DNA from: Terriglobia bacterium
GTDB taxonomy: Bacteria; Acidobacteriota; Terriglobia; JAJPHL01; JAPKYU01
Reading direction: 5' to 3'
Length of the DNA: 64,000 nt
Assembly: GCA_965206645.1 (NCBI GenBank)
Contig: CBDBKE010000004.1
Location: 1,824,001-1,888,000 of the forward strand
Below the pieces are notes generated by a model that searched no databases, had not been told where the DNA came from, and saw only the letters and a program-made list of their open reading frames with translations. The stretch's first letter is position 1. Each line of letters begins with the position of its first letter. Positions 1 through 64,000 of the stretch are shown here, in pieces. The translations under genes were made by a program, and so were the position numbers.

Positions 1-1
1 C

Positions 2-1381
2 CTGGGCGAAGTTCCTGACAACTCGTGGTTCACCAACCGCATCGGCTCCCGGCCCATGAGCATCGAGGAACTGCTGAGAGGACCGGGCAACGAGAATGGA
101 CCCTCGATGGAAGGCAAGTGGAGGATCATCGCGGCCAAGACCAAAGGGCTTTCACCCGGTTTCAGGATTCAGGATATGAGAGGCAACAGGCATGTGATGA
201 AATTCGACCCCATCTCGAATCCCGAAATGGCCACCGGCGCCGACGTCCTCGATTCCGCTTTTTTCCATGCTCTGGGTTACAACGTGTCGGAAAACTACCT
301 CGTTACTTTTGATGAAGACAAACTGGTCATCGGCGACGGCACGACCCTGGTCGACGTTGGGAGCCGCAAACGCCCAATGTCGCCTCGCGACGTAACCGAA
401 ATGATGCTCAAAATTCCCCGTGATGCACAGGGTCGAGTCCGTGGAGTGGCCAGCTACATCGTGAAAGGAAAGATACTGGGGGAATTTCGGTATCACGGTA
501 CGCGATCGGATGATCCCAATGATGTGGTTCCCCATGAGCATCGTCGAGATCTGCGGGGATTGTTTGTTTTCTGCGCCTGGCTGGGACACGACGATTCACG
601 CAGCATCAATACGCTCGACACCCTGGTTGAAGAGAACGGCCTGAAGTACGTCAAGCACCATCTTATCGATTTCGGTTCCATCCTGGGCAGCGCGACCGAA
701 AAAGCCAATACTGCCCGGGGAGGGAACGCATACTTCTATGAAACCAAGCCGGCCTTCCTTCAGCTATTTACTCTGGGACTTTACGTTCCCCGCTGGGCCC
801 GCGTCAGGTACCGCACATTCCCGTCTCTCGGGCTGTTCGACTACAGGACCTTTGAACCGGAGAAGTGGAAACCCGAATACCCCAATCCGGCCTACGGCAA
901 CCGCCTCCTGGACGATACCTTTTGGGCTGCCAAGAGGGTCATGAGCTTCACGGACGAGCAGATTCGGGCCATCGTCAAGCTCGCGAACTACAGTGACCCG
1001 GAGGCAGAAGCCTGGCTGGTGAAATGCCTGACCGAACGGCGGAACAAGATCGGAGAGACCTACTTCGCCCGCGTGCTGCCGCTAGACGGGTTTCGCGTCA
1101 ACGGCGACCGTCTGGAGTTTGAAGACCTCCAAGTGAAGTACGGCTTCATGAACGCGCGCGACTACACAGTGCGGTGGTCACGCTTCGACAATGACTCGGA
1201 GACCCACGAGGCTATCGCAGCCGCGTCGAGCTCCGTGTTGCCGGAGGAAGTTCAAAGCGCCGCAATGGGTTCCTATTTCGCCGCCACGATCCAGGGAGAG
1301 GACAAGGAAAAGACAGTAACGGTGTATATCCGTAAGCAGCGCGCTGCATACAAGGTGGTGGGCATCGAGCGCACCTGGTGA
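2..1381 (+). CDS. Hypothetical protein with kinase-like motifs, 5' partial
   Basis: The frame is open from base 2 (LGEVPDNSWFTNRIGSRPM...). It has VMKFD, DDSRSIN and LIDFGS motifs, resembling an atypical kinase catalytic loop and DFG. Confidence 0.7.
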   Translation: MGEVPDNSWFTNRIGSRPMSIEELLRGPGNENGPSMEGKWRIIAAKTKGLSPGFRIQDMRGNRHVMKFDPISNPEMATGADVLDSAFFHALGYNVSENYLVTFDEDKLVIGDGTTLVDVGSRKRPMSPRDVTEMMLKIPRDAQGRVRGVASYIVKGKILGEFRYHGTRSDDPNDVVPHEHRRDLRGLFVFCAWLGHDDSRSINTLDTLVEENGLKYVKHHLIDFGSILGSATEKANTARGGNAYFYETKPAFLQLFTLGLYVPRWARVRYRTFPSLGLFDYRTFEPEKWKPEYPNPAYGNRLLDDTFWAAKRVMSFTDEQIRAIVKLANYSDPEAEAWLVKCLTERRNKIGETYFARVLPLDGFRVNGDRLEFEDLQVKYGFMNARDYTVRWSRFDNDSETHEAIAAASSSVLPEEVQSAAMGSYFAATIQGEDKEKTVTVYIRKQRAAYKVVGIERTW

Positions 1382-1445
1382 GGTGGCCCCGAAAAAATTG
1401 GCCAATTTCTGCTTTCAGCTTGATTTCGGACTTCCGGCTTCTGAG

Positions 1446-1928
1446 TTACATCTTATAGCGGCCCATATCTTCGTCGCCTAAATTCTCCAGCCACTTTCGC
1501 ATCTCTTCGTCGCTGACCTTCTCCGTAGCGCTGGCGATCTTGGAGGACTTCAGCACTTCCTCGTCGACGAAAATCGGACAGTCCAGGCGCAGGGCGACCG
1601 CCAGAGCATCGCTGGGTCGGGAGTCAATGCAGACGAGCTGGCCGTCGCGCTCCACCCAGATGAGGGCAAAGAAGGTGTCCTCGCGTAGGTCGTTCACCAC
1701 CACCTTCTGCACTCCGGCGCTCAACCCCAATAACACGTTTTTGATCAGGTCGTGGGTCATCGGTCGGGGGGTGTTGACCTTCTCGATCTCCAGAGCAATG
1801 GCGTTGGCCTCGTAGATACCCACCCAGATGGGTAGGATGGCGGTGCCGTTCACGTCCTTCAGGATCACGATCGGCATGTTGGTGACCGGATCCATCATCA
1901 GTCCGCGGATTTTCATCTCCACTTCCAT
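1446..1928 (-). CDS. Bifunctional nuclease family protein (DUF151)
   Basis: LPIWVG..EANAI, PRPMTHDL and IDSRPSDALA motifs. Start placed at MEVEMK. Confidence 0.9.
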   Translation of the reverse strand: MEVEMKIRGLMMDPVTNMPIVILKDVNGTAILPIWVGIYEANAIALEIEKVNTPRPMTHDLIKNVLLGLSAGVQKVVVNDLREDTFFALIWVERDGQLVCIDSRPSDALAVALRLDCPIFVDEEVLKSSKIASATEKVSDEEMRKWLENLGDEDMGRYKM

Positions 1929-1978
1929 TGTTCTTCTCCCCTCCAGCAATACTGAAGTGCCGTTGCCGATTCCGTGCG

Positions 1979-3376
1979 TCAGTGTCGCGCCAGCTGTTCA
2001 GCTTCCTCGCGCTCGGCGGCGGGAAGCAACTCCCCGATCAAGCTGTTGGGACCGGCTCTGCCCACCTGCACCCAGGCGTAGGAGCCAAGCCGGTTGCGGT
2101 CAGGCGAGCCTGCGGGAACCGTGAAGTTCAGCACCTTGTTCTGTGAGGTGCGTCCCACCCACTGGTGCAACGCCGGCTGGCGGCCTTCGACCAGTACCTC
2201 CTGGACCGAGTCCACCAGCGCCTGGTTCCGACCCAACTGGATCTGCCGCTGCCTCTCCTGCAGAATCGTCAATCGCCGACCCTTTTGCTCTTCGGGAACC
2301 TGGTTGAAGAACTCCCGTGCTGCAGTATTTGGGCGCGGCGAGTACTTGAACGAAAAGGCGGAATCGTACTGAACTTCCTCCAACAGCGAAAGGGTCTGGG
2401 CAAAGTCCTCCTCGGTCTCGCCAGGGAAGCCCACAATCAGGTCCGTTGTGATGCTGATAGCACGCCGCGCCGTCCGGATACAAGCGATCTTTTCCAGGTA
2501 CTGCTCGCGGCTGTAGCCGCGCTGCATCTGCTCCAGTACGCGGTTGGAGCCGGCCTGCACCGGCAGGTGAACGTGGTCGCACAGCGCCGGGTGGCGGTCG
2601 ATGGCTTCCACGATGTCGGGCGTGAAGTCGCGCGGGTGTGAGGTTGTGAAGCGGACGCGGCGGATGCCTGGCACCTCGGCGACGGCTGAGAGCAGCTCGG
2701 CAAAGCTGAAGCGCGCCGAGGATGGATCGCGGTAGGAGTTGACCGTCTGGCCTAGCAACTGGATCTCCGTGTAGCCCGTCTCGGCCAGGCGGCGCGCCTC
2801 GGCCAGAACGTCGGTGCTGCTGCGGCTGCGCTCCGGCCCCCGAGTGAATGGCACCACGCAAAAGGCGCAGTGATTGTTGCAGCCCTCGATGATGGTGAGA
2901 TAGGCGCGGTACGGGTTGTCGCGCCGGGTAAACTCGGTCTCGAAGGTCTCCTCGGTGTCCAGCTCCAGGCCGGTAACCCGGCGGTTGCCTGACTCCAGTT
3001 GCATCAGAAGTTCCGGCAACTTCCGGTAGCTTGCCGAACCCACCACCAGGCTGACGTGCGGTGCCTTCTCGAAAATTCGCGTCCCTTCCTGCTGCGCCAC
3101 ACAGCCCAGCACGCCGAACAGCTTGCCGCCGAACAGCTTGCCGTTGTTCTGGCCATTGTTCTGCGTCCGCTTGAACTGCCCCAGGCGGGAGAAGACCTTC
3201 TGTTCGGCTTTGTCGCGGATAGAGCAGGTGTTGTACAACACCAGGTCGGCTTCCTCGGGCGTCTCGACGGGCCGGTACCCCTGCGCCATCAACGTGCCCG
3301 CCACCTTCTCGGAGTCGTGCACGTTCATCTGGCAACCGAACGTCTCGATGTAGAAGGTCTTTTGACCGCGTTCCAT
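1979..3376 (-). CDS. miaB: tRNA-i6A37 methylthiotransferase MiaB
   Basis: TFGCQMNVHDSE, NTCSIRDKAEQK, radical SAM motif CNNHCAFC and a C-terminal TRAM region. Confidence 0.95.
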   Translation of the reverse strand: MERGQKTFYIETFGCQMNVHDSEKVAGTLMAQGYRPVETPEEADLVLYNTCSIRDKAEQKVFSRLGQFKRTQNNGQNNGKLFGGKLFGVLGCVAQQEGTRIFEKAPHVSLVVGSASYRKLPELLMQLESGNRRVTGLELDTEETFETEFTRRDNPYRAYLTIIEGCNNHCAFCVVPFTRGPERSRSSTDVLAEARRLAETGYTEIQLLGQTVNSYRDPSSARFSFAELLSAVAEVPGIRRVRFTTSHPRDFTPDIVEAIDRHPALCDHVHLPVQAGSNRVLEQMQRGYSREQYLEKIACIRTARRAISITTDLIVGFPGETEEDFAQTLSLLEEVQYDSAFSFKYSPRPNTAAREFFNQVPEEQKGRRLTILQERQRQIQLGRNQALVDSVQEVLVEGRQPALHQWVGRTSQNKVLNFTVPAGSPDRNRLGSYAWVQVGRAGPNSLIGELLPAAEREEAEQLARH

Positions 3377-3530
3377 TGACGGCCATTATAACAGACCTGC
3401 CGACGATTCAGTGTTTGGTGGTCCTCTCTCGTCCTGGCTGACACGATTTGGAGCACCGTCGTCTGGCATGCCGTTCAGGAGCGCCAAGTGCGGAAATCCG
3501 CAAAGCCAATCCGCTATCATGAGGGCGCCG

Positions 3531-3902
3531 ATGCCACCCGTCCCTCAAGCAGCAAAAGAACGCCTGGCGCGGGAACGTAACATCTGGATCGCTACCGCGC
3601 GTCCGGACGGACGGCCGCATATGGTGCCGGTGTGGTTTACGCAGGTGGAGGACCAGCTCTACATCTGCATTGAGCCGCAAAGCGTGAAAGGGCGGAACCT
3701 GCGGTCCAACCGGAAGGTTTGCCTGGCGCTGGAAGACGGCGTAAACCCTCTCATCTGCGAAGGCGCGGCACAAGTTCTGGAGAAACCCTGGCCGACCGCG
3801 GTGGTTTCAGGGTTCGTCGAAAAATACGGCTGGGACATCTCCGTCGAGCGTCAGTACACCCAGCTTATCGAGATCACTCCACACAAGTGGCTCCACTGGT
3901 GA
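3531..3902 (+). CDS. Pyridoxamine 5'-phosphate oxidase-like (PPOX class) split-barrel protein
   Basis: WIATARPDGRPHMVPVWF and K.RNL..N.KV motifs. ATG 3531 follows GAGGG; 3519 is an alternative start. Confidence 0.8.
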   Translation: MPPVPQAAKERLARERNIWIATARPDGRPHMVPVWFTQVEDQLYICIEPQSVKGRNLRSNRKVCLALEDGVNPLICEGAAQVLEKPWPTAVVSGFVEKYGWDISVERQYTQLIEITPHKWLHW

Positions 3903-3936
3903 GAAGCTCGGAGTACCCATCAGAAGTTCGTTAGTC

Positions 3937-4020
3937 CTGCCTATTTGACATCTTTGACATCCTGACAGTCCGCCATGCGCCATGACACCGCTCAAAGCGG
4001 CGTCTCAGGAGGGCGAAGAT
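3937..4020. repeat. Direct repeat copy 1 of the hydrolase gene 3' end (copy 2 at 4269-4344)
   Basis: Identical to 4269-4344 except for 8 extra bases (gacaccgc). Confidence 0.95.
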
Positions 4021-4268
4021 CACGTTGGCGACCGACATTGACGTATACTTCTGTGATCCTCAGAGTCCATGGCAGCGCGGTTCGAATGAGAACACCAACG
4101 GTCTACTCCGACAGTACTTCCCCAAGGGAACGGACTTGTCGGTGCACTCTCAGGCGCATCTGAACAAGGTGGCACGTCAGCTGAACGAACGGCCCCGTCA
4201 GACGCTGGAGTTTGAAACTCCGGCAGAACGATTTAACGCTTGTGTTGCATCGACCGGTTGAGCTGGCA
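4021..4268 (+). mobile_element. IS30-family remnant: transposase C-terminus and probable right end
   Basis: [31 protein letters not shown]...[16 protein letters not shown] is the IS30 C-terminal signature. The N-terminus is absent. Confidence 0.88.
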
Positions 4269-4272
4269 CTGC

Positions 4273-5922
4273 CTATTTGACATCTTTGACATCCTGACAG
4301 TCCGCCATGCGCCATTCAAAGCGGCGTCTCAGGAGGGCGAAGATGAAGAAGGGCAGAACGGCGAAACGGAGGATGACCCAGCCGGCCAGACGCAGCGACT
4401 CCTGGTCCACAAAGCCCTGCGCCGCGCGGATGGAAACAATCGCCGCCAGGGCCCCGAACAGAGCCAGCACCAGAAGCCAGGCCCCCCATTTTCTTCGCTC
4501 CGGCCCGGCAGTTTTGCCTCGCCGCGGTACAAAGCGCCGAGCCAGGCCCCACAGCCCACCCAGCACCAGGCCTGGCCGGACCAACTCCACGGCCAAGATT
4601 CCCAAGAAAAGCCATCCCGGGCGCAGCACAGCCCCGGTATAGCTGGAAAACAGCAGCCCTCGCGGATAAACGAACAGGTAGGAATTGAGCAGGCCAGTGG
4701 CGTGCCAAAAGGGAAACGCGGGCAGCCCAACTAGCAGGTGTGGATAGCGCCAGAAGTAAGCCCCCTGGTTGACCGCGAGCGTGATCAGCAGGCTGAACCA
4801 GCCCAGCGCAATCAGTGTAATCAGCCGTGCCGCGCGGCTCGCCACACCGCCCGTGGCACCGGTAGGAAGGATTTTGCTTCTTGCGTTGACCACCAGTAGC
4901 AACGCCAGGCTCCACAGCGTCAAGTCGGCGCGGAGCAGTGCAAGTCTTGGCAACGGCACCAGAACCAGTGCCGCCACCAGCACGCCGATCGCGACAGTGA
5001 ACAGGCGCAGCCGTGTGGGGCGCACTCGACGCACCAGCAGCAACCAGCCAAACAGGAACGCCAGGCTGTAGCAGGCGTAAAACCAGGGTGCGACAGCCAG
5101 GCCCGGTCGGGGCGCTGCGCGCCCCTCAAATGAGCTAGTGAACCATTCCAACGCGCGCACCGCCGTGCCGTGGTTTGAAAACTCGGTGAAGTGGTCGGCT
5201 GTGGCGGTCACGCTCAGTCGCCGCGCCGTTCCCCGCCCGAAATCGCCGGTGGTGCGCTCAATTTCCGCGATCCCCTCGCTGTTGCTCGATTCCATCACCT
5301 GCTGCATCTCGGAAAGCGGGCGGAACTCGTCGTAGAGCCCCACCAGCCAGAGCAGGTTCTGCGGCCGGGTCTTGGTGACGTCGCCGGCGATGCCCACCGC
5401 GACAGTGGCGCGCACCCAGGGCTGCTCGATGCCGGCGCGGAGGGCGAGCGTGCCCCCCACGGAATGGCCGATCAGGCCGATGCGGGCGCGGTCCACATCG
5501 GGCCGGAGGACCAGGTAATCCAGTGCGGCGCCGGCGTCCAAGGCTGTGATGGCCAGCAGGTTCTCGCGCAGCAGGCTGCGGTTTTCACCGGGAGCGGCCC
5601 CGCGGAAATCGAACGTCACCACCAGCATGCCTCTCCGCACGAATTCCAGGATCAACGCCAGCCCTGCTTCCGGCGGGCTGTTCACCGGCTGGCAGACCAG
5701 GACAGCGGGCCGCGGGCGCTGTCCCTTGTGCGGCTCGAATACCACCACGCGGAGTGGCATGTCCCGTGCATTCTTCAATACCACTGTGTAGCGGTCGAAG
5801 GACGCCAGCCGAGTCCAGGCCAACATGCCAACCAGTGCGGTCAACAGGAAGAGGCCGGCCAGCAGGTGGTCAAGAAACCGGGGAGCGCGAAGAAGCGGCG
5901 GCGGTATGCGGCTTTGTTCCAT
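4273..5922 (-). CDS. Alpha/beta hydrolase with C-terminal multi-pass membrane domain
   Basis: Nucleophile elbow GHSVGG, FDFRG motif, N-terminal anchor and several hydrophobic helices in the C-terminal half. Confidence 0.8.
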   Translation of the reverse strand: MEQSRIPPPLLRAPRFLDHLLAGLFLLTALVGMLAWTRLASFDRYTVVLKNARDMPLRVVVFEPHKGQRPRPAVLVCQPVNSPPEAGLALILEFVRRGMLVVTFDFRGAAPGENRSLLRENLLAITALDAGAALDYLVLRPDVDRARIGLIGHSVGGTLALRAGIEQPWVRATVAVGIAGDVTKTRPQNLLWLVGLYDEFRPLSEMQQVMESSNSEGIAEIERTTGDFGRGTARRLSVTATADHFTEFSNHGTAVRALEWFTSSFEGRAAPRPGLAVAPWFYACYSLAFLFGWLLLVRRVRPTRLRLFTVAIGVLVAALVLVPLPRLALLRADLTLWSLALLLVVNARSKILPTGATGGVASRAARLITLIALGWFSLLITLAVNQGAYFWRYPHLLVGLPAFPFWHATGLLNSYLFVYPRGLLFSSYTGAVLRPGWLFLGILAVELVRPGLVLGGLWGLARRFVPRRGKTAGPERRKWGAWLLVLALFGALAAIVSIRAAQGFVDQESLRLAGWVILRFAVLPFFIFALLRRRFEWRMADCQDVKDVK

Positions 5923-6271
5923 GCGACGCCGCGGGCGCGGGGCTCACAGGCAACCCGCAACAAGCGCGGCGGTGTGTCCCACTACATCAATAGCCAATCG
6001 CGAGCTTATAGTAGACATGCTTGGAACCACAGTCACCGTTTAAAAAGTGCAGAAGAGGAAGTGGCCGTGAGCAAATTGACTCTAGGGCTTCTTGGCCTGT
6101 GTCTAATATTGGGCGGCCCCTTTCTCGACTTCTTTGTGACTCGACGAAAGCACAAACGTCTGTTGCTGCTGATGAGGGAATTGCTAGACGAACGATCTTC
6201 CTGACCTGCCTGGCGATTTCCGGACCAGCTGAAGCCTGAGAGAATGGCGCCCTCGGAGAAACGAGGGAGCC

Positions 6272-6535
6272 ATGAAGAAGACCCGGTTTACCGAAGAGCA
6301 GATGGTGACGATCCTCCGCGAGGCCGATCAGCGGCCCGTTCCGGAGGTGGCCAAAAAGAACGGCGTCAGCGCCCAGACGCTCTACGCCTGGCGGAAACAC
6401 TTCGGCACGTTGGAGCCCGCCGATGTGAAGCGGCTGCGGCAGCTCGAGCAGGAGAACGGCCGGCTGAAAAAGATGGTGGCCGATCGAGATCTGGAGATCG
6501 ACGTGCTCAAGGAGATCACCCGAAAAAAATGGTAG
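6272..6535 (+). CDS. IS3 transposase OrfA (HTH)
   Basis: MKKTRFTEEQMVTILRE...LEQENGRLKK. An A7 slippery run lies at 6523-6529. Confidence 0.9.
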   Translation: MKKTRFTEEQMVTILREADQRPVPEVAKKNGVSAQTLYAWRKHFGTLEPADVKRLRQLEQENGRLKKMVADRDLEIDVLKEITRKKW

Positions 6536-7452
6536 GCGCACGCGTGCGCCGGCCGCAGGTCGCGTATGCACGTGCACGCGGTCTGTCGGGTCGCCGCGCG
6601 TGCGCCTTGCTCTCCGTCGCACGGTCCACGCTGGGCTACCAGTCGCGGCTGGTCGACCGGGATGCCCCGGCGCTGGCCGCGATGCGTCGTCTGGCGGCGC
6701 AGTATCCGCGGTACGGCTATCGCCGGATTCGGATTTTCCTAAAACGCGAAGGGCACACGATGAGCACGGACCGGACCCATCGCCTCTGGCGCCAGGCGGG
6801 GTTGCAGGTGCCTCGGCGGCGGCCGCGGCGCCGGGTCGCCCTGAGCCGGCCCCGCCCGGTGCCCGCCACTGCGGTCAATCACGTCTGGGCGTACGACTTC
6901 GTGTTCGACACCTGCGCGAATGGGCAGACGCTCAAGTGCCTCACCGTCGTCGACGAATGGACCCGCGAGTCACTCGCGATCGACGTGGCCGGCGGCATTC
7001 GGTCCGGGCGCGTTATCGAGGTGCTCACGCAGCTCGTGAGCGTCCACGGAGCCCCACGTTACCTCCGGTCCGACAACGGCCCCGAGTTTGTCGCGGGTGC
7101 GATTCTCCGGTGGCTGCTCCAGGCGCAGATCGAAACCGCGCTCATCGAGCCGGGCAAGCCGTGGCAGAATGCGACCGACGAATCGTTCAACGGGAAGTTC
7201 CGCGACGAGTATCTGAGCCTGCAGTGGTTTCGGAACCGCGTGGACGCGAAGGTGGGGATCGAGCAATGGCGACGGCACTACAACGACGTGCGACCGCACT
7301 CGAGCCTTGGCTATCTGACGCCAGCCGAGTTCAAAGCGCAGCTCCGTGCTGGCTCGGATGACGGTGGGCGCTCGCCGGCGATGCCGGCTCACGCTGACCA
7401 AGAAGAACACGAGAGCGACTTAACCATGCCGACTGGCGCTGTTCTCCAGTAA
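6529..7452 (+). CDS. IS3 transposase OrfB (DDE), expressed by -1 frameshift
   Basis: YGYRRI, WAYDF, SDNGPEF, ESFNGKFRDE and YN..RPHSSLGYLTP motifs. Confidence 0.9.
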   Translation: MVGARVRRPQVAYARARGLSGRRACALLSVARSTLGYQSRLVDRDAPALAAMRRLAAQYPRYGYRRIRIFLKREGHTMSTDRTHRLWRQAGLQVPRRRPRRRVALSRPRPVPATAVNHVWAYDFVFDTCANGQTLKCLTVVDEWTRESLAIDVAGGIRSGRVIEVLTQLVSVHGAPRYLRSDNGPEFVAGAILRWLLQAQIETALIEPGKPWQNATDESFNGKFRDEYLSLQWFRNRVDAKVGIEQWRRHYNDVRPHSSLGYLTPAEFKAQLRAGSDDGGRSPAMPAHADQEEHESDLTMPTGAVLQ

Positions 7453-8453
7453 TCGGTGGTCCGAAGAAAGCCGGCAGGTCATTCCGAGATACAAGCGGAG
7501 CGCTTTCTACCGAAGAAAAAACTGGAAGGACATTTCCGCGGCCGGAAAGTAGGATTCTATCTCAACGAGGCGTCTTCCTGGTCCCAGTTCTTCTCGCCCC
7601 AGATCCCCTGGCCTGAGTTCCAGATTGCGCTCTCCTGCAATTTCTTTTTCTTCTTCGAGGTCGAAAGAGGAAGGGGCATCCGTGAGGTCATAAGAGCTCA
7701 TTTTGACTACCGTCCTCCGTTAGGCCGTAAGCTGAAGATCGGTGATCCCGACCTGGACAGGAAGTTCCGATTCTATTACGGCTCTCGCCGTGGGCTAAGC
7801 GCCATTGGAAGGTTGATCCGAAGATTGCTCCGTCGCTATTGCGGTCCCGACGGCTACACTCGGGACCAACAAGTTGATGACAGTCTGCAATTCATTGAAT
7901 GGGTAAAGCGTCCCGAAGTCCGAGACTGCCTTCAGTTGTTGCTGGCCCCACATCACGCACACCGTCTCGGGTTCAGGATCGGGGCCCTTGGTGATTCCGC
8001 GCTTGAGGTGACCCATGGTCCGTATCGTAAGAAGCACCTGGCGTTGGCAATGTGCAGAACTGCTTGCGGAAATCTGGAGACACTGGCGCAGTCGCTGGAG
8101 AAGGCCTTTCGAGACGCCAAACTTGGAGGTTCGTCACTACATTCGTCAACATCCTCGTTGAATTACCCCCCCCACAGTTAATGGGCGCTCTTAACCAGAC
8201 GCGTCCCTCATTGCCACGCAGGGTGCACGATCACGGAGGGTGGGCGCCTCTAGCCGCACGGCGGCGTTCTCCCCAACTGGCGCACAGCATAGCCAAAACG
8301 GGGACGGAGGTAAAGGCACGCCGCGGCCTGTTCGGAGACCGACAAAGCCGCCAAGCTCGCCTGCTTTTCCTTTGGACAAGGCCGAGACTTCGCGTTATAC
8401 GGTGGGAGCCAGGGGCGTTTTAAAATCTTACTCAGTCACGGAAGGGGGCAGGA

Positions 8454-10166
8454 ATGAGCTTGCCGCTGCTCGCAGTGATCGTGATGTTGCTGCTCATCGC
8501 TGGCTACAGCCTCTACGGAAGATTCGTGGCCCGGCTGGTGGCCCTGGACCCGAACCGGCCCACTCCCGCCGCCACCGTCAACGATGGCGTGGATTTCGTG
8601 CCCACCCCCCGCTTCTATCTGCTGGGGCAGCATTTCTCTGCCATTGCCGCTGCCGGGCCCATCGCCGGCCCCATCATTGCCTGCATTTATTTTGGCTGGC
8701 TGCCCTCGATCTTGTGGATTGTCCTGGGGGTGATCTTCATTGGCGCGGTGCACGATTTCTCCAGTCTCATCGCCTCGTTGCGTCACGGGGCGCGCTCGAT
8801 CGCCGAGATCATGCGGGAGAACGTAAGCCGCCGCGCCTGGTGGGCCATGCTGAGCTTCATCTGGATCGCCCTGATCTACGTCATCGTGGCCTTTGCCGAC
8901 ATCACCGCCAGTACCTTCGTCGGCGACACCCAGGAGTTTCCGCTCCAAAACGTCACCTTCAACCCTGGCGGAGCCGTGGCGCTGGCCAGCACGCTGTACC
9001 TGCTGCTGGCCGTAGTGATGGGCTTGGTCCGAAGGTTTTGGAACCCGCCGCTGTGGCTGCTGACGGTAACCTTTGTCCCGGCCACATTCGTGCTGGTGTG
9101 GCTGAGCACCAAGGTTTCCACTCTGTTCGTCTTTGCCTCCCAAAACCCAGTCAAGATGTGGGGCCTGTTGATTCTGGCCTATTGCTTTGTGGCCTCGCTG
9201 GTGCCGGTGTGGGCGCTGCTGCAACCCCGGGGGTACCTGGGTGGCTTCGTCCTCTACACTGCGCTAGCCGTGGGAGTGTTTGGGGTGTTCTTCGGCAACT
9301 TTGAGATCTCCCAGGAAGCCTTCAAAACCTGGAGTGCCACAGCCAAAGACGGCTCGGCGATCCCGCTGTTCCCCTTCCTGTTTGTCACCATTGCTTGCGG
9401 CGCCTGTTCCGGCTTCCACGGCCTGGTCTGTTCCGGCACGACTTCCAAACAGATCGCCTGTGAGCCCGACAGCCGGTCCATCGGCTACGGGGCGATGCTG
9501 CTGGAAGGATTTGTGGCCCTGATTGCCCTGGCCACCATCATGATCGTGCTGCCGAAGGACACCGTCGGCCTGGCGCCGGGAACCATTTATGGAAACGGCC
9601 TGGGCTCCTTCCTGACAGTCCTCATCGGCGAGAAGCATCGTTTGTTTGCGGTGACCTTCGGGACCATGGCCTTCTCTACTTTTGTCTTTGATACGCTGGA
9701 CGTGGCCACCCGCCTGGGCCGCCACATTGTGCTGGAGCTGTTCGACTGGAAAGGGAAGCGGGGCATGATAGCGGCCACCGCCATCACGCTCCTTCCGGCC
9801 TACATTTTCATCGCCACGGCGGAGAAGGGCGCCTACCTGAAATTCTGGACGCTGTTTGGCACCTCCAACCAGTTGCTGGCTGCCCTCACCTTGCTGGCCG
9901 TTACCCGCTGGTTGATGCGTACCGGACGCCCCTACTGGTTCACCCTGCTGCCTATGCTCTTCATGATGACGATTTCGCTGTGGGCGCTGGTCACCCAGTT
10001 TGCCAATTTCAGCGGCACCGTGCTGGACCAGGGGTTGCTGGCTGCCGGCGTCACGGCCGCCAACGCGATTGGCGCGCTGGTGCTGCTGATCATGACCGGC
10101 GTCATTCTCTGGGAAGCTCGCCGCGCGCACATCCAGGGGAGGCTGGAACTGGAGTTGGCCAAGTGA
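8454..10166 (+). CDS. cstA: Carbon starvation protein CstA-family transporter
   Basis: DGVDFVP, GQHFSAIAAAGPIAGP, GAVHDF, TIACGACSGFHGLV and FGTSNQLLA motifs. Confidence 0.92.
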   Translation: MSLPLLAVIVMLLLIAGYSLYGRFVARLVALDPNRPTPAATVNDGVDFVPTPRFYLLGQHFSAIAAAGPIAGPIIACIYFGWLPSILWIVLGVIFIGAVHDFSSLIASLRHGARSIAEIMRENVSRRAWWAMLSFIWIALIYVIVAFADITASTFVGDTQEFPLQNVTFNPGGAVALASTLYLLLAVVMGLVRRFWNPPLWLLTVTFVPATFVLVWLSTKVSTLFVFASQNPVKMWGLLILAYCFVASLVPVWALLQPRGYLGGFVLYTALAVGVFGVFFGNFEISQEAFKTWSATAKDGSAIPLFPFLFVTIACGACSGFHGLVCSGTTSKQIACEPDSRSIGYGAMLLEGFVALIALATIMIVLPKDTVGLAPGTIYGNGLGSFLTVLIGEKHRLFAVTFGTMAFSTFVFDTLDVATRLGRHIVLELFDWKGKRGMIAATAITLLPAYIFIATAEKGAYLKFWTLFGTSNQLLAALTLLAVTRWLMRTGRPYWFTLLPMLFMMTISLWALVTQFANFSGTVLDQGLLAAGVTAANAIGALVLLIMTGVILWEARRAHIQGRLELELAK

Positions 10167-10209
10167 AGCGCGTGTCCTCCACCGTTTCGCGTGCGCCAAC
10201 TTGCAACGA

Positions 10210-11214
10210 CTAGCCGCGCTTGGTCAGGCGGGCAAGAGTGGCGAGCTGCTCCAGGTGCTCCTTGATGGGCCGCGCCGGGGTTCCCCAGACGGTTTGGCCG
10301 CGGCGGATGGTCTTGTGCGGGAGCACGCCGCACCCTCCCCCCAGCACGGCTCCGCGCTCGATGCGCACATGGTCGCCAATGCCCACCTGGCCGCCAATCA
10401 CCGCATAGGATTCAATCACCACGCTGCCGGAAATGCCAGTCTGCGAGGCAATCGCGCAGTGCTCGCCGATGGTGACGTTGTGGGCGACCTGCACGAGGTT
10501 GTCAATCTTAGTGCCTCGTCCGATGACCGTTGCCCCTAGCGCTCCCCGGTCAATCGTCGAGTTGGCTCCCACTTCCACGTCGTCGCTGATTTCCAGCGTG
10601 CCCACCTGCGGAAACTTCTCGTAGCGCTGGCCATCGAAGACATAGCCGAAGCCATCGCTGCCCAGCACCACCCCGCTGTGCAGGATGGCGCGAGCGCCAA
10701 CGGTGGTGCCAGGGTAAACGGTGACACGCGGGTAGAGAAAGCAGCCGGGACCCAGACGCACGCCCTCGCCCAGCACGCAGGCAGCGCTGATGACCGTCTC
10801 CGGGCTAATTTCGGCGCGGGCGCCCACGACGGCGTAGGCCCCAACATGCACCCCTTCGCCCAGACGGGCGCTGCGGTCGACCGCCGCCGTCGGATGGACG
10901 CCCGGAGCCGGACGTGCCCGCGTGTGGAACCGCTCCACGACGCGGGCAAAAGCCAGCTTGGGATTGCGTGCGCGAATCACCGTGCGCCCGCCTGCCTCGG
11001 CGCCCTCTCCTACAACGATGCATCCCGCCCGACTCTCGCGCGCTCGCCTCAGCACCCGCTCTGAGTCGGCGAAGACCACGTCGTGCTCGGTGGCGCTGTC
11101 CAGCGGCGCCACTGCTTGAATCAACCGCCCGGTCTCCCCTTCTGCCGTGCCGCCAGCCACCGCAGCCAGCGCTTCCACAGATTCACCCCTCGGCTTGCCT
11201 GGTTGCGAACCCAT
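10210..11214 (-). CDS. lpxD: UDP-3-O-acyl-glucosamine N-acyltransferase LpxD
   Basis: Hexapeptide repeats with GSDGFGY, PQVG, TIDRGA and KIDNLVQVAHN. Confidence 0.93.
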   Translation of the reverse strand: MGSQPGKPRGESVEALAAVAGGTAEGETGRLIQAVAPLDSATEHDVVFADSERVLRRARESRAGCIVVGEGAEAGGRTVIRARNPKLAFARVVERFHTRARPAPGVHPTAAVDRSARLGEGVHVGAYAVVGARAEISPETVISAACVLGEGVRLGPGCFLYPRVTVYPGTTVGARAILHSGVVLGSDGFGYVFDGQRYEKFPQVGTLEISDDVEVGANSTIDRGALGATVIGRGTKIDNLVQVAHNVTIGEHCAIASQTGISGSVVIESYAVIGGQVGIGDHVRIERGAVLGGGCGVLPHKTIRRGQTVWGTPARPIKEHLEQLATLARLTKRG

Positions 11215-11236
11215 CCTCTCCCCCTGCCAATTTCTC

Positions 11237-11273
11237 GGTAGTGTCCTAGATTTATCAAAATTAGGACACTACC
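11237..11273. repeat. Perfect 12-bp inverted repeat with AT-rich 13-bp spacer
   Basis: GGTAGTGTCCTA-gatttatcaaaat-TAGGACACTACC, between the divergent lpxD and lpxA genes. Confidence 0.85.
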
Positions 11274-11316
11274 AGTTTGGCGTTGCTACGCCGCTCCGGT
11301 AAGATTACTACTGTCG

Positions 11317-12087
11317 ATGATTGCCGCCACCGCTATTGTGCATCCTGGAGCGCGGGTGCATCCCGAGGCCAGCATCGGGGACTACTGCATCGTCGAGGAC
11401 GAGGTGGAAATCGGCCGCGGGACGCGCCTGGACCCCTTCGCCATCGTTAAACGCTATACCACGCTGGGCGAGGACAATCACCTCTACTCTGGGGCACAAC
11501 TGGGCACAGACCCGCTGGACAAGAAATTCGATCCCAACCAGCCCAGCTACCTGCGCATCGGCGACCGCAACATCTTGCGGGAGTATCTCACGATCTCGCG
11601 CGGCACCGAGCCAGGCTCCGTCACCCGCATCGGCAACGACAACTACGTCATGACCAGCGTGCACATCGCCCACAACTGCACGGTGGGCGACCACAACACC
11701 ATCTGCTCCTGCGCGTTGATCGCCGGCTACACCGAAATTGAGGACCACTGCTTCATCTCGGGCGCGGTAGCGGTGCACCAGTACTCCCGCATTGGGCGGC
11801 TGTCCATGATCAGCGGCAACACGCGCGTCACCCTGGATGTGCCGCCGTTTATTTTGGTCGCGGAGTTTCACATCGTGGCGCGCGGGCTGAACCTGGTGGG
11901 ACTGCGGCGCAACGGCTTGTCCAAGGAATCAATCGGGCGGCTGAAAGACGCCTACCGGCTGCTGTACCGCTCCCAGTTGCCGCTTGCCGATGCGCTGAAG
12001 CGAATCGAGGAGAAAGTCCCCGGCGAGGAGGCCCGCCACCTGGTAGCCTTCGTCCGCGCCTCCCGGCGCGGCATCTGCCGCGAATGA
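11317..12087 (+). CDS. lpxA: Acyl-ACP--UDP-N-acetylglucosamine O-acyltransferase LpxA
   Basis: IGDRNILREY.TI.RGT, HIAHNC, VHQY.RIG, DVPPF and GLN.VGLRR motifs. Confidence 0.9.
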   Translation: MIAATAIVHPGARVHPEASIGDYCIVEDEVEIGRGTRLDPFAIVKRYTTLGEDNHLYSGAQLGTDPLDKKFDPNQPSYLRIGDRNILREYLTISRGTEPGSVTRIGNDNYVMTSVHIAHNCTVGDHNTICSCALIAGYTEIEDHCFISGAVAVHQYSRIGRLSMISGNTRVTLDVPPFILVAEFHIVARGLNLVGLRRNGLSKESIGRLKDAYRLLYRSQLPLADALKRIEEKVPGEEARHLVAFVRASRRGICRE

Positions 12088-12152
12088 TTGTGTTTCATTT
12101 GCGGCGCGGTTGCCACGTTCGGGAACAGGGCCGGGCAGTTCACTTGTCAGCT

Positions 12153-13829
12153 TCACCGTTGCGGGCCGGCTCCCAGCATGTCGTAGATGGCAGCCCAGTT
12201 GGCCGGTGGCTGTTCCTTGGGGTTAATCACGAGTTCCAGCAGTTGCGGGCCGCCGGGCTCCAGGGCCCGGTTGAACAGGGTGTCCACCTGGCCGGGATGG
12301 CTGGCGCGGGCGCCGCGGAGGCCGTAGGCAGCCGCCAGCGCCACGAAGTCAGGATTGCCGTGGTCGGCGCCATAGCGGAACCCGCGCAGGCTGCTGTTCA
12401 AGCGCAGGGTGCCGTAGCCACCATCATTCAGAACCACGGTCAGGGGCATGGCGTCTTCGCGCGCCGCGGTCTCCAGATCACCTGAGGTCATCATGAAATC
12501 GCCATCGCCCACGGCACATACCACGCGTCGCTCGGGGAAAATCAGGCGGGCTGCTATGGCCGCGCCAAAGGCAAATCCCATAGCCCCGAAGTTGCACGCG
12601 GAGAGGTACTGGCGAGGACCGTAACAAGGAAGTGTGGCGTTGACCGGGATCTGGTGCAAGCCTGTGCCGCAGATCACGATGGCGTTGCGCGGCAGCAATG
12701 GCGCCAGGCGCGACAATGCGTAGGTGGCCGGCATTGGCTCGGCGGGGAAGGCACAGCGCTGCAGGATGGTCTGCCATTCAGTGCGAGCCGTTTCCAACCG
12801 CCCCCACCAGGCATCGTTGCAAAGCCCTCGCAGCCCGGCAGCCAGCAACTGTTCGATGGCCGCGCCCGCGTCCGCCTCCAGCATGGTTGCCTGCGGGAAG
12901 CGCTCTGCCAGACGTTGCAGGTAAGCGCCATCCGCATTGATCATGGCTACACGCCCCGCCGGCAGGCGAGCGTAGAAGTAGGTGAGCACGTCGGAAAGCC
13001 CGCAGCCCAGACACAACAGACAATCGGTCTGAGTCAGCGCGTAGTCGGCAGCGCTGCTGCCCGAATATCCGGCTCGTCCAAAGCAGAGGTGGTGATCCTC
13101 GGGAATCACTCCGCGGCCGTTTCCGGTGGTGATCAGCGGCAGGCGCGCCGACTCCACCAGCTTCAGAACCAGTGGGGCCGCGTGCTGAACGCCCCCTCCG
13201 GCCAGCAGCAGCGGGCGCTGGGACTGGCGCAACTGTTCGACCACGCCGGCCAGATCGTCAGGTGCGGAAAGGCGGGGCACCTCCATCTCCTTTGGCAAGT
13301 TTTCGAGTGGCACCTGCTCGGCCTGATCCCACAGGTCCTCGGGCACCTCCAGCACCACCGGGCCGGCAGGCGGAGTGGCCGCTGCCGTCCAAGCCTGAAC
13401 AAAGGTATCGGGAACATCGGCGGGCTGCCCCAAGCGGAAGAAGGCCTTCACATAGGGCGTTAGTGCGCTCGCCTGGTCCACTTCCAGAGCCCCGCCCAGG
13501 CCGGCCATGGAGCGCCGGGCACCTCCCACAATGGCCAGCAGAGGCGAACAATCCTTGGCAGCAATCGCCAGGCCTAAGGCGCCATTCAACACGCCCGCCC
13601 CGGCGTGCAACAGCACAATTCCGGGGCGTTGGGTCAGCCGCCCCTCTGCATCGGCCATGGTCGCGGCGACTAATTCATGGCGCGCCGAGATGTAGCGAAT
13701 CTGGCCGCTGACCCGCTCCAGCTCTTTGTACAACGGCATGATTGAGGTGCCAATCAGGCCGTACACGCGGGGAACGCGGGCGGCCTGTAAGCAGGCCAAC
13801 AGCGCCTCTGCAGTCGTTTGCTCTGGCAT
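12153..13829 (-). CDS. Thiamine diphosphate-dependent enzyme (acetolactate synthase-like)
   Basis: ARHE catalytic Glu, GAMGFA and the ThDP motif GDGDF...LNDGGYG. Start placed at MPEQTTAE. Confidence 0.88.
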   Translation of the reverse strand: MPEQTTAEALLACLQAARVPRVYGLIGTSIMPLYKELERVSGQIRYISARHELVAATMADAEGRLTQRPGIVLLHAGAGVLNGALGLAIAAKDCSPLLAIVGGARRSMAGLGGALEVDQASALTPYVKAFFRLGQPADVPDTFVQAWTAAATPPAGPVVLEVPEDLWDQAEQVPLENLPKEMEVPRLSAPDDLAGVVEQLRQSQRPLLLAGGGVQHAAPLVLKLVESARLPLITTGNGRGVIPEDHHLCFGRAGYSGSSAADYALTQTDCLLCLGCGLSDVLTYFYARLPAGRVAMINADGAYLQRLAERFPQATMLEADAGAAIEQLLAAGLRGLCNDAWWGRLETARTEWQTILQRCAFPAEPMPATYALSRLAPLLPRNAIVICGTGLHQIPVNATLPCYGPRQYLSACNFGAMGFAFGAAIAARLIFPERRVVCAVGDGDFMMTSGDLETAAREDAMPLTVVLNDGGYGTLRLNSSLRGFRYGADHGNPDFVALAAAYGLRGARASHPGQVDTLFNRALEPGGPQLLELVINPKEQPPANWAAIYDMLGAGPQR

Positions 13830-13833
13830 AGGT

Positions 13834-15024
13834 TCACACCTGGCGACGGATGGCTTCCAACGCGCGCTCCACCGAGGCCGCGTCGGCTGCACCCGCCTGC
13901 GCTGCATCCCTTGAACCGCCGCCCCGCAGCCCGTACTTCCCCGCCATCTCCTTCACTAACGCGCCCAGGTTCGCCGCCAGCCCGGGCGATTGGGCCAGCA
14001 CCAGCGTAGGCGGTTGCCGTAGGGCGAACAAGGCTCGCGCTCCCTGCCCCGGGCCGCCCTGCGCGGCAAACCGGCTGGCGAGCCAGTGAACGTAGCCGGG
14101 ATCGCCCGCATCGAACAGCTTCACCAGTTGACGGACGCCATTGGACTCCTCCGCCTCAGCATACATCTGACGCGCCTCATAGCCCGCCAGCGTTCCCGTC
14201 AACTTCTGCCGCTCCTTGTCGGCTGCCTTGAGAGCCTGGAGCTGGCTGCCCACCAGCGCGGCTACTTGATGCGGGTGAGTGGTGAGGATGTTGGCGGCTT
14301 CCGCCAGCGCCGTGTAGTCCAGCCTGGCCACGCGAACGGCGCGCCGCCCACATACAAATTCCACCCGCACTCCCTGCTTGCATTTTTCCACTTTTCGCAC
14401 GAGCACCGCACCGATTTGCCCGGTGCGCGCAACGTGCGTACCACCGCAGGCGGTCAAGTCAAGCTCGGGAATCTCCACCAGCCGCAGTTCGCCTTCGCGG
14501 GCCACGTCCTTGCGTAACGGCAGGGCTTTGGCCTCGTCCGGGGTGGCGAACCAGACGCGCAGCGAGCGGTCTTCGAACACGACTTCGTTTGCCACCTCCT
14601 CGGCCCGCCGCACCTGTTCGGGTGAGACTGCTGCGGTGCCCAGGTCAATCGTTGACGTCTCAGCACCCAGGTGGAAGCTCACCGTGGAAAAGCCGAATCT
14701 GCAGACGAAGACCGCCGACAGCAGGTGCTGGCCGGAGTGCTGCTGGATGTGGTCCGCGCGGCGGGGCCAGTCAATTTCCCCATGTACCGTCTCGCCGACC
14801 TGACCCTGCACCGCTCCTTCGAGCCGATGTAAAATCTCGCCCCGCTGGTTCTCCAGAACCTCAACCACCGGCTCGCCACCCAGCATCCCGGTGTCATGCG
14901 GCTGGCCGCCTCCGGTGGGATAAAAGGCCGTACGGTCCAGCACCACGCCTTCTGGGTCGAGGCGAACCACCCGCGCCTCAAATGTCCTGAGAAACGAATC
15001 GTGGCAGTAGAGCCGCTCGCTCAC
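13834..15024 (-). CDS. Alanyl-tRNA editing protein (AlaX type) with C-terminal DHHA1-like domain
   Basis: TAFYPTGGGQPHD, zinc motifs QHSGQH and CGGTH, C-terminal RGGGS..AAQ. Confidence 0.9.
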   Translation of the reverse strand: MSERLYCHDSFLRTFEARVVRLDPEGVVLDRTAFYPTGGGQPHDTGMLGGEPVVEVLENQRGEILHRLEGAVQGQVGETVHGEIDWPRRADHIQQHSGQHLLSAVFVCRFGFSTVSFHLGAETSTIDLGTAAVSPEQVRRAEEVANEVVFEDRSLRVWFATPDEAKALPLRKDVAREGELRLVEIPELDLTACGGTHVARTGQIGAVLVRKVEKCKQGVRVEFVCGRRAVRVARLDYTALAEAANILTTHPHQVAALVGSQLQALKAADKERQKLTGTLAGYEARQMYAEAEESNGVRQLVKLFDAGDPGYVHWLASRFAAQGGPGQGARALFALRQPPTLVLAQSPGLAANLGALVKEMAGKYGLRGGGSRDAAQAGAADAASVERALEAIRRQV

Positions 15025-15187
15025 CCGGCGATTCTAGCACCGCAAGGTGGTTTCTGTCGTTCCCGCTACAGTGCGCATTGGAAATCGTGGCGATGAATCT
15101 GCATAGGCTCATCATGCAAGAAAAGGGATAGGCGACACGGGCGAGCGCCCAGCCGATGGTCAATGGCTCAATCCTTAATAGTTGAAT

Positions 15188-16458
15188 TCAAAAGGGGGTA
15201 ATCAAGCCGCCGATGTTGGCCTCGGACCCTCTGGGGATTTCTGCTGCGCGTTCAAGCACGTCCAGATATTTCAGTCCCGAGCCGGTGTTGAACAGCACCA
15301 CCGACTGGTCCGGCGTCAGGAACCCCGAGGCGAGCAACTTGCGGTAGGCGGGCAGACAGGCGGCCCCTTCCGGGGCGGGCAGGATGCCCTCGGTGGAACT
15401 CATCTCGCGCACGCCTTCCAGGATCTCCTCATCGGTGACGCTGACACAGCTGCCGTGGCTGGCGCGGACAATCTCCAGGATGAGGAAGTCGGCCAACGGC
15501 TTGGGGACGCGCAGCCCGGCCGCCAGCGTGCGTGCGCCTTCAAAGAATTGCGCGTGGTTGGCGCCCTGCTCGAAGGCGCGCACAAGGGGTTGGCATCCCG
15601 CCGCCTGCACCACAATCATCCTGGGGCAAGGGGTTGGCATCCCGCCGCCTGCACCACAATCATCCTGGGGCGCTCGGAGCCTTCGATCCAGCCAATCTGC
15701 TCCATTTCCTCGAAGGCTTTCCACATGCCGATCAGGCCGACTCCACCGCCGGTTGGATACACGATGGCATCGGGCAGCGTCCAGCCGAGCTGCTCCGCCA
15801 GCTCGTAGCCCATGGTTTTCTTTCCTTCCACTCGATAGGGCTCCTTCATGGCGGAGACGTCGAACCAACCCTCCTGCTGCGCACGCTCAGCGACGAGGCG
15901 TGCGCAATCACTGACCAGTCCGGGGACCAGCGTCACGCAGGCCCCGTAGGTGCGACATTCCACCACGTTGGCGCGAGGAGCGTCCTCGGGCAGGAAGACA
16001 TGCGCTTCCAGGCCTGCGACAGCGGCGTAGGCGGCCAGGGCGGAAGCCGCGTTGCCCGCCGAGGGCATGGCCAGCCGCGTCAGCCCCAGTTCGCGCGCCA
16101 TCGAAACCGCGCAGGAAAGCCCGCGCGCTTTGAACGAGCCGGTGGGGTTTTGCCCCTCGTCTTTGATGAACAGACGGGACGCGCCGCAGAGCCGGCCCAG
16201 TCGGCGAGCGCGCAACAGAGGGGTGAACCCCTCGCCCGCCGTCACCACCGAATCTTCGCGCTCGCATGGAAGCAGAGCGCGATAGCGCCACATGCTGGCT
16301 GGGCCCTCGGCCAGCGACGAGCGCGGGTAGTGGCTGGCCACCGATCGCAGGTCGTATCGGACCAACAGCGGCCCGCCGCAAGGACACAAGGTATGTGGTC
16401 TGTCCGCCTCAAACCCTCGCTGGCAGCGGGAGCATTCCAGATGAGTGGCGTTGGTCAT
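15188..16458 (-). pseudogene. thrC: Threonine synthase-like PLP enzyme, frameshifted
   Basis: NPTGSFKARG, SAGNA, RVEGKKTM and PTGGG in 15616-16458; EGAA and FNTGSGLKY in another frame. The break is a 44-bp tandem duplication. Confidence 0.85.
15583..15670. repeat. Exact 44-bp tandem duplication
   Basis: caaggggttggcatcccgccgcctgcaccacaatcatcctgggg at 15583-15626 and again at 15627-15670. Confidence 0.97.
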
Positions 16459-16725
16459 GGGGGGTCATGGGGAGCGCCGGAGACTATCACGCATATGAAT
16501 TGGCACGCATATTGGCACGCAATTTTTCCCAACGGCAGGCCGGCCAAATCCGTCCCCTCTTCATAGCGATGGTACGGGGCCGGCAGCTCCGGATACTGAC
16601 TGCCTTCGCCGTCGACGGCATGGCTGAGATCCACAAGAATCGAGCGCGACATGGAAAGCATTGTAAGCCTCTTCCCACAACCGCATCCAGCCCCGGGCGT
16701 GCGAGCATGGACCTGACGTGTTAGC

Positions 16726-17583
16726 ATGGAAGTGATGCAGCCCGCCATTCGCCTGCTGGCGATAGATATTGACGGCACGCTGCTGGACACCCACTCGCAG
16801 TTGCCGCCGCGTAACGCGTCGGCACTGGAGGCGGCCCATAACGCCGGCGTGGAGGTGGTGTTGGTGACCGGGCGGCGGTTCGCCTTCGCGCTTCCCGTGG
16901 CGCAATTGCTCCCGTTCGAGTTGGTGATGATCACCAGCAACGGCGCCCTGGTAAAGTCGCGCAGCGGCCAGTCCTACTACCGCGACCTGCTCGCCCGGGA
17001 GACAGCAGCCCGGGCGCTGGAATGGACGCATCGCTGGCGCGACTACACGCTGCTGGCTTACGATGTGGACGGTCCCGGGCAACTTGTGCTGGAAGGGCTG
17101 GAGAAGCGAACGCCCACCTTCCTGGCCTGGCTGGAGCGCAACCGCCAGTTTGTCAGCTTCGCCTCGCTGGAGGAAACGCTTGAGGCTCGGGCGCCCGAGG
17201 AGCCCCTTCAGGTCATGTACACCGGGCCTGTCGAGGTGCTGCGCCAGATCGAAAGCAGGCTGCTCGACTCCCCCTTCCGTGCCGAGTTCCGCCTGCTGAA
17301 AACCGAGTACGTGACCAAGGATTTGAGTATCCTGGATGTCATCAATCGCCGCTGCTCAAAGGGCCATGCGGTGCGGGCCTGGGCCCAACGCCAGGGTTGC
17401 CGCCGCGAGGAAGTGATGGCGATCGGGGACAACTTCAATGACCGAGAGATGCTGGAATTCGTCGGGCGGCCCGTGGTCATGGACAACGCCGTGGCTGAAC
17501 TGAAGTCCAACGGCTGGCAGGTCACGGCCCACTGCAACCAGGCAGGTGTGGCCGATGCCGTCGAGCGTTGGATCTTAGCCTGA
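16726..17583 (+). CDS. Cof-type HAD-IIB hydrolase
   Basis: DIDGTLL, VTGR, SKG and IGDNFNDREML motifs. Confidence 0.92.
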   Translation: MEVMQPAIRLLAIDIDGTLLDTHSQLPPRNASALEAAHNAGVEVVLVTGRRFAFALPVAQLLPFELVMITSNGALVKSRSGQSYYRDLLARETAARALEWTHRWRDYTLLAYDVDGPGQLVLEGLEKRTPTFLAWLERNRQFVSFASLEETLEARAPEEPLQVMYTGPVEVLRQIESRLLDSPFRAEFRLLKTEYVTKDLSILDVINRRCSKGHAVRAWAQRQGCRREEVMAIGDNFNDREMLEFVGRPVVMDNAVAELKSNGWQVTAHCNQAGVADAVERWILA

Positions 17584-17596
17584 TGCAGGACGCAAA

Positions 17597-18301
17597 ATGC
17601 GGAGTTCGAGATTGAGTCGCGTAATGCAGCGGGCAGGGCGGTGGCTGCCTCTCCTTGTCATGCTGCTTCTGGTCCTGTTGGCTCCCGCTCACCTGCCGGC
17701 GGCCGAGTGCGCGGTTTTCAAGACCGGGTTCCGCCTCGAAATCGAGCGACACGAACAGAGCGGGGCGGTGACGCGCCTGTTCCTGGCCGGCGGCGGGGTC
17801 GTAGAAGTTCGTGCAGGCGACATCCGGCGCTTCGAAGCCGATGAACGCGTCCCGGGGGTTGCTTCCCCTGCGGCCGCGGGGCCTGGCGAACCCGGGGACG
17901 GTGACCTGCGGCAGTTGGTTCGGAGTGCGGGCGAGGCCCACGGTCTGGATCCCGACCTGATCGAGAGCGTGATTCACGTTGAATCCGCCGGCAACCCGCG
18001 TGCGGTCTCACCGAAAGGGGCGAGCGGCCTGATGCAGTTGATGCCCGAGACGGCGCGCGCACTGCGCGTCCACGACGTGTTCGATCCCGCGCAAAATGTG
18101 GAGGCCGGCACGCGCTACCTGCGCCAGTTGCTCGACCTGTACAACCACGACCTGGCCCTGGCCCTGGCCGCCTACAATGCCGGACCGGGAAAGGTGGAAG
18201 CCTATAAAGGAATCCCGCCCTATCGGGAGACACGCAACTACGTGTCGCGCGTTATCCGAACTTTCAACCAAAAGAAGACCGCCGCGCCAGCCCGCCAGTA
18301 G
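17597..18301 (+). CDS. Lytic transglycosylase (SLT domain), exported; start uncertain
   Basis: VES..NP.AVSPKGASGLMQLMP and ALAAYNAG motifs after a signal-like segment. Confidence 0.9.
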   Translation: MRSSRLSRVMQRAGRWLPLLVMLLLVLLAPAHLPAAECAVFKTGFRLEIERHEQSGAVTRLFLAGGGVVEVRAGDIRRFEADERVPGVASPAAAGPGEPGDGDLRQLVRSAGEAHGLDPDLIESVIHVESAGNPRAVSPKGASGLMQLMPETARALRVHDVFDPAQNVEAGTRYLRQLLDLYNHDLALALAAYNAGPGKVEAYKGIPPYRETRNYVSRVIRTFNQKKTAAPARQ

Positions 18302-18990
18302 CGAGAAGCCTGCCGTACCCACTCTTTCTGGTCTCACGGTTCGTCATAGCGCCTTAGGAGCCGAACCCAGATGTTGCGGAATCGCAGCGGGTTACCATGG
18401 TTCTGCGCCACCAACGGTTCCTCGTCTGGGTGCGGCGGATAGGTCGTCGCTTCCAGGGCCGTGCTCCCAAGCACCTGCTGGCGGTGGTCCGCCCGTGAAA
18501 ACCCTACTTCCTCAGTCCACTGCCCTCTCTGGCCTCCTCACCTATATATCACAGCCAGAATCGAGACCCAGTGTTGGTCGTAGCAGGCCGAGGCTCGGTT
18601 GTGAATTCTTTTGGGCTGCCTGAAGGCGAGATTGTCAGCGCGTTGTGCTCCACTCGCTTGGTGCTGACTACAAAGGAACCCCCAGCGTCATCTGGGCAGC
18701 GGATTGGGCTACACTGTTGGCTGACTTGTGCTGCGCAGGGTAAAATGGCGTGCGTAGGCCCCACGCTGGCGGCAGCGCTGTCTGCACCTATGATGCTCGC
18801 GGGCGCTTCTAGTGGGGGCCATTGAAGAAACCTACGGGTAGCGCAGTCGGCCGTTGCCTCGCTACAGGGTGCAGCTCCTCCGGTGGTGGAGCAGCTGGGT
18901 CTGGAGGATTTTCCCGGGAAAAGGGAGCAGAGCGGCAGAGCTGCTTTTTGCATAGCATGCCTCGTGTGAGCTCCGAAGTCGAGGAGAAGC

Positions 18991-20001
18991 GTGATCCCAA
19001 CTATCCTGATCGTTGATGACGACCCAGCCTTTCGCAGCCTTCTGGCTGGACTGCTGCGGCCACAGGGATTCGAGATAATCACCGCCGGCGACGGCCACGA
19101 AGCGCTGGAAGAATTCGCGCGGCGCGGACCCGACTTGGTGTTGCTGGACGTACAAATGCCGCGCATGCGCGGTTTCGAGGTCTGCCGACACCTCAAACAG
19201 AACCCCGAGACCCGATTGACGCCGGTGGTGTTGGTCACGGGGCTTGCGGCCACCGAAGACCGTATTCAAGGCATTGAGGCTGGCGCCAACGAATTCTTGA
19301 GCAAGCCCGTGGATCGCAACGAGCTTCTGGCACGGGTCCGCTCCCTGCTCGCTCTGAAGGGGTACACCGATGAGTTGGAGCGTGCCGAGTTGGTTTTGTT
19401 TGCCCTGGCTCGCAGCATTGAAGGCAAAGATCCTTACACTGAAGGCCACTGCGAGCGGTTGTCAGACTACTCGTCCCGCTTGGGCGAGCGCGTCGGGTTG
19501 CCGCCCGACGAGATCACCGCTTTACGGCGGGCCGGCATCGTGCACGACGTTGGCAAGGTGGCCGTGCCCGATGCTATTCTGCTCAAACCGGGCCCGCTGA
19601 CATCGGACGAGTGGGCGGTTATGCGCCAACATGCAGTGATCGGTGAGCGCATCTGCTCACCACTGAAGTCGTTTCGATTGGCAGTGCCCATCATCCGTCA
19701 TCACCACGAACGGTTCAACGGTTCGGGTTATCCGGACGGGCTCAAAGGTGAGCAGATTCCCATGACAGCGCGGGTGCTGCAAATTGCGGATGTGTACGAC
19801 GCGCTGACTACTGAGCGGCCTTACAAACGCCCTCTATCGGTGGAGGAAGCGTTGACGACAATGGTGGAGGAGGTCGAAAAAGGCTGGTGGGATCCGCATG
19901 TCTTTAACGAATTTCGGGAGATGGTCGCGGAGGCACGTGTGACCAGACCGATTTTTTGTACCAACCGTAGTGAGAGTTTACATCGCAGCCTGGGGCTGTG
20001 A
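18991..20001 (+). CDS. Response regulator with HD-GYP c-di-GMP phosphodiesterase domain; last ~20 codons come from the IS
   Basis: REC (VDDD, LLDVQMP, KP) followed by DPYTEGH, HDVGK and HHHERFNGSGYP. Confidence 0.9.
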   Translation: MIPTILIVDDDPAFRSLLAGLLRPQGFEIITAGDGHEALEEFARRGPDLVLLDVQMPRMRGFEVCRHLKQNPETRLTPVVLVTGLAATEDRIQGIEAGANEFLSKPVDRNELLARVRSLLALKGYTDELERAELVLFALARSIEGKDPYTEGHCERLSDYSSRLGERVGLPPDEITALRRAGIVHDVGKVAVPDAILLKPGPLTSDEWAVMRQHAVIGERICSPLKSFRLAVPIIRHHHERFNGSGYPDGLKGEQIPMTARVLQIADVYDALTTERPYKRPLSVEEALTTMVEEVEKGWWDPHVFNEFREMVAEARVTRPIFCTNRSESLHRSLGL

Positions 20002-20850
20002 AACTGGTTTCAGTGGCAGGGGAGGGCTATAGGCCCCCGGCGCCGGGGGCCTATAGGCGAGCGCCGAGTGCGGCCGCACCGTGTTGTATTGCACCCTCCA
20101 CTGTTCAATCACCACCTGTGCCTCCTTCAACGAGTAGAAGATCTCTCCATTCAGGCATTCGTCCCGCAGCTTCCCATTGAAACTCTCGCAGTACCCGTTC
20201 TCCCAGGGACTGCCCGGTTCGATGTACAGTGTCCCGGTCCCTAGATTTGCCAACCACTGGCGCAGTTGTTTGGCGATGAACTCGGGACCATTGTCGGATC
20301 GAATCTGTTCCGGTATCCCTCGCCACAACATCACGTCCGACAACGCCTCAATGATTTGTTGGCTGCCCATCCTCCGCTCCACCCGGATCGCCAGGCATTC
20401 CCGCGTGTACTCATCCAGCAAGGTCAGCAGCCGCAGCGTTCTCCCCTCGTGCGTTCTGGCACTCATGAGGTCGTAGCTCCACACGTGGTTCGGTCGCTCC
20501 GGCCTCAGTCGTACACAGGAACCGTCGTTCAGCCACAGCCGTCCTCGCGGCCTTTGTTTTTGCGGCACTTTCAGCCCTTCCCGCCGCCAAATCCGCTGCA
20601 CCCGGTCCTTGCCCACTTCCCAGCCCGCACTCCGCAGCAACGCTGTGATCCTCCGGTAGCCATATCGCCCGTACTTCGCTCCCAGGGCAATGATCGCTCG
20701 GGTCAGAGCATCCTCGTCCACCCGATGAATCGGCTCGTATCGTTGTGTCCCTCGCCATTGCCCCAGCAGCCGGCAGGCATGCCGTTCCGACAACCCGTGT
20801 TGCTCCCACGCACGCTCCACCGCACAACGCCGCCGCTCAGGGCTCAGAAG
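19978..20850 (-). CDS. IS3 transposase OrfB (DDE); 5' boundary approximate, at the frameshift
   Basis: YGYRRI, WSYD, SDNGPEF and PGSPWENGYCESFNGKLRDE motifs. Confidence 0.9.
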   Translation of the reverse strand, partial: LLSPERRRCAVERAWEQHGLSERHACRLLGQWRGTQRYEPIHRVDEDALTRAIIALGAKYGRYGYRRITALLRSAGWEVGKDRVQRIWRREGLKVPQKQRPRGRLWLNDGSCVRLRPERPNHVWSYDLMSARTHEGRTLRLLTLLDEYTRECLAIRVERRMGSQQIIEALSDVMLWRGIPEQIRSDNGPEFIAKQLRQWLANLGTGTLYIEPGSPWENGYCESFNGKLRDECLNGEIFYSLKEAQVVIEQWRVQYNTVRPHSALAYRPPAPGAYSPPLPLKPVSQPQAAM

Positions 20851-21122
20851 TTTCCCTGTGCCACATCCCGCAGCACCTGCTTCTCCAGAGAAAGCTCCGC
20901 TACCAACCGCTTCAGCCGCGTGTTTTCCTTCTCCAACTCCTTTAGCCGTTTTGCCTGCACCACCTTCAGCCCGCCGTATTCCTTCCGCCACCGGTAGTAG
21001 GTTTGGGTGTGGATTCCAGCTTCTTTGCAGGCTTGGGGCGCAGTCTTCCCGTTCCCCATCTGCACTTCTATCTGCCGTAGCACCGCTACAATCTGCTCCG
21101 GCTTGTAACTCCTTGTCGGCAT
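20844..21122 (-). CDS. IS3 transposase OrfA
   Basis: YKPEQIV..LR...TYYRWRKEYGG...LEKENTRLKRLV; ends in a G GGA AAC slippery heptamer. Confidence 0.9.
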   Translation of the reverse strand: MPTRSYKPEQIVAVLRQIEVQMGNGKTAPQACKEAGIHTQTYYRWRKEYGGLKVVQAKRLKELEKENTRLKRLVAELSLEKQVLRDVAQGNF

Positions 21123-21189
21123 GACCTCACTTCCTCCTCAAGTGGATTCTCTCTCTTTCCACTTGGTACAAAAAGTGCCGGTCAGGTCA

Positions 21190-21564
21190 CCCCAGGGTGG
21201 CAAACCCACCTTCGAAACAGCAAACGTTGAACTGGACGAGGACTATGCCCAGCGGCACCCCGGCGCCCGACCAGGCTCGTATGTCATGCTCACCGCACGC
21301 GACAGCGGGCTCGGTATGGACGAAGAGACACTGACCCACATCTTCGAGCCTTTTTTCCTTATCAAGGAAAAAGGTAAAGGGACTGGGCTTTCCCTGGCGG
21401 CCGTCTACGGGGCTGTCAAGCAGACGGGCGGTTATATCTGGGCTGACAGCGAACTGGGTCGGGGTACGACATTCACGATCTATTTGCCGCGTACCGACAA
21501 GACAGTTGAGGCTGGGAGTGAGCCGGGGGTGCCTATCCCGGAGTGGCGCGCCTCCAAAGTTTAG
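21190..21564 (+). pseudogene. C-terminal HATPase fragment of a sensor histidine kinase
   Basis: PQGG...ETANVELD, DSGLGMD, IFEPFF, GKGTGL and GTTFTIYLP, starting right at the IS end with no H box. Confidence 0.85.
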
Positions 21565-21607
21565 GGCGGCGTTGCTCGGCTAGGGAAAGTAGGCAGTTGC
21601 CCCCGCC

Positions 21608-23198
21608 GTGCCAAAAAAGATGAGCGCCCAAATACCAGCTAAGATTCTGGCGATTGACGACGACGAGATGGCGCTGGTGATCATGCGCAAGCTCCTGGAA
21701 GCGGAGGACTGTTCGGTCGAGGTGTTGACCCCACCGCGCGAGGCACTGGCCAAGCTGCCGGAAAACCATTACGACGCCATCCTCTGCGATATGTGGATGG
21801 CTGAGATGAACGGCAAGGAATTCTATGAGCAGGTGAAGAACGATTTCCCCGAGTACCAGCGACGAGTCATTTTTGTGACTGGCGATATCGCCTCGGAAGC
21901 CACCTGGGATTTCATTGACGATCGGCACCTCCCGTACGTGATCAAGCCTTTTAGCCGTACCGAGTTGCGCCGGAAACTGCAGCAGGTGCTAGGGGAACGG
22001 CCCGTCGTTGCTCAGCCCAAAAAGCCCGTGCCGGCGGTCGAGCCCGGTGTCAATAGGCGGCGCCATCGCCGAATCAAGATGAAGGCGAACGCCCGGGTGC
22101 GCCGGAAGAAATGGGCGGTTGGCGGCCCCGACATCAGGGCTGTGGTCAATGCCAGCAAGGAGGGCATCTTTTTTGTGACCGACCAGGAGTACCGCGTCGG
22201 CACGGAGGTGCTGGTGGCCTTCCCTTATGTGGGTTACAACGACATCGAGCAGGAAGGGTACGTAGTCCGGGTGGAAGAGCAGCCCGAAGGCCGCCGAGGC
22301 GTCGCCATCGCGATGGGTGAAGCCGCGGCGTCCGCGCGTGCGAACTTCGCTGGTTCGGAAGAAGACGCCAGGCGCCATCACATCCTGAGCATGGCGGACC
22401 TGTCCAGGCAGACGCTGGCCCCCGGCACTCCGGCCGAGCAAGTAGCAGCTGCAAGAGTCGCCGGCGACCGGAGTGAAGCGCGCCGACTCGCCGAGGAACT
22501 GGACGAGCTGAAGACTACCCACGATCAAGTGGTCGACCAACGCGACCACTTGGTCTCAGAGGAAGCCAACCTCAATGAACAATTACGGGAAATGGACGCG
22601 GCCAAGGGCTCCATGACTCAGCTGGTCGATGACCTGACGGGACAGATGGAATCGGTACAGGAGGACCTTGCGAAAACCGACGAGTACCGCTTTCAGGCCA
22701 CTCGCGACGATTTGACCGGCCTGTGGAACCGCGGGGCAATCCTGGACATCCTGAAACGGGAACTGGTTCGCGCCCAGCGCGAAGGGACCTCCGTCGGCGT
22801 TACCATGGCCGACCTGGATCACTTCAAGAACATCAACGACACCTACGGGCACTTGGCGGGCGACGCTGTGCTGCGCGAATCTGCCCAAAGAATCAATGGG
22901 GCTGTGCGCACTTACGACGCGGTGGGCCGGTATGGTGGCGAAGAGTTTTTGATCGTCCTGTCGGGATCCAACGAGGTAACCATGGACCATGGCCGAACGC
23001 ATCCGGACACTTGTCGGCACTGAACCTGTGTCCACGGCCGACGGCGTCATTCCCGTCACGCTCAGCATGGGGGTTACCTTCGGTGGCCAAAAACAGGAAG
23101 AGGAAGTGGAGGCAATCCTGCGTGCCGCAGATTCGGCTCTCTATCGAGCCAAGCGTGCAGGGCGCAACCGCGTCGAGATAACCTCCGCCGACGGGTAA
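21608..23198 (+). pseudogene. REC-PilZ-coiled coil-GGDEF diguanylate cyclase with a frameshift near 22985
   Basis: REC; RRHRR and NASKEG (PilZ); DLDHFKNINDTYGH; RTYD and GGEEF. The C-terminal AERIR...AADSALYRAK..GRN is in another frame (22989-23198). Confidence 0.85.
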
Positions 23199-23465
23199 TT
23201 CGGCGGCGTCCACGTTCAGCTTCTCCACCGGTTTGGGCCCCGTGACAAATCGCACCCTCGACCGGAGCAGCAGCCGTAAACAACCCCTTGTCCGAGACCA
23301 CCACACTTCCCCAGCATTACCATTGGGGGCCAGCGTAACCATTGGAGGATGCTGCCTGCGGTTATCTTTGGTAAGGCCTAGCTCCGGCTTCGTGCAGAGG
23401 TCCGGTGTGGGAGCCAGCCGGGGACGCAAGCAAGCGCGTGCTTCTCAACAGTTTCAGCTTGCCGG

Positions 23466-23507
23466 AAAAAGAAAGCCCGGCGGATCAGGTGTCGCCAACC
23501 CGCCGGG
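23466..23507 (-). terminator. Probable intrinsic terminator downstream of the Hsp20 gene
   Basis: CCCGGCGG/CCGCCGGG stem followed on the minus strand by CTTTCTTTTT. Confidence 0.6.
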
Positions 23508-23556
23508 TAGCCAGAGCAATCAGACGGGGCCCGCGGTTGCGGAGCCCAGCAAGTCC

Positions 23557-24021
23557 TTAGGATTTGATGCTGATCTGCTTCGTCTGGGACTTGCCCTCGA
23601 CCTTCTCGAACCGCACCTTTAGCACCCCATTCTTCAGTTCAGCCTTACTCTTCTCCGGATTCACCAACTCGGGAAGCTCCAGCGTACGCACGAAGGAAAA
23701 ATAGCTCGCTTCGCGCCGGTGATAGTTGGCCTTTTTGTCCTCGGTCTCCTGCTTCCGCTCACCCTTCAGCGTGAGCCCGTGGTCGTTGTGCAGGATCTGG
23801 AGGGTCTCAGCAGTGAACCCCGGCACCTGAGCTTCAACGACATACTCTTTGTCGGTTTCGTAGGTGTTTACAGCCGGGCTAAAGTCATAGCCGCCGCCGA
23901 TGCTCGGCCGGCCGCGCTCGCCGAAGTAGTCGCTGCCGAAGGGGTTGACAAAGGCGCGATCCAGGTCTCTGCCGAGATCGCGCATCAGTTTAAAGGGTTC
24001 CCATCGTACTAGATAAGCCAT
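23557..24021 (-). CDS. Small heat shock protein Hsp20
   Basis: Alpha-crystallin pattern LTLKGER, F.RTL.LP and AELKNGVLKV; AGGAGG RBS. Confidence 0.92.
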   Translation of the reverse strand: MAYLVRWEPFKLMRDLGRDLDRAFVNPFGSDYFGERGRPSIGGGYDFSPAVNTYETDKEYVVEAQVPGFTAETLQILHNDHGLTLKGERKQETEDKKANYHRREASYFSFVRTLELPELVNPEKSKAELKNGVLKVRFEKVEGKSQTKQISIKS

Positions 24022-24159
24022 TGTGACTCACCTCCTGGTTGTCCAGCTCATTGCTGGTCTCACTCAGTTAGATGGAGGAGCAGGCCACATGGTTTCAACT
24101 TTATAGGAATATAATCTTAGTGTTATGCGCTAATATATATTCCATTTATGTTCAATAAG

Positions 24160-25269
24160 TTATAGAAAATATGGGCCATACAGCCATCTCGCCCCGGAAA
24201 GCCCGACCACAGTGAACCCTCCCACCCCAAGCAGCTCCACACGGTCCAATGCAGGAACGCTGAGCGACACCTGAACCGCCGTCTGGGTGGTGTAAGGACC
24301 TGACGAGGTGATCTGGAGAGCGCCGTCACGGACTTGCGTGGAGATGAGTCCAATCAGGTCGTCCTCCGCCTCAATCCGCAGTGGCGAGGCCTCCTGTCCG
24401 ACCATGACCTCAACGCTGGCGATCGCGAACAGCTGGATCCGCCGAAACGCTCCGACTGGCCGGACCTCGGAGACGACGATCCCGGAACCGTGGACCGGGT
24501 CCGGCAGCGTGGCCGTTATCTCTGTGGAGTTGCTTCGCCTGCCGCGGGAAATCAGAAAAACTCGGCCACTGGTGAATTCCTCAGGAGCCACGACGTTTAA
24601 CTGGTAAACAGCCACGAAGCCTGGCGCCAGTCCGGCAAACTCCACCTGGGCTTGCTTTCCTCCGATATAGACCTCCGGGAGATCGGCGACCCGGTTGAGG
24701 GGTTCCCCGCCGGCGCCGCCCATCCCGGTGGCCGCCTGAGGATCCATCTCTCCCAGGCCGATGGCGTAGAGGATCACGCGCTGCCCGGGAGCAACCGTCT
24801 CAAGAAGCGTAAAGGAGGGATCCAAGAGCACGGGAGTCCCTTTGCCATCGCCGCTTCGGGTAAAGATTCCCGGCGAGGTGGGCAATAGAGCGACCGAGTA
24901 CGCCGGACTCTGCCCTTGCCGGGTGACGACGACCAGATCCACTTTCTCCGCGCTAATGCCGAATGGGATCTGTGCGTTGATCTGATCCGGAGAGACAAAG
25001 TAAAGCGGGGCCTCCAGACCGTTGACAGCAACGGTGACTCCGTCCAGCTCTGTCGGGAGGGGCACCTCCGAAGCAGCGTCAGTCGATTGGGCGAGCTCGG
25101 TTCCAAAGATCGAAACCAGCGATCCTGGGGAGACGAGAGGCCCAAACGACGCCCCGTCGAGAACTGCCCGGATATTCGGCTGTGCACCGGCTGAGGAAAC
25201 CAACACGAGGTAAACCAAACTGCCGAACAGGAGTCGAACCGGGCTGCGACCGAGTCTCATCGGTAACAT
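24160..25269 (-). CDS. Secreted acidobacterial TIGR03437-like domain protein with a partial GIN/DUF2807-like C-terminal domain
   Basis: SPGSLVSIFG, PLYFVSPDQINAQIP and FAGLAPGFVAVYQLNV, then GSG....E.R.V..F..I. Confidence 0.75.
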   Translation of the reverse strand: MLPMRLGRSPVRLLFGSLVYLVLVSSAGAQPNIRAVLDGASFGPLVSPGSLVSIFGTELAQSTDAASEVPLPTELDGVTVAVNGLEAPLYFVSPDQINAQIPFGISAEKVDLVVVTRQGQSPAYSVALLPTSPGIFTRSGDGKGTPVLLDPSFTLLETVAPGQRVILYAIGLGEMDPQAATGMGGAGGEPLNRVADLPEVYIGGKQAQVEFAGLAPGFVAVYQLNVVAPEEFTSGRVFLISRGRRSNSTEITATLPDPVHGSGIVVSEVRPVGAFRRIQLFAIASVEVMVGQEASPLRIEAEDDLIGLISTQVRDGALQITSSGPYTTQTAVQVSLSVPALDRVELLGVGGFTVVGLSGARWLYGPYFL

Positions 25270-25455
25270 CCTTGCCCTGGCTGATCATGAGGAAGGAACC
25301 GCCTCACTTGGGCCATCTTAGGCCTCGCCCACAGGCAAGTCAACGTGATGACCCGGCCATTCGCGCCGGTCTTCTTCCGCCTGCCGCACATGAAGCGGAC
25401 CGGAAGATTCTTTCCGCGTTTGCGTGCCTGATGCTGCCCGACTTATGATTCCAAT

Positions 25456-25839
25456 ATGGCTGGAACACGGAAACTTACAATGACCATCGGACCGGTGAAA
25501 GTGGAGGCCGAGTTGTTTGACACCCCAACCGCCGATGCCATCTACGCAAAGTTGCCTTTCACTTCCACTGCTTCCACCTGGGGAGATGAGGTCTACTTCT
25601 CCGCACCGGTTCAAGTGAGTAAGGAGCCGGATGCCAAGGACGTGGTCGAGGCGGGCGAGTTGGCCTTCTGGGTTGAGGGCGACTCCATCGCCATCGGCTT
25701 TGGCCCCACACCGGTTTCCCGCGGCAAGGAAATCCGCCTCGCTGCGCGGACGAACATCTGGGGCAAGACACTCGCGCCCGTTACACAATTGAAAAAAGTG
25801 AAAGACGGCGATCCTATCAAGGTCGAAAAGCTTGGCTAG
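25456..25839 (+). CDS. Cyclophilin-like fold protein (DUF369/TM1367 type)
   Basis: LPF.S.A.TWGDEVYF and GELAFW..G..IAIGFGPTP motifs. Confidence 0.82.
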   Translation: MAGTRKLTMTIGPVKVEAELFDTPTADAIYAKLPFTSTASTWGDEVYFSAPVQVSKEPDAKDVVEAGELAFWVEGDSIAIGFGPTPVSRGKEIRLAARTNIWGKTLAPVTQLKKVKDGDPIKVEKLG

Positions 25840-25981
25840 TCGCGTCCGGCAGAAGCTATTCCGGCTTCATGGATCCTTGTCAAGCTATCGATGCTGCAAG
25901 GAGGAAATTATATCCGATTTTCCACGTTGAAGTGTTGCCATGGCGCCATAAGGGGTGGCAGGGCGATGGCGAAGTCTCCTG

Positions 25982-26785
25982 CTATTTGAAAAAAACCGAG
26001 TCCATTCCGCCGGTCACGCTGATGGTGGCCGCGGTGATGTTGTTGGCGCGGTCTGAACTCAGAAACACTACCAGGCTGCCGATGTCCTCCGGTGTTTGGG
26101 CTCGCTGGAGCGGGATTGGCTCCAGATATGTCTTAAAGATCGTTTCCTTATCCAGGCCGCTTCTAGCCGCGAGGTCGCCAAGAACCTTCTCCCAAATGGG
26201 TGTCCGCACGATGCCAGGGCAAATGGCATTGACATTGATGTTGTAAGCGCCGAATTCGTAGGCCAGCGAGCGGGTCAAGGCGATGACGCCTGCCTTGGCG
26301 GCACAATAGGGAGCCTGTTGAGCTGTGGGGTAGAGAGCCGCGATCGAGGATATGTTGATGATCTTCCCGCTGCGGCGTTCCACCATGTCCGCCAGTACGC
26401 TGGCGCAGCAAAGATAGGTGCCCTTGAGATTGACGGCCACGATGCGATCCCATTCAGCCTCCGTGAGCTCCCGGAAGGGTTTGACGAGTGCGATACCAGC
26501 AACGTTGACGAGGATATCGATCGCGCCGAAGCTTTGCTGCGCCACGGCAGCTATTTGTTTTGTATCCGCCGCCACGGTCACGTCGCAGCGCACGAACCGA
26601 GCGTGTCCGCCCCGTTGCTCGATTTCTCGCGCCACCTGCTGGCCGGATTCGACGTTGAGGTCGGCGACGACGGTGTTGACTCCTTCTCCGGCTAAGGTGA
26701 GGCAGATCCCTCGGCCAATGCCTTGAGCGCCTCCGGTCACGATAGCTGTTTTACCCTTTAGACCTTTGTCGTTCGCTGAATTCAT
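25982..26785 (-). CDS. Short-chain dehydrogenase/reductase
   Basis: TGGAQGIG, YCAAK and VNAICPG motifs. Confidence 0.93.
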   Translation of the reverse strand: MNSANDKGLKGKTAIVTGGAQGIGRGICLTLAGEGVNTVVADLNVESGQQVAREIEQRGGHARFVRCDVTVAADTKQIAAVAQQSFGAIDILVNVAGIALVKPFRELTEAEWDRIVAVNLKGTYLCCASVLADMVERRSGKIINISSIAALYPTAQQAPYCAAKAGVIALTRSLAYEFGAYNINVNAICPGIVRTPIWEKVLGDLAARSGLDKETIFKTYLEPIPLQRAQTPEDIGSLVVFLSSDRANNITAATISVTGGMDSVFFK

Positions 26786-26959
26786 GTTTCCTCCCGCCTT
26801 GCTCTCGAAAGATTCTTCGCGTGGTTGGTCCGCGATCTCGATCTGATCCTTAGCGAGCGCTCGGTTGCCGAAGACGGTGTTAGGAAGGGTGAGCGAGGAG
26901 AGCGAATGAGAAGGACACTCGCAGTCCGTCTCAAAGTCAGCCAGCAGACAGACTCGCAG

Positions 26960-27859
26960 TTACTTCGTTCGTTCGCGCAACCGGAGCTCCAGGTGGCTCT
27001 TTTCGGCAGCTAGCTGCTCACGCTGGGCGACTACACGCTCATAGCTAGTCTTCAGGTCGGCGAGCTCCTGCATCAGATGGCGCGCTTCGTCCCGCGAACG
27101 GGCAAGTTGCAACTTCACGTCGGCTACATCGACCGTCGCCTCTCCCTCGTAGGCCCCCAACACACCGCGGATGGCCGACGCCGCCCCGCCCAATGCGATG
27201 GCCACGCCTCGCCGCCCCTCCCCTCGCTCACTGACCCGAACCACGTACCCTCCCTGCCACACGTCGGCGGCTTCCGGATAGGGAAAGGAAACCACCACTT
27301 CGGTTCCGACCCGGTACTGCTGGGTGGTCAGGAAGTAGACGCCCTCTTTGCTGGCATTGTCGACCTCGGCGATCTCCAAATCCTCAGATTCCGACTCCTT
27401 GCGTACCCGAGCGTGCGCCTTCGTTCTAACCCGCTCATGCCGCCGTTTCTCTGGCCCCTCCTGCTCCTCCGCACCGACCTCCGGCCCGATCACCTCTTCC
27501 AGTCTTCGGCGCAACTCGTTAGGGCTGATGGGCTTCAGCACGTAAGGCAGGCCGTTCCCCTCGATGAACTCCCAGGTGGTTTCCGAAGCCAAATCCCCGG
27601 TCAGAATCACAGTGCGGTTCTGGTAGTCGGGAAATTCTTTTCTCAGCCGGTCGTAGAAGTCCTTGCCGCTCATCCCCGGCATCCACATGTCGCAGAGGAT
27701 GACGTCGTAGCGGGATTCGGAAAGACGGACCAGCGCGTCGTTCGCCGACGGCGAAACATCCACGAAGACACCGGTCGCTTCCAGCAGCTTGCGAACAACG
27801 ATCAACGTCGCTTCGTCGTCGTCAATCACCAGGATTCTGGATGCGTGCGTGCTGCTCAT
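26960..27859 (-). CDS. REC-PilZ-coiled coil protein, paralogous to the N-terminal half of the 21608 gene
   Basis: IDDDE, ILCDMWM, LTGD.ASE.TW.FI, RRHER and NASKEG. Start placed at MSSTHAS. Confidence 0.85.
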   Translation of the reverse strand: MSSTHASRILVIDDDEATLIVVRKLLEATGVFVDVSPSANDALVRLSESRYDVILCDMWMPGMSGKDFYDRLRKEFPDYQNRTVILTGDLASETTWEFIEGNGLPYVLKPISPNELRRRLEEVIGPEVGAEEQEGPEKRRHERVRTKAHARVRKESESEDLEIAEVDNASKEGVYFLTTQQYRVGTEVVVSFPYPEAADVWQGGYVVRVSERGEGRRGVAIALGGAASAIRGVLGAYEGEATVDVADVKLQLARSRDEARHLMQELADLKTSYERVVAQREQLAAEKSHLELRLRERTK

Positions 27860-27873
27860 GGGGATTCCGCCTC

Positions 27874-29049
27874 TTATCTGCGAGTGGTTTCGCCAGCTTT
27901 CGAGGACCGAAGCGGTCCCAAATCCGCCTGCAACACGGCAGCAGCGAAACTCAACAAGTCGCCCTTCTCCCGCGCCACTTCCATAAGGCGCCGGTGATCC
28001 CCGGCCAGCTGGCACAATTGAAGAACCGTGGGGCAGGCGAGCTGGGTAGGATCGTGATCGCGAAGATGTGTGAGCGAAACTTCGATTGCGTCGGCATAGC
28101 GCCCAAGGCGGGCCAGAAACCCAACCAGAGCCTGGGCGGGGCGGCTGTCTTCTTGGGGATTCGCCTTAGCAGCCTTCTCTTGGAAATGTGTGATTGCCGA
28201 ATCGACGTCGTCGTCTAGGAGAGCCCGCAGGTAGACGGCGTGGTCCTGATACAGATTTTCGAATGGCGGTTCGCTACGGTAGTGGAACATCGGCGACAGG
28301 CGGTTTCCGTATTCTGCCAACTCCAGTGCGAGCAAAAGCGTTTCCCGGTCGTCCAGCTCAAGGCTCGACGGGAGGATGGAGGCAAGGTGCGTCGAGTCGA
28401 TATGACAGCCGTATTCCCCAAACAGCCAGTCGCGCCCTGCTGTCAGCTCGGCTAGGCTGTTCTTGTCCGGACTTTGGCCCTCCTGCCCGGCAATAACCCG
28501 TTTTAGGTTCTCACGCAGCTCGGCATGCAGGCTCCGGACTAGCATGCGGGTACAATCCTGCCTGCCCTTGCGGCCTGGATACTGCCCCAAGGTTGTGATC
28601 GCTCTACAGGTCCCGTAATTCGCCAGGATCAGCTCGAACCCCTTCCGGGGATGAACTTGTTCGAAGAAAGCAATCTCGATGATCCGGTCAAGCCCTTCGC
28701 CGGGCGAAACCTCCTCGATGGCCGCGGCCACCGGCCCCGGCTCCCCGATCGCACGAAAATAGGGCCACGCCCTTTCGATGTCGCCGTCGGTCAGGAAAAG
28801 ATGGCCTGCCTCGCGGGCCGCCTGGACCAGGGCCGCCTCGTATGCGCGTGCCTTCTGTTCCGGCATCTGGGGCGCTTCCACCTCAATCAGCGGCAGGCCG
28901 AGCTCGCAACGCTTTTTCATGAGCCGTGCTTCAAACAGGAGGGGATATTTCTTCTCGCGGAGAAATTCTTCCGCCAGTAAGTCGAAACCGGCCTCCGCGC
29001 CATCCGATCGCAGAATCTGCTCGACCCGCTCAAATAGCTCTTGTGTCAT
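27874..29049 (-). CDS. Hypothetical alpha-helical protein
   Basis: Long ORF with helical-repeat-like composition, preceded by GAGGA. No catalytic motif recognised. Confidence 0.75.
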   Translation of the reverse strand: MTQELFERVEQILRSDGAEAGFDLLAEEFLREKKYPLLFEARLMKKRCELGLPLIEVEAPQMPEQKARAYEAALVQAAREAGHLFLTDGDIERAWPYFRAIGEPGPVAAAIEEVSPGEGLDRIIEIAFFEQVHPRKGFELILANYGTCRAITTLGQYPGRKGRQDCTRMLVRSLHAELRENLKRVIAGQEGQSPDKNSLAELTAGRDWLFGEYGCHIDSTHLASILPSSLELDDRETLLLALELAEYGNRLSPMFHYRSEPPFENLYQDHAVYLRALLDDDVDSAITHFQEKAAKANPQEDSRPAQALVGFLARLGRYADAIEVSLTHLRDHDPTQLACPTVLQLCQLAGDHRRLMEVAREKGDLLSFAAAVLQADLGPLRSSKAGETTRR

Positions 29050-29185
29050 CCGGACATCCTCACTCCCGTCGGCCCGGCTTGAGGTAGTTAGGAATGCTTC
29101 CCCCCTTTCCAAGCACATTATGGCTGATTTTGTTCGCGAGTGACTATCCCGTTAGAGTCTCCACGAACCGATAGCAAGGTTGGCC

Positions 29186-30496
29186 CTAGCCGGAACCAGT
29201 CGAGAGAGGCGACGTTGGCACTGGGTAGGCGCACTGGATCAGGGTGCGTTGGGAGAAGGGCAGGTAGGCCAACCCGACAACGCAGGCCAGAGCTATCGCC
29301 CAAGGGATTTTCGGCACCAGCAGCAGGGGCGAGGAGGCCCACAGGGCGTCCAGCGCCAGCAGCGCGGGAAACAGCCGGCGGAACTTGACCCCGGTCTCGC
29401 GGTGGTCCAGCCCCACGGCCGAAAGCAGGTAAAGACGCACAGCAATCCCGCACATGGCCGAGACAATGACCAGGGGCAGGGTGAGCCAGGCGGGCATCAG
29501 CAGCACGCCTTCCAGAGTTTGTTCAACCGAATCGGTGTAGCGCAGGGCGGCGCCGTAGATGCTCAGGTAGCCCAATTGAATAACCAGCAGCAAGGCCCGA
29601 GCCACGCGGCGGGGCATGGGGAAAGGATCCGGTGGTGGTGGGATGGCACGCTCGCCGTCAGTTAGGGGGTGTTGGACCTGTTTCAAGTCCACCAGCAGTT
29701 CCCGCACCGACTGGTACCGCTCCCCCGGCCGCTTGCGAAGACACTTGTGGACGATGCGCTCCAGTTCCGCTGGAGCTTGGGGTAGCCAACGGGCCAGGCT
29801 GGGCGGGTCCTCTTTCAGGATGTTGCCAATCGTCGAGGGAGGGCTTTTGCCGACGAAGGGATGGCGTTGCGCGGCTATCTCGTACAGCGTCACACCAAAG
29901 GAAAAGATGTCGCTGCGGTGGTCCACATCCTCGGCCTGCAATTGTTCCGGAGACATGTAGTTGACAGTGCCCACGAGACGCCCGCCAAGCGTCGAACGAG
30001 TGGAGAGGTCGTTGTCGCCCAGCAGTTTGGCCACGCCAAAGTCCAGGATCTTCACTCCGTCGTCGGGGCCGTCGGGGCTAATCATCACGTTTTCCGGTTT
30101 CAAGTCCCGGTGAACAATCCCGGCTTTGTGTGCCGCGGCCAGACCTTCGGCGATGCGGATGAAGATGGATAGGATTTCCTGTAGGCGCAGGGTGCGCTTG
30201 CACATCAGCTCGCGCAGGTTGCTCCCCTCCACGTACTCGTAAACGATGAAGACCAAGTCGCCGACGATTTCAAAGTCGTGGACGGTGGCGATGACAGGGT
30301 GGTTCAGCGCCGAGGCGGCGCGCGCCTCGGTGGCCAGGCGCCGGCGCAGCGTGGGCTCGGCGACCGATTCGGGCAGCAGCATCTTTAGGGCGACCGCCCG
30401 GCCTAACCGCGTGTCCCTCGCCCGATAGACAACCCCCATGCCTCCCTGGCCGAGTTTTTCCTCGATCCGGTAGTGTGAAATGGTTTGTCCGACCAT
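29186..30496 (-). CDS. Hanks-type Ser/Thr protein kinase with C-terminal membrane helices
   Basis: GQGGMG.VY, VALK, HRDLKPEN, DFG and YMSPEQ; about four hydrophobic segments at the C-terminus. Confidence 0.95.
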   Translation of the reverse strand: MVGQTISHYRIEEKLGQGGMGVVYRARDTRLGRAVALKMLLPESVAEPTLRRRLATEARAASALNHPVIATVHDFEIVGDLVFIVYEYVEGSNLRELMCKRTLRLQEILSIFIRIAEGLAAAHKAGIVHRDLKPENVMISPDGPDDGVKILDFGVAKLLGDNDLSTRSTLGGRLVGTVNYMSPEQLQAEDVDHRSDIFSFGVTLYEIAAQRHPFVGKSPPSTIGNILKEDPPSLARWLPQAPAELERIVHKCLRKRPGERYQSVRELLVDLKQVQHPLTDGERAIPPPPDPFPMPRRVARALLLVIQLGYLSIYGAALRYTDSVEQTLEGVLLMPAWLTLPLVIVSAMCGIAVRLYLLSAVGLDHRETGVKFRRLFPALLALDALWASSPLLLVPKIPWAIALACVVGLAYLPFSQRTLIQCAYPVPTSPLSTGSG

Positions 30497-30794
30497 GACG
30501 AACAGGTGCTTTCTGTGCCGCCTCGGCGGTCCGGATCACCAACTTGTATGGCAATCGAGACTAACATAAGCTGGCAGATGACGCAGGGTGCAAGATGACC
30601 GGAGGCAGATGGGCGGGTCCGGCAGAGCCGGCCGTACGGACCTCGAATGCCTACAAGTCACGGAACGGCAGGTTCCATAACCGTCCACAGCGCGGTTTTC
30701 CCCGTTCGAGCTTTCAGACTTGCATTTGAAGCTAAAATGGCTCAGTATAAGCGGTTTGCAGGGAGTGCCGAATTTCAAGTCTGGCAGAGACTCC

Positions 30795-32654
30795 ATGGCT
30801 GAAACACCACCTGAAACAACGAACGCTGTGCCAGCGGGCCGGGAGACACCGGAACTGAGAAGCAATGGGCCGGGCGCCGACGGGAACCACAGCGGCAAAC
30901 TGATCGTCCTGACCGCGCCGCTAACGGAAACCATCGACCACGCCGGCTACTTCATCCAGATGGCCATGGCCTCCATGCCGATCTGGATGGAGTTTGTGTT
31001 GAACCGCAAGTACCCGAACTGGCGGGACGTGGAGTACAACGAGGATGGCACGGCGCGTTACATGCCGGCAGGCGTTCGGCTGCTGGAGAAGTCACTGCTG
31101 CGGGAGTTCCCCAGGGAAGACATGGCAGCCTGTTACCCGGACGACCTGGAGAAGTTCATTGGCCCCAATACCCGTATCGTGGCGGTTTCGACCCACAATC
31201 CCTTGGGGGTGACCTTCGCCGCTGGTGTCTACGCCTCCATCTTCGGCTCTTCGCGGTCCCCGATTAACTCCCACTACGCCAAACAACTCTTTTACAAGAT
31301 CAAGGAAAGCTCCCACCGGGACAATTTCAAGGTGATTGTCGGCGGCTCGGGTGGATGGCAGATCGCGCAAACCAACAGCTATGATGAGTTGAGCGTAGAT
31401 ACCGTCGTGGATGGCCGCAGCGAATCAACCGACACGCTGGCCCTGTTCCACCAAGCGATTCGCGGTGAAGCGCTGCCGCGGCAGGTGGAGGTGGCGCATC
31501 CCATGGCCCGCGACGAGATTCTCACTCCGGACGCCCGAACAACCTTTGGCGTGGTCGAGATGACCACCGGTTGTGGCCGCCGCTGCCAGTTCTGCCTGCC
31601 AGATTTGAATCCGGCACTGGACGTTCCCAAACAGAACATCATGGCCGCCGTGCAGGCCAACGTCCGGGACGGCAACAATCAGATCTCGCTGGCCACCGAA
31701 GACATGTTCATTTGGGGACAGATCCGGACCGATACGCCCTTCTTCTTTCCCAACCGCGAGGCATTGTTGGATCTGTACGGTGAGATCGTAAACACCCCGG
31801 GTGTCGAAAATCATGTCTTGAGCCATTGCACGATGGCGCCCTTCGTGGTGGATCCACTCTTGATCAAGAAGCTTTCCGAGATTCTGCTGCCGAAAAGTCC
31901 CATTCATCTGCCGCGCTTGAGCACCCACCCGCAGAAGAAGGCGATCTCCCCGCTGATCGGCCTGGAGACCGGCTCGGTCCGTACCGCCAAGAAGATCATG
32001 CCCAGCAAGGGCGTGCCGTTTTTCATCGAAGACTGGCCCAGCGTGGTGCTGGAAGGTCTCCGGGTTGCCAACGAAAACAACTGGTTTCCGGTGATGACGC
32101 TGATCGTGGGCAGCCCCGGCGAGGCCGATGAAGACGTGATGGCCACGCTGGACCTGATTTACGAGATGGAGCGACGCGGCTTGTTCGCCATTCTGGTGCC
32201 CTCCATCTTCACGCCCCTGCACGATACCCGCTTGGAGGCGTCCATGGGCGTGACCGAAACGCAGCAACTGACTCCGCTGCAGTGGCAGCTCATCCTGAAG
32301 TGCTGGAAATTTGATCTGCGCCCTGCCCTGCAAAGCTGGTGGGGTCCCACCGTCTGGCGTGTGGGTTCCATCAGCATGTGGCTCTACAAGCTGCGGCGGC
32401 TCAACGGGCCGAACTTCACCTGGCCGTTGTGGATGTTTTCCGGGGCTGTCCCGGAGAAGTTGCTGGCCTGGATGGGAAAGATTTACATCGGCAAGCCGCT
32501 GAAGACCAAGACCCGCAAAGAATTGATCGCCTCAGTGAAGCCCCATTACTTACAATATTTTCGCGCGGACAACGAAGACCTTCCCGACCACTACACGCCG
32601 CCCCGGCCCGACCCGCAAGCCCGAGCCCAGGAACCCCTGCGAGTCGTTTCCTGA
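30795..32654 (+). CDS. Radical SAM protein resembling the archaeal GDGT ring synthase (Grs) family
   Basis: CGRRCQFC, KVIVGG and GLETGS. Motif order matches GrsA/B as I recall them (no alignment run). Start placed at MAETPPE. Confidence 0.78.
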   Translation: MAETPPETTNAVPAGRETPELRSNGPGADGNHSGKLIVLTAPLTETIDHAGYFIQMAMASMPIWMEFVLNRKYPNWRDVEYNEDGTARYMPAGVRLLEKSLLREFPREDMAACYPDDLEKFIGPNTRIVAVSTHNPLGVTFAAGVYASIFGSSRSPINSHYAKQLFYKIKESSHRDNFKVIVGGSGGWQIAQTNSYDELSVDTVVDGRSESTDTLALFHQAIRGEALPRQVEVAHPMARDEILTPDARTTFGVVEMTTGCGRRCQFCLPDLNPALDVPKQNIMAAVQANVRDGNNQISLATEDMFIWGQIRTDTPFFFPNREALLDLYGEIVNTPGVENHVLSHCTMAPFVVDPLLIKKLSEILLPKSPIHLPRLSTHPQKKAISPLIGLETGSVRTAKKIMPSKGVPFFIEDWPSVVLEGLRVANENNWFPVMTLIVGSPGEADEDVMATLDLIYEMERRGLFAILVPSIFTPLHDTRLEASMGVTETQQLTPLQWQLILKCWKFDLRPALQSWWGPTVWRVGSISMWLYKLRRLNGPNFTWPLWMFSGAVPEKLLAWMGKIYIGKPLKTKTRKELIASVKPHYLQYFRADNEDLPDHYTPPRPDPQARAQEPLRVVS

Positions 32655-32799
32655 ACCGCCAGTCTACGGTCCCAGGGCGCCCTCTCTGCATCAGAAGAAG
32701 TTGTTGAGCCTCGGTAGAAATCTACGCCAACAGATCAACGTCGAGCGGGGGTGGGTAAGGCTGCTCGGAGGGAAGGGATGCGGGCCTGAAAAGGTCAGC

Positions 32800-33300
32800 T
32801 CAGATGAAAAGTTCTTCGTCCTGAGTAGCGCGTTCGGGGGTCCGGCGGCGGCGGCCGACCAGGTGGTCCATGGCGACGCGGAGGCCATGCAGGAAGGCTT
32901 CTAGCTCCCGCACCGGCCGCACCAGGCTCTTCTCCATAAACTCTACGCTTCGTTCGATCCGGTTGAAGACATCTGCAACCAGTTGATCCGCACGGACCAC
33001 CTGGAGGCGGGTGCGATCGGTGGCTTCACTCATCAGCTTGTCGACCCGGCCCATTTGGGTCCGCGCGCCTTCGGAGAGCTCCTCCAGTGTTTCGGCGAGC
33101 CGGTCCACTTCCTTGCGGGTGCTTTCCACTAGGGAGCGGGCGCTAATGAGCAGAGGGGACAGGTCGCGATCCAGCAAACTCTGCACTCGCACCTGCAGGT
33201 CTCGGAAACCCAAGTAGAGGGCGACCAGCACACCCAGCTGCAGGACCACCGCCAGGCCGATCACCACGACGTAGATTGTTAGCCAGAGGGGAGCTTCCAT
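32800..33300 (-). CDS. Membrane-anchored coiled-coil protein (DUF948-like)
   Basis: N-terminal TM helix then amphipathic helices; lies 12 bp downstream of the YtxH-like gene. Confidence 0.7.
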   Translation of the reverse strand: MEAPLWLTIYVVVIGLAVVLQLGVLVALYLGFRDLQVRVQSLLDRDLSPLLISARSLVESTRKEVDRLAETLEELSEGARTQMGRVDKLMSEATDRTRLQVVRADQLVADVFNRIERSVEFMEKSLVRPVRELEAFLHGLRVAMDHLVGRRRRTPERATQDEELFI

Positions 33301-33312
33301 CTGAGGCCAGTC

Positions 33313-33612
33313 TCAGTTCTTGGAACCGGAAGGTTCGCTGGCATCGCGGTAGGCTCGCTTACCGGCATCCACCGCCGACTGAAGATTCTCCTTCTGCCTC
33401 GCCGCCGTGTCCTTACCTTTGGCGATGTAGTCGTCGGCCTGATCGCGCAGTTCGCGGCTCCGGCGCTTGACGAACTCGCGCCCTTCATCGGCCTTGTGGG
33501 TGAGTAGCTCGCGGGTCTCCTCTCCGGTCCGAGGAGCGTACAGAATGCCAATCACGATGCCCATCCCTACCCCGACCAGGAAACAACCGAATTTCCCATC
33601 GCTATCTGCCAT
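33313..33612 (-). CDS. YtxH-domain protein
   Basis: FLVG.G.G..IGILYAP..GEETR motif; GGAGG RBS. Confidence 0.85.
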   Translation of the reverse strand: MADSDGKFGCFLVGVGMGIVIGILYAPRTGEETRELLTHKADEGREFVKRRSRELRDQADDYIAKGKDTAARQKENLQSAVDAGKRAYRDASEPSGSKN

Positions 33613-33697
33613 AAGAACCTCCCATTGCCAGCAACGCGATGTTAACACGGTTCGCCTTCGGCGGAAACCGAAAACGGGGCAGCGCGGCGCAACCCGC

Positions 33698-35557
33698 TCA
33701 GCCAGCGGGACCGTGCAGGTGCTGGAAGATCCGTGCTGCCTGGGCACGGCCGGCCACCCGCGCCAGTTGTTCCTCGGAGACCTGCCGCAACGCCTGCAGG
33801 CTGCCGAATTGTTGGAGCAGTTTGCGCGCTGTCTTTTCGCCGATGCCGGGAATCTCCAGTAGCTCGGTGGTCAGCTGGCGAGACTCCCGGCGGTGGCGGT
33901 GGAAGCTGACGGCGAAGCGATGGGCCTCATCCCGAACCATCTGCACCAGGTGCAGCAGGGGGGAGTGGCGGTCCAACACCACCGGCTCGTCCTCCTGCTC
34001 GTACACGTAGATGACCTCCTCCTTTTTGGCGATGGCCGCCAGCGGCTGGTTGATGATGCCGCATTGCTCCAGCGCGGCCGCGGCGGCGTGGAGCTGTCCC
34101 AGGCCGCCGTCCACCAGCACCAGCCCCGGCAGCGGCTTCTGCTCCTCCTGGAGGCGCCGGTAGCGGCGGGCCACCACCTCGCGCATGCTGGCGAAGTCGT
34201 CGCTGCCCTCCACCGTGCGGATGATGAACTTGCGGTACTCCCCCTTCCGCATCTTCCCGTCCTCCCAGACAACCAAGGAGCCCACTGTGTCGGAGCCCTG
34301 CACGTGGGAAATATCGAAGCACTCGATGCGTCGCGGCGGCTCCGGCAGGCCGAGTCCCTCCTGTAACGCTTCCGCGATGGCTTTTGAGGAGGGCTTCAGC
34401 ACGCGAAAGCGCTGGTCGAAGCTGTGGCGGGCGTTCTTCTCCACCAATTCCAGCAGCGCCCGCTTCTGGCCGCGCTGCGGGGTGTGCATCTCCACCCGGC
34501 GCCCCTTCTTCTCCGACAGAACTTCGGCCAGCAGCTCGCGGTCGTCGAAGTCCACCGGAACGTGGATGGACGAGGGGACGAACTCCTGGTCCAGGTAGAT
34601 CTGCTTGAGCAGCGAGGAAAAGAAGTGCGGGGCGCTGAAGCCAGCGGCATCGTCGGCGCCCTCGGCATCCTCGGCATCCTCGGCATTCTCTTCCGGCGGC
34701 AGATCCTCCCAGAAGAACTCGCGGCGGTCCACGACGCGCCCCTTGCGCAGGTGAAACAAGTTCAGAGCGACCAGCGCGCCCTCGCGGTAGAAACCGAAGA
34801 TGTCAATGTCGTCGCCCTGGGCAGCGGCCATCTTCTGCCGCTCGTGCAGGTCTTCGACCGTGGTTGCCAGGTCGCGACAGGCGGCTGCCTGCTCGAACTG
34901 TTGCTGCTCCGAGGCCTCCAGCATTCGCTGGCGCAGGCTCTTCAGCAGGTCGCCCGAGCGTCCTTCCAGGAACAGGCGCACATCGCGCACCGCCTCGGCG
35001 TAGCGCCCGTCGGTGGTGAGTCCGGGCACGCAGGGGCCCTGGCAGCGATGGATGTGGTACTGCAGGCAGGGGCGCGGGTGGGCCCGGGTCAGGTCCACTG
35101 TGCAGGACGGCACCAGGAAACAGCGGTGGATGAAGTGCACCAGCCGATGCGCCAAGTGCGCCGGGAAGTACGGGCCGTAATAAGTGGAGCCGTCCTTCTT
35201 CAGGCGGCGGGTTACATACACCCGTGGATACTTTTCCCTCGCCGTCAGCTTGATGTACGGGTAGGTCTTGTCGTCTCGCAGCAGGACGTTGTAACGCGGC
35301 TGGAGCTGCTTGATCAGGTTGTTTTCTAGCGCCAACGCTTCCCGCTCGTTGTCCACCAGGATGTAGTGGACATCTACCGCATCCCGCAGCAGCGAGTCCG
35401 TCTTGGCGTTTTCGGCCTTCCCCTCCAGAAAGTAGCTGCGGATGCGATGCCGCAATGATTTCGACTTGCCCACGTAGATGGCTTGGCCGGTGGCGTTCAG
35501 GAATTGATACACGCCCGGCGCGGCGGGCAGCCCGGCGATTTTTTCCGGCGAAACCAT
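33698..35557 (-). CDS. uvrC: Excinuclease ABC subunit UvrC
   Basis: PGVY, IYVGK, PRYNVLLRDDK.YPY, IECFDISH, VDGG.GQ, RDEAHRFA and C-terminal HhH. Confidence 0.96.
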   Translation of the reverse strand: MVSPEKIAGLPAAPGVYQFLNATGQAIYVGKSKSLRHRIRSYFLEGKAENAKTDSLLRDAVDVHYILVDNEREALALENNLIKQLQPRYNVLLRDDKTYPYIKLTAREKYPRVYVTRRLKKDGSTYYGPYFPAHLAHRLVHFIHRCFLVPSCTVDLTRAHPRPCLQYHIHRCQGPCVPGLTTDGRYAEAVRDVRLFLEGRSGDLLKSLRQRMLEASEQQQFEQAAACRDLATTVEDLHERQKMAAAQGDDIDIFGFYREGALVALNLFHLRKGRVVDRREFFWEDLPPEENAEDAEDAEGADDAAGFSAPHFFSSLLKQIYLDQEFVPSSIHVPVDFDDRELLAEVLSEKKGRRVEMHTPQRGQKRALLELVEKNARHSFDQRFRVLKPSSKAIAEALQEGLGLPEPPRRIECFDISHVQGSDTVGSLVVWEDGKMRKGEYRKFIIRTVEGSDDFASMREVVARRYRRLQEEQKPLPGLVLVDGGLGQLHAAAAALEQCGIINQPLAAIAKKEEVIYVYEQEDEPVVLDRHSPLLHLVQMVRDEAHRFAVSFHRHRRESRQLTTELLEIPGIGEKTARKLLQQFGSLQALRQVSEEQLARVAGRAQAARIFQHLHGPAG

Positions 35558-35674
35558 CGCTTCTATTTTACGCTACCGCCCCGCGGCCGGAGGGAAAGCC
35601 CGTATTGCTGAATTGGGGTATGATTCTCCCAACGGCAGAATCGGCTGCCCTGCATCTTTGCCTGGGAGCCCGCG

Positions 35675-36769
35675 ATGACGAGCACAAGAACCGTTTGGCT
35701 GCTGGTGGGAATATTGTGTCTGGCCTCCTTTGCCGTGGCCCAAGACACGGCCTGGGAGAAATACAACGAGGCCGGAGTGGAGGCTTATGAGCAAGGCCGC
35801 TACACCGAGGCCGAGAAGCAGTGGAAGGCTGCCCTCAAGGAAGCGGAAAAGTTTGGCCCGAACGATTCGCGCTTGGCCACCAGCCTGAACAACCTGGCGG
35901 TGCTTTACAAGGCCCAGGGCAAGTACGGGCAGGCCGAGCCGCTCTACAAGCGGTCGCTGGCAATCAAGGAAAAGGCCCTGGGGCGGGAGCATCCGAGCGT
36001 GGCCACAAGCCTCAACAATCTCGCGGTGCTCTACGACGCCCAAGGCAAGTATGCCGAGGCTGAGCCGCTCTACCTGCGCACCATCGCGATTGATGAGAAG
36101 GCATTGGGACCGGACCACCCAGATGTTGCGACGGGCCTCAACAACCTAGCGGTGCTCTACAAAACGCAGGGCCAGTACACCGAAGCCGAGCCACTCTACC
36201 GGCGGGCGCTAGCAATTGCTGAGAAGGCCCTGGGGCCGGAGCACCCGGATGTAGCCGTCAGCCTCAACAACCTGGCGGAACTCTACCGCGCCTAGGGCCA
36301 GTATGCCGAAGCCGTGCCGCACTTTGGTCGGGCGCTAGCCATCTGGGAGAAGGTCCTGGGGCCGGAGCATCCGCACGTGGCTGCCAGCCTCAGCGGCGTG
36401 GGGTTGGTGTATCACGCCCAGGGCCAGTACGCCGAGGCGGAGCCGCTCTTGCGGCGCGCGCTGGCGATCATGGAGAAGGCGCTGGGCCCGGAGCATCCAA
36501 GCGTGGCGACCAGCCTCAACAACCTGGCGGAACTCTACCGCGCCCAGGACCAGTATGCCGAGGCCGAGCCGCTTAATGGGAGAGCGCTGGCAATCTGGGA
36601 GAAGGCGCTGGGGCCGGAACATCCAAACGTGGCCCAGAGCCTGGAGAACTATGCTGAGCTTCTACGGAAGACGAATCGGGAGGCCGAGGCGGCACGACTG
36701 AAGGCCCGCGCCCAGGCCATCCGCGCCAAACACGCCCAAGAGAACCCCCAAAAGAATCCAAAGAAGTGA
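35675..36769 (+). pseudogene. Exported TPR-repeat protein with an in-frame TAG at 36293-36295
   Basis: 42-aa ATSLNNLA.LY..QG.Y.EAEPL repeats continue in the same frame across GCC TAG GGC; sister repeats have GCC CAG GGC. Confidence 0.88.
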
Positions 36770-36957
36770 TACCCGCGATCTGGGGAGAACTCCAAAAGCC
36801 AGGGCGAAGCCCCGAAGCCCGGAGATCTTTTCGGGGGAAACCATCGCTTCTATTTTGTGCCACGGCCCGATGACCGGAGGGGCCGCATTGCTGAGTTGGA
36901 GTATGATTCGCCCAAAGGGAGAATGGTCTGCCCTACCTCTCGCATTGGGAGGCCACG

Positions 36958-37677
36958 ATGACGACAATAAGAACTGTTTGGCTGCTGGTGTTGGGAGCAG
37001 TGTGTGTGGCCTCCTCCGCCGTGGTCCAAGACACGGCCTGGGAGAAGTACAACGGGGCCGGAATGGCGGCTTATGCGAGAGGCCGCCACGCTGAGGCCGA
37101 GAAGCATTGGAAGGCTGCGTTGAAGGAAGCAGAAAAGTTCGGAGAGCAAGACCCACGGCTAGCCACCAGCCTCAACAATTTGGGTATGCTCCAGAGCGGA
37201 CAGGGTAGATACACCGAGGCCGAGCCGCTCTTCCGCCGAGCGCTGGCAATCCGGGAGAAGGCCCTGGGGCCGAAACATCGCGAAGTGGCTCAGAGCCTCA
37301 ACAACCTGGCGGCACTTTACCAGGCCCAGGGCAGCCACGCCGAAGGCGAGCCGCTCTTGCGGCGGTCGGTAGCGATCCGGGAAAAGGCGCTGGGGCCGGA
37401 GCATCCTAGCGTGGCCATCAGCCTCAACAACCTGGCGTTGCTCTACCGCGCCCAGGGGAAGTACACCGAGGCCGAGCCGCTCTTCCGCCGGGCGCTGGCG
37501 GTTTGGGAGAAGGCCCTGGGGCCGGAGCATCCCAACGTGGCGATGGCTCTAGAGAATCATGCTGAGCTTCTACGGAAGACGAATCGGGCGGCCGAGGCGG
37601 CCAAAATGGAGGCCCGCGCCCAGGCCATCCGAGCCAAACACGCCCAAGAGAACCCCCCAAAGAATCCAAAGAAGTGA
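36958..37677 (+). CDS. Exported TPR-repeat protein, shorter tandem paralog
   Basis: Similar signal peptide, same QDTAWEKYN segment and nearly identical KHAQENP.KNPKK end as the upstream copy. Confidence 0.9.
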   Translation: MTTIRTVWLLVLGAVCVASSAVVQDTAWEKYNGAGMAAYARGRHAEAEKHWKAALKEAEKFGEQDPRLATSLNNLGMLQSGQGRYTEAEPLFRRALAIREKALGPKHREVAQSLNNLAALYQAQGSHAEGEPLLRRSVAIREKALGPEHPSVAISLNNLALLYRAQGKYTEAEPLFRRALAVWEKALGPEHPNVAMALENHAELLRKTNRAAEAAKMEARAQAIRAKHAQENPPKNPKK

Positions 37678-37879
37678 TGCGTACGATCTGGGCAGAGCCC
37701 AAAAACCGGGGCGAAACCCCGGCCGCCAGAGGGCGTTTCTGCGGCTGCCAGCCATCGAGCAAAGCGATATGGCCGAACGTAGGTTCGCAGAACGTGTGTA
37801 AAGACTTGCAGAATCAATAGGAAACAAGTATCCTGATGGACTTGTTTGATTGCCGGGCTCGATCGCCGGAAAGAGATCC

Positions 37880-38737
37880 ATGAGTAACACGGCCACGTTG
37901 TTGAGTTCGGTGCCCGCGGTTCGAGAGCGCTTTTCTCCCGAAAAAGCTGTCATTCTCCTGGGACTCCACCTCGGAGCGATTGGTGCCCTGTGGCATACGA
38001 GCTGGGCAGCGGTGGCAGTCTGCTTCCTGCTCCACTGGGTCTGCGGCGGGCTGGGGATTTGCGTGGGTTACCATCGTCTGCTCACGCATCGGTCGTTCCG
38101 GTGTCCGCGCGCGTTGGAATACGCTCTGGCTCTGTTCGGCTCGCTCTCCCTGCACGGGGGACCGATTGAATGGGTCACTCATCATCGCCAGCACCATCAG
38201 TATCCGGACCAGGAGGGAGATCCCCACAACGCTCGCCAGAGTTTCTGGTGGAGTCACGTGTTCTGGATATTCTGGGACCATCCCCCCGAAGTTTCGCAAA
38301 AGCTCAACGAGCGCTACGTGCCCGACTTGCTGCGCGTGCCGTTCTACACCTTCCTGGCGCGGATGTATCCCTGGCTGGCAGTCTTACTGACGGTGCTGCT
38401 GTACGTCCTGGGCGGATGGCCTTTCGTGGTGTGGGGAGTATTCGTGCGTTTAGTGTTGACCTATCACTGCACTTTTTTAGTGAATTCAGCCAGCCATGGA
38501 TTTGGATACCAAAGTTTCCCCACCAATGATCTCTCCACCAACTCCTGGTGGGTGGCGCTGTTGTCCTACGGTGAGGGGTGGCACAACAACCACCACGCGT
38601 TTCCCACTTCGGCCCGGCACGGATTAAAGGCTTGGGAATTGGATCCCACCTACTGGTTCATCCGTTTGCTAAGCGCGGTGGGACTGGCATGGGACTTGCG
38701 TCTGCCGGTCCTCTCCAAAGAATCCGCGCGCTCGTGA
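37880..38737 (+). CDS. Membrane fatty acid desaturase (delta-9 type)
   Basis: His boxes HRLLTH, HRQHH and GEGWHNNHH. Confidence 0.93.
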   Translation: MSNTATLLSSVPAVRERFSPEKAVILLGLHLGAIGALWHTSWAAVAVCFLLHWVCGGLGICVGYHRLLTHRSFRCPRALEYALALFGSLSLHGGPIEWVTHHRQHHQYPDQEGDPHNARQSFWWSHVFWIFWDHPPEVSQKLNERYVPDLLRVPFYTFLARMYPWLAVLLTVLLYVLGGWPFVVWGVFVRLVLTYHCTFLVNSASHGFGYQSFPTNDLSTNSWWVALLSYGEGWHNNHHAFPTSARHGLKAWELDPTYWFIRLLSAVGLAWDLRLPVLSKESARS

Positions 38738-38859
38738 TTTTCGGGCCTGACGCACGTCGCGACCTTTTCCCTTTCCGGGAATCGTTGTCGAACGCTAGGC
38801 AGGGCGGAACTGCACTCTCTTTTTTCCGTTCGCGGCCTGTGCTAGCCTGGCAACGAATC

Positions 38860-39171
38860 ATGTCCGACAAAAGACAACACGCACGCATCTCCTGGCTGGT
38901 CGAGGCTCAGATATGGTGCCGCGACGAAGATGTGCATTGGGATGTGCGGCTCACCGACATCAGCGAAGGCGGCTGCTTTGTGGACACGCTGGTTCCGCTG
39001 GAGGAGGGATCGCGGGTGGCGCTGAAAGTGAAAGACGATGGCGGATCGTTGGAAATCCCAGGGAAGATTCTCTACGGCCAGCCGACCATCGGCTCGGCTA
39101 TCGCCTTCGAACCGCTGGACAACAGTGTTCGGCTGCGGATCCAGAAGATCACCGCCAGCACAGGGGCTTGA
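38860..39171 (+). CDS. Single-domain PilZ protein
   Basis: RQHAR and DISEGG motifs. Confidence 0.85.
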   Translation: MSDKRQHARISWLVEAQIWCRDEDVHWDVRLTDISEGGCFVDTLVPLEEGSRVALKVKDDGGSLEIPGKILYGQPTIGSAIAFEPLDNSVRLRIQKITASTGA

Positions 39172-39214
39172 GATCCCTACCGTAGGCTTCTGTCGTAGAA
39201 ATTGGAATCTGCTT

Positions 39215-41395
39215 CTACCGCAGTACAATCTTTTCCACGGCGAGATTCTCTATCCGGTCGTAGACCCGCACCGCGATCGTGTGTTCCCCTGACGCGTTGC
39301 CTCGCAGGGTGAACCCATAGTGTTCCTGCAGCGAGTCGGAGAGCTGGTCGAGCGGGAGCACCAGTTGCCATTCCGAGCCATCCAGTGAGTACTCAGCCTT
39401 CCGGATCGGGGAGAGGGCATCGGTGGCGCGGAAACGGATCCGCAGCTTCCCGCCGTCGGGCTTCGCCTTCAGCTCCGCGATTTGCGGGGGCGTATTGTCC
39501 ACCACGAAGGGCCCGGCCTCGCGCGCGGTCGTCAGCGCATCCTGTTCGGAGTTGGAAGGGGCGTCGGAAGCCGTCACCTTGACGTAGTAGGCGCCATCGG
39601 GAAACGCGGTGGAATCCCACGAGTAGAATTGGGTGGTGAGCTTGTCTTTCAGCAGCTTCCAGGTTTCTTCGTCCCGGCCGCGGATGTATAGCGCATAGAT
39701 CAGGGTGTCGTCGTTGGTGTCGCGGGCAGCCCAGCGCGCCCCCTGGGCGCCCTTTTCTCGCACCAATTGGGTGGGGGGTGAGATGCGCGGATTGGCCGGG
39801 GTTGGGGATTTCTGCCTCCTCGGGCTCAACGGTGGCAGCGTGAGCCGTTGCACCGCTGTGCGGGCGGCGGGTGCCCTGGCTTGAAAACGGTAGCCGGCCG
39901 GGGTAGGCTCCACGCGGTCGATGATCGGCGTCAGATTCTTAGGAAAGTAAGCGATCTCTACCTTGTCCAGCAACGAGGTCCGCTTACCTTGACCGGAGGT
40001 TAGCACGCCCTTCCACTGCAAGAAGCGCGCCCCGGGGCTGCTGCTGATTTCTCCGGGTGACCGGTAGGCGGGCGACCAGGGGCTCCAGTTGCGGTCCGGG
40101 TTGTCCACGTTACCGGAGCGGGTGAACACCGTCAGGCTGGAGCCGTCCGGCGTCTCCCCCTCCCAGAAGACGCGTCCCCACCGCGCAAAATGGCGCGCGT
40201 CAAACACCTCCGATTCGAAGGTTCCCTCGGCCTCGTAGGCGCTGCTAATTTCCAGCACCCTTCCGAGATTGCTGCTCGCGGCGTAAAGCGCGCCGCTGCG
40301 GGTCTGCAAGAAGGCGGTGATCTGAGTGGATTCCGCTTTCAGCAAGCTGGTGTAGAGGTGCTCGGAGTCGATCTGGAAAACCTTCCCTTGGTTGCCGGTG
40401 CCGAGCAGGAGCTTCCCGTTGCTGTCAAAAGCCAGGGCGTAGACGACCTCATTCTTGGAGGCCCACAGTTGCCTCGGTTCCCCGTCAGGGAAGATCCGGT
40501 AGACCCCCGTGCCGCCAGCCACCGGAGGCGGCGCAGGTCGGCTCAGACGACGCACGGTAGCAGCGGCGGGTACCACCTGGGACGGCGGAGGAGCGGGAGC
40601 CGCTGGCGTAGCCGGCCGCTGTTGCTTGTTGCCCACCGCGGCCGCGTAAATGCTGCCGTCGGCGCCAATGGCCACTGCCGTAACTTCCTTCTTGTCCGCC
40701 TGGTACAGGACGAAGCCTTCGCCTGCAGGGGAAATGCGCAGGATCAGCCCGCTGGGGTCAGTGCCCACGATCACGTTGCCCGACTTGTCGACGGCGATCG
40801 AGCGGGCATGGGTTTCCTCGCTCCTGAAAAACACCTTGGCTTCACCCTTGGGGTCCACCCGGTACAGCTCGCCTTTGTCCCCGGTGGCCACCAGCAGGTT
40901 GCCCTGCGGGTCAAACGCCAACGCCCACACATACTTTGCCTCAGGCTCAAAGAAGACACTGGCTTCGCCGTCAGGGGTGATCTTGTAGATCTTGGGGTCC
41001 GGCGAAGTGGCGGCATAGAGGTTATCCGCTGCATCCACCGCCAGCGCATGAATCTCAAGGTCTTTGACCTCAAACACCGTTTCCGGTTTCGCCTCGCCGC
41101 TGGCGGCGGATGCGGAGCCGATGCGCACGACTTTGCCGGGCGAGCCCCCACCCGCGAAGACGTTACCGCGGCTGTCCTCCGCCAGCGCCCAAATGTAGTT
41201 CAGATCAGGATCGCAGACCTGACGGAACCGCGGCGCCAGGCGCAGTTTTCCGTCGCTACGAAGGGACAGGCCCTCGAGCGTGCCCTTGTCAAAATCTTGG
41301 TAGCCCTTCTGTTCCCAGAACTGCGTGTCGGCCGCCGACAGGTTCAGGGCGAGGGCCAAGCTGGAAAAAGCAACTAGAACTAGAAAATGTCTCAT
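39215..41395 (-). CDS. Secreted beta-propeller repeat protein with C-terminal Ig/FnIII-like modules
   Basis: Signal peptide; repeated (W/Y)ALA.D..GNL..ATG..G..Y.I blades; PDGAY..KV.ASD and DNTPP. Confidence 0.8.
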   Translation of the reverse strand: MRHFLVLVAFSSLALALNLSAADTQFWEQKGYQDFDKGTLEGLSLRSDGKLRLAPRFRQVCDPDLNYIWALAEDSRGNVFAGGGSPGKVVRIGSASAASGEAKPETVFEVKDLEIHALAVDAADNLYAATSPDPKIYKITPDGEASVFFEPEAKYVWALAFDPQGNLLVATGDKGELYRVDPKGEAKVFFRSEETHARSIAVDKSGNVIVGTDPSGLILRISPAGEGFVLYQADKKEVTAVAIGADGSIYAAAVGNKQQRPATPAAPAPPPSQVVPAAATVRRLSRPAPPPVAGGTGVYRIFPDGEPRQLWASKNEVVYALAFDSNGKLLLGTGNQGKVFQIDSEHLYTSLLKAESTQITAFLQTRSGALYAASSNLGRVLEISSAYEAEGTFESEVFDARHFARWGRVFWEGETPDGSSLTVFTRSGNVDNPDRNWSPWSPAYRSPGEISSSPGARFLQWKGVLTSGQGKRTSLLDKVEIAYFPKNLTPIIDRVEPTPAGYRFQARAPAARTAVQRLTLPPLSPRRQKSPTPANPRISPPTQLVREKGAQGARWAARDTNDDTLIYALYIRGRDEETWKLLKDKLTTQFYSWDSTAFPDGAYYVKVTASDAPSNSEQDALTTAREAGPFVVDNTPPQIAELKAKPDGGKLRIRFRATDALSPIRKAEYSLDGSEWQLVLPLDQLSDSLQEHYGFTLRGNASGEHTIAVRVYDRIENLAVEKIVLR

Positions 41396-41422
41396 GGGTT
41401 CGGGTCCGATCCCAATGCGGGG

Positions 41423-43267
41423 CTATTTCACCCTCACCACCACCGTCTGGCTTCCAGAGATGACGTAGTCCACCGGAATGGCTTGCTGGTGGAGAGAAGA
41501 TCCCGTCCGGAGGGTCAGACGGTTTTGGGTCCGGCTCGGGTCAATGACGTTAGCCACCGAGGAAGGAAGGCTGGGCAGAACTTTGTCCTGGACAAACGCT
41601 GTGCGGCCGGGCCCCAGCAGAGTAATGTAGAGCCACCCGTTGGCGTGCTCCTGGTTCATCATGGAAATCAGCTGGGTCAAGCCGACCATCCGATTGCGGG
41701 ACAGCAAGGCCCTCTGAGACCGATTCACCACATCCGCGTCGCTGAATAAAATTCGGAGGTTGCCCTTGGGGGTCGTTGTCGGGATCGTCACACGGGCATC
41801 CTTGACCATGCGGTCACCTCGGTAGGGCCGCAGGAAAACTTTGAGGTCGAGGGTTTCTCCAGGGCGGACCTCGTTTTTTTGCACCCACACATGTTCGATG
41901 GCGGCCGTGCGCCGTTCCGGGATGACTTCGAAATCCGCCTTGACGCCAGAGATCTTGGGCGTCTCGAAAGGATTATTAAAGATTCGGGAGAAACGACCGC
42001 TGATCCAGGCGCTGAGGCCCATGGGGCCTCGCATCCTTCCCCTGCCCCCACTGTTGGGGTATAGGTTGTCCAGCTTCACGTCGGGGAAGCCGTCTAGCTG
42101 GATGGAACCGTTCACCCGGTAGGTGACTTCCTCGCCGTAGGCATTGGTGCGGAACAGGGTATTGAAGACGGTAAGCATCATGAGTAAGGGAGTGAATCTG
42201 GCATTTTGGAAGACGTGGAAGCGATACGTTCGGCTGTTGTCTCCAACGCGGACGCTGGCTTCCACCGGGATCATCGGCGCGGTCCGGCCCAGCACGCCGA
42301 GAATCCCCGAGTGGCGGTCCTGTCGCAGTGCGCCGACCACTTGGTCGGTGTTCACGATCTTAAACGAGACGAAGTCAGAGCCCAGCACCGTCACCACGTC
42401 GGCGGTCGCCATGGGCATCTCGATCTTGCCGAAGTTGAAGAAGGGATGGCCGAAGGCCAGGACCCGGTGACCGTCGTTGTACGTGACCGTGCCGGTGCCG
42501 GCCACGGACAGGTCTCCAGAAATTAGGACGCCTGAAACGGCCCCGCCCGGCGGGAGGGCCCGTTTCAGGGCCTCCGGGTCGGAAATCGGTTCGGGATTGC
42601 TCAGCGCGCTGCCCGCTCCCCCTTGGACCGGGGTGACCCCAAAGCGCCGGAAAACGTCGGTAAACTGTTGCAACACCTCGTCATGGAATCCGGTGAAGGC
42701 CAAGGGCGTTTCAATCGGCACCAGAAATGCGGCCGGGCTCGGCCCGCTGACTGGCTCCGGCTTCAGGAGCGCCTCGAACTCGGCCGACAGCGGCACCTCC
42801 TGCCCGGCAGTCCCGGCAGTCAAGGTCGCGCCAGGGCCCTTGCTCTCGTCGAGTTCCTTGATCTCCAGCATAAGCTCGGCAGGGGTGATCCCGGCTATCG
42901 GCTCGTGAGCAAACACTCCCACGCGCAGCGAAATAGCCCCCACCAGCTTGCCATCCAGGTAGACGGGGCTGCCGCTCATGCCGGCGGCCACGCCCGTTTT
43001 CTCCACCCTGTCTCCCAGCCGTGCCAGGATGATGTGCTGTCCGGGCCCCCAAACGTTCTTGAGCACGCCCAGGATTTCTACCGCGAAGGCCTCCACTTCC
43101 TTCCCTTCAAACACGGTGTACCCGACCGCCTTCATGCCTGGCCTGAGGTCTTGGACCGGGAAGGCCTCTACCGCCTGACCGGCCACCGGCACTGTCGGAC
43201 TCTCGGCGGCCAGGGTTAGACCGCAGAGCAGGAATGAAACGAATAAGGAAGCCAGCTTAGTTACCAT
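41423..43267 (-). CDS. SpoIVB peptidase S55-domain protein, exported
   Basis: F.VEILGV, GMSGSPVY.DGKLVGA and LAFGHPF motifs. Confidence 0.85.
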   Translation of the reverse strand: MVTKLASLFVSFLLCGLTLAAESPTVPVAGQAVEAFPVQDLRPGMKAVGYTVFEGKEVEAFAVEILGVLKNVWGPGQHIILARLGDRVEKTGVAAGMSGSPVYLDGKLVGAISLRVGVFAHEPIAGITPAELMLEIKELDESKGPGATLTAGTAGQEVPLSAEFEALLKPEPVSGPSPAAFLVPIETPLAFTGFHDEVLQQFTDVFRRFGVTPVQGGAGSALSNPEPISDPEALKRALPPGGAVSGVLISGDLSVAGTGTVTYNDGHRVLAFGHPFFNFGKIEMPMATADVVTVLGSDFVSFKIVNTDQVVGALRQDRHSGILGVLGRTAPMIPVEASVRVGDNSRTYRFHVFQNARFTPLLMMLTVFNTLFRTNAYGEEVTYRVNGSIQLDGFPDVKLDNLYPNSGGRGRMRGPMGLSAWISGRFSRIFNNPFETPKISGVKADFEVIPERRTAAIEHVWVQKNEVRPGETLDLKVFLRPYRGDRMVKDARVTIPTTTPKGNLRILFSDADVVNRSQRALLSRNRMVGLTQLISMMNQEHANGWLYITLLGPGRTAFVQDKVLPSLPSSVANVIDPSRTQNRLTLRTGSSLHQQAIPVDYVISGSQTVVVRVK

Positions 43268-43540
43268 GTCCCCAGGTTCCTAGTCATGCTTTTAGGCTGG
43301 ACCTTTAAGGTTGCCCGAAAGCGGGAGGGTCGATTTTATTTTCTAATACCCCGGTAGCAACAAGCAAGGCCAAAGTGGCGGTCGTGCTGAGGCTTGCATC
43401 GAGCACCCGGCACCGGGAACCGCTGGACCCCTTCTAGCCGCTGCTAGCTGCCTTTTTGTCGCATCTGGCGTTTTGCGCTTGGCACTTTGTATGTTTGCCT
43501 GTAAGCTGAAGACCCTTCTGAATCTGAGGATACTGCGAAG

Positions 43541-45031
43541 ATGAACCTCTTGTTTCTCTACCCTGAGTTCCCTACCACCTTCTGGAGTTTCAAGCATGCC
43601 TTGAAGTTCGAGAGGAAGCGCTCGGCCTTCCCTCCGCTCGGCCTGATGACCATCGCCCCCCTTTTTCCTGCCGGGTGGAACCGACGTTTGGTGGACTTGA
43701 ACGTCGAGCCCCTGCGTGACCGCGACCTGAAGTGGGCGGACGTGGCGCTGATCAGCGGGATGCTGGTCCAGCAGGAGTCGATGGAGGAAGTGGCGCGCCG
43801 CTGCCGCCGCCATGGCCTGCCTGTGGTCATGGGCGGCCCAATTACCAGCGGAGTGGATTTCAGCCACCTCGCCGACGCGGTGATGCAGGGCGAGGCCGAA
43901 GACCTGATCGGGCAGCTCGCCACCGACCTCGAAGCCAGGAGCTTGAAGCCGGTCTACGGGCACCCGGAGCGGCCCTCGTTGCTTCGCTCGCCGCTGCCGG
44001 ACTTAAGCCTGATCCGCATCCAGAAGTACAGTGCCATGGCTCTCCAGTATTCACGCGGCTGCCCGTTCAACTGCGAATTCTGTGACATCATCGAAATTTA
44101 CGGGCGCAAACCGCGCACCAAGAGCCCCCCGCAGGTGGTGGAAGAGCTGGAATCGCTGCTGCGCGCCGGGTGGCGAGGCTCGGTGTTCATTGTGGACGAC
44201 AATTTCATTGGCAACAAACCCAATGTAAAGCAGCTTCTGCCGGTGCTCGCCGACTGGACCGAGCGGAATCACCACCCGTTTTACTTCCTCACCGAGGCTT
44301 CGCTGAACCTGGCCGAGGACGAGGAGCTGTTGGGGCAAATGCGCCGCGCCAACTTCGTGAAGGTCTTCCTGGGAATTGAGACACCGGTGGAGGCCAGCCT
44401 CATCGAGACGCAGAAATATCAGAATACCCGGAAGGATTTGCTGGAGAGCGTGCGTCTGATCCAGAGCTATGGTCTGGAAGTGATGGGTGGCTTCATCGTG
44501 GGCTTCGACAACGATCCGCCCAATATCTTCGAAGAGCAACTGCGTTTCATCCGCGAGAGCGCCATCCCCGTCGCCATGGTCGCGTTGCTCACGGCTCTGC
44601 CCAACACCCAGCTCTACCGCCGCCTCCAGCGTGAGGGCCGCCTGCTGATACAGAGCAGCGGCAATAACGTGGCCACGGATTGCAGGCTGAACTTCATCCC
44701 GCGGATGAATGCCGAGACGCTGGTCGATGGGTACAAGAACCTCCTCAAGGTCATCTACAATCCCGAAGAATACTACCGCCGCGCGTTGCGATTCCTGGAA
44801 CACAGTGGACCGAGCACTGCCCAGACCGTTCGCAAGCTTTCCGATTACCTAGCCTTTGGCACCTCCTTGCTGCGCCAGGGCGTCCTGGGAAGTTCGCGAA
44901 TGGCCTATTGGCGCTTCCTGATGCAGGCCGCGCGTCATCACCGTCACGAGTTTGGGACCGCAGTGGGCCTGGCCATCCGCGGCTACCACCTCCAGCAGAT
45001 CACGAAAACCTACTGCGGCAACACGCCCTAG
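43541..45031 (+). CDS. B12-binding radical SAM protein with DUF4070-type C-terminus
   Basis: YPEFPTTFWSF, PPLGL.T, SRGCPFNCEFCDI, VDDNFIGN, GFIVGFD.D and NFIP motifs. Confidence 0.88.
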   Translation: MNLLFLYPEFPTTFWSFKHALKFERKRSAFPPLGLMTIAPLFPAGWNRRLVDLNVEPLRDRDLKWADVALISGMLVQQESMEEVARRCRRHGLPVVMGGPITSGVDFSHLADAVMQGEAEDLIGQLATDLEARSLKPVYGHPERPSLLRSPLPDLSLIRIQKYSAMALQYSRGCPFNCEFCDIIEIYGRKPRTKSPPQVVEELESLLRAGWRGSVFIVDDNFIGNKPNVKQLLPVLADWTERNHHPFYFLTEASLNLAEDEELLGQMRRANFVKVFLGIETPVEASLIETQKYQNTRKDLLESVRLIQSYGLEVMGGFIVGFDNDPPNIFEEQLRFIRESAIPVAMVALLTALPNTQLYRRLQREGRLLIQSSGNNVATDCRLNFIPRMNAETLVDGYKNLLKVIYNPEEYYRRALRFLEHSGPSTAQTVRKLSDYLAFGTSLLRQGVLGSSRMAYWRFLMQAARHHRHEFGTAVGLAIRGYHLQQITKTYCGNTP

Positions 45032-45130
45032 AAGGCGCCACCCGGACGCGAAGCGGCGGCAATTCACCAAATCATCAGCTTTAGCGCTCTTGCAAGGGGA
45101 CGAGAGAGGTTGGCTCCGGCGCCAGGTCCT

Positions 45131-45436
45131 TTAGGCGGCGACCAATACGTCAGCGCCCTCGACTTTGACCTCGTAGGTGGGAAGTTTGGCTGCGGGATTG
45201 AAAGCACATTGCCCGGTCTTCATATCGTACTGCCAGCCGTGCCAGGGGCATTCAACCGCATTCCCCTCCAGCGCGCCCTGGCCAATCGGCCCACCACGGT
45301 GCAGGCAGGTATTGTCCACCGCGTAGAATTGACCCTGGAGGTTAGCCACCGCGATTTTCTTGCCGTTGGCCTCCACCTCGCGCACGGTCCCTGTGGGGAT
45401 ATCGGCGACAGCCGCTACCTTGACGAACGCTGGCAT
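45131..45436 (-). CDS. Rieske [2Fe-2S] ferredoxin
   Basis: CLH...CPWH ligands. Confidence 0.92.
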   Translation of the reverse strand: MPAFVKVAAVADIPTGTVREVEANGKKIAVANLQGQFYAVDNTCLHRGGPIGQGALEGNAVECPWHGWQYDMKTGQCAFNPAAKLPTYEVKVEGADVLVAA

Positions 45437-45453
45437 AAGGTGTTCCTTCCCGT

Positions 45454-46014
45454 TTACTTCGGTTGAGGAGTCTGGGCGATCATCACCTGGCTCTTGAAGT
45501 TTTCCACCATCGGGGGCGTCAGCCGCACTTCGGTGGGATGCTTGGCCAGGCTCATCTGGTCAATCTTGTCTTGCAGCTTGAGGAGCGCGTAAAACAGGTT
45601 CTCCGGACGAGGCGGGCAGCCGATGACATACACGTCCACCGGCACGATCTTGTCCACTCCCTGCAGGACCGCGTAGGTATTGAAGGGGCCGCCCACACTG
45701 GAACAAGCCCCCATGGAGATGACCCACTTGGGATCGGGCATTTGGTCGTAGACGCGTTTCAGCACGGGGGCCATCTTCAGGGTTACGGTGCCGGCCACAA
45801 TCATCAGGTCTGCCTGGCGCGGGCTGGGTCGGAAAACTTCGGCGCCAAACCGGGCGATATCAAACCGCGAGGTGCTGGAGGCGATCATCTCGATAGCGCA
45901 GCAGGCCAGCCCGAACGTCAACGGCCAGATCGCCGACTTGCGGGCCCAGTTGAACACGTAGTCTACCGAGGTGATGATGAAGTTCTTCTCGAATTTGTTC
46001 TGAAGATAGCCCAT
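45454..46014 (-). CDS. nuoB: NADH-quinone oxidoreductase subunit B
   Basis: [23 protein letters not shown] and VDVYV.GCPPRPE motifs. Confidence 0.95.
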
Positions 46015-46115
46015 GCCTAGGCCTCAACACCCCCTGCGATAGCCCTTGTACAAGCTCTCCAGCATAGCACAACTGGCGGACCTTCGATCTCCCCTTCCGG
46101 AACGATTGCCGGCCG

Positions 46116-46412
46116 TTAGCCGCCGGCTATGGCCCCCACGACAATAAAAGGTTCGGCCCCTATCGCGACCGCCTCGGGCAGCGGGTTGTCCGGTAGTTCG
46201 TGGGACAGATCGTGCTCGCAGGCGAAGAACCTGAGGAACGCTCGGCGCTGTTGCGTGACGTGGTCGCGGAACGTCCCTCGCAACATCGGACACCTGGCCT
46301 CGAGAGCGTCGAGGACCGAGCGCTGCGTAACCGGACCTTCAACGTGGAGCTTCACCTCGCCGGCGATGTGCGCCAGAGTCCGCAGATGTGCCGGGAGCAC
46401 GACTCGGATCAT
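46116..46412 (-). CDS. MoaD/ThiS-family ubiquitin-like protein
   Basis: [11 protein letters not shown] start and C-terminal AIAGG; overlaps the upstream stop (ATGA). Confidence 0.88.
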
Positions 46413-47524
46413 GGCAGCATCTGGACTTCGACAGACAACACGGGCGGAAGATCCCGGACGATGGGAGTCCATCTGTCTCCGGCATCAGCCGACGCGTACA
46501 CCTGACCGCCGGTGGTGCCGAAATACACACCGCACGGATCGAGCGAGTCGACGGCCATCGAGTCGCGCAACACGTTGACGTAGCAGTTGCTTTGCGGCAG
46601 ACCTTTCGTGAGCGCCTCCCACTCGTTTCCCCCCGTCCGGCTGCGGTACACGCGCAGCTTTCCCTCGGGCGGATAGTGCTCGGAGTCGCTCTTGATCGGG
46701 ACGACGTAGACAGTGTCCGGCTCGTGCGCATGTACCTCGATCGGGAACCCGAAGTCGGTCGGCAAGTTCCCGCTGACCTCTTGTCACGACTCGCCGGCGT
46801 CGTCGCTGCGCATGACGTCCCAGTGTTTCTGCATGAACAGCACGCTAGGACGCGACGGGTGCATCGCGATGCGATGAACGCAATGGCCGACCTCGGCATT
46901 CGGGTCGGGGATGTGTTCGGACTTCAGTCCACGGTTGATCGGTCGCCACGTCTTGCCGACGTTGTCGGTCCGGAATACGCCCGCAGCCGAGATGGCGATG
47001 AAGATCCGCCCGGGACCGCTCGGATCAAGAAGGATCGTGTGCAGGCACAGCCCGCCGGCGCCTGGCTGCCACCGGGGCCCCGTGCCGTGGCCGCGCAGTC
47101 CGGCGAGTTCCTGCCACGTCTGGCCGCCGTCGGTAGAACGGAACAAGGCGGCGTCTTCAACCCCGGCGCAAACAGTGTCCGGATCGGTAAGCGACGGTTC
47201 GAGATGCCAGACTCGCTTGAACTCCCAGGGGTGCGGCGTGCCATCGTACCACTGGTGAGTGCCAGGGACGCCCTCGTACACGAACTTGTTACCCACCGGT
47301 TCCCAAGTCTTGCCACCGTCGTTCGAGCTCTGCATCACCTGCCCGAACCAGTCGCTGGACTGCGACGCATACAGCCTATTCGGGTCAGCGGGAGACCTCT
47401 TGAGATGGAAGATCGCCCAGCCCCCAAAGTGGGGGCCACTGATGTCCCAGCGTTCGCGCTTTGCGTCCGACGTCAGGACGAATGCGCCCTTGCGTGTGCC
47501 AACCAGTACTCGTATCTTGCTCAT
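46409..47524 (-). pseudogene. BNR/Asp-box beta-propeller (sialidase-like) protein with an in-frame TGA at 46784-46786
   Basis: S.DGG.TW repeats. [21 protein letters not shown] reads through in frame, with the stop at the Asp-box Trp. Confidence 0.88.
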
Positions 47525-48019
47525 CCCTTACTCCTTCACGAGATTCCCTCCGGAACGACGTCTTGACTTCGGCGCTCGATCATTAGCACTGTAACTTTCG
47601 AAATGCACGTCATACTACGCCAGGTCGCGTTGACTTTACACCAGGGGCTCCTCGCGAACCACAGCGAAGTTCAGGATGCCGCCGGAGAATCGGCGTCCGC
47701 CTGGATTCAATCAAGCTAATCGCGTATTTCCCAGACACGGTTCCGGACGGGTGGTCGCCAACCCAGAAACTATCGCAGCGCTTTGCCGCTCCTCGTCTAA
47801 CGTCAGCGGTCACTTGGGCGTGCAGTCGGCTTACCGGAAACTGACCCATTACCTCTCCTCCAGGTGGGTTGTCTCCAATATAGCGATCCCAGGCGAACGC
47901 GTTGCGGCTCCCTCCTGGGGCAGCCCTCGCCTCCGGAACCATCGGTGCAATGACTAATGTTTCCTGGAACCGCAGAAGGTTTGACAGTGGTGGAGTAAAA
48001 TACTACGGGAAACGGGTCT

Positions 48020-49375
48020 ATGAAAGATTTCTCTGATGGCCTCCTTTCCCCCGACACCGCAGAGCAGGGGGAGCGTCCCCGAGGGGGATTTTGGTCGAAG
48101 CTGGCACGGTTTTGGAGCCCCGAAGAGGCTCCGGCTGCGGAGCCAGAACCGCTGTCGGACGAGGCGGCACCGGGTGAGTCGCCGGCACAAGCGGTTTCCG
48201 GAGAGGCTGAAATCCCGGACGAAGTCCTCAAGGTGACCCCAGCGCTGGCCGTCGAACAACCGGCCCCTGTCGAAGAGAAATTTGTCGAAGAGCAGCCTGT
48301 TGAAGAGCAACCTGAGACGGCTGCGCAGGGTCCACCCTCGCCCGACCGTGCGCAAGCGAAGGCTGATCTGGCGGCTGACCTGGCGGAAGAGAATGCGACA
48401 TTGCGGGCGGCCGCGGACAAGCAAGATAAGCAAGTGGATAAGCAACAGGAGGAGCTTGAGCGGCTCTCGCGGGAACTGGAGCACTCACGCCAGGCTGACG
48501 CAGAGGCCCTAGAAGAAATCCGGGCCGAAGTGGAGAGCGAGCGAAAACGCGAGCAGGAGGCCATTCAGGCGGCGCAGCAAAAGTTCTCGGCCGAGATGCA
48601 GGAGGTGTTGGCCCGGAACAACCAAATCCATTCGGAAGCAGAGAAGCTGCGCACCGATCTGACCCGCATGGGTTCCGAACTGCAACGCGTCAACGCCGAG
48701 CGGGAGCGCCTGCAGAGCGAATCCGACCAGCTGCGCAAGGAGACTGCCGGCATCCGGCAGGCTAGTCAGGAGGTGCCGCAGTTGAAGGAGGAGGTGCGGC
48801 GATTGGACCAGGAGTTGACGCAGGCGCGTGCGGCGTTGGACTCCGGCCGGGCGGGCGACTTGCGCGAGGCGGCGGAGCTGACCGCCGAATTAGTGCAGCG
48901 CGACGACGAGCTCAAGCGTCTGAACGAACGCATGGCTGGCCTGGAACAAGAGCTGTCTTCCCGCGGTTTTCTGGTCCCTCTGTCTTCTCTGGACCCGGCG
49001 TTGCAACGGGTTCTGGCCCACATGGGGACTGCGGTCGAGGCCCAACGCATTGTTACGGAACTCTGGGACCGCCTGTTGGAGCAGGAAACGCGCTACAATG
49101 CCGCTAACTCGGCCGCCGACGAAGCCACCCGCGAGGACACCAACCCCAACACCCACGAGGTGGACATGCTACGGAAGCAAATGGCCGAACTCTATCAGGA
49201 CTTGATCGCTCCAATTACTGTGCTTTCCGCCAGCGCCGACCTGCTGTTGATGCGGCAAGACATCCCCCAGGACGGGCTGGCTTCATTGGAGGAAATCAGA
49301 CAGAGCGCGGCCACGGTGCGCCAAGTCATTGCCGGGATGCAGCCAATTTCCTCACCGGGTCCTCACAAAGGCTGA
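48020..49375 (+). CDS. Acidic coiled-coil protein with a degenerate HisKA-like C-terminus
   Basis: E/P/A-rich N-terminus, long heptad region, then LYQDLIAPITVLSASADLL. Confidence 0.72.
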   Translation: MKDFSDGLLSPDTAEQGERPRGGFWSKLARFWSPEEAPAAEPEPLSDEAAPGESPAQAVSGEAEIPDEVLKVTPALAVEQPAPVEEKFVEEQPVEEQPETAAQGPPSPDRAQAKADLAADLAEENATLRAAADKQDKQVDKQQEELERLSRELEHSRQADAEALEEIRAEVESERKREQEAIQAAQQKFSAEMQEVLARNNQIHSEAEKLRTDLTRMGSELQRVNAERERLQSESDQLRKETAGIRQASQEVPQLKEEVRRLDQELTQARAALDSGRAGDLREAAELTAELVQRDDELKRLNERMAGLEQELSSRGFLVPLSSLDPALQRVLAHMGTAVEAQRIVTELWDRLLEQETRYNAANSAADEATREDTNPNTHEVDMLRKQMAELYQDLIAPITVLSASADLLLMRQDIPQDGLASLEEIRQSAATVRQVIAGMQPISSPGPHKG

Positions 49376-49564
49376 ACTTTCAAGCTCAGTGCACCTGCTT
49401 AGTGCGCCTGCTGTCGTTCGCGTTCTGACCCTCCTGGTGCGGATGACACTCCGGCAAGTTGTTGGCGTAGCGGCAGGCTTCAGCCTGCCAAGACCCATGG
49501 CGGCCTAAAAACCGCCGCTGCTTGTCAAATCCCGCTAATGCAGATAGACCCTGAGCCTTTCTGG

Positions 49565-49627
49565 GCATCCGGCATTCAGCAGCATCCGGCATTCAGCAAC
49601 CGGCAACCAGCAGCAACCGGCAACCAG
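49565..49627. repeat. Short tandem repeats with a 17-bp period upstream of the sulfurtransferase
   Basis: gcatccggcattcagca twice, then gcaaccggcaaccag twice. Confidence 0.8.
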
Positions 49628-49670
49628 ATTCATCGCGTTCTGACACGCACACCGAACAAGGAGAGCCGCT

Positions 49671-50534
49671 ATGGCCGAGTATGCGAATCCTGATGTTCTT
49701 GTCGGCACACAGTGAGTGGCGGATCACTCCAAGGACCCCAAGGTGTGGGTGGTGGAGGTGGACGTGGATACCTCCCAGTATGACCAGGGGCATGTTCCTA
49801 ATGCCATCGCCTGGAACTGGCAAACCCAGTTGCAGGATGAGGTGCGACGCGACCTGATCAGCCTGCGGGACTTTGAGGAGTTGATGAGCGCCAGCGGCGT
49901 AGCCAGCCAGACGACAGTGGTCGTCTACGGCGACAATAACAACTGGTTTGCCGCGTGGGCGTTGTGGCAGCTTAAGTATTATGGCCACGTCGACGTGCGA
50001 TTCATGAACGGCGGGCCGAAGAAGTGGATGGAAGAGAAGCGTCCCCTCACCAAGAAAGCGCCGAGCTTCCCTCGCACTCAATACCAAGCTAAGAAGCTAG
50101 AGGAGTCCATCCGAACCAGGCGTGACCTTGTGTCGAAGCACGTGGAGGCGCGTGACATCAACTTGGTAGATGTCCGATCGCCCGACGAGTTCACCGGGAA
50201 GATCATTGTGCCGCCGGGCCTGCCTGAGACAGCACAGCGCGCCGGGCACATTCCGACAGCGGTGAACATCCCCTGGTCGAAAGCGGCCAACGATGATGGA
50301 ACCTTTAAGTCGGCGGACGAGCTGCGCCAACTCTACGCAGGCGCCGGAGTGAAAAGCGGGCGAGAGACGATCGCCTATTGCCGGATCGGAGAGCGTTCGT
50401 CGCACACCTGGTTCGTGCTGAAGTACTTGCTGGGCTTCAAGAAAGTTCGCAACTACGACGGTTCGTGGACGGAATGGGGTAACCTGATCGACGCGCCCAT
50501 CGAGAAAGGCGCGAGCGCCGACGCCAAGGCATAG
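49671..50534 (+). pseudogene. Two-domain thiosulfate sulfurtransferase (rhodanese) with TGA at codon 15
   Basis: AAGGAG RBS, MAEYANPDVLVGTQ*VADH, then GHVPNA, VDVRSPDEF, YCRIGERSS and NYDGSWTEWG. Confidence 0.85.
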
Positions 50535-50806
50535 ATTGCCAACGCAACTTCCCGTCGAGGACCGGGTTTAAGACCGGCAAGGCCCGGTCCCTGATTCTCC
50601 TAAGCCCCTCACGCCTCCTATATGGAGGGCCGGGCCCACTCCGAATTCCTCCTATGCATTGCTGGGACCACGCCCGGTGCCTTGCAACAAGTGGGGCCCA
50701 GGCCACATATAGAAGCCAAGCCCTGCTCTAAGGCTCCGCTAGCGGCACGCCGACGTGCAACCATTTACCAAAGCTATTTATTTCGTATCGGACTGGATGG
50801 CGTGAA

Positions 50807-51868
50807 CTACAACGGCGGCCGAACGTAGTAGCCCTTGCGAGCGCGAATCTTTAGATCCTCCTCGCGAGCCACCACCTTGATCTTGCGGAATTTCCCGTCA
50901 ACTACCGGCTTGGGCGGGCGATAGCCGATGGTGTACTGCAGCTCCAGCTCTCTTTGGATTCGGGCGAGAGCCGTAGCCAAATGGGCGGCAGCTTCCGCTG
51001 CGTGCTTTCCCGTGCCAATCTGATAGATGGCGTTCGTATTGCCGATCTGGAGCCGAGACAGTTTGCCGGTGCCGTACTCAGCCGAAGGAGGTTCCTTCCA
51101 GGGAGCGACGATCCTGCCGCCGGTCTCCGCGGCTAGTTTCTCCAGCACTTTCTCCCCTGGACTGGTCCTGCCGTGAGCAATGGTGCTGATGGCGTAGATG
51201 GTGACCTCGGCCCGGCGTGCCATCTCCACCACCTGCTCCAGCGTGTACCGGCTGGCATCGTCTTCCCCGTCGGTGATGACGACCAGCACCCGGCGCAGCC
51301 CTCCCGGCTCGGTCTCCCGGAGCAGCTTTTCACGGCAGGCAAAATAGATGGCTTCAAACAAAGCCGTGCCGCCGCCCACCCTCAACTTCCGCACCGCTTC
51401 CGACAGATCGTTTGGGTCGTTGGTGAAATCCGTCACCACTTCCTTGGTGGTGTCAAAGGTCATCAGGAAGATCCTGTGCTTGGTCCTGCCCTTTAGCAGC
51501 GAGTGGACGAAATCAATGGCGGCGGTTTTCTCACCCTTGAACTGCATCCGGACGCTGTTGCTGGTGTCCAACAACAGCCCGACGCGCAATGGCAGCATGG
51601 AGATGGGGGTGAAGAAGTCTACGGGTACCTTTTTACCATCTTCGTAAACGGTGAAATCGGTTTGCTTGAGGTCAGTGACAAAACGGTCCTTGTGGTCAGT
51701 GACCGTAAAAGGCACGTGGACGCGCTCGACAGTGACTCGGATATTGGGGTCGGAGGAAGATGTCTCCGGCTCGGGCGATCCTTGCGCCCGGCACAGCACC
51801 AATCCCAGCGCGACCGCCATCACCAGGCTCGCTGACTTTCGAACCCACTGCCTGTCGCCACCCTTCAT
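50807..51868 (-). CDS. Acidobacterial VWA-domain protein
   Basis: DF.VYEDG, MIDAS motif LDTSNS, GGTALFEA, ITDGED, LA.ETGG and ARKGYY. Start uncertain. Confidence 0.88.
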   Translation of the reverse strand: MKGGDRQWVRKSASLVMAVALGLVLCRAQGSPEPETSSSDPNIRVTVERVHVPFTVTDHKDRFVTDLKQTDFTVYEDGKKVPVDFFTPISMLPLRVGLLLDTSNSVRMQFKGEKTAAIDFVHSLLKGRTKHRIFLMTFDTTKEVVTDFTNDPNDLSEAVRKLRVGGGTALFEAIYFACREKLLRETEPGGLRRVLVVITDGEDDASRYTLEQVVEMARRAEVTIYAISTIAHGRTSPGEKVLEKLAAETGGRIVAPWKEPPSAEYGTGKLSRLQIGNTNAIYQIGTGKHAAEAAAHLATALARIQRELELQYTIGYRPPKPVVDGKFRKIKVVAREEDLKIRARKGYYVRPPL

Positions 51869-52094
51869 CGCCACCGCCTCAAAATACGAACTCGCTCCCT
51901 CCATTTTATAGGGCCGCGCAAGATTTGGGAAGGTCTGAAGTCGCCGACCGCAAAATCTCAACCGCCGTCACCCCAGGGGTCCGGAAAGGCCGATATTAGC
52001 GCGGTTCTGGATCCCAGGAAACCGTTCGACCCCAATTGCGCCCTCCAGCTCCAGCAGGGAAGTCTCGGGTTGAATCCATGACCTGAGAGCGTGG

Positions 52095-54473
52095 TCAAAA
52101 GGTGAACCGTATCCCGGCGTTAACCTGTCGGAACATGCCCGGCTGGATGCCCTGGGGAGCGCGAGAGGAAATATAAATCTCGTCCGTCAGGTTCTTGATC
52201 GTGAAGTAAGGTTTGAGCTGGAGGCGCTCCCGCTGGATCGTATAGTCGAACCCCAGATTCCAAATCATGTAGCCAGGCAATAGTCCGATTGTGCCGTCGG
52301 GTGAGGGCGTAATGGTGTTTAGGTTGTCTCCGAACTGCTTGTTTATGTAGCTGGCGTCGAGTTGGAAGCCGAATCTCCCAGGCTGCCGAAAGCCAACCAT
52401 AAAAGAAGAAGTAGTTCTCGGTGCGTAAGGAAGGCGATTGTCCGCAAAAAGGAAATTGCGCGTAAACTTGGCCGTCGGCAGATACATGTGTCGAATATCG
52501 GTATAAATCACCCACGAGCTGCCGACCAGCTCGTTCCAATTGACGCGCAGGCTGGCTTCCAGGCCTTGGTGGAGGGTCTCCCCACCATTGATCAGCGTAG
52601 TGGTGGCACCACCGGATTCCGCCGCCGGGATGATCTGGTTTTCGAAGTCCATCCGGAAGAAGGTGACCTCGCCCCGCACAACCCGCTGGGGACCGAAGCG
52701 AACGCCAGTTTCGTAGTTCCAGCTCAACTCCGCATCCAGGTCCAGCGACTGCCCCTCCCGCGTGATTGCATCTTTGGTGCGCGGGGGCGCGAAGCCGCGA
52801 TGCACGCCGCCAAACACGGTCACCGTCGGGTCCAGTTGATAGGATAGGCCCAACCCCGGTACCGCTTTGACCAAGTCCTGACTTTTCCGGATGTTCACGT
52901 CTGTCGGAACGCCATCGACACGCTGCCGCAGAATGTGTCGTTCGTAGCCGTATTTTTCGATCCGAACGCCGGGCGTCAAGATCAGCTTCTGAGTAAGAAA
53001 GAAGCGGTTCTGGACAAAGACGGACACGGCGTTACCGAAACGGTCTTCGTAGTCCCGAATCAGCCCCGTTGAGGAGTCGAAGCGGTCGCCATTGATGCGC
53101 TTGTCGTCCGCATCTTCGTAGAGATAGCGGATTCCAGTATCGAGTTTGTTGCGGATCCCCCCCCACCTGTGTTCGTAGGAGAGGTTGCTCTGAATGCCGA
53201 CCACCTGGAACTCCCGATTTCGGTTGCCGGCGGAATTCCGAAGAAAAACCCCGCCCCCCAGAATGGTGGGGTCGCCGGCGATACCGAGATAATCTCTCCC
53301 GCTATCACCACGGTCCCAATCCTGCCGCCGCCAATTACGGACCGTGTTGTAAGCGAAGAAGGTTGTCATCAAGACAGCATTCGGACTCAGCCCGGTCGTG
53401 TGGGCGATGGAACCCGAATGCCGCCGCACTCCCAACAGGTCGTTCGGCACAGCGTTTCGGGTAGGGTCGGCCAGGAACATGGGCGTGGTGAGCCCCAGGT
53501 AAGTGGAGTTGGAACGTTCATCATAGACGCCGAGCTTGATTGCGAAGCTGTGATTCTTCGCGGGCTTCAGCGTGAACTTAGACTGGACATCGTTAATATC
53601 AAAATAGAAGTCGCGAAAACCGTCTCCTTGCTTGCGGAGAAAGCTGAGGAACCAACCGCTCGACTGGTCGCGGCTGCTACCGCCGAGAGAAGCTCTTCCG
53701 CTGAAGAACCCGCGTTGGCCGCCCGCCAAATCCAATTCTCCGCGTGTGCTAGGCGGGGGATCGGGCGTGACGAAATTCAAGACGCCCCCTATGGTCTGGG
53801 GACCGTGTGCGATCTGCCCGCTGCCTTTGAGAACTTCGATGCGCCGCATGCGTTCAACAGGCGGAGAATAGTACATCTCGGGCTCTCCGTAGGGCGCCAG
53901 GGAGATCGGAATGCCATCTTCCAGCATGAGCACTTTCCTGCTCCGGTCTGGGTTGAGCCCGCGGAGACCCACATTCAACCTCATGGCTACAGGACCGGAG
54001 TCCTCGCGAAGGTTCACGCCGGGCACACGTCGCAGCACCTCATTGGCATCGATGGGTTTGGAATCGCGCAACTCTTCCTTCGCGATCAGGAAAACCGAGC
54101 CCGGAATCTCTCTTAGGACATCGCGCGACTCCCCGACCACCTCGATCGAGGTTGCACTGCTGCGTACGGCTGCGAACCGGAAATCGTGACGGAGAATGCC
54201 CCCGGCTGGCACCTGGACTTGAGCTTCTACCGCCTCGAAATCGTCCGACAGGACACGCATTGTGTACCTTCCAGCAGCGACGTTTCGGATCTCGTAGTGG
54301 CCAGTTCCGTTCGTCCAGGCCTGCATCCCGCTCTGGATTAGCTCTACCCTCACACCCATGACCGGCACGCCTAGGGGATCGGTGACGACGCCCTGGATTG
54401 TCTGAGCTCCCAGACCCGTGGGCGCAATTGCGAACAGAGCAAGTAGACCGACCGAGCGGTAAAGCGATCTCAT
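52095..54473 (-). CDS. TonB-dependent receptor, FecA-like
   Basis: Signal peptide, plug motifs LRRVPGV, GLRGLNP.RS and IEVLKG, beta-barrel strands, C-terminal Phe. Confidence 0.92.
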   Translation of the reverse strand: MRSLYRSVGLLALFAIAPTGLGAQTIQGVVTDPLGVPVMGVRVELIQSGMQAWTNGTGHYEIRNVAAGRYTMRVLSDDFEAVEAQVQVPAGGILRHDFRFAAVRSSATSIEVVGESRDVLREIPGSVFLIAKEELRDSKPIDANEVLRRVPGVNLREDSGPVAMRLNVGLRGLNPDRSRKVLMLEDGIPISLAPYGEPEMYYSPPVERMRRIEVLKGSGQIAHGPQTIGGVLNFVTPDPPPSTRGELDLAGGQRGFFSGRASLGGSSRDQSSGWFLSFLRKQGDGFRDFYFDINDVQSKFTLKPAKNHSFAIKLGVYDERSNSTYLGLTTPMFLADPTRNAVPNDLLGVRRHSGSIAHTTGLSPNAVLMTTFFAYNTVRNWRRQDWDRGDSGRDYLGIAGDPTILGGGVFLRNSAGNRNREFQVVGIQSNLSYEHRWGGIRNKLDTGIRYLYEDADDKRINGDRFDSSTGLIRDYEDRFGNAVSVFVQNRFFLTQKLILTPGVRIEKYGYERHILRQRVDGVPTDVNIRKSQDLVKAVPGLGLSYQLDPTVTVFGGVHRGFAPPRTKDAITREGQSLDLDAELSWNYETGVRFGPQRVVRGEVTFFRMDFENQIIPAAESGGATTTLINGGETLHQGLEASLRVNWNELVGSSWVIYTDIRHMYLPTAKFTRNFLFADNRLPYAPRTTSSFMVGFRQPGRFGFQLDASYINKQFGDNLNTITPSPDGTIGLLPGYMIWNLGFDYTIQRERLQLKPYFTIKNLTDEIYISSRAPQGIQPGMFRQVNAGIRFTF

Positions 54474-54511
54474 ACGGTAGGAGTTCTTCTCAGGTAGGAA
54501 ACTCGGCCTAG

Positions 54512-54767
54512 TTGCAATAAAATTTCAATTGCTTGCGAGATGTCGGGGCTGACTGCGACTGCGCGCCGCTCCGAGTCCATATCAGTCCTGCATCGGGAGC
54601 CCAGGGTTCCCGGACACAAGACCAGACGCGCATGCCGTACAGGAGCGAATTGCATGCCGAGCCCTTCTAGATGCAACTAAGTTTCAACTAGATTTTAGTC
54701 TCTGGAGCTTTTACAGTCAAGGCGGAGGTGGCGAATGGAGTGCTTTTTTGTTGCAAAGAAGTTGCAC
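54512..54767. promoter_or_regulatory. Three 17-bp imperfect palindromes, putative metal-responsive repressor sites
   Basis: TTGCAA-taaaa-TTTCAA (54512), ATGCAA-ctaag-TTTCAA (54671) and TTGCAA-agaag-TTGCAC (54751). Confidence 0.6.
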
Positions 54768-54800
54768 CTAGGAAGTCCTTCAACTCCGCAGTGGCTACCT

Positions 54801-56411
<1,611 letters not shown>

Positions 56412-56516
56412 GTTTGTCGAGTCGCCCCCGCTGCTGTTAGAAGAACCGGAGCATGATACCACAGCACGGCAAAGCCGCATTGCGGCGTCCGCTTTGCTAT
56501 ACTCTTGAGGACAGTC

Positions 56517-56777
56517 ATGTTTGCGCGGCGGCTCCGGATCGAGATTAAAGAAGACGCAGGCGTCCGCCTTTGCCCGCTGGAGTGGCTGGACCGCTTCTTC
56601 ATGCGCCACTTCACCGGGCTGAGCGCCCTGGAGGATACGCTGCCGACAGCGGAAGGCAGGCTGGAAGCGGGTTTCAACGTGGATCTGGACTTCCTGCACC
56701 AAAACTTTGAAGACTGGCTCCGGGGGCACAAGATGCTCGGCCCTGGGGCTCAACTGAGGATCATTGCTGAATCATGA
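56517..56777 (+). CDS. Small hypothetical protein
   Basis: GAGGA RBS; stop overlaps the start of the next gene (ATGA). Confidence 0.7.
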
Positions 56778-57961
56778 AGACGCTCGAACCTCCGCACCGA
56801 ATTCTGATGGGCCCCGGACCGAGCAATGTGGACTACCGCGTATACCGGGCGCTGACCACGCCCATCGTTGGCCATCTGGATCCGGAATTCCTGGAGATCA
56901 TGGACGATGTCCAGGAGAGGCTGCGCCGTATTTTCCGTACTTCGAACCCGTTGACCATTCCGGTTTCCGGAACCGGCAGCGCTGGCATGGAAGCAGCGCT
57001 GGTGAATTTTATTGAGCCAAAAGACACGGTGGTCGTCTGCGCGGGTGGAGTGTTTGCTGAGCGCATGTGCGACATCGCCGAGCGCACCGGCGCGCGCCTG
57101 CTTCGCGTGGAGACGGAGTGGGGGACGGCCACCGATCCGGCGCGAGTGGAAGCGGTCCTGCGGTCGGCTCCTGGACCGGTGAAGCTGCTGGCGGTTGTGC
57201 ATGGGGAGACATCCACCGGCGTGCTCCAGCCATTGGAGCCCTTGGCGAGTCTGGCCCGACAGTTCGGAACTCTGTTCGTGGTGGATACGGTGGCCACGTT
57301 GGGCGGGGCGCCGGTGGAGGTTGACGGCACTGAAATTGATGTGTGCTACAGCGGCTCGCAAAAGTGCTTGAGCTGCCCACCCGGCCTGGCTCCCATTACT
57401 CTTTCCCCGCGGGCTAATGATCTGCTGCAACGGCGCAAGACCAAAGTGCAGAGCTGGTATCTGGACCTCTCGATGGTGCAAAAGTACTGGGGCGCCGAAC
57501 GCACCTACCACCACACCGCGCCGATCTCCATGATCTACGCTCTGGACGAGGCGCTCCGGCTGGTGGAAGAGGAAGGCCTGGAGGAGCGTTGGAGACGGCA
57601 CGAGCGGAACATGGAAGCGCTGTTGGGGGGCCTGGAGGCTCTCGGCTTGCGTGCGCTGCCCGCTGCCGAGCATCGCATGCCCACACTGGCCGCTGTGCAT
57701 GTGCCGGACGGGGTCGACGAGGCGGGCATCCGCTCCCGACTGCTGGGCCGCTACAACATCGAGATTGCCGGCGGACTGGGCCGCTTCCGCGGGCGGCTCT
57801 GGCGCATCGGCCTGATGGGTACTTCCTCCAGCGAGTCGAATGTCCTGTTGCTGCTGGCTGCGCTGGAGACCTTGCTGCACGAAGAGGGATTCCTCACCGC
57901 CAGCGGCCGAGGGGTGGCTGCTGCCCAGCACCTGCTGGCGCAGGCACCGGTGAGAGGATAA
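56774..57961 (+). CDS. Alanine-glyoxylate/serine-pyruvate aminotransferase (class V)
   Basis: LMGPGPS, HGETSTG, SGSQKCL and YHHTAP motifs. Confidence 0.92.
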   Translation: MKTLEPPHRILMGPGPSNVDYRVYRALTTPIVGHLDPEFLEIMDDVQERLRRIFRTSNPLTIPVSGTGSAGMEAALVNFIEPKDTVVVCAGGVFAERMCDIAERTGARLLRVETEWGTATDPARVEAVLRSAPGPVKLLAVVHGETSTGVLQPLEPLASLARQFGTLFVVDTVATLGGAPVEVDGTEIDVCYSGSQKCLSCPPGLAPITLSPRANDLLQRRKTKVQSWYLDLSMVQKYWGAERTYHHTAPISMIYALDEALRLVEEEGLEERWRRHERNMEALLGGLEALGLRALPAAEHRMPTLAAVHVPDGVDEAGIRSRLLGRYNIEIAGGLGRFRGRLWRIGLMGTSSSESNVLLLLAALETLLHEEGFLTASGRGVAAAQHLLAQAPVRG

Positions 57962-58086
57962 TCCTGCTGTCTCGGTGCGGTGTCACGTCCGGCGCCAGCC
58001 GGGACTGGTTGAGTCAGGCTTCTCTCCCGCGCCCTGCAAGCATCGGGCTGGCTGATGATACTTGGGAGGGTAGCTACGGCGCTGGA

Positions 58087-59940
58087 CTAGGAGGCTTTCA
58101 GCAGTTTCAGCACCATCAAGACCTTGTCGTCCAGGTGGGTGCCGGCGTCGGCGAAGGAAGAAACCTGGTGGGCCACCTTGTCCACTATCTGCTGGGCGGA
58201 AAGGTGGCGGTGCGCCCGCGCCACTTCCACCAGCCGTTCTAGACCAAATTCTTCCTTCTCGGCGTTCTGGGCCTTGGTGATGCCGTCCGTGCAGCACAGC
58301 AGGACGTCGCCGGGCAGGAGCTTCAACGAGGCCCGCTTGTATTCGGCGGCATCGAACAGACCAATCACCGTCCCCCCCTCTTCCAGCTTCAATACTTCCC
58401 CGTTGGCGCGCACCACGATGGGCGGAATGTGGCCGGCGTTGATGTAGTGCAGGCCTGTCCTGCGCGTGTCCACCAGGCCCAGGAAGATACTCAGGAACTT
58501 CTCGGCGTGGGTGTCGGCCAGAATCATCTCATTCAGCGAGAGAGTGATGACTTCCAGCGAGTGCAGGTGCATCACCAGTGCTCGTAAGGTGGCCTGCAGG
58601 TTGGACATGGTCAGAGCCGAGCTGACACCCTTGCCTTCCACGTCGGCTATCACGACCAGCAGCGTGTTGGGCCCCAGAGTCAAGAAGTCGTAATAGTCGC
58701 CGCCCACTTCGTAACTGGGTTCATTGAGCACGGCGATGTCGAAGCCGGGAACCACAGGCGGTGCGTCGGGAAGCAGGCCCCGCTGGATGCGGCGGGCCAG
58801 GGCCAGCTCCCGCTCCAGCCATTGCTTCTCCAGTAGCTCCCGGTGCAGCCGGGCGTTTTCCAGCGCCAGCGCCATGTGCACCGAAAGAGTGTTCAGAAAT
58901 TCCTCGTCTTCGCGGGCGAAGCGGCCTTCCCTTTTGTTCAGCAATTGCAGGATACCGACAATCTCCCCGGTGCGGTTGCGAATGGGAGCGCAGAGCAGGT
59001 TCTGGGTTCGGTAGTGGAACCTCTCGTCGAAGCTGGGATCAAAATGGGGACTGCTGTACGCATCGTCGATGTTCAGCGTCTGGCCGGTTTGGGCGACATA
59101 GCCAGCCACTCCCTGTCCAAAGGCAAGCCGGATTTCCTGCTCCTCCAGGCCGTGGGCTACGATGGTCCAGACTTCCCTCCGATCCTGATCGACCAGAAAA
59201 ACGCTGCCGCGGTCGGCGTTGGTCTCCTTGCAGGCCAGGTTCAGAATCAGGTCCAGCAAGTCGCCAAGATTCAAGGTGGAATTCAGCACCTGGCTGGCTT
59301 CCACCAGGAACTGGAGTTGGGTGATGGCTTTTCGGCTCTCGCTCAGGGCGCGCGCGCTGTCCAGAGTGGCGCCCGTCATGGCTGCGTAAATCTGCGCCCA
59401 GCCCGGCGCTTCCGGAGGTGGCTGCTTGCGGCAATAGATGGCCAGCAATCCAGCAGGCCGGTTACTCACCTGCAAGGGCTGGGCCAGCATGTATTTGGCG
59501 CCGTTGCGGCGCGCCCAGGCCAGGAATTGCTTACCGGCTTGTTTCAGTGGACTGGCCTGGGGCCCGGCCAGAGTCGCATAGTGTTGGCCTAGGATCGGGT
59601 CGGGCTCCGGTGGTTTGCCACGGCGGGCCAGCGCGGATTGACGAATCCATCCGTTATCTGGGCCGTCGTGAGGCGCCTTGTGAGGCAGGCCAGGGACCCA
59701 CACCTCGGCCAGTACCGCGTCAAAGTGGTCGATCGACGATTGCGCCAGTTCCGTAACCAGGACCGCCGGGTCGGCGGTGCCCGCCAGCTTCTCGATGGCG
59801 CGGGAAACGGTCTCCACATAGCGGTCGGTGGTTTTGGCAACCCGGCCAACCCGTCGAGCCGCTACGCGGAGACTGGCACGGGGTTTCTCTTTACGCTTGC
59901 TCAAAGACTGCTCTTTGCTGCCCTTCCGGCGGGTCTGCAC
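58087..59940 (-). CDS. GAF-domain SpoIIE/RsbU-type PP2C phosphatase
   Basis: GAF (LLNK...F...D), then VGGDYYD, ADVEGKG, NAGH.PP, TDG and DD. Confidence 0.9.
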   Translation of the reverse strand: MQTRRKGSKEQSLSKRKEKPRASLRVAARRVGRVAKTTDRYVETVSRAIEKLAGTADPAVLVTELAQSSIDHFDAVLAEVWVPGLPHKAPHDGPDNGWIRQSALARRGKPPEPDPILGQHYATLAGPQASPLKQAGKQFLAWARRNGAKYMLAQPLQVSNRPAGLLAIYCRKQPPPEAPGWAQIYAAMTGATLDSARALSESRKAITQLQFLVEASQVLNSTLNLGDLLDLILNLACKETNADRGSVFLVDQDRREVWTIVAHGLEEQEIRLAFGQGVAGYVAQTGQTLNIDDAYSSPHFDPSFDERFHYRTQNLLCAPIRNRTGEIVGILQLLNKREGRFAREDEEFLNTLSVHMALALENARLHRELLEKQWLERELALARRIQRGLLPDAPPVVPGFDIAVLNEPSYEVGGDYYDFLTLGPNTLLVVIADVEGKGVSSALTMSNLQATLRALVMHLHSLEVITLSLNEMILADTHAEKFLSIFLGLVDTRRTGLHYINAGHIPPIVVRANGEVLKLEEGGTVIGLFDAAEYKRASLKLLPGDVLLCCTDGITKAQNAEKEEFGLERLVEVARAHRHLSAQQIVDKVAHQVSSFADAGTHLDDKVLMVLKLLKAS

Positions 59941-60083
59941 AATCGAAGGCTCTTCCTGGTCAGGAAATCTGTACTATACCATGAACGAACTTTTTCGAAT
60001 CCGATGGGCCGGGTCCGCTTGCTTCACCACCGCGCGCGCACGGGAAAGCGGCAGGACGGCCCGGCGAGGCAAGAGGCCATACA

Positions 60084-60419
60084 ATGGAATACAGAAACTT
60101 TGAGTGTGTTTCCCAGGCAGGTGGCACCCGTTATCACTGCTCCTTCATTTTCCTTCAGACCGCCATTTCCCTGCGCCATAGCGACACGGTGGACGTCCGC
60201 TACATGGTGAACGGAAAGCGCATCACAGTCGCCCTGCCGCACGTGGCTTTTACCGAGTACAAGCGGCGCGCCGGGCGCGACCTCACCGACGAGGAGGCGG
60301 GCGCGATCGCTGCGCGATACCTGGAAGAAGTGCTGGAGAGAGGCGGAGAAGTGGAGGATCTTACCGTGCCAATGGAGCGGGTCCTGGAGCTCACTGCCGG
60401 AGCGGCGGCTCCGGGGTAG
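60084..60419 (+). CDS. Hypothetical protein
   Basis: 111-aa ORF with globular composition, divergent from the phosphatase gene. Confidence 0.7.
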   Translation: MEYRNFECVSQAGGTRYHCSFIFLQTAISLRHSDTVDVRYMVNGKRITVALPHVAFTEYKRRAGRDLTDEEAGAIAARYLEEVLERGGEVEDLTVPMERVLELTAGAAAPG

Positions 60420-60558
60420 TCCCCCCGCGGGGGTCTGAGCGAATGCCTCCTCAGAAGGCAAAGGCCCGATCCTGCGGCCCGTGGTTGCGCTGAGGAGGCG
60501 CATGAGCATAGACTCGTGCACCCAAAGAGGCGAAACTGAAAGTTCAGAGGAGGGATAT

Positions 60559-60864
60559 ATGCGATTCTTGATCAAGGTTTCATGGCCCGTAGAGGCAGGC
60601 AATGCAGCGGCAAGAGACGGTTTCAAAGCTGTCCCGTCAATCCTTGAAGAGCTGAAGCCCGAGGCAGCGTATTTTTACGAAGAGAATGGAAAGAGAACGA
60701 CGTTGCTTGTTGTCGATCTTCAGGACGCATCACAGATACCTGCCATAGCAGAGCCGTGGTTCATCGGGTTCAATGCCGCCGTCGAGTTCCACCCGGCAAT
60801 GGTTGCCAAGGACCTCGAGAAGGCCGGGCCCGCCATCGAGAAAGCGGTTAAGAAATACGGCTAG
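60559..60864 (+). CDS. Small hypothetical protein, possibly DUF3303/GYD-like
   Basis: GAGGAGG RBS; LKPEAAYF...G.RT and IPAIAEPWF pattern. Confidence 0.72.
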   Translation: MRFLIKVSWPVEAGNAAARDGFKAVPSILEELKPEAAYFYEENGKRTTLLVVDLQDASQIPAIAEPWFIGFNAAVEFHPAMVAKDLEKAGPAIEKAVKKYG

Positions 60865-60934
60865 GCACCAAAGTCGCTCCGGGAGCGATCGTGCCGCCTG
60901 CGGGCTTCTGTTATGATGAGAAGTGAGAGGCGGC

Positions 60935-61165
60935 ATGAAGCTGAAGGTGGAAAGCTACTCCGGCTACAAGGCGGACCAACGGCCCACCCGCTTTACCCTG
61001 CAGGGGCGCACCTTTCAGGTGGAGGAGGTGATGGACCGCTGGCACGGTCCCGACCACGCCTACTTCAAAGTGCGCGCCGACGATTCCAACATCTACATCC
61101 TGAAACATCTTCCCAGCGCGGGTGAGTGGAGCTTGGAAATGTTCCGCCAAGCCGGCCGCGACTAG
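60935..61165 (+). CDS. Small hypothetical protein
   Basis: MKLKVESYSGYKADQRP..F...V..V.DRW.GPD..YFKV pattern. Confidence 0.7.
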   Translation: MKLKVESYSGYKADQRPTRFTLQGRTFQVEEVMDRWHGPDHAYFKVRADDSNIYILKHLPSAGEWSLEMFRQAGRD

Positions 61166-61256
61166 TCACGTTGGGAAGCTAATGGCCCTTCTGAGTTGAA
61201 TAGGCGGGACAACTCCGCGAAGCATGTAGCGCGCCGCCTAGCCTGCCATGAACTGG

Positions 61257-61664
61257 CTATGAACTGGCCATGAACTGGTAAGCAGCACGCACCAACTTCT
61301 TGTTCGCGGTCGGGCGTATCTGTTTCCAATCTCTGATCTTGACGTGACGCATGCCTTTTCCCGTGCCTGCGAGTAAGCCGTCAGGATCCGGCAGTTTGGC
61401 GCCCTGTAGAAAGTACAGAGAGACGCTATCTTTCAGGGGCATGATCCCGCAAAACATGGTGGACATCGGCACGGGTTTCCCCAGGGAGATCTTGCCGCGC
61501 GAGTACATGATGACGCGCCACCCCATATAAACGCGCTCCGAGCACCCAGGCACGGCGGAGCGCACCAGGCGCCGCAGCGCTTTGGTCCATTGGCATACTT
61601 TCGGTGAGCGCCCCCTCAAGAGATCCTCTATGGTCCCAGTTCTTGTCTTCATCTTCTTTGGCAT
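61257..61664 (-). CDS. DUF1801 (YdhG-like) protein
   Basis: LR.LV..AVP, F..GA.LPDP.GLL.GTGK.MRHVKI motifs. Confidence 0.8.
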   Translation of the reverse strand: MPKKMKTRTGTIEDLLRGRSPKVCQWTKALRRLVRSAVPGCSERVYMGWRVIMYSRGKISLGKPVPMSTMFCGIMPLKDSVSLYFLQGAKLPDPDGLLAGTGKGMRHVKIRDWKQIRPTANKKLVRAAYQFMASS

Positions 61665-61754
61665 CTTGGCTTCCTCGCAGCCAATACTTCCTTGTGGCTG
61701 AGCGTACTGCTTCCTCTCGTCCCTCCTATTGTGCAGTCGCGGCCGTTGGTGGGG

Positions 61755-63212
61755 TCAGTACTTGGGGACGCGCGGGTCTACCTGGTCGCTCCAGGCCAGG
61801 ATTCCGCCCTTCATGTTCTTCACCTTGCGGAAACCCGCCTTACGCAGGAAGTCCACCGCCTGTGCGCTGCGCATGCCGCTGCGGCAGTGGGCGACAATCT
61901 CGTCGGCCGAGTTCAGTTCGTGCACCCGCGCCGGCAGCTCACCCAGCGGGATCAGGTGACCGTTGATGTTGCAGATCTGGTATTCGTGCGGCTCGCGCAC
62001 GTCCAGGATAAACAGCCCCTCTCCCCCGTCCAGCTTCTTCTTGACCTCCAAGGGAGTGGTTTCGGGCACGGCCACTTCGGGCGCTTGTTCTTCACCACGG
62101 ATGCCACAGAACTCCTGGTAGTCAATCAGCTCGCGGATGGTGGGGTGAGCGCCGCACGCCGGGCAATCGGGATTCTTGCGCAGCTTCAGCTCGCGGAAGC
62201 GCATCGCCAGCGCGTCCACCAGCAGCAGGCGCCCCACCAGCGGCTGGCCCTTGCCCAGAATCAGCTTGACGGCTTCGGTGGCCTGAATCACCCCCAGCAG
62301 GCCGGGCAGAATGCCCAGCACACCGCCTTCGGCGCAGCTCGGCACCAGGCCGGGGGGAGGCGGCTCGGGATAGAGGCAGCGGTAGCAGGGTCCTTCCTTT
62401 AGGCCAAAGACCGAAGCCTGGCCTTCGAAGCGGAAGATGCTGGCGTAGACGTTCGGCTTGCCCAGCAGCACGCAGGCATCGTTGACCAGGTAGCGCGTGG
62501 GGAAGTTATCGGTGCCGTCGGCGATGATGTCGAAATCCTTGAATATGTCCAGGGCATTCTCCCTGGACAGGCGCGTTTCGTAGGGGACCACTTCGACGCT
62601 GGGATTCAGTTCGCGCAAGCGGTCGCGGGCCGAATCCAGCTTCGGGCGGCCCACGTCGCCGGTGCCGTGGATGACCTGGCGCTGGAGGTTGGTGAAGTCC
62701 ACCACATCGAAGTCCACCATGCCCAACGTGCCCACTCCGGCGGCGGCCAGGTAGAGGGCCAGCGGCGAGCCGAGTCCGCCGGCGCCGATGCACAACACCC
62801 GCGCCTGTTTCAGCTTGAGCTGCCCCTCCATGGCAACCTCGGGCATGATCAAGTGGCGGCTGTAGCGAAGGATCTCTTCATTGCTCAGCTTCACCCCGGC
62901 AGCCGCCGCGGCCGGGGACTTTCCGACCTGGACGGACAAACCTCCGGCAATCGAAGGAACGATGCTGATCACGTCCGACTCCTTGACACCGGTGCTTTCC
63001 TTGCTGAGGTAGCGGATGTCTTCGTCATTCACGTACACGTTGACAAAGCTGCGCAGCCGGCCGTCGTCGGTGTAGAGGTGCTTGCGCAGGTCGGTGTACT
63101 GGGTCGTCAGGTTCCCCAGCACTTCGCTGACGGTATGGCCTGCGACTTCCACAGTCTCTTGCCGCTCGGTGTATTGGCGCAGCGGCGTGGGAATCAGGAC
63201 TTTAGCTGGCAT
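61755..63212 (-). CDS. moeB: Fusion of a MoaD/CysO-like sulfur carrier, a MoeB/E1 adenylyltransferase and a rhodanese domain
   Basis: IPTPLR...FVNVYVNDEDIR...SIAGG, a linker, then RYSRH, GAGGLG, NLQRQ, CYRC/CPAC, LDVREP.E and HCRSGMRS. Start placed at MPAKVL. Confidence 0.9.
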   Translation of the reverse strand: MPAKVLIPTPLRQYTERQETVEVAGHTVSEVLGNLTTQYTDLRKHLYTDDGRLRSFVNVYVNDEDIRYLSKESTGVKESDVISIVPSIAGGLSVQVGKSPAAAAAGVKLSNEEILRYSRHLIMPEVAMEGQLKLKQARVLCIGAGGLGSPLALYLAAAGVGTLGMVDFDVVDFTNLQRQVIHGTGDVGRPKLDSARDRLRELNPSVEVVPYETRLSRENALDIFKDFDIIADGTDNFPTRYLVNDACVLLGKPNVYASIFRFEGQASVFGLKEGPCYRCLYPEPPPPGLVPSCAEGGVLGILPGLLGVIQATEAVKLILGKGQPLVGRLLLVDALAMRFRELKLRKNPDCPACGAHPTIRELIDYQEFCGIRGEEQAPEVAVPETTPLEVKKKLDGGEGLFILDVREPHEYQICNINGHLIPLGELPARVHELNSADEIVAHCRSGMRSAQAVDFLRKAGFRKVKNMKGGILAWSDQVDPRVPKY

Positions 63213-63660
63213 GGTTTTCCACTTCCTCCAGAGTGCGAAACGCGGTCTCCATTGTCTCACGGTTGAATTGGGAGCGGTCTTCGGCCAGCTCCCAACTGGC
63301 GACCTCGCCCGGGGTCCCCTGCTGGACCGAAACGATGATGTAGGAGAACCAGGGCCAGGCGTGTTCCTGGTCGTATTGGCTGGGCCGGGCCGGGTGATCC
63401 GGGTGCGAGTGATAGAAGCCCAGAATGTCCAGCTTCTGCTCGCGGGCGTAGCGCTCGCTGGCACGGAAGTCCGAGGGCGAGATCAGAAAACGATTGTGCG
63501 GGGAATCGTGCCGCACGTTCTCCACCGCCCGGACCTCCACCACCAGCTTCCACCCGTTCACTTCCCTGCCCAACAGCATGCCGCAGCACTCGTGCGGGTA
63601 GGCGCGGCGAGCGTGCTCGTTCACTCTGGTTAGCTCGGGGGGCAGGATTGCCAGGCTCAT
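63202..63660 (-). CDS. JAMM/MPN+ (M67) metallopeptidase, Mec-like
   Basis: YPHECCG and YHSHPDHPARPS.YD motifs. Confidence 0.92.
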   Translation of the reverse strand: MSLAILPPELTRVNEHARRAYPHECCGMLLGREVNGWKLVVEVRAVENVRHDSPHNRFLISPSDFRASERYAREQKLDILGFYHSHPDHPARPSQYDQEHAWPWFSYIIVSVQQGTPGEVASWELAEDRSQFNRETMETAFRTLEEVENHAS

Positions 63661-63670
63661 CCCTCAGCGC

Positions 63671-64000
63671 TCACTTTCCAGAACTGGCACTTCCCAGAAT
63701 TGGTTCTTCCCAGAATTGCTGGCTCAGGTACTTGTCGGCGCCGTCGGGGAAGATGGTGACCAGCACCCCCTGCTGCCCAGCCTGCTGCATCTCGCGCGCC
63801 ACGCGCAAGCAGCCCGCCAGCGCCGCGCCGCTCGAGGGGCCCACCAAAAGGCCTTCCTCGCGCGCCAGGCGCCGCACCATGTGGTAGGACTCCTCGGTTC
63901 CCACCGCAAGGTCCAGGTCGGCCAGGGCCGGGTCGTAGATGCCCGGCACGATCGCCGACTCCATGTGCTTCAACCCTTCCAGCCCGTGGAAGCCGGAATC
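63671..64000 (-). CDS. cysM: Cysteine synthase (CysM-like), C-terminal part; gene starts beyond the window
   Basis: GLKHM, VPGIYD, LAREEGLLVGPSSGA and FPDGADKYLS motifs. Confidence 0.85.
   Translation of the reverse strand, partial: DSGFHGLEGLKHMESAIVPGIYDPALADLDLAVGTEESYHMVRRLAREEGLLVGPSSGAALAGCLRVAREMQQAGQQGVLVTIFPDGADKYLSQQFWEEPILGSASSGK

What the first reader, a model, noticed from the sequence alone, without database searches (positions are those of the whole stretch)
30795..32654. Bacterial radical SAM enzyme resembling archaeal GDGT ring synthases: candidate brGDGT-tailoring enzyme
Seen, in order: IVLTA..MASMP, DGTARYMPAGVRLLE, LEKFI...T.IVAVSTHNPLG, NFKVIVGG..GW, VEMTTGCGRRCQFC, LATEDMFIWG, PLIGLETGS, M.SK..PF...DW..VV, NW.P..T..VG.PGE..EDV and WKFDL. 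From memory this order parallels Sulfolobus GrsA/GrsB; I ran no alignment. Known: Grs enzymes form cyclopentane rings in archaeal tetraether lipids, and some Acidobacteria make branched GDGTs. To my knowledge the bacterial cyclising and methylating enzymes are not established. Inference: this gene cyclises or otherwise modifies bacterial membrane-spanning lipids, which matter as paleoclimate proxies.
Basis: partly seen in the sequence, partly recalled or inferred. Interest (0 to 1): 0.72.

Follow-up and report, generated by a model that had tools for sequence, protein, structure and literature searches.

The report
Acidobacterial homologue of archaeal lipid ring synthases
This soil-bacterium gene really is a relative of the archaeal enzymes that put five-membered rings into membrane-spanning lipids, which makes it a sound but still untested candidate for ring formation in the bacterial lipids used as climate proxies, an idea already in print since 2022.

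Summary

The recalled resemblance to Sulfolobus GrsA/GrsB is now tested:
- BLASTP gives 29% identity to GrsA (E 3e-42) and 25% to GrsB (E 1e-45).
- Both are reciprocal best matches.
- The architecture matches: Rossmann-like N domain, CX3CX2C barrel, C-terminal helices, no auxiliary-cluster cysteines.

Phylogeny:
- The gene sits in a monophyletic Acidobacteriota clade inside the Grs-like family.
- That clade is sister to Grs-like proteins of uncultured archaea and lies outside the subclade holding GrsA and GrsB.

Limits on the lipid reading:
- It is a stand-alone gene, 41 kb from the genome's Tes-like gene, with no conserved neighbours.
- Its distribution is patchy: 15 of 201 phylum genomes.
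- It is unusually conserved.

Function is inferred, not shown. The idea that acidobacterial Grs homologues cyclise brGDGTs was published in 2022. I found no experimental test in the held library. Gms, Tes and methylase membership are rejected.

Earlier notes of this scan describe other bacterial Grs-like genes, in terpene operons, on other DNA.

The parts
30795..32654 (+). Grs-like radical SAM gene, 619 aa, stop codon included
   Evidence: ORF and translation. An identical 619-aa protein is on record. Homology to GrsA and GrsB.
30795..30884 (+). Poorly conserved, predicted-disordered N-terminal extension (aa 1-30), absent from GrsA and GrsB
   Evidence: pLDDT below 50 for residues 1-3 and 5-30. 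Variable in alignment A1. No counterpart in the GrsA/GrsB rows of A4.
30903..31490 (+). N-terminal Rossmann-like (B12-binding-like) domain, aa 37-232, alternating strand-helix units
   Evidence: AF2 secondary structure. Foldseek matches to two-domain enzymes MiaB, MgmA, TsrM, RimO, AprD4, OxsB and TokK. Family-wide conserved G183/G184/G186/W188.
31572..31595 (+). CX3CX2C motif (C260, C264, C267) for the radical SAM [4Fe-4S] cluster
   Evidence: Invariant in 66 of 66 aligned family members.
31542..32219 (+). Radical SAM partial TIM-barrel core, about aa 250-475, with the GLETGS and PGE..EDV motifs shared with GrsA and GrsB
   Evidence: PF04055 match at residues 254-455. AF2 model. Three-way alignment with GrsA and GrsB.
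32274..32558 (+). C-terminal helical, Trp/Leu-rich region (helices 494-507, 517-537, 543-549, 554-559, 574-588); about 70-80 aa longer than in GrsA
   Evidence: AF2 model and alignment. C-terminal hydrophobic helices are described for GrsA in PMC11186832 and PMC13459092 (passages).

Best explanation
The gene encodes a bacterial member of the GDGT-ring-synthase-like (Grs-like) radical SAM family. Shown here: homology to both validated Sulfolobus enzymes, the same three-part architecture, and a single [4Fe-4S] site. Inferred: like GrsA and GrsB, it uses 5'-deoxyadenosyl radicals to abstract hydrogen from two unactivated carbons of a long, methyl-branched, membrane-embedded alkyl chain, and joins a methyl carbon to a chain carbon four positions away, forming a cyclopentane ring. 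The most likely substrate in this organism is the 13,16-dimethyl mid-chain of iso-diabolic-acid-type membrane-spanning lipids or brGDGTs, made with the genome's Tes-like and PlsA/Ger-like genes. The C-terminal amphipathic helices would dock the enzyme on the membrane. A cobalamin cofactor in the N domain is possible but untested. I put family membership at about 0.9 and the ring-forming role on membrane-spanning bacterial lipids at about 0.45.
For: Direct homology to validated enzymes:
- GrsA (Q4J8I0, P0319): 29% identity over 393 aa, E 3e-42, covering GrsA residues 46-411 of 489.
- GrsB (Q4JC22, P0311): 25% identity over 479 aa, E 1e-45, covering residues 4-452 of 528.
- The two reference proteins were named by exact look-up. 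The accession-to-enzyme assignment comes from PMC13023045 (passages).

Reciprocity:
- GrsA finds only this gene in the own genome (E 1.5e-36).
- GrsB finds it first (5.1e-42), with the next match at 4.1e-8.
- The family profile finds GrsB (4.6e-144) and GrsA (5.0e-134) in their genome, with the next match at 4.9e-26.

Family range:
- The same profile hits 269 of 301 genomes of a Thermoproteota sample, in 1-3 matches each.
- Named relatives are Bathyarchaeia, Hadarchaeia, Korarchaeota, Asgard groups, Thermoplasmata and Nitrososphaerota.
- This matches the published range of grs homologues (Blum et al., bioRxiv 10.1101/2022.08.15.504015, passages).

Architecture:
- The AF2 model is confident (pLDDT 87.6, pTM 0.87) and shows a Rossmann-like N domain, a radical SAM barrel and C-terminal helices.
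- Only the three CX3CX2C cysteines are invariant in 66 rows.
- GrsA, GrsB and the target all hit PF04055 alone in Pfam.

Pathway context in the own genome:
- A Tes-like gene (NF045702, 337.7 bits).
- A 1168-aa BcrAD_BadFG + DUF2229 protein of PlsA/Ger type.
- In the phylum sample, 14 of 15 holders of the target type and 4 of 4 holders of the sister type also have a Tes-like gene, against 103 of the other 182 genomes. These genomes are kin, not independent.

Other: contigs from RNA libraries of two studies cover the gene.
Against: - No lipid data exist for this organism or this clade.
- The gene is not linked to the Tes-like gene (41 kb apart).
- Among 14 relatives' loci plus the window, no neighbour family recurs in more than 3 loci.
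- Neighbours in the window are a Ser/Thr kinase, UvrC, TPR proteins and an SDR.
- Most Tes-like holders lack the gene: 103 of 121.
- In the careful tree the bacterial clade lies outside the 14-row clade holding GrsA and GrsB (support 87/99). It is sister (94/92) to uncharacterised archaeal proteins, so no validated enzyme brackets it.
- brGDGT rings lie mid-chain, a different position from the C-7 and C-3 rings made by GrsA and GrsB (PMC13459092, passages).
- Earlier notes of this scan report other bacterial Grs-like genes in terpene operons, so bacterial family members need not act on tetraethers.
- The target is 69-74% identical across families where UvrC is 47-52% identical. That is unusual for a lipid-tailoring enzyme.
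Confidence: 0.5

Rival explanations
1. A Grs-like cyclase or C-C bond-forming enzyme for a different hydrophobic substrate of Acidobacteriota, such as a polyprenoid, hopanoid, carotenoid or ordinary branched fatty acyl chain, and not membrane-spanning tetraether or tetraester lipids.
For: The gene is not linked to the Tes-like gene and has no conserved neighbours. 103 of 121 Tes-like holders lack any Grs-like gene. One holder (G011, 94% complete) has no Tes-like match. Earlier scan notes e1-5218777 and e1-5045648 describe other bacterial Grs-like genes in operons with a prenyl-chain synthase and a cyclase (AI notes, unchecked).
Against: No terpene gene lies within about 7 kb in the window. I did not annotate the neighbours in the 14 relatives' loci; I only clustered them. 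18 of 19 Grs-like holders do carry a Tes-like gene. Validated family members act on tetraether chains.
Confidence: 0.25
2. The enzyme acts on membrane-spanning bacterial lipids but performs other radical chemistry than ring closure, for example C5/C6 methylation, desaturation or cross-linking.
For: Homologous archaeal B12-type radical SAM enzymes have diverged into methylases and a desaturase (bioRxiv 10.1101/2025.10.20.683597, passages). The target clade lies outside the GrsA/GrsB subclade. The C-terminal extension and an insert at about residues 365-382 differ from GrsA and GrsB.
Against: The diverged archaeal enzymes are relatives of Gmm, which are canonical B12-binding enzymes, not of Grs. 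Here PF02310 is not detected at E<=0.01. The genome has five canonical B12-binding radical SAM genes (L002-L006), separated from the Grs-like family by a long 100/100 branch. No SPASM or auxiliary-cluster cysteines exist for Tes/Gms-type cross-linking.
Confidence: 0.12
3. A housekeeping-type modification enzyme for a non-lipid substrate (RNA, protein or cofactor) that merely shares ancestry with Grs.
For: The best structural matches are MiaB, MgmA and RimO. Weak NCBIfam matches are to MiaB/RimO and TIGR04013. Conservation is very high: 69-74% identity where UvrC is 47-52%. It is a stand-alone gene.
Against: It is found in only 15 of 201 phylum genomes, so it is not housekeeping. There are no conserved N-domain cysteines for a methylthiotransferase auxiliary cluster. 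No family other than PF04055 was detected, so no TRAM domain. Sequence similarity to GrsA/GrsB (E about 1e-42 to 1e-45) far exceeds that to any MiaB/RimO model (28.7 bits against a cut-off of 251). The Trp-rich C-terminal helices resemble the proposed membrane or substrate helices of GrsA.
Confidence: 0.08

Closest known systems
GDGT ring synthases GrsA (Saci_1585, Q4J8I0) and GrsB (Saci_0240, Q4JC22) of Sulfolobus acidocaldarius
   Same: Homologous along the N domain and radical SAM core: 29% identity with E 3e-42, and 25% with E 1e-45. Reciprocal best matches. Same order of Rossmann-like domain, CX3CX2C barrel and C-terminal helices. Only one Fe-S site. Shared motifs GxETGS, MPxK..PF..(D/E)W and PxE..(D/E)DV. 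Only PF04055 is detected in Pfam for all three.
   Different: Bacterial rather than archaeal. 619 aa against 489 and 528. It has a 30-aa disordered N-terminal extension, an insert at about residues 365-382 and a longer C-terminal helical region. It lies outside the subclade holding both validated enzymes in the careful tree. The presumed substrate is a non-isoprenoid branched chain. Activity is untested.
Acidobacterial 'Grs homologues' already reported (Ca. Solibacter usitatus homologue, Chen et al. 2022 and Halamka et al. 2022; Acidobacteriae MAG homologues, Blum et al. 2022)
   Same: Same phylum and same family. Similarity to Grs is comparable: 25% identity and E 1e-40 reported for S. usitatus, and at least 27-30% identity for the MAGs. 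Same proposed role, and the same inference of an archaeal origin for a bacterial clade nested among archaeal sequences.
   Different: I could not see which published sequences are meant, because supplements are closed. Acidobacteriota hold two paralogous clades. One is the roughly 615-aa target type. The other is a roughly 555-590-aa sister type at 37-43% identity, whose named members include a Bryobacteraceae MAG. Which type S. usitatus carries was not established here.
Uncharacterised Grs-like proteins of Bathyarchaeia, Hadarchaeia, Thermoplasmata, Brockarchaeota and Methanophagales MAGs
   Same: Sister group of the bacterial clade in the careful tree (94/92). About 30% identity. Same architecture.
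   Different: Archaeal, about 510-560 aa, with no experimental data. All come from metagenome bins.
Cobalamin-dependent and related two-domain radical SAM enzymes with solved structures (MgmA 9CCB, TsrM 6WTE, TokK 7KDX, OxsB 5UL3, AprD4 6FD2) and methylthiotransferases MiaB 7MJZ and RimO 4JC0
   Same: Overall fold of a Rossmann-like N domain plus a radical SAM barrel (Foldseek E 1e-13 to 8e-7, TM 0.40-0.48 on the query).
   Different: 10-15% identity. No PF02310 match. No auxiliary-cluster cysteines and no TRAM domain. Canonical B12-binding radical SAM genes of the same genome form a distant outgroup (100/100 branch).

Membership tests
Grs (GDGT ring synthase) family | Sequence similarity to both validated enzymes at the thresholds used in the literature (Blum et al.: at least 70% coverage, at least 20% identity, E<=1e-40 to GrsA and GrsB) | tested here: met
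   GrsA: 29% identity, E 3e-42, residues 46-411 of 489 (75%). GrsB: 25% identity, E 1e-45, residues 4-452 of 528 (85%). These E-values are for two-sequence comparisons and would be weaker against a database.
Grs (GDGT ring synthase) family | Reciprocal best match between genomes | tested here: met
   GrsA and GrsB each find the target first in the own genome (1.5e-36; 5.1e-42, next 4.1e-8). The family profile finds GrsB and GrsA first in their genome (4.6e-144 and 5.0e-134, next 4.9e-26). There is no paralogue in the own genome.
Grs (GDGT ring synthase) family | N-terminal Rossmann-like domain, partial TIM barrel with CX3CX2C, and C-terminal helix or helices (PMC13459092, PMC11186832) | tested here: met
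   AF2 model with pLDDT 87.6. Foldseek matches to two-domain radical SAM enzymes. C260/C264/C267 are invariant.
Grs (GDGT ring synthase) family | No auxiliary Fe-S cluster | tested here: met
   The target has six Cys, and only the three of CX3CX2C are invariant in 66 rows. C503 is present in 47 of 66 rows, C113 in 11 and C345 in 8.
Grs (GDGT ring synthase) family | Placement inside the clade bracketed by validated GrsA and GrsB | tested here: inconclusive
   Careful PMSF tree: the bacterial clade (100/100) lies outside a 14-row GrsA+GrsB clade (87/99, not starred), and the base of the family is a polytomy. Quick LG+G4 tree: outside a 24-row GrsA+GrsB clade (99*). Quick PMSF tree: GrsA and GrsB branch separately at the base, so their bracket would include the target. 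The root rests on a very long outgroup branch.
Grs (GDGT ring synthase) family | Cobalamin bound in the N domain | not testable with these tools
   PF02310 was not detected for the target, GrsA or GrsB. Cobalamin is not a ligand offered by the complex tool.
Grs (GDGT ring synthase) family | Forms cyclopentane rings in membrane-spanning lipid chains | not testable with these tools
   Needs genetics or biochemistry with lipid LC-MS.
Gms (GMGT synthase) | SPASM-domain radical SAM with two auxiliary [4Fe-4S] clusters (PMC11186832) | tested here: not met
   No SPASM family at E<=0.01 and no conserved cysteines beyond CX3CX2C. I did not hold a Gms sequence to compare directly.
Tes (tetraether synthase) | Match to NF045702 (rSAM_GDGT_ether) | tested here: not met
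   The target has no NF045702 match at E<=0.01. The genome's Tes-like gene is a different one, L001 (337.7 bits).
Canonical B12-binding radical SAM methylases (Gmm/Cgm/HpnP/HpnR type) | PF02310 B12-binding domain plus PF04055, often with DUF4070 | tested here: not met
   Only PF04055 was found. Matches to TIGR04013/04014 reach 37 and 20 bits against cut-offs of 251 and 360. Own-genome enzymes of that type are a distant outgroup.
MiaB/RimO methylthiotransferases | N-terminal domain with three Cys for an auxiliary cluster, and a C-terminal TRAM domain | tested here: not met
   TIGR00089 scores 28.7 bits against a cut-off of 251. There are no conserved N-domain cysteines and no TRAM family in Pfam. 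The genome has its own RimO, L009.

The most novel reading that the evidence does not exclude
Acidobacteriota carry two paralogous Grs-derived clades of archaeal origin: the roughly 615-aa target type and a roughly 555-590-aa sister type. They co-occur in some genomes, as GrsA and GrsB do in Sulfolobus. On this reading these are the long-sought brGDGT / iso-diabolic-acid cyclases, with divided labour (different chain types, or first versus second ring). The target type's exceptional conservation would then reflect recent spread within the phylum or tight coupling to a membrane partner. If so, the two genes would be direct genetic markers for the ring index (CBT-type pH proxies) in soils and lakes.
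Probability: 0.3. Interest if true: 0.8.

Novelty: new member of a known kind. Interest (0 to 1): 0.5.

Why it matters
The degree of cyclisation of branched GDGTs underlies widely used soil and lake pH and temperature proxies. Yet no enzyme that makes the rings has been shown; I found none in four searches of the held library.

This gene is a well-defined, intact and strongly conserved member of the only enzyme family known to make such rings. It sits in a genome that also has Tes-like and PlsA/Ger-like genes.

Two findings sharpen what should be cloned and tested:
- Acidobacteriota hold two distinct Grs-like clades.
- Neither clade is bracketed by a validated enzyme.

They also caution against calling every BLAST hit a "bacterial Grs". 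The hypothesis itself is not new.

Tried and rejected
Steps that led nowhere or were corrected:
- A sequence search of solved structures with the protein alone found nothing useful (best E 0.19). A profile search found MgmA 9CCB and MiaB/RimO only. No Grs structure is in the bank copy.
A closer 8-row archaeal alignment worked.
- I looked for a named cultured holder of the sister clade (Ca. Solibacter usitatus) with P0129. The best 120 of 1585 hits carry only MAG names, so which paralogue S. usitatus has is still open.
- I looked for Thermococcus Grs, which is validated by deletion in T. kodakarensis according to bioRxiv 10.1101/2025.10.20.683597. Searching with an archaeal sister-group protein returned only MAG names among the best 120 of 2688 hits. 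The validated euryarchaeal enzyme is therefore not in my trees.
- Zeng et al. 2019 (PMC6842593) is not held.
- The promoter and terminator scan around the gene gave no more sites than shuffles.
- Conserved gene neighbourhood: none was found among 14 loci of relatives plus the window.

Expression:
- In one search, RNA-library contigs cover the gene. Three contigs begin at 30767-30786, and depth is low upstream. Contigs cannot show a transcript start, and DNA may be present in RNA libraries.

Rejected readings: Gms, Tes, canonical B12 methylase and MiaB/RimO (see the membership tests).

Supplements are closed. Table S5 and Fig. S10 of Halamka et al., Tables S1 and S10 of Blum et al., and Datasets S3 and S4 of Garcia et al. 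may list the very orthologues discussed here.
Full report
**The gene.** Window 30720..32654 (+) is one open frame. The ATG at 30795 gives a 619-aa protein, and an identical 619-aa protein is already on record (P0002). Pfam sees only the radical SAM domain (PF04055, 31.4 bits against a cut-off of 29.5, residues 254-455). NCBIfam gives only weak matches far below cut-off: TIGR04013 at 37 bits against 251, and MiaB/RimO at 28.7 against 251. The gene stands alone. It diverges from a Ser/Thr kinase gene upstream. Downstream it converges on a 166-aa ORF, followed by uvrC. The window is G000:C4:1824001-1888000 of a 4.4-Mb genome in four contigs. Close homologues carry Terriglobia, Blastocatellia, Pyrinomonadaceae and Acidobacteriota names.

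**How the Grs link was tested.** The gene has no paralogue in its own genome among 33 PF04055 matches.
- A search of 1.84 billion cluster representatives found 951 related clusters. Full-length relatives are 500-560 aa at 28-46% identity.
- Those that carry names are a Bryobacteraceae MAG and Lokiarchaeota/Promethearchaeota, Korarchaeota, Borrarchaeum and Odinarchaeota proteins.
- The ESM Atlas adds a 586-aa Nitrososphaerota cluster.
- A scan of species-representative genomes with an archaeal sub-alignment found 578 relatives. The best 80 come from Bathyarchaeia, Hadarchaeia, Asgard groups, Thermoplasmata, Methanophagales and Brockarchaeota.
- A profile of the family (A2, which includes the target) hits 269 of 301 genomes of a Thermoproteota sample at E<=1e-30, with 1-3 matches each.
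- In one single-contig 2.2-Mb genome of that sample, the two strong matches (4.6e-144 and 5.0e-134; next 4.9e-26) are Q4JC22 and, by cluster, Q4J8I0 of Sulfolobus acidocaldarius, as shown by exact look-up. PMC13023045 (passages) gives these accessions as GrsB and GrsA.

**Direct comparison.**
- Target against GrsA: 29% identity over 393 aa, E 3e-42.
- Target against GrsB: 25% identity over 479 aa, E 1e-45.
- Searched back against the own genome, GrsA finds only the target (1.5e-36). GrsB finds it first (5.1e-42), and the next match is a canonical B12 enzyme at 4.1e-8.

**Architecture.** AlphaFold2 on a 66-row family alignment gives a confident model (pLDDT 87.6, pTM 0.87).
- Residues 1-30 form a disordered N-terminal tail.
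- Residues about 37-232 form a Rossmann-like strand-helix domain.
- Next comes the radical SAM barrel.
- Between residues 494 and 588 lies a set of C-terminal helices rich in Trp and Leu.

Foldseek finds two-domain radical SAM enzymes (MiaB, MgmA 9CCB, TsrM, RimO, AprD4, OxsB, CysS, TokK) at 10-15% identity. Only C260, C264 and C267 are invariant in 66 of 66 rows, so there is no auxiliary cluster. This is the layout described for GrsA and GrsB in PMC13459092 and PMC11186832 (passages). It differs from Gms, which is a SPASM enzyme with two auxiliary clusters. GrsA, GrsB and bacterial and archaeal relatives all show PF04055 alone in Pfam, like the target. Compared with GrsA and GrsB, the target has the N-terminal tail, an insert near residues 365-382 and a longer C-terminal region.

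**Phylogeny.** Three canonical B12-binding radical SAM proteins of the own genome served as outgroup, and the Grs-like family is separated from them by a long 100/100 branch.
- In the careful tree (46 rows, LG+C20 PMSF), the Acidobacteriota sequences form one clade (100/100) with two subclades. One is the target type, together with P0125. The other is a sister type that includes a protein whose cluster holds a Bryobacteraceae MAG member.
- This bacterial clade is sister (94/92) to proteins of Bathyarchaeum, Hadarchaeia, Thermoplasmata, Brockarchaeota and Methanophagales MAGs.
- GrsA and GrsB lie together in a separate 14-row clade (87/99).
- A larger quick tree (77 rows, LG+G4) agrees.
- A quick PMSF tree instead leaves GrsA and GrsB as separate basal lineages.

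The robust statement is that the gene is inside the Grs-like family, in a bacterial clade next to uncharacterised archaeal members, and not inside the GrsA or the GrsB subclade. Whether validated enzymes bracket it depends on the root. This agrees with Blum et al. (bioRxiv 10.1101/2022.08.15.504015, passages), who found Acidobacteriae grs homologues nested among archaeal ones and inferred transfer from Archaea.

**Distribution.**
- In 201 genomes sampled evenly from the phylum, the target type (59-100% identity) occurs in 15. The sister type (37-39%) occurs in 4 more. Two further weak matches are not orthologues.
- Among 31 close relatives, the target type (69% identity or more, some fragmentary) occurs in 14, including 3 of 3 of the same genus. 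The sister type occurs in 6, and both occur in 3.
- A Tes-like gene (NF045702, E<=1e-30) occurs in 121 of 201 genomes. It is present in 14 of 15 target-type holders and 4 of 4 sister-type holders, but also in 103 genomes without any Grs-like gene.
- These counts include genomes flagged as unpublished (G049, G024, G152). The genomes are kin, so no statistics are claimed.
- The target is 69-74% identical in five genomes of other families, where UvrC from the same window is 47-52% identical. This points to either unusually strong constraint or recent spread within the phylum.
- No neighbouring gene family is conserved among 14 relatives' loci and the window. Nothing terpene-related lies near the gene in the window.

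**Pathway context.**
- The own genome has a 690-aa Tes-like gene 41 kb away, outside the window (337.7 bits, below the 450 cut-off). Its neighbours are unrelated: FtsH, TilS, an aminotransferase, QueG and an alcohol dehydrogenase.
- It has a 1168-aa protein with two BcrAD_BadFG domains and DUF2229, of the PlsA/Ger type. The control search with that family also rings in Thermotoga maritima. I did not compare it with Ger itself.
- It has five canonical B12-binding radical SAM genes.

These three elements (ester-to-ether reductase, Tes homologue, Grs homologue) are what Halamka et al. [quoted passage not shown]

**Literature.** Chen et al. 2022 (bioRxiv 10.1101/2022.04.07.487437, passages) noted a Grs homologue in S. 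usitatus (25% identity, E 1e-40). Halamka et al. and Blum et al. proposed such homologues as brGDGT cyclases. Later papers repeat this as a hypothesis (PMC13023045; PMC13459092). Four searches of the held library turned up no experimental test of a bacterial Grs homologue.

**Expression.** Contigs from metatranscriptomic libraries of two studies match most of the gene at 95% likeness or better. This shows presence in RNA libraries only.

**Verdict.** The function remains inference, the Gms and methylase readings do not fit, and the idea is already published. What this analysis adds:
- direct reciprocal evidence against the validated enzymes;
- recognition of two Acidobacteriota paralogue clades;
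- the target clade's position outside the GrsA/GrsB subclade;
- its patchy distribution;
- its striking conservation;
- its lack of genomic linkage.

Noticed in passing
window 43541..45031 (+): A second radical SAM gene 11 kb downstream. It is canonical, with a B12-binding domain plus PF04055 and DUF4070, and is 496 aa. It is a more typical candidate for a C-methylase than the Grs-like gene.
   Followed up: partly
window 1979..3385 (-): A third radical SAM gene in the window, 465 aa, with a strong PF04055 match (104.9 bits) and the motif CNNHCAFC. Not classified.
   Followed up: no
window 37850..38737 (+): A fatty-acid-desaturase family protein (PF00487) 5 kb downstream of the Grs-like gene. 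It is not conserved next to the gene in relatives.
   Followed up: partly
window 35675..37677 (+): Three tandem paralogous TPR_12/TPR_10 proteins of 206, 151 and 239 aa.
   Followed up: no
G000:C4:1897557-1899629 (-), 10 kb beyond the window end (locus L001/L147): A 690-aa Tes-like gene below the NCBIfam cut-off (337.7 against 450 bits). Across the phylum there are two score classes: 32 of 201 genomes score above the cut-off, and most of the rest score around 310-350 bits with longer proteins.
   Followed up: partly
G000:C2:530516-534590 (L004, L006) and G000:C3:302820-304667 (L005): A divergent pair of 578- and 580-aa B12-type radical SAM genes. One of them (L004) has a near-identical second copy on another contig, with the same family scores and the same CPKHCSFC motif.
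   Followed up: no
G000:C4:363566-367072 (L146): A 1168-aa protein with BcrAD_BadFG domains and DUF2229, the domain set of PlsA/Ger ether-lipid enzymes. It was not compared with Ger or PlsA directly.
   Followed up: partly
G000:C4:1729355-1731262 (L007): A CUAEP/CCAEP-tail radical SAM (seleno)protein family member (NF040546, 615 bits) with an N-terminal extension of about 170 aa.
   Followed up: no
G519:C4:2202212-2203957; G511:C7:71040-72762: The orthologue in one relative has an in-frame TGA. In another it is split over two frames, with one TGA in the second piece. This may be decay, sequencing error or recoding; it was not examined.
   Followed up: no
L077 (record titled Candidatus Acidoferrum sp.), match 3001-4437: A contig assigned to an acidobacterial MAG carries an archaeal-type Grs-like gene, 44% identical to a Korarchaeota protein. 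It may be a binning error or a separate transfer.
   Followed up: no
L136, L137 (G349, G215): Some Thermoproteota-sample genomes have 586-690-aa Grs-like proteins that the profile matches in two pieces, with an insert between the N domain and the radical SAM core. The size fits the 586-aa Nitrososphaerota cluster in the Atlas.
   Followed up: partly
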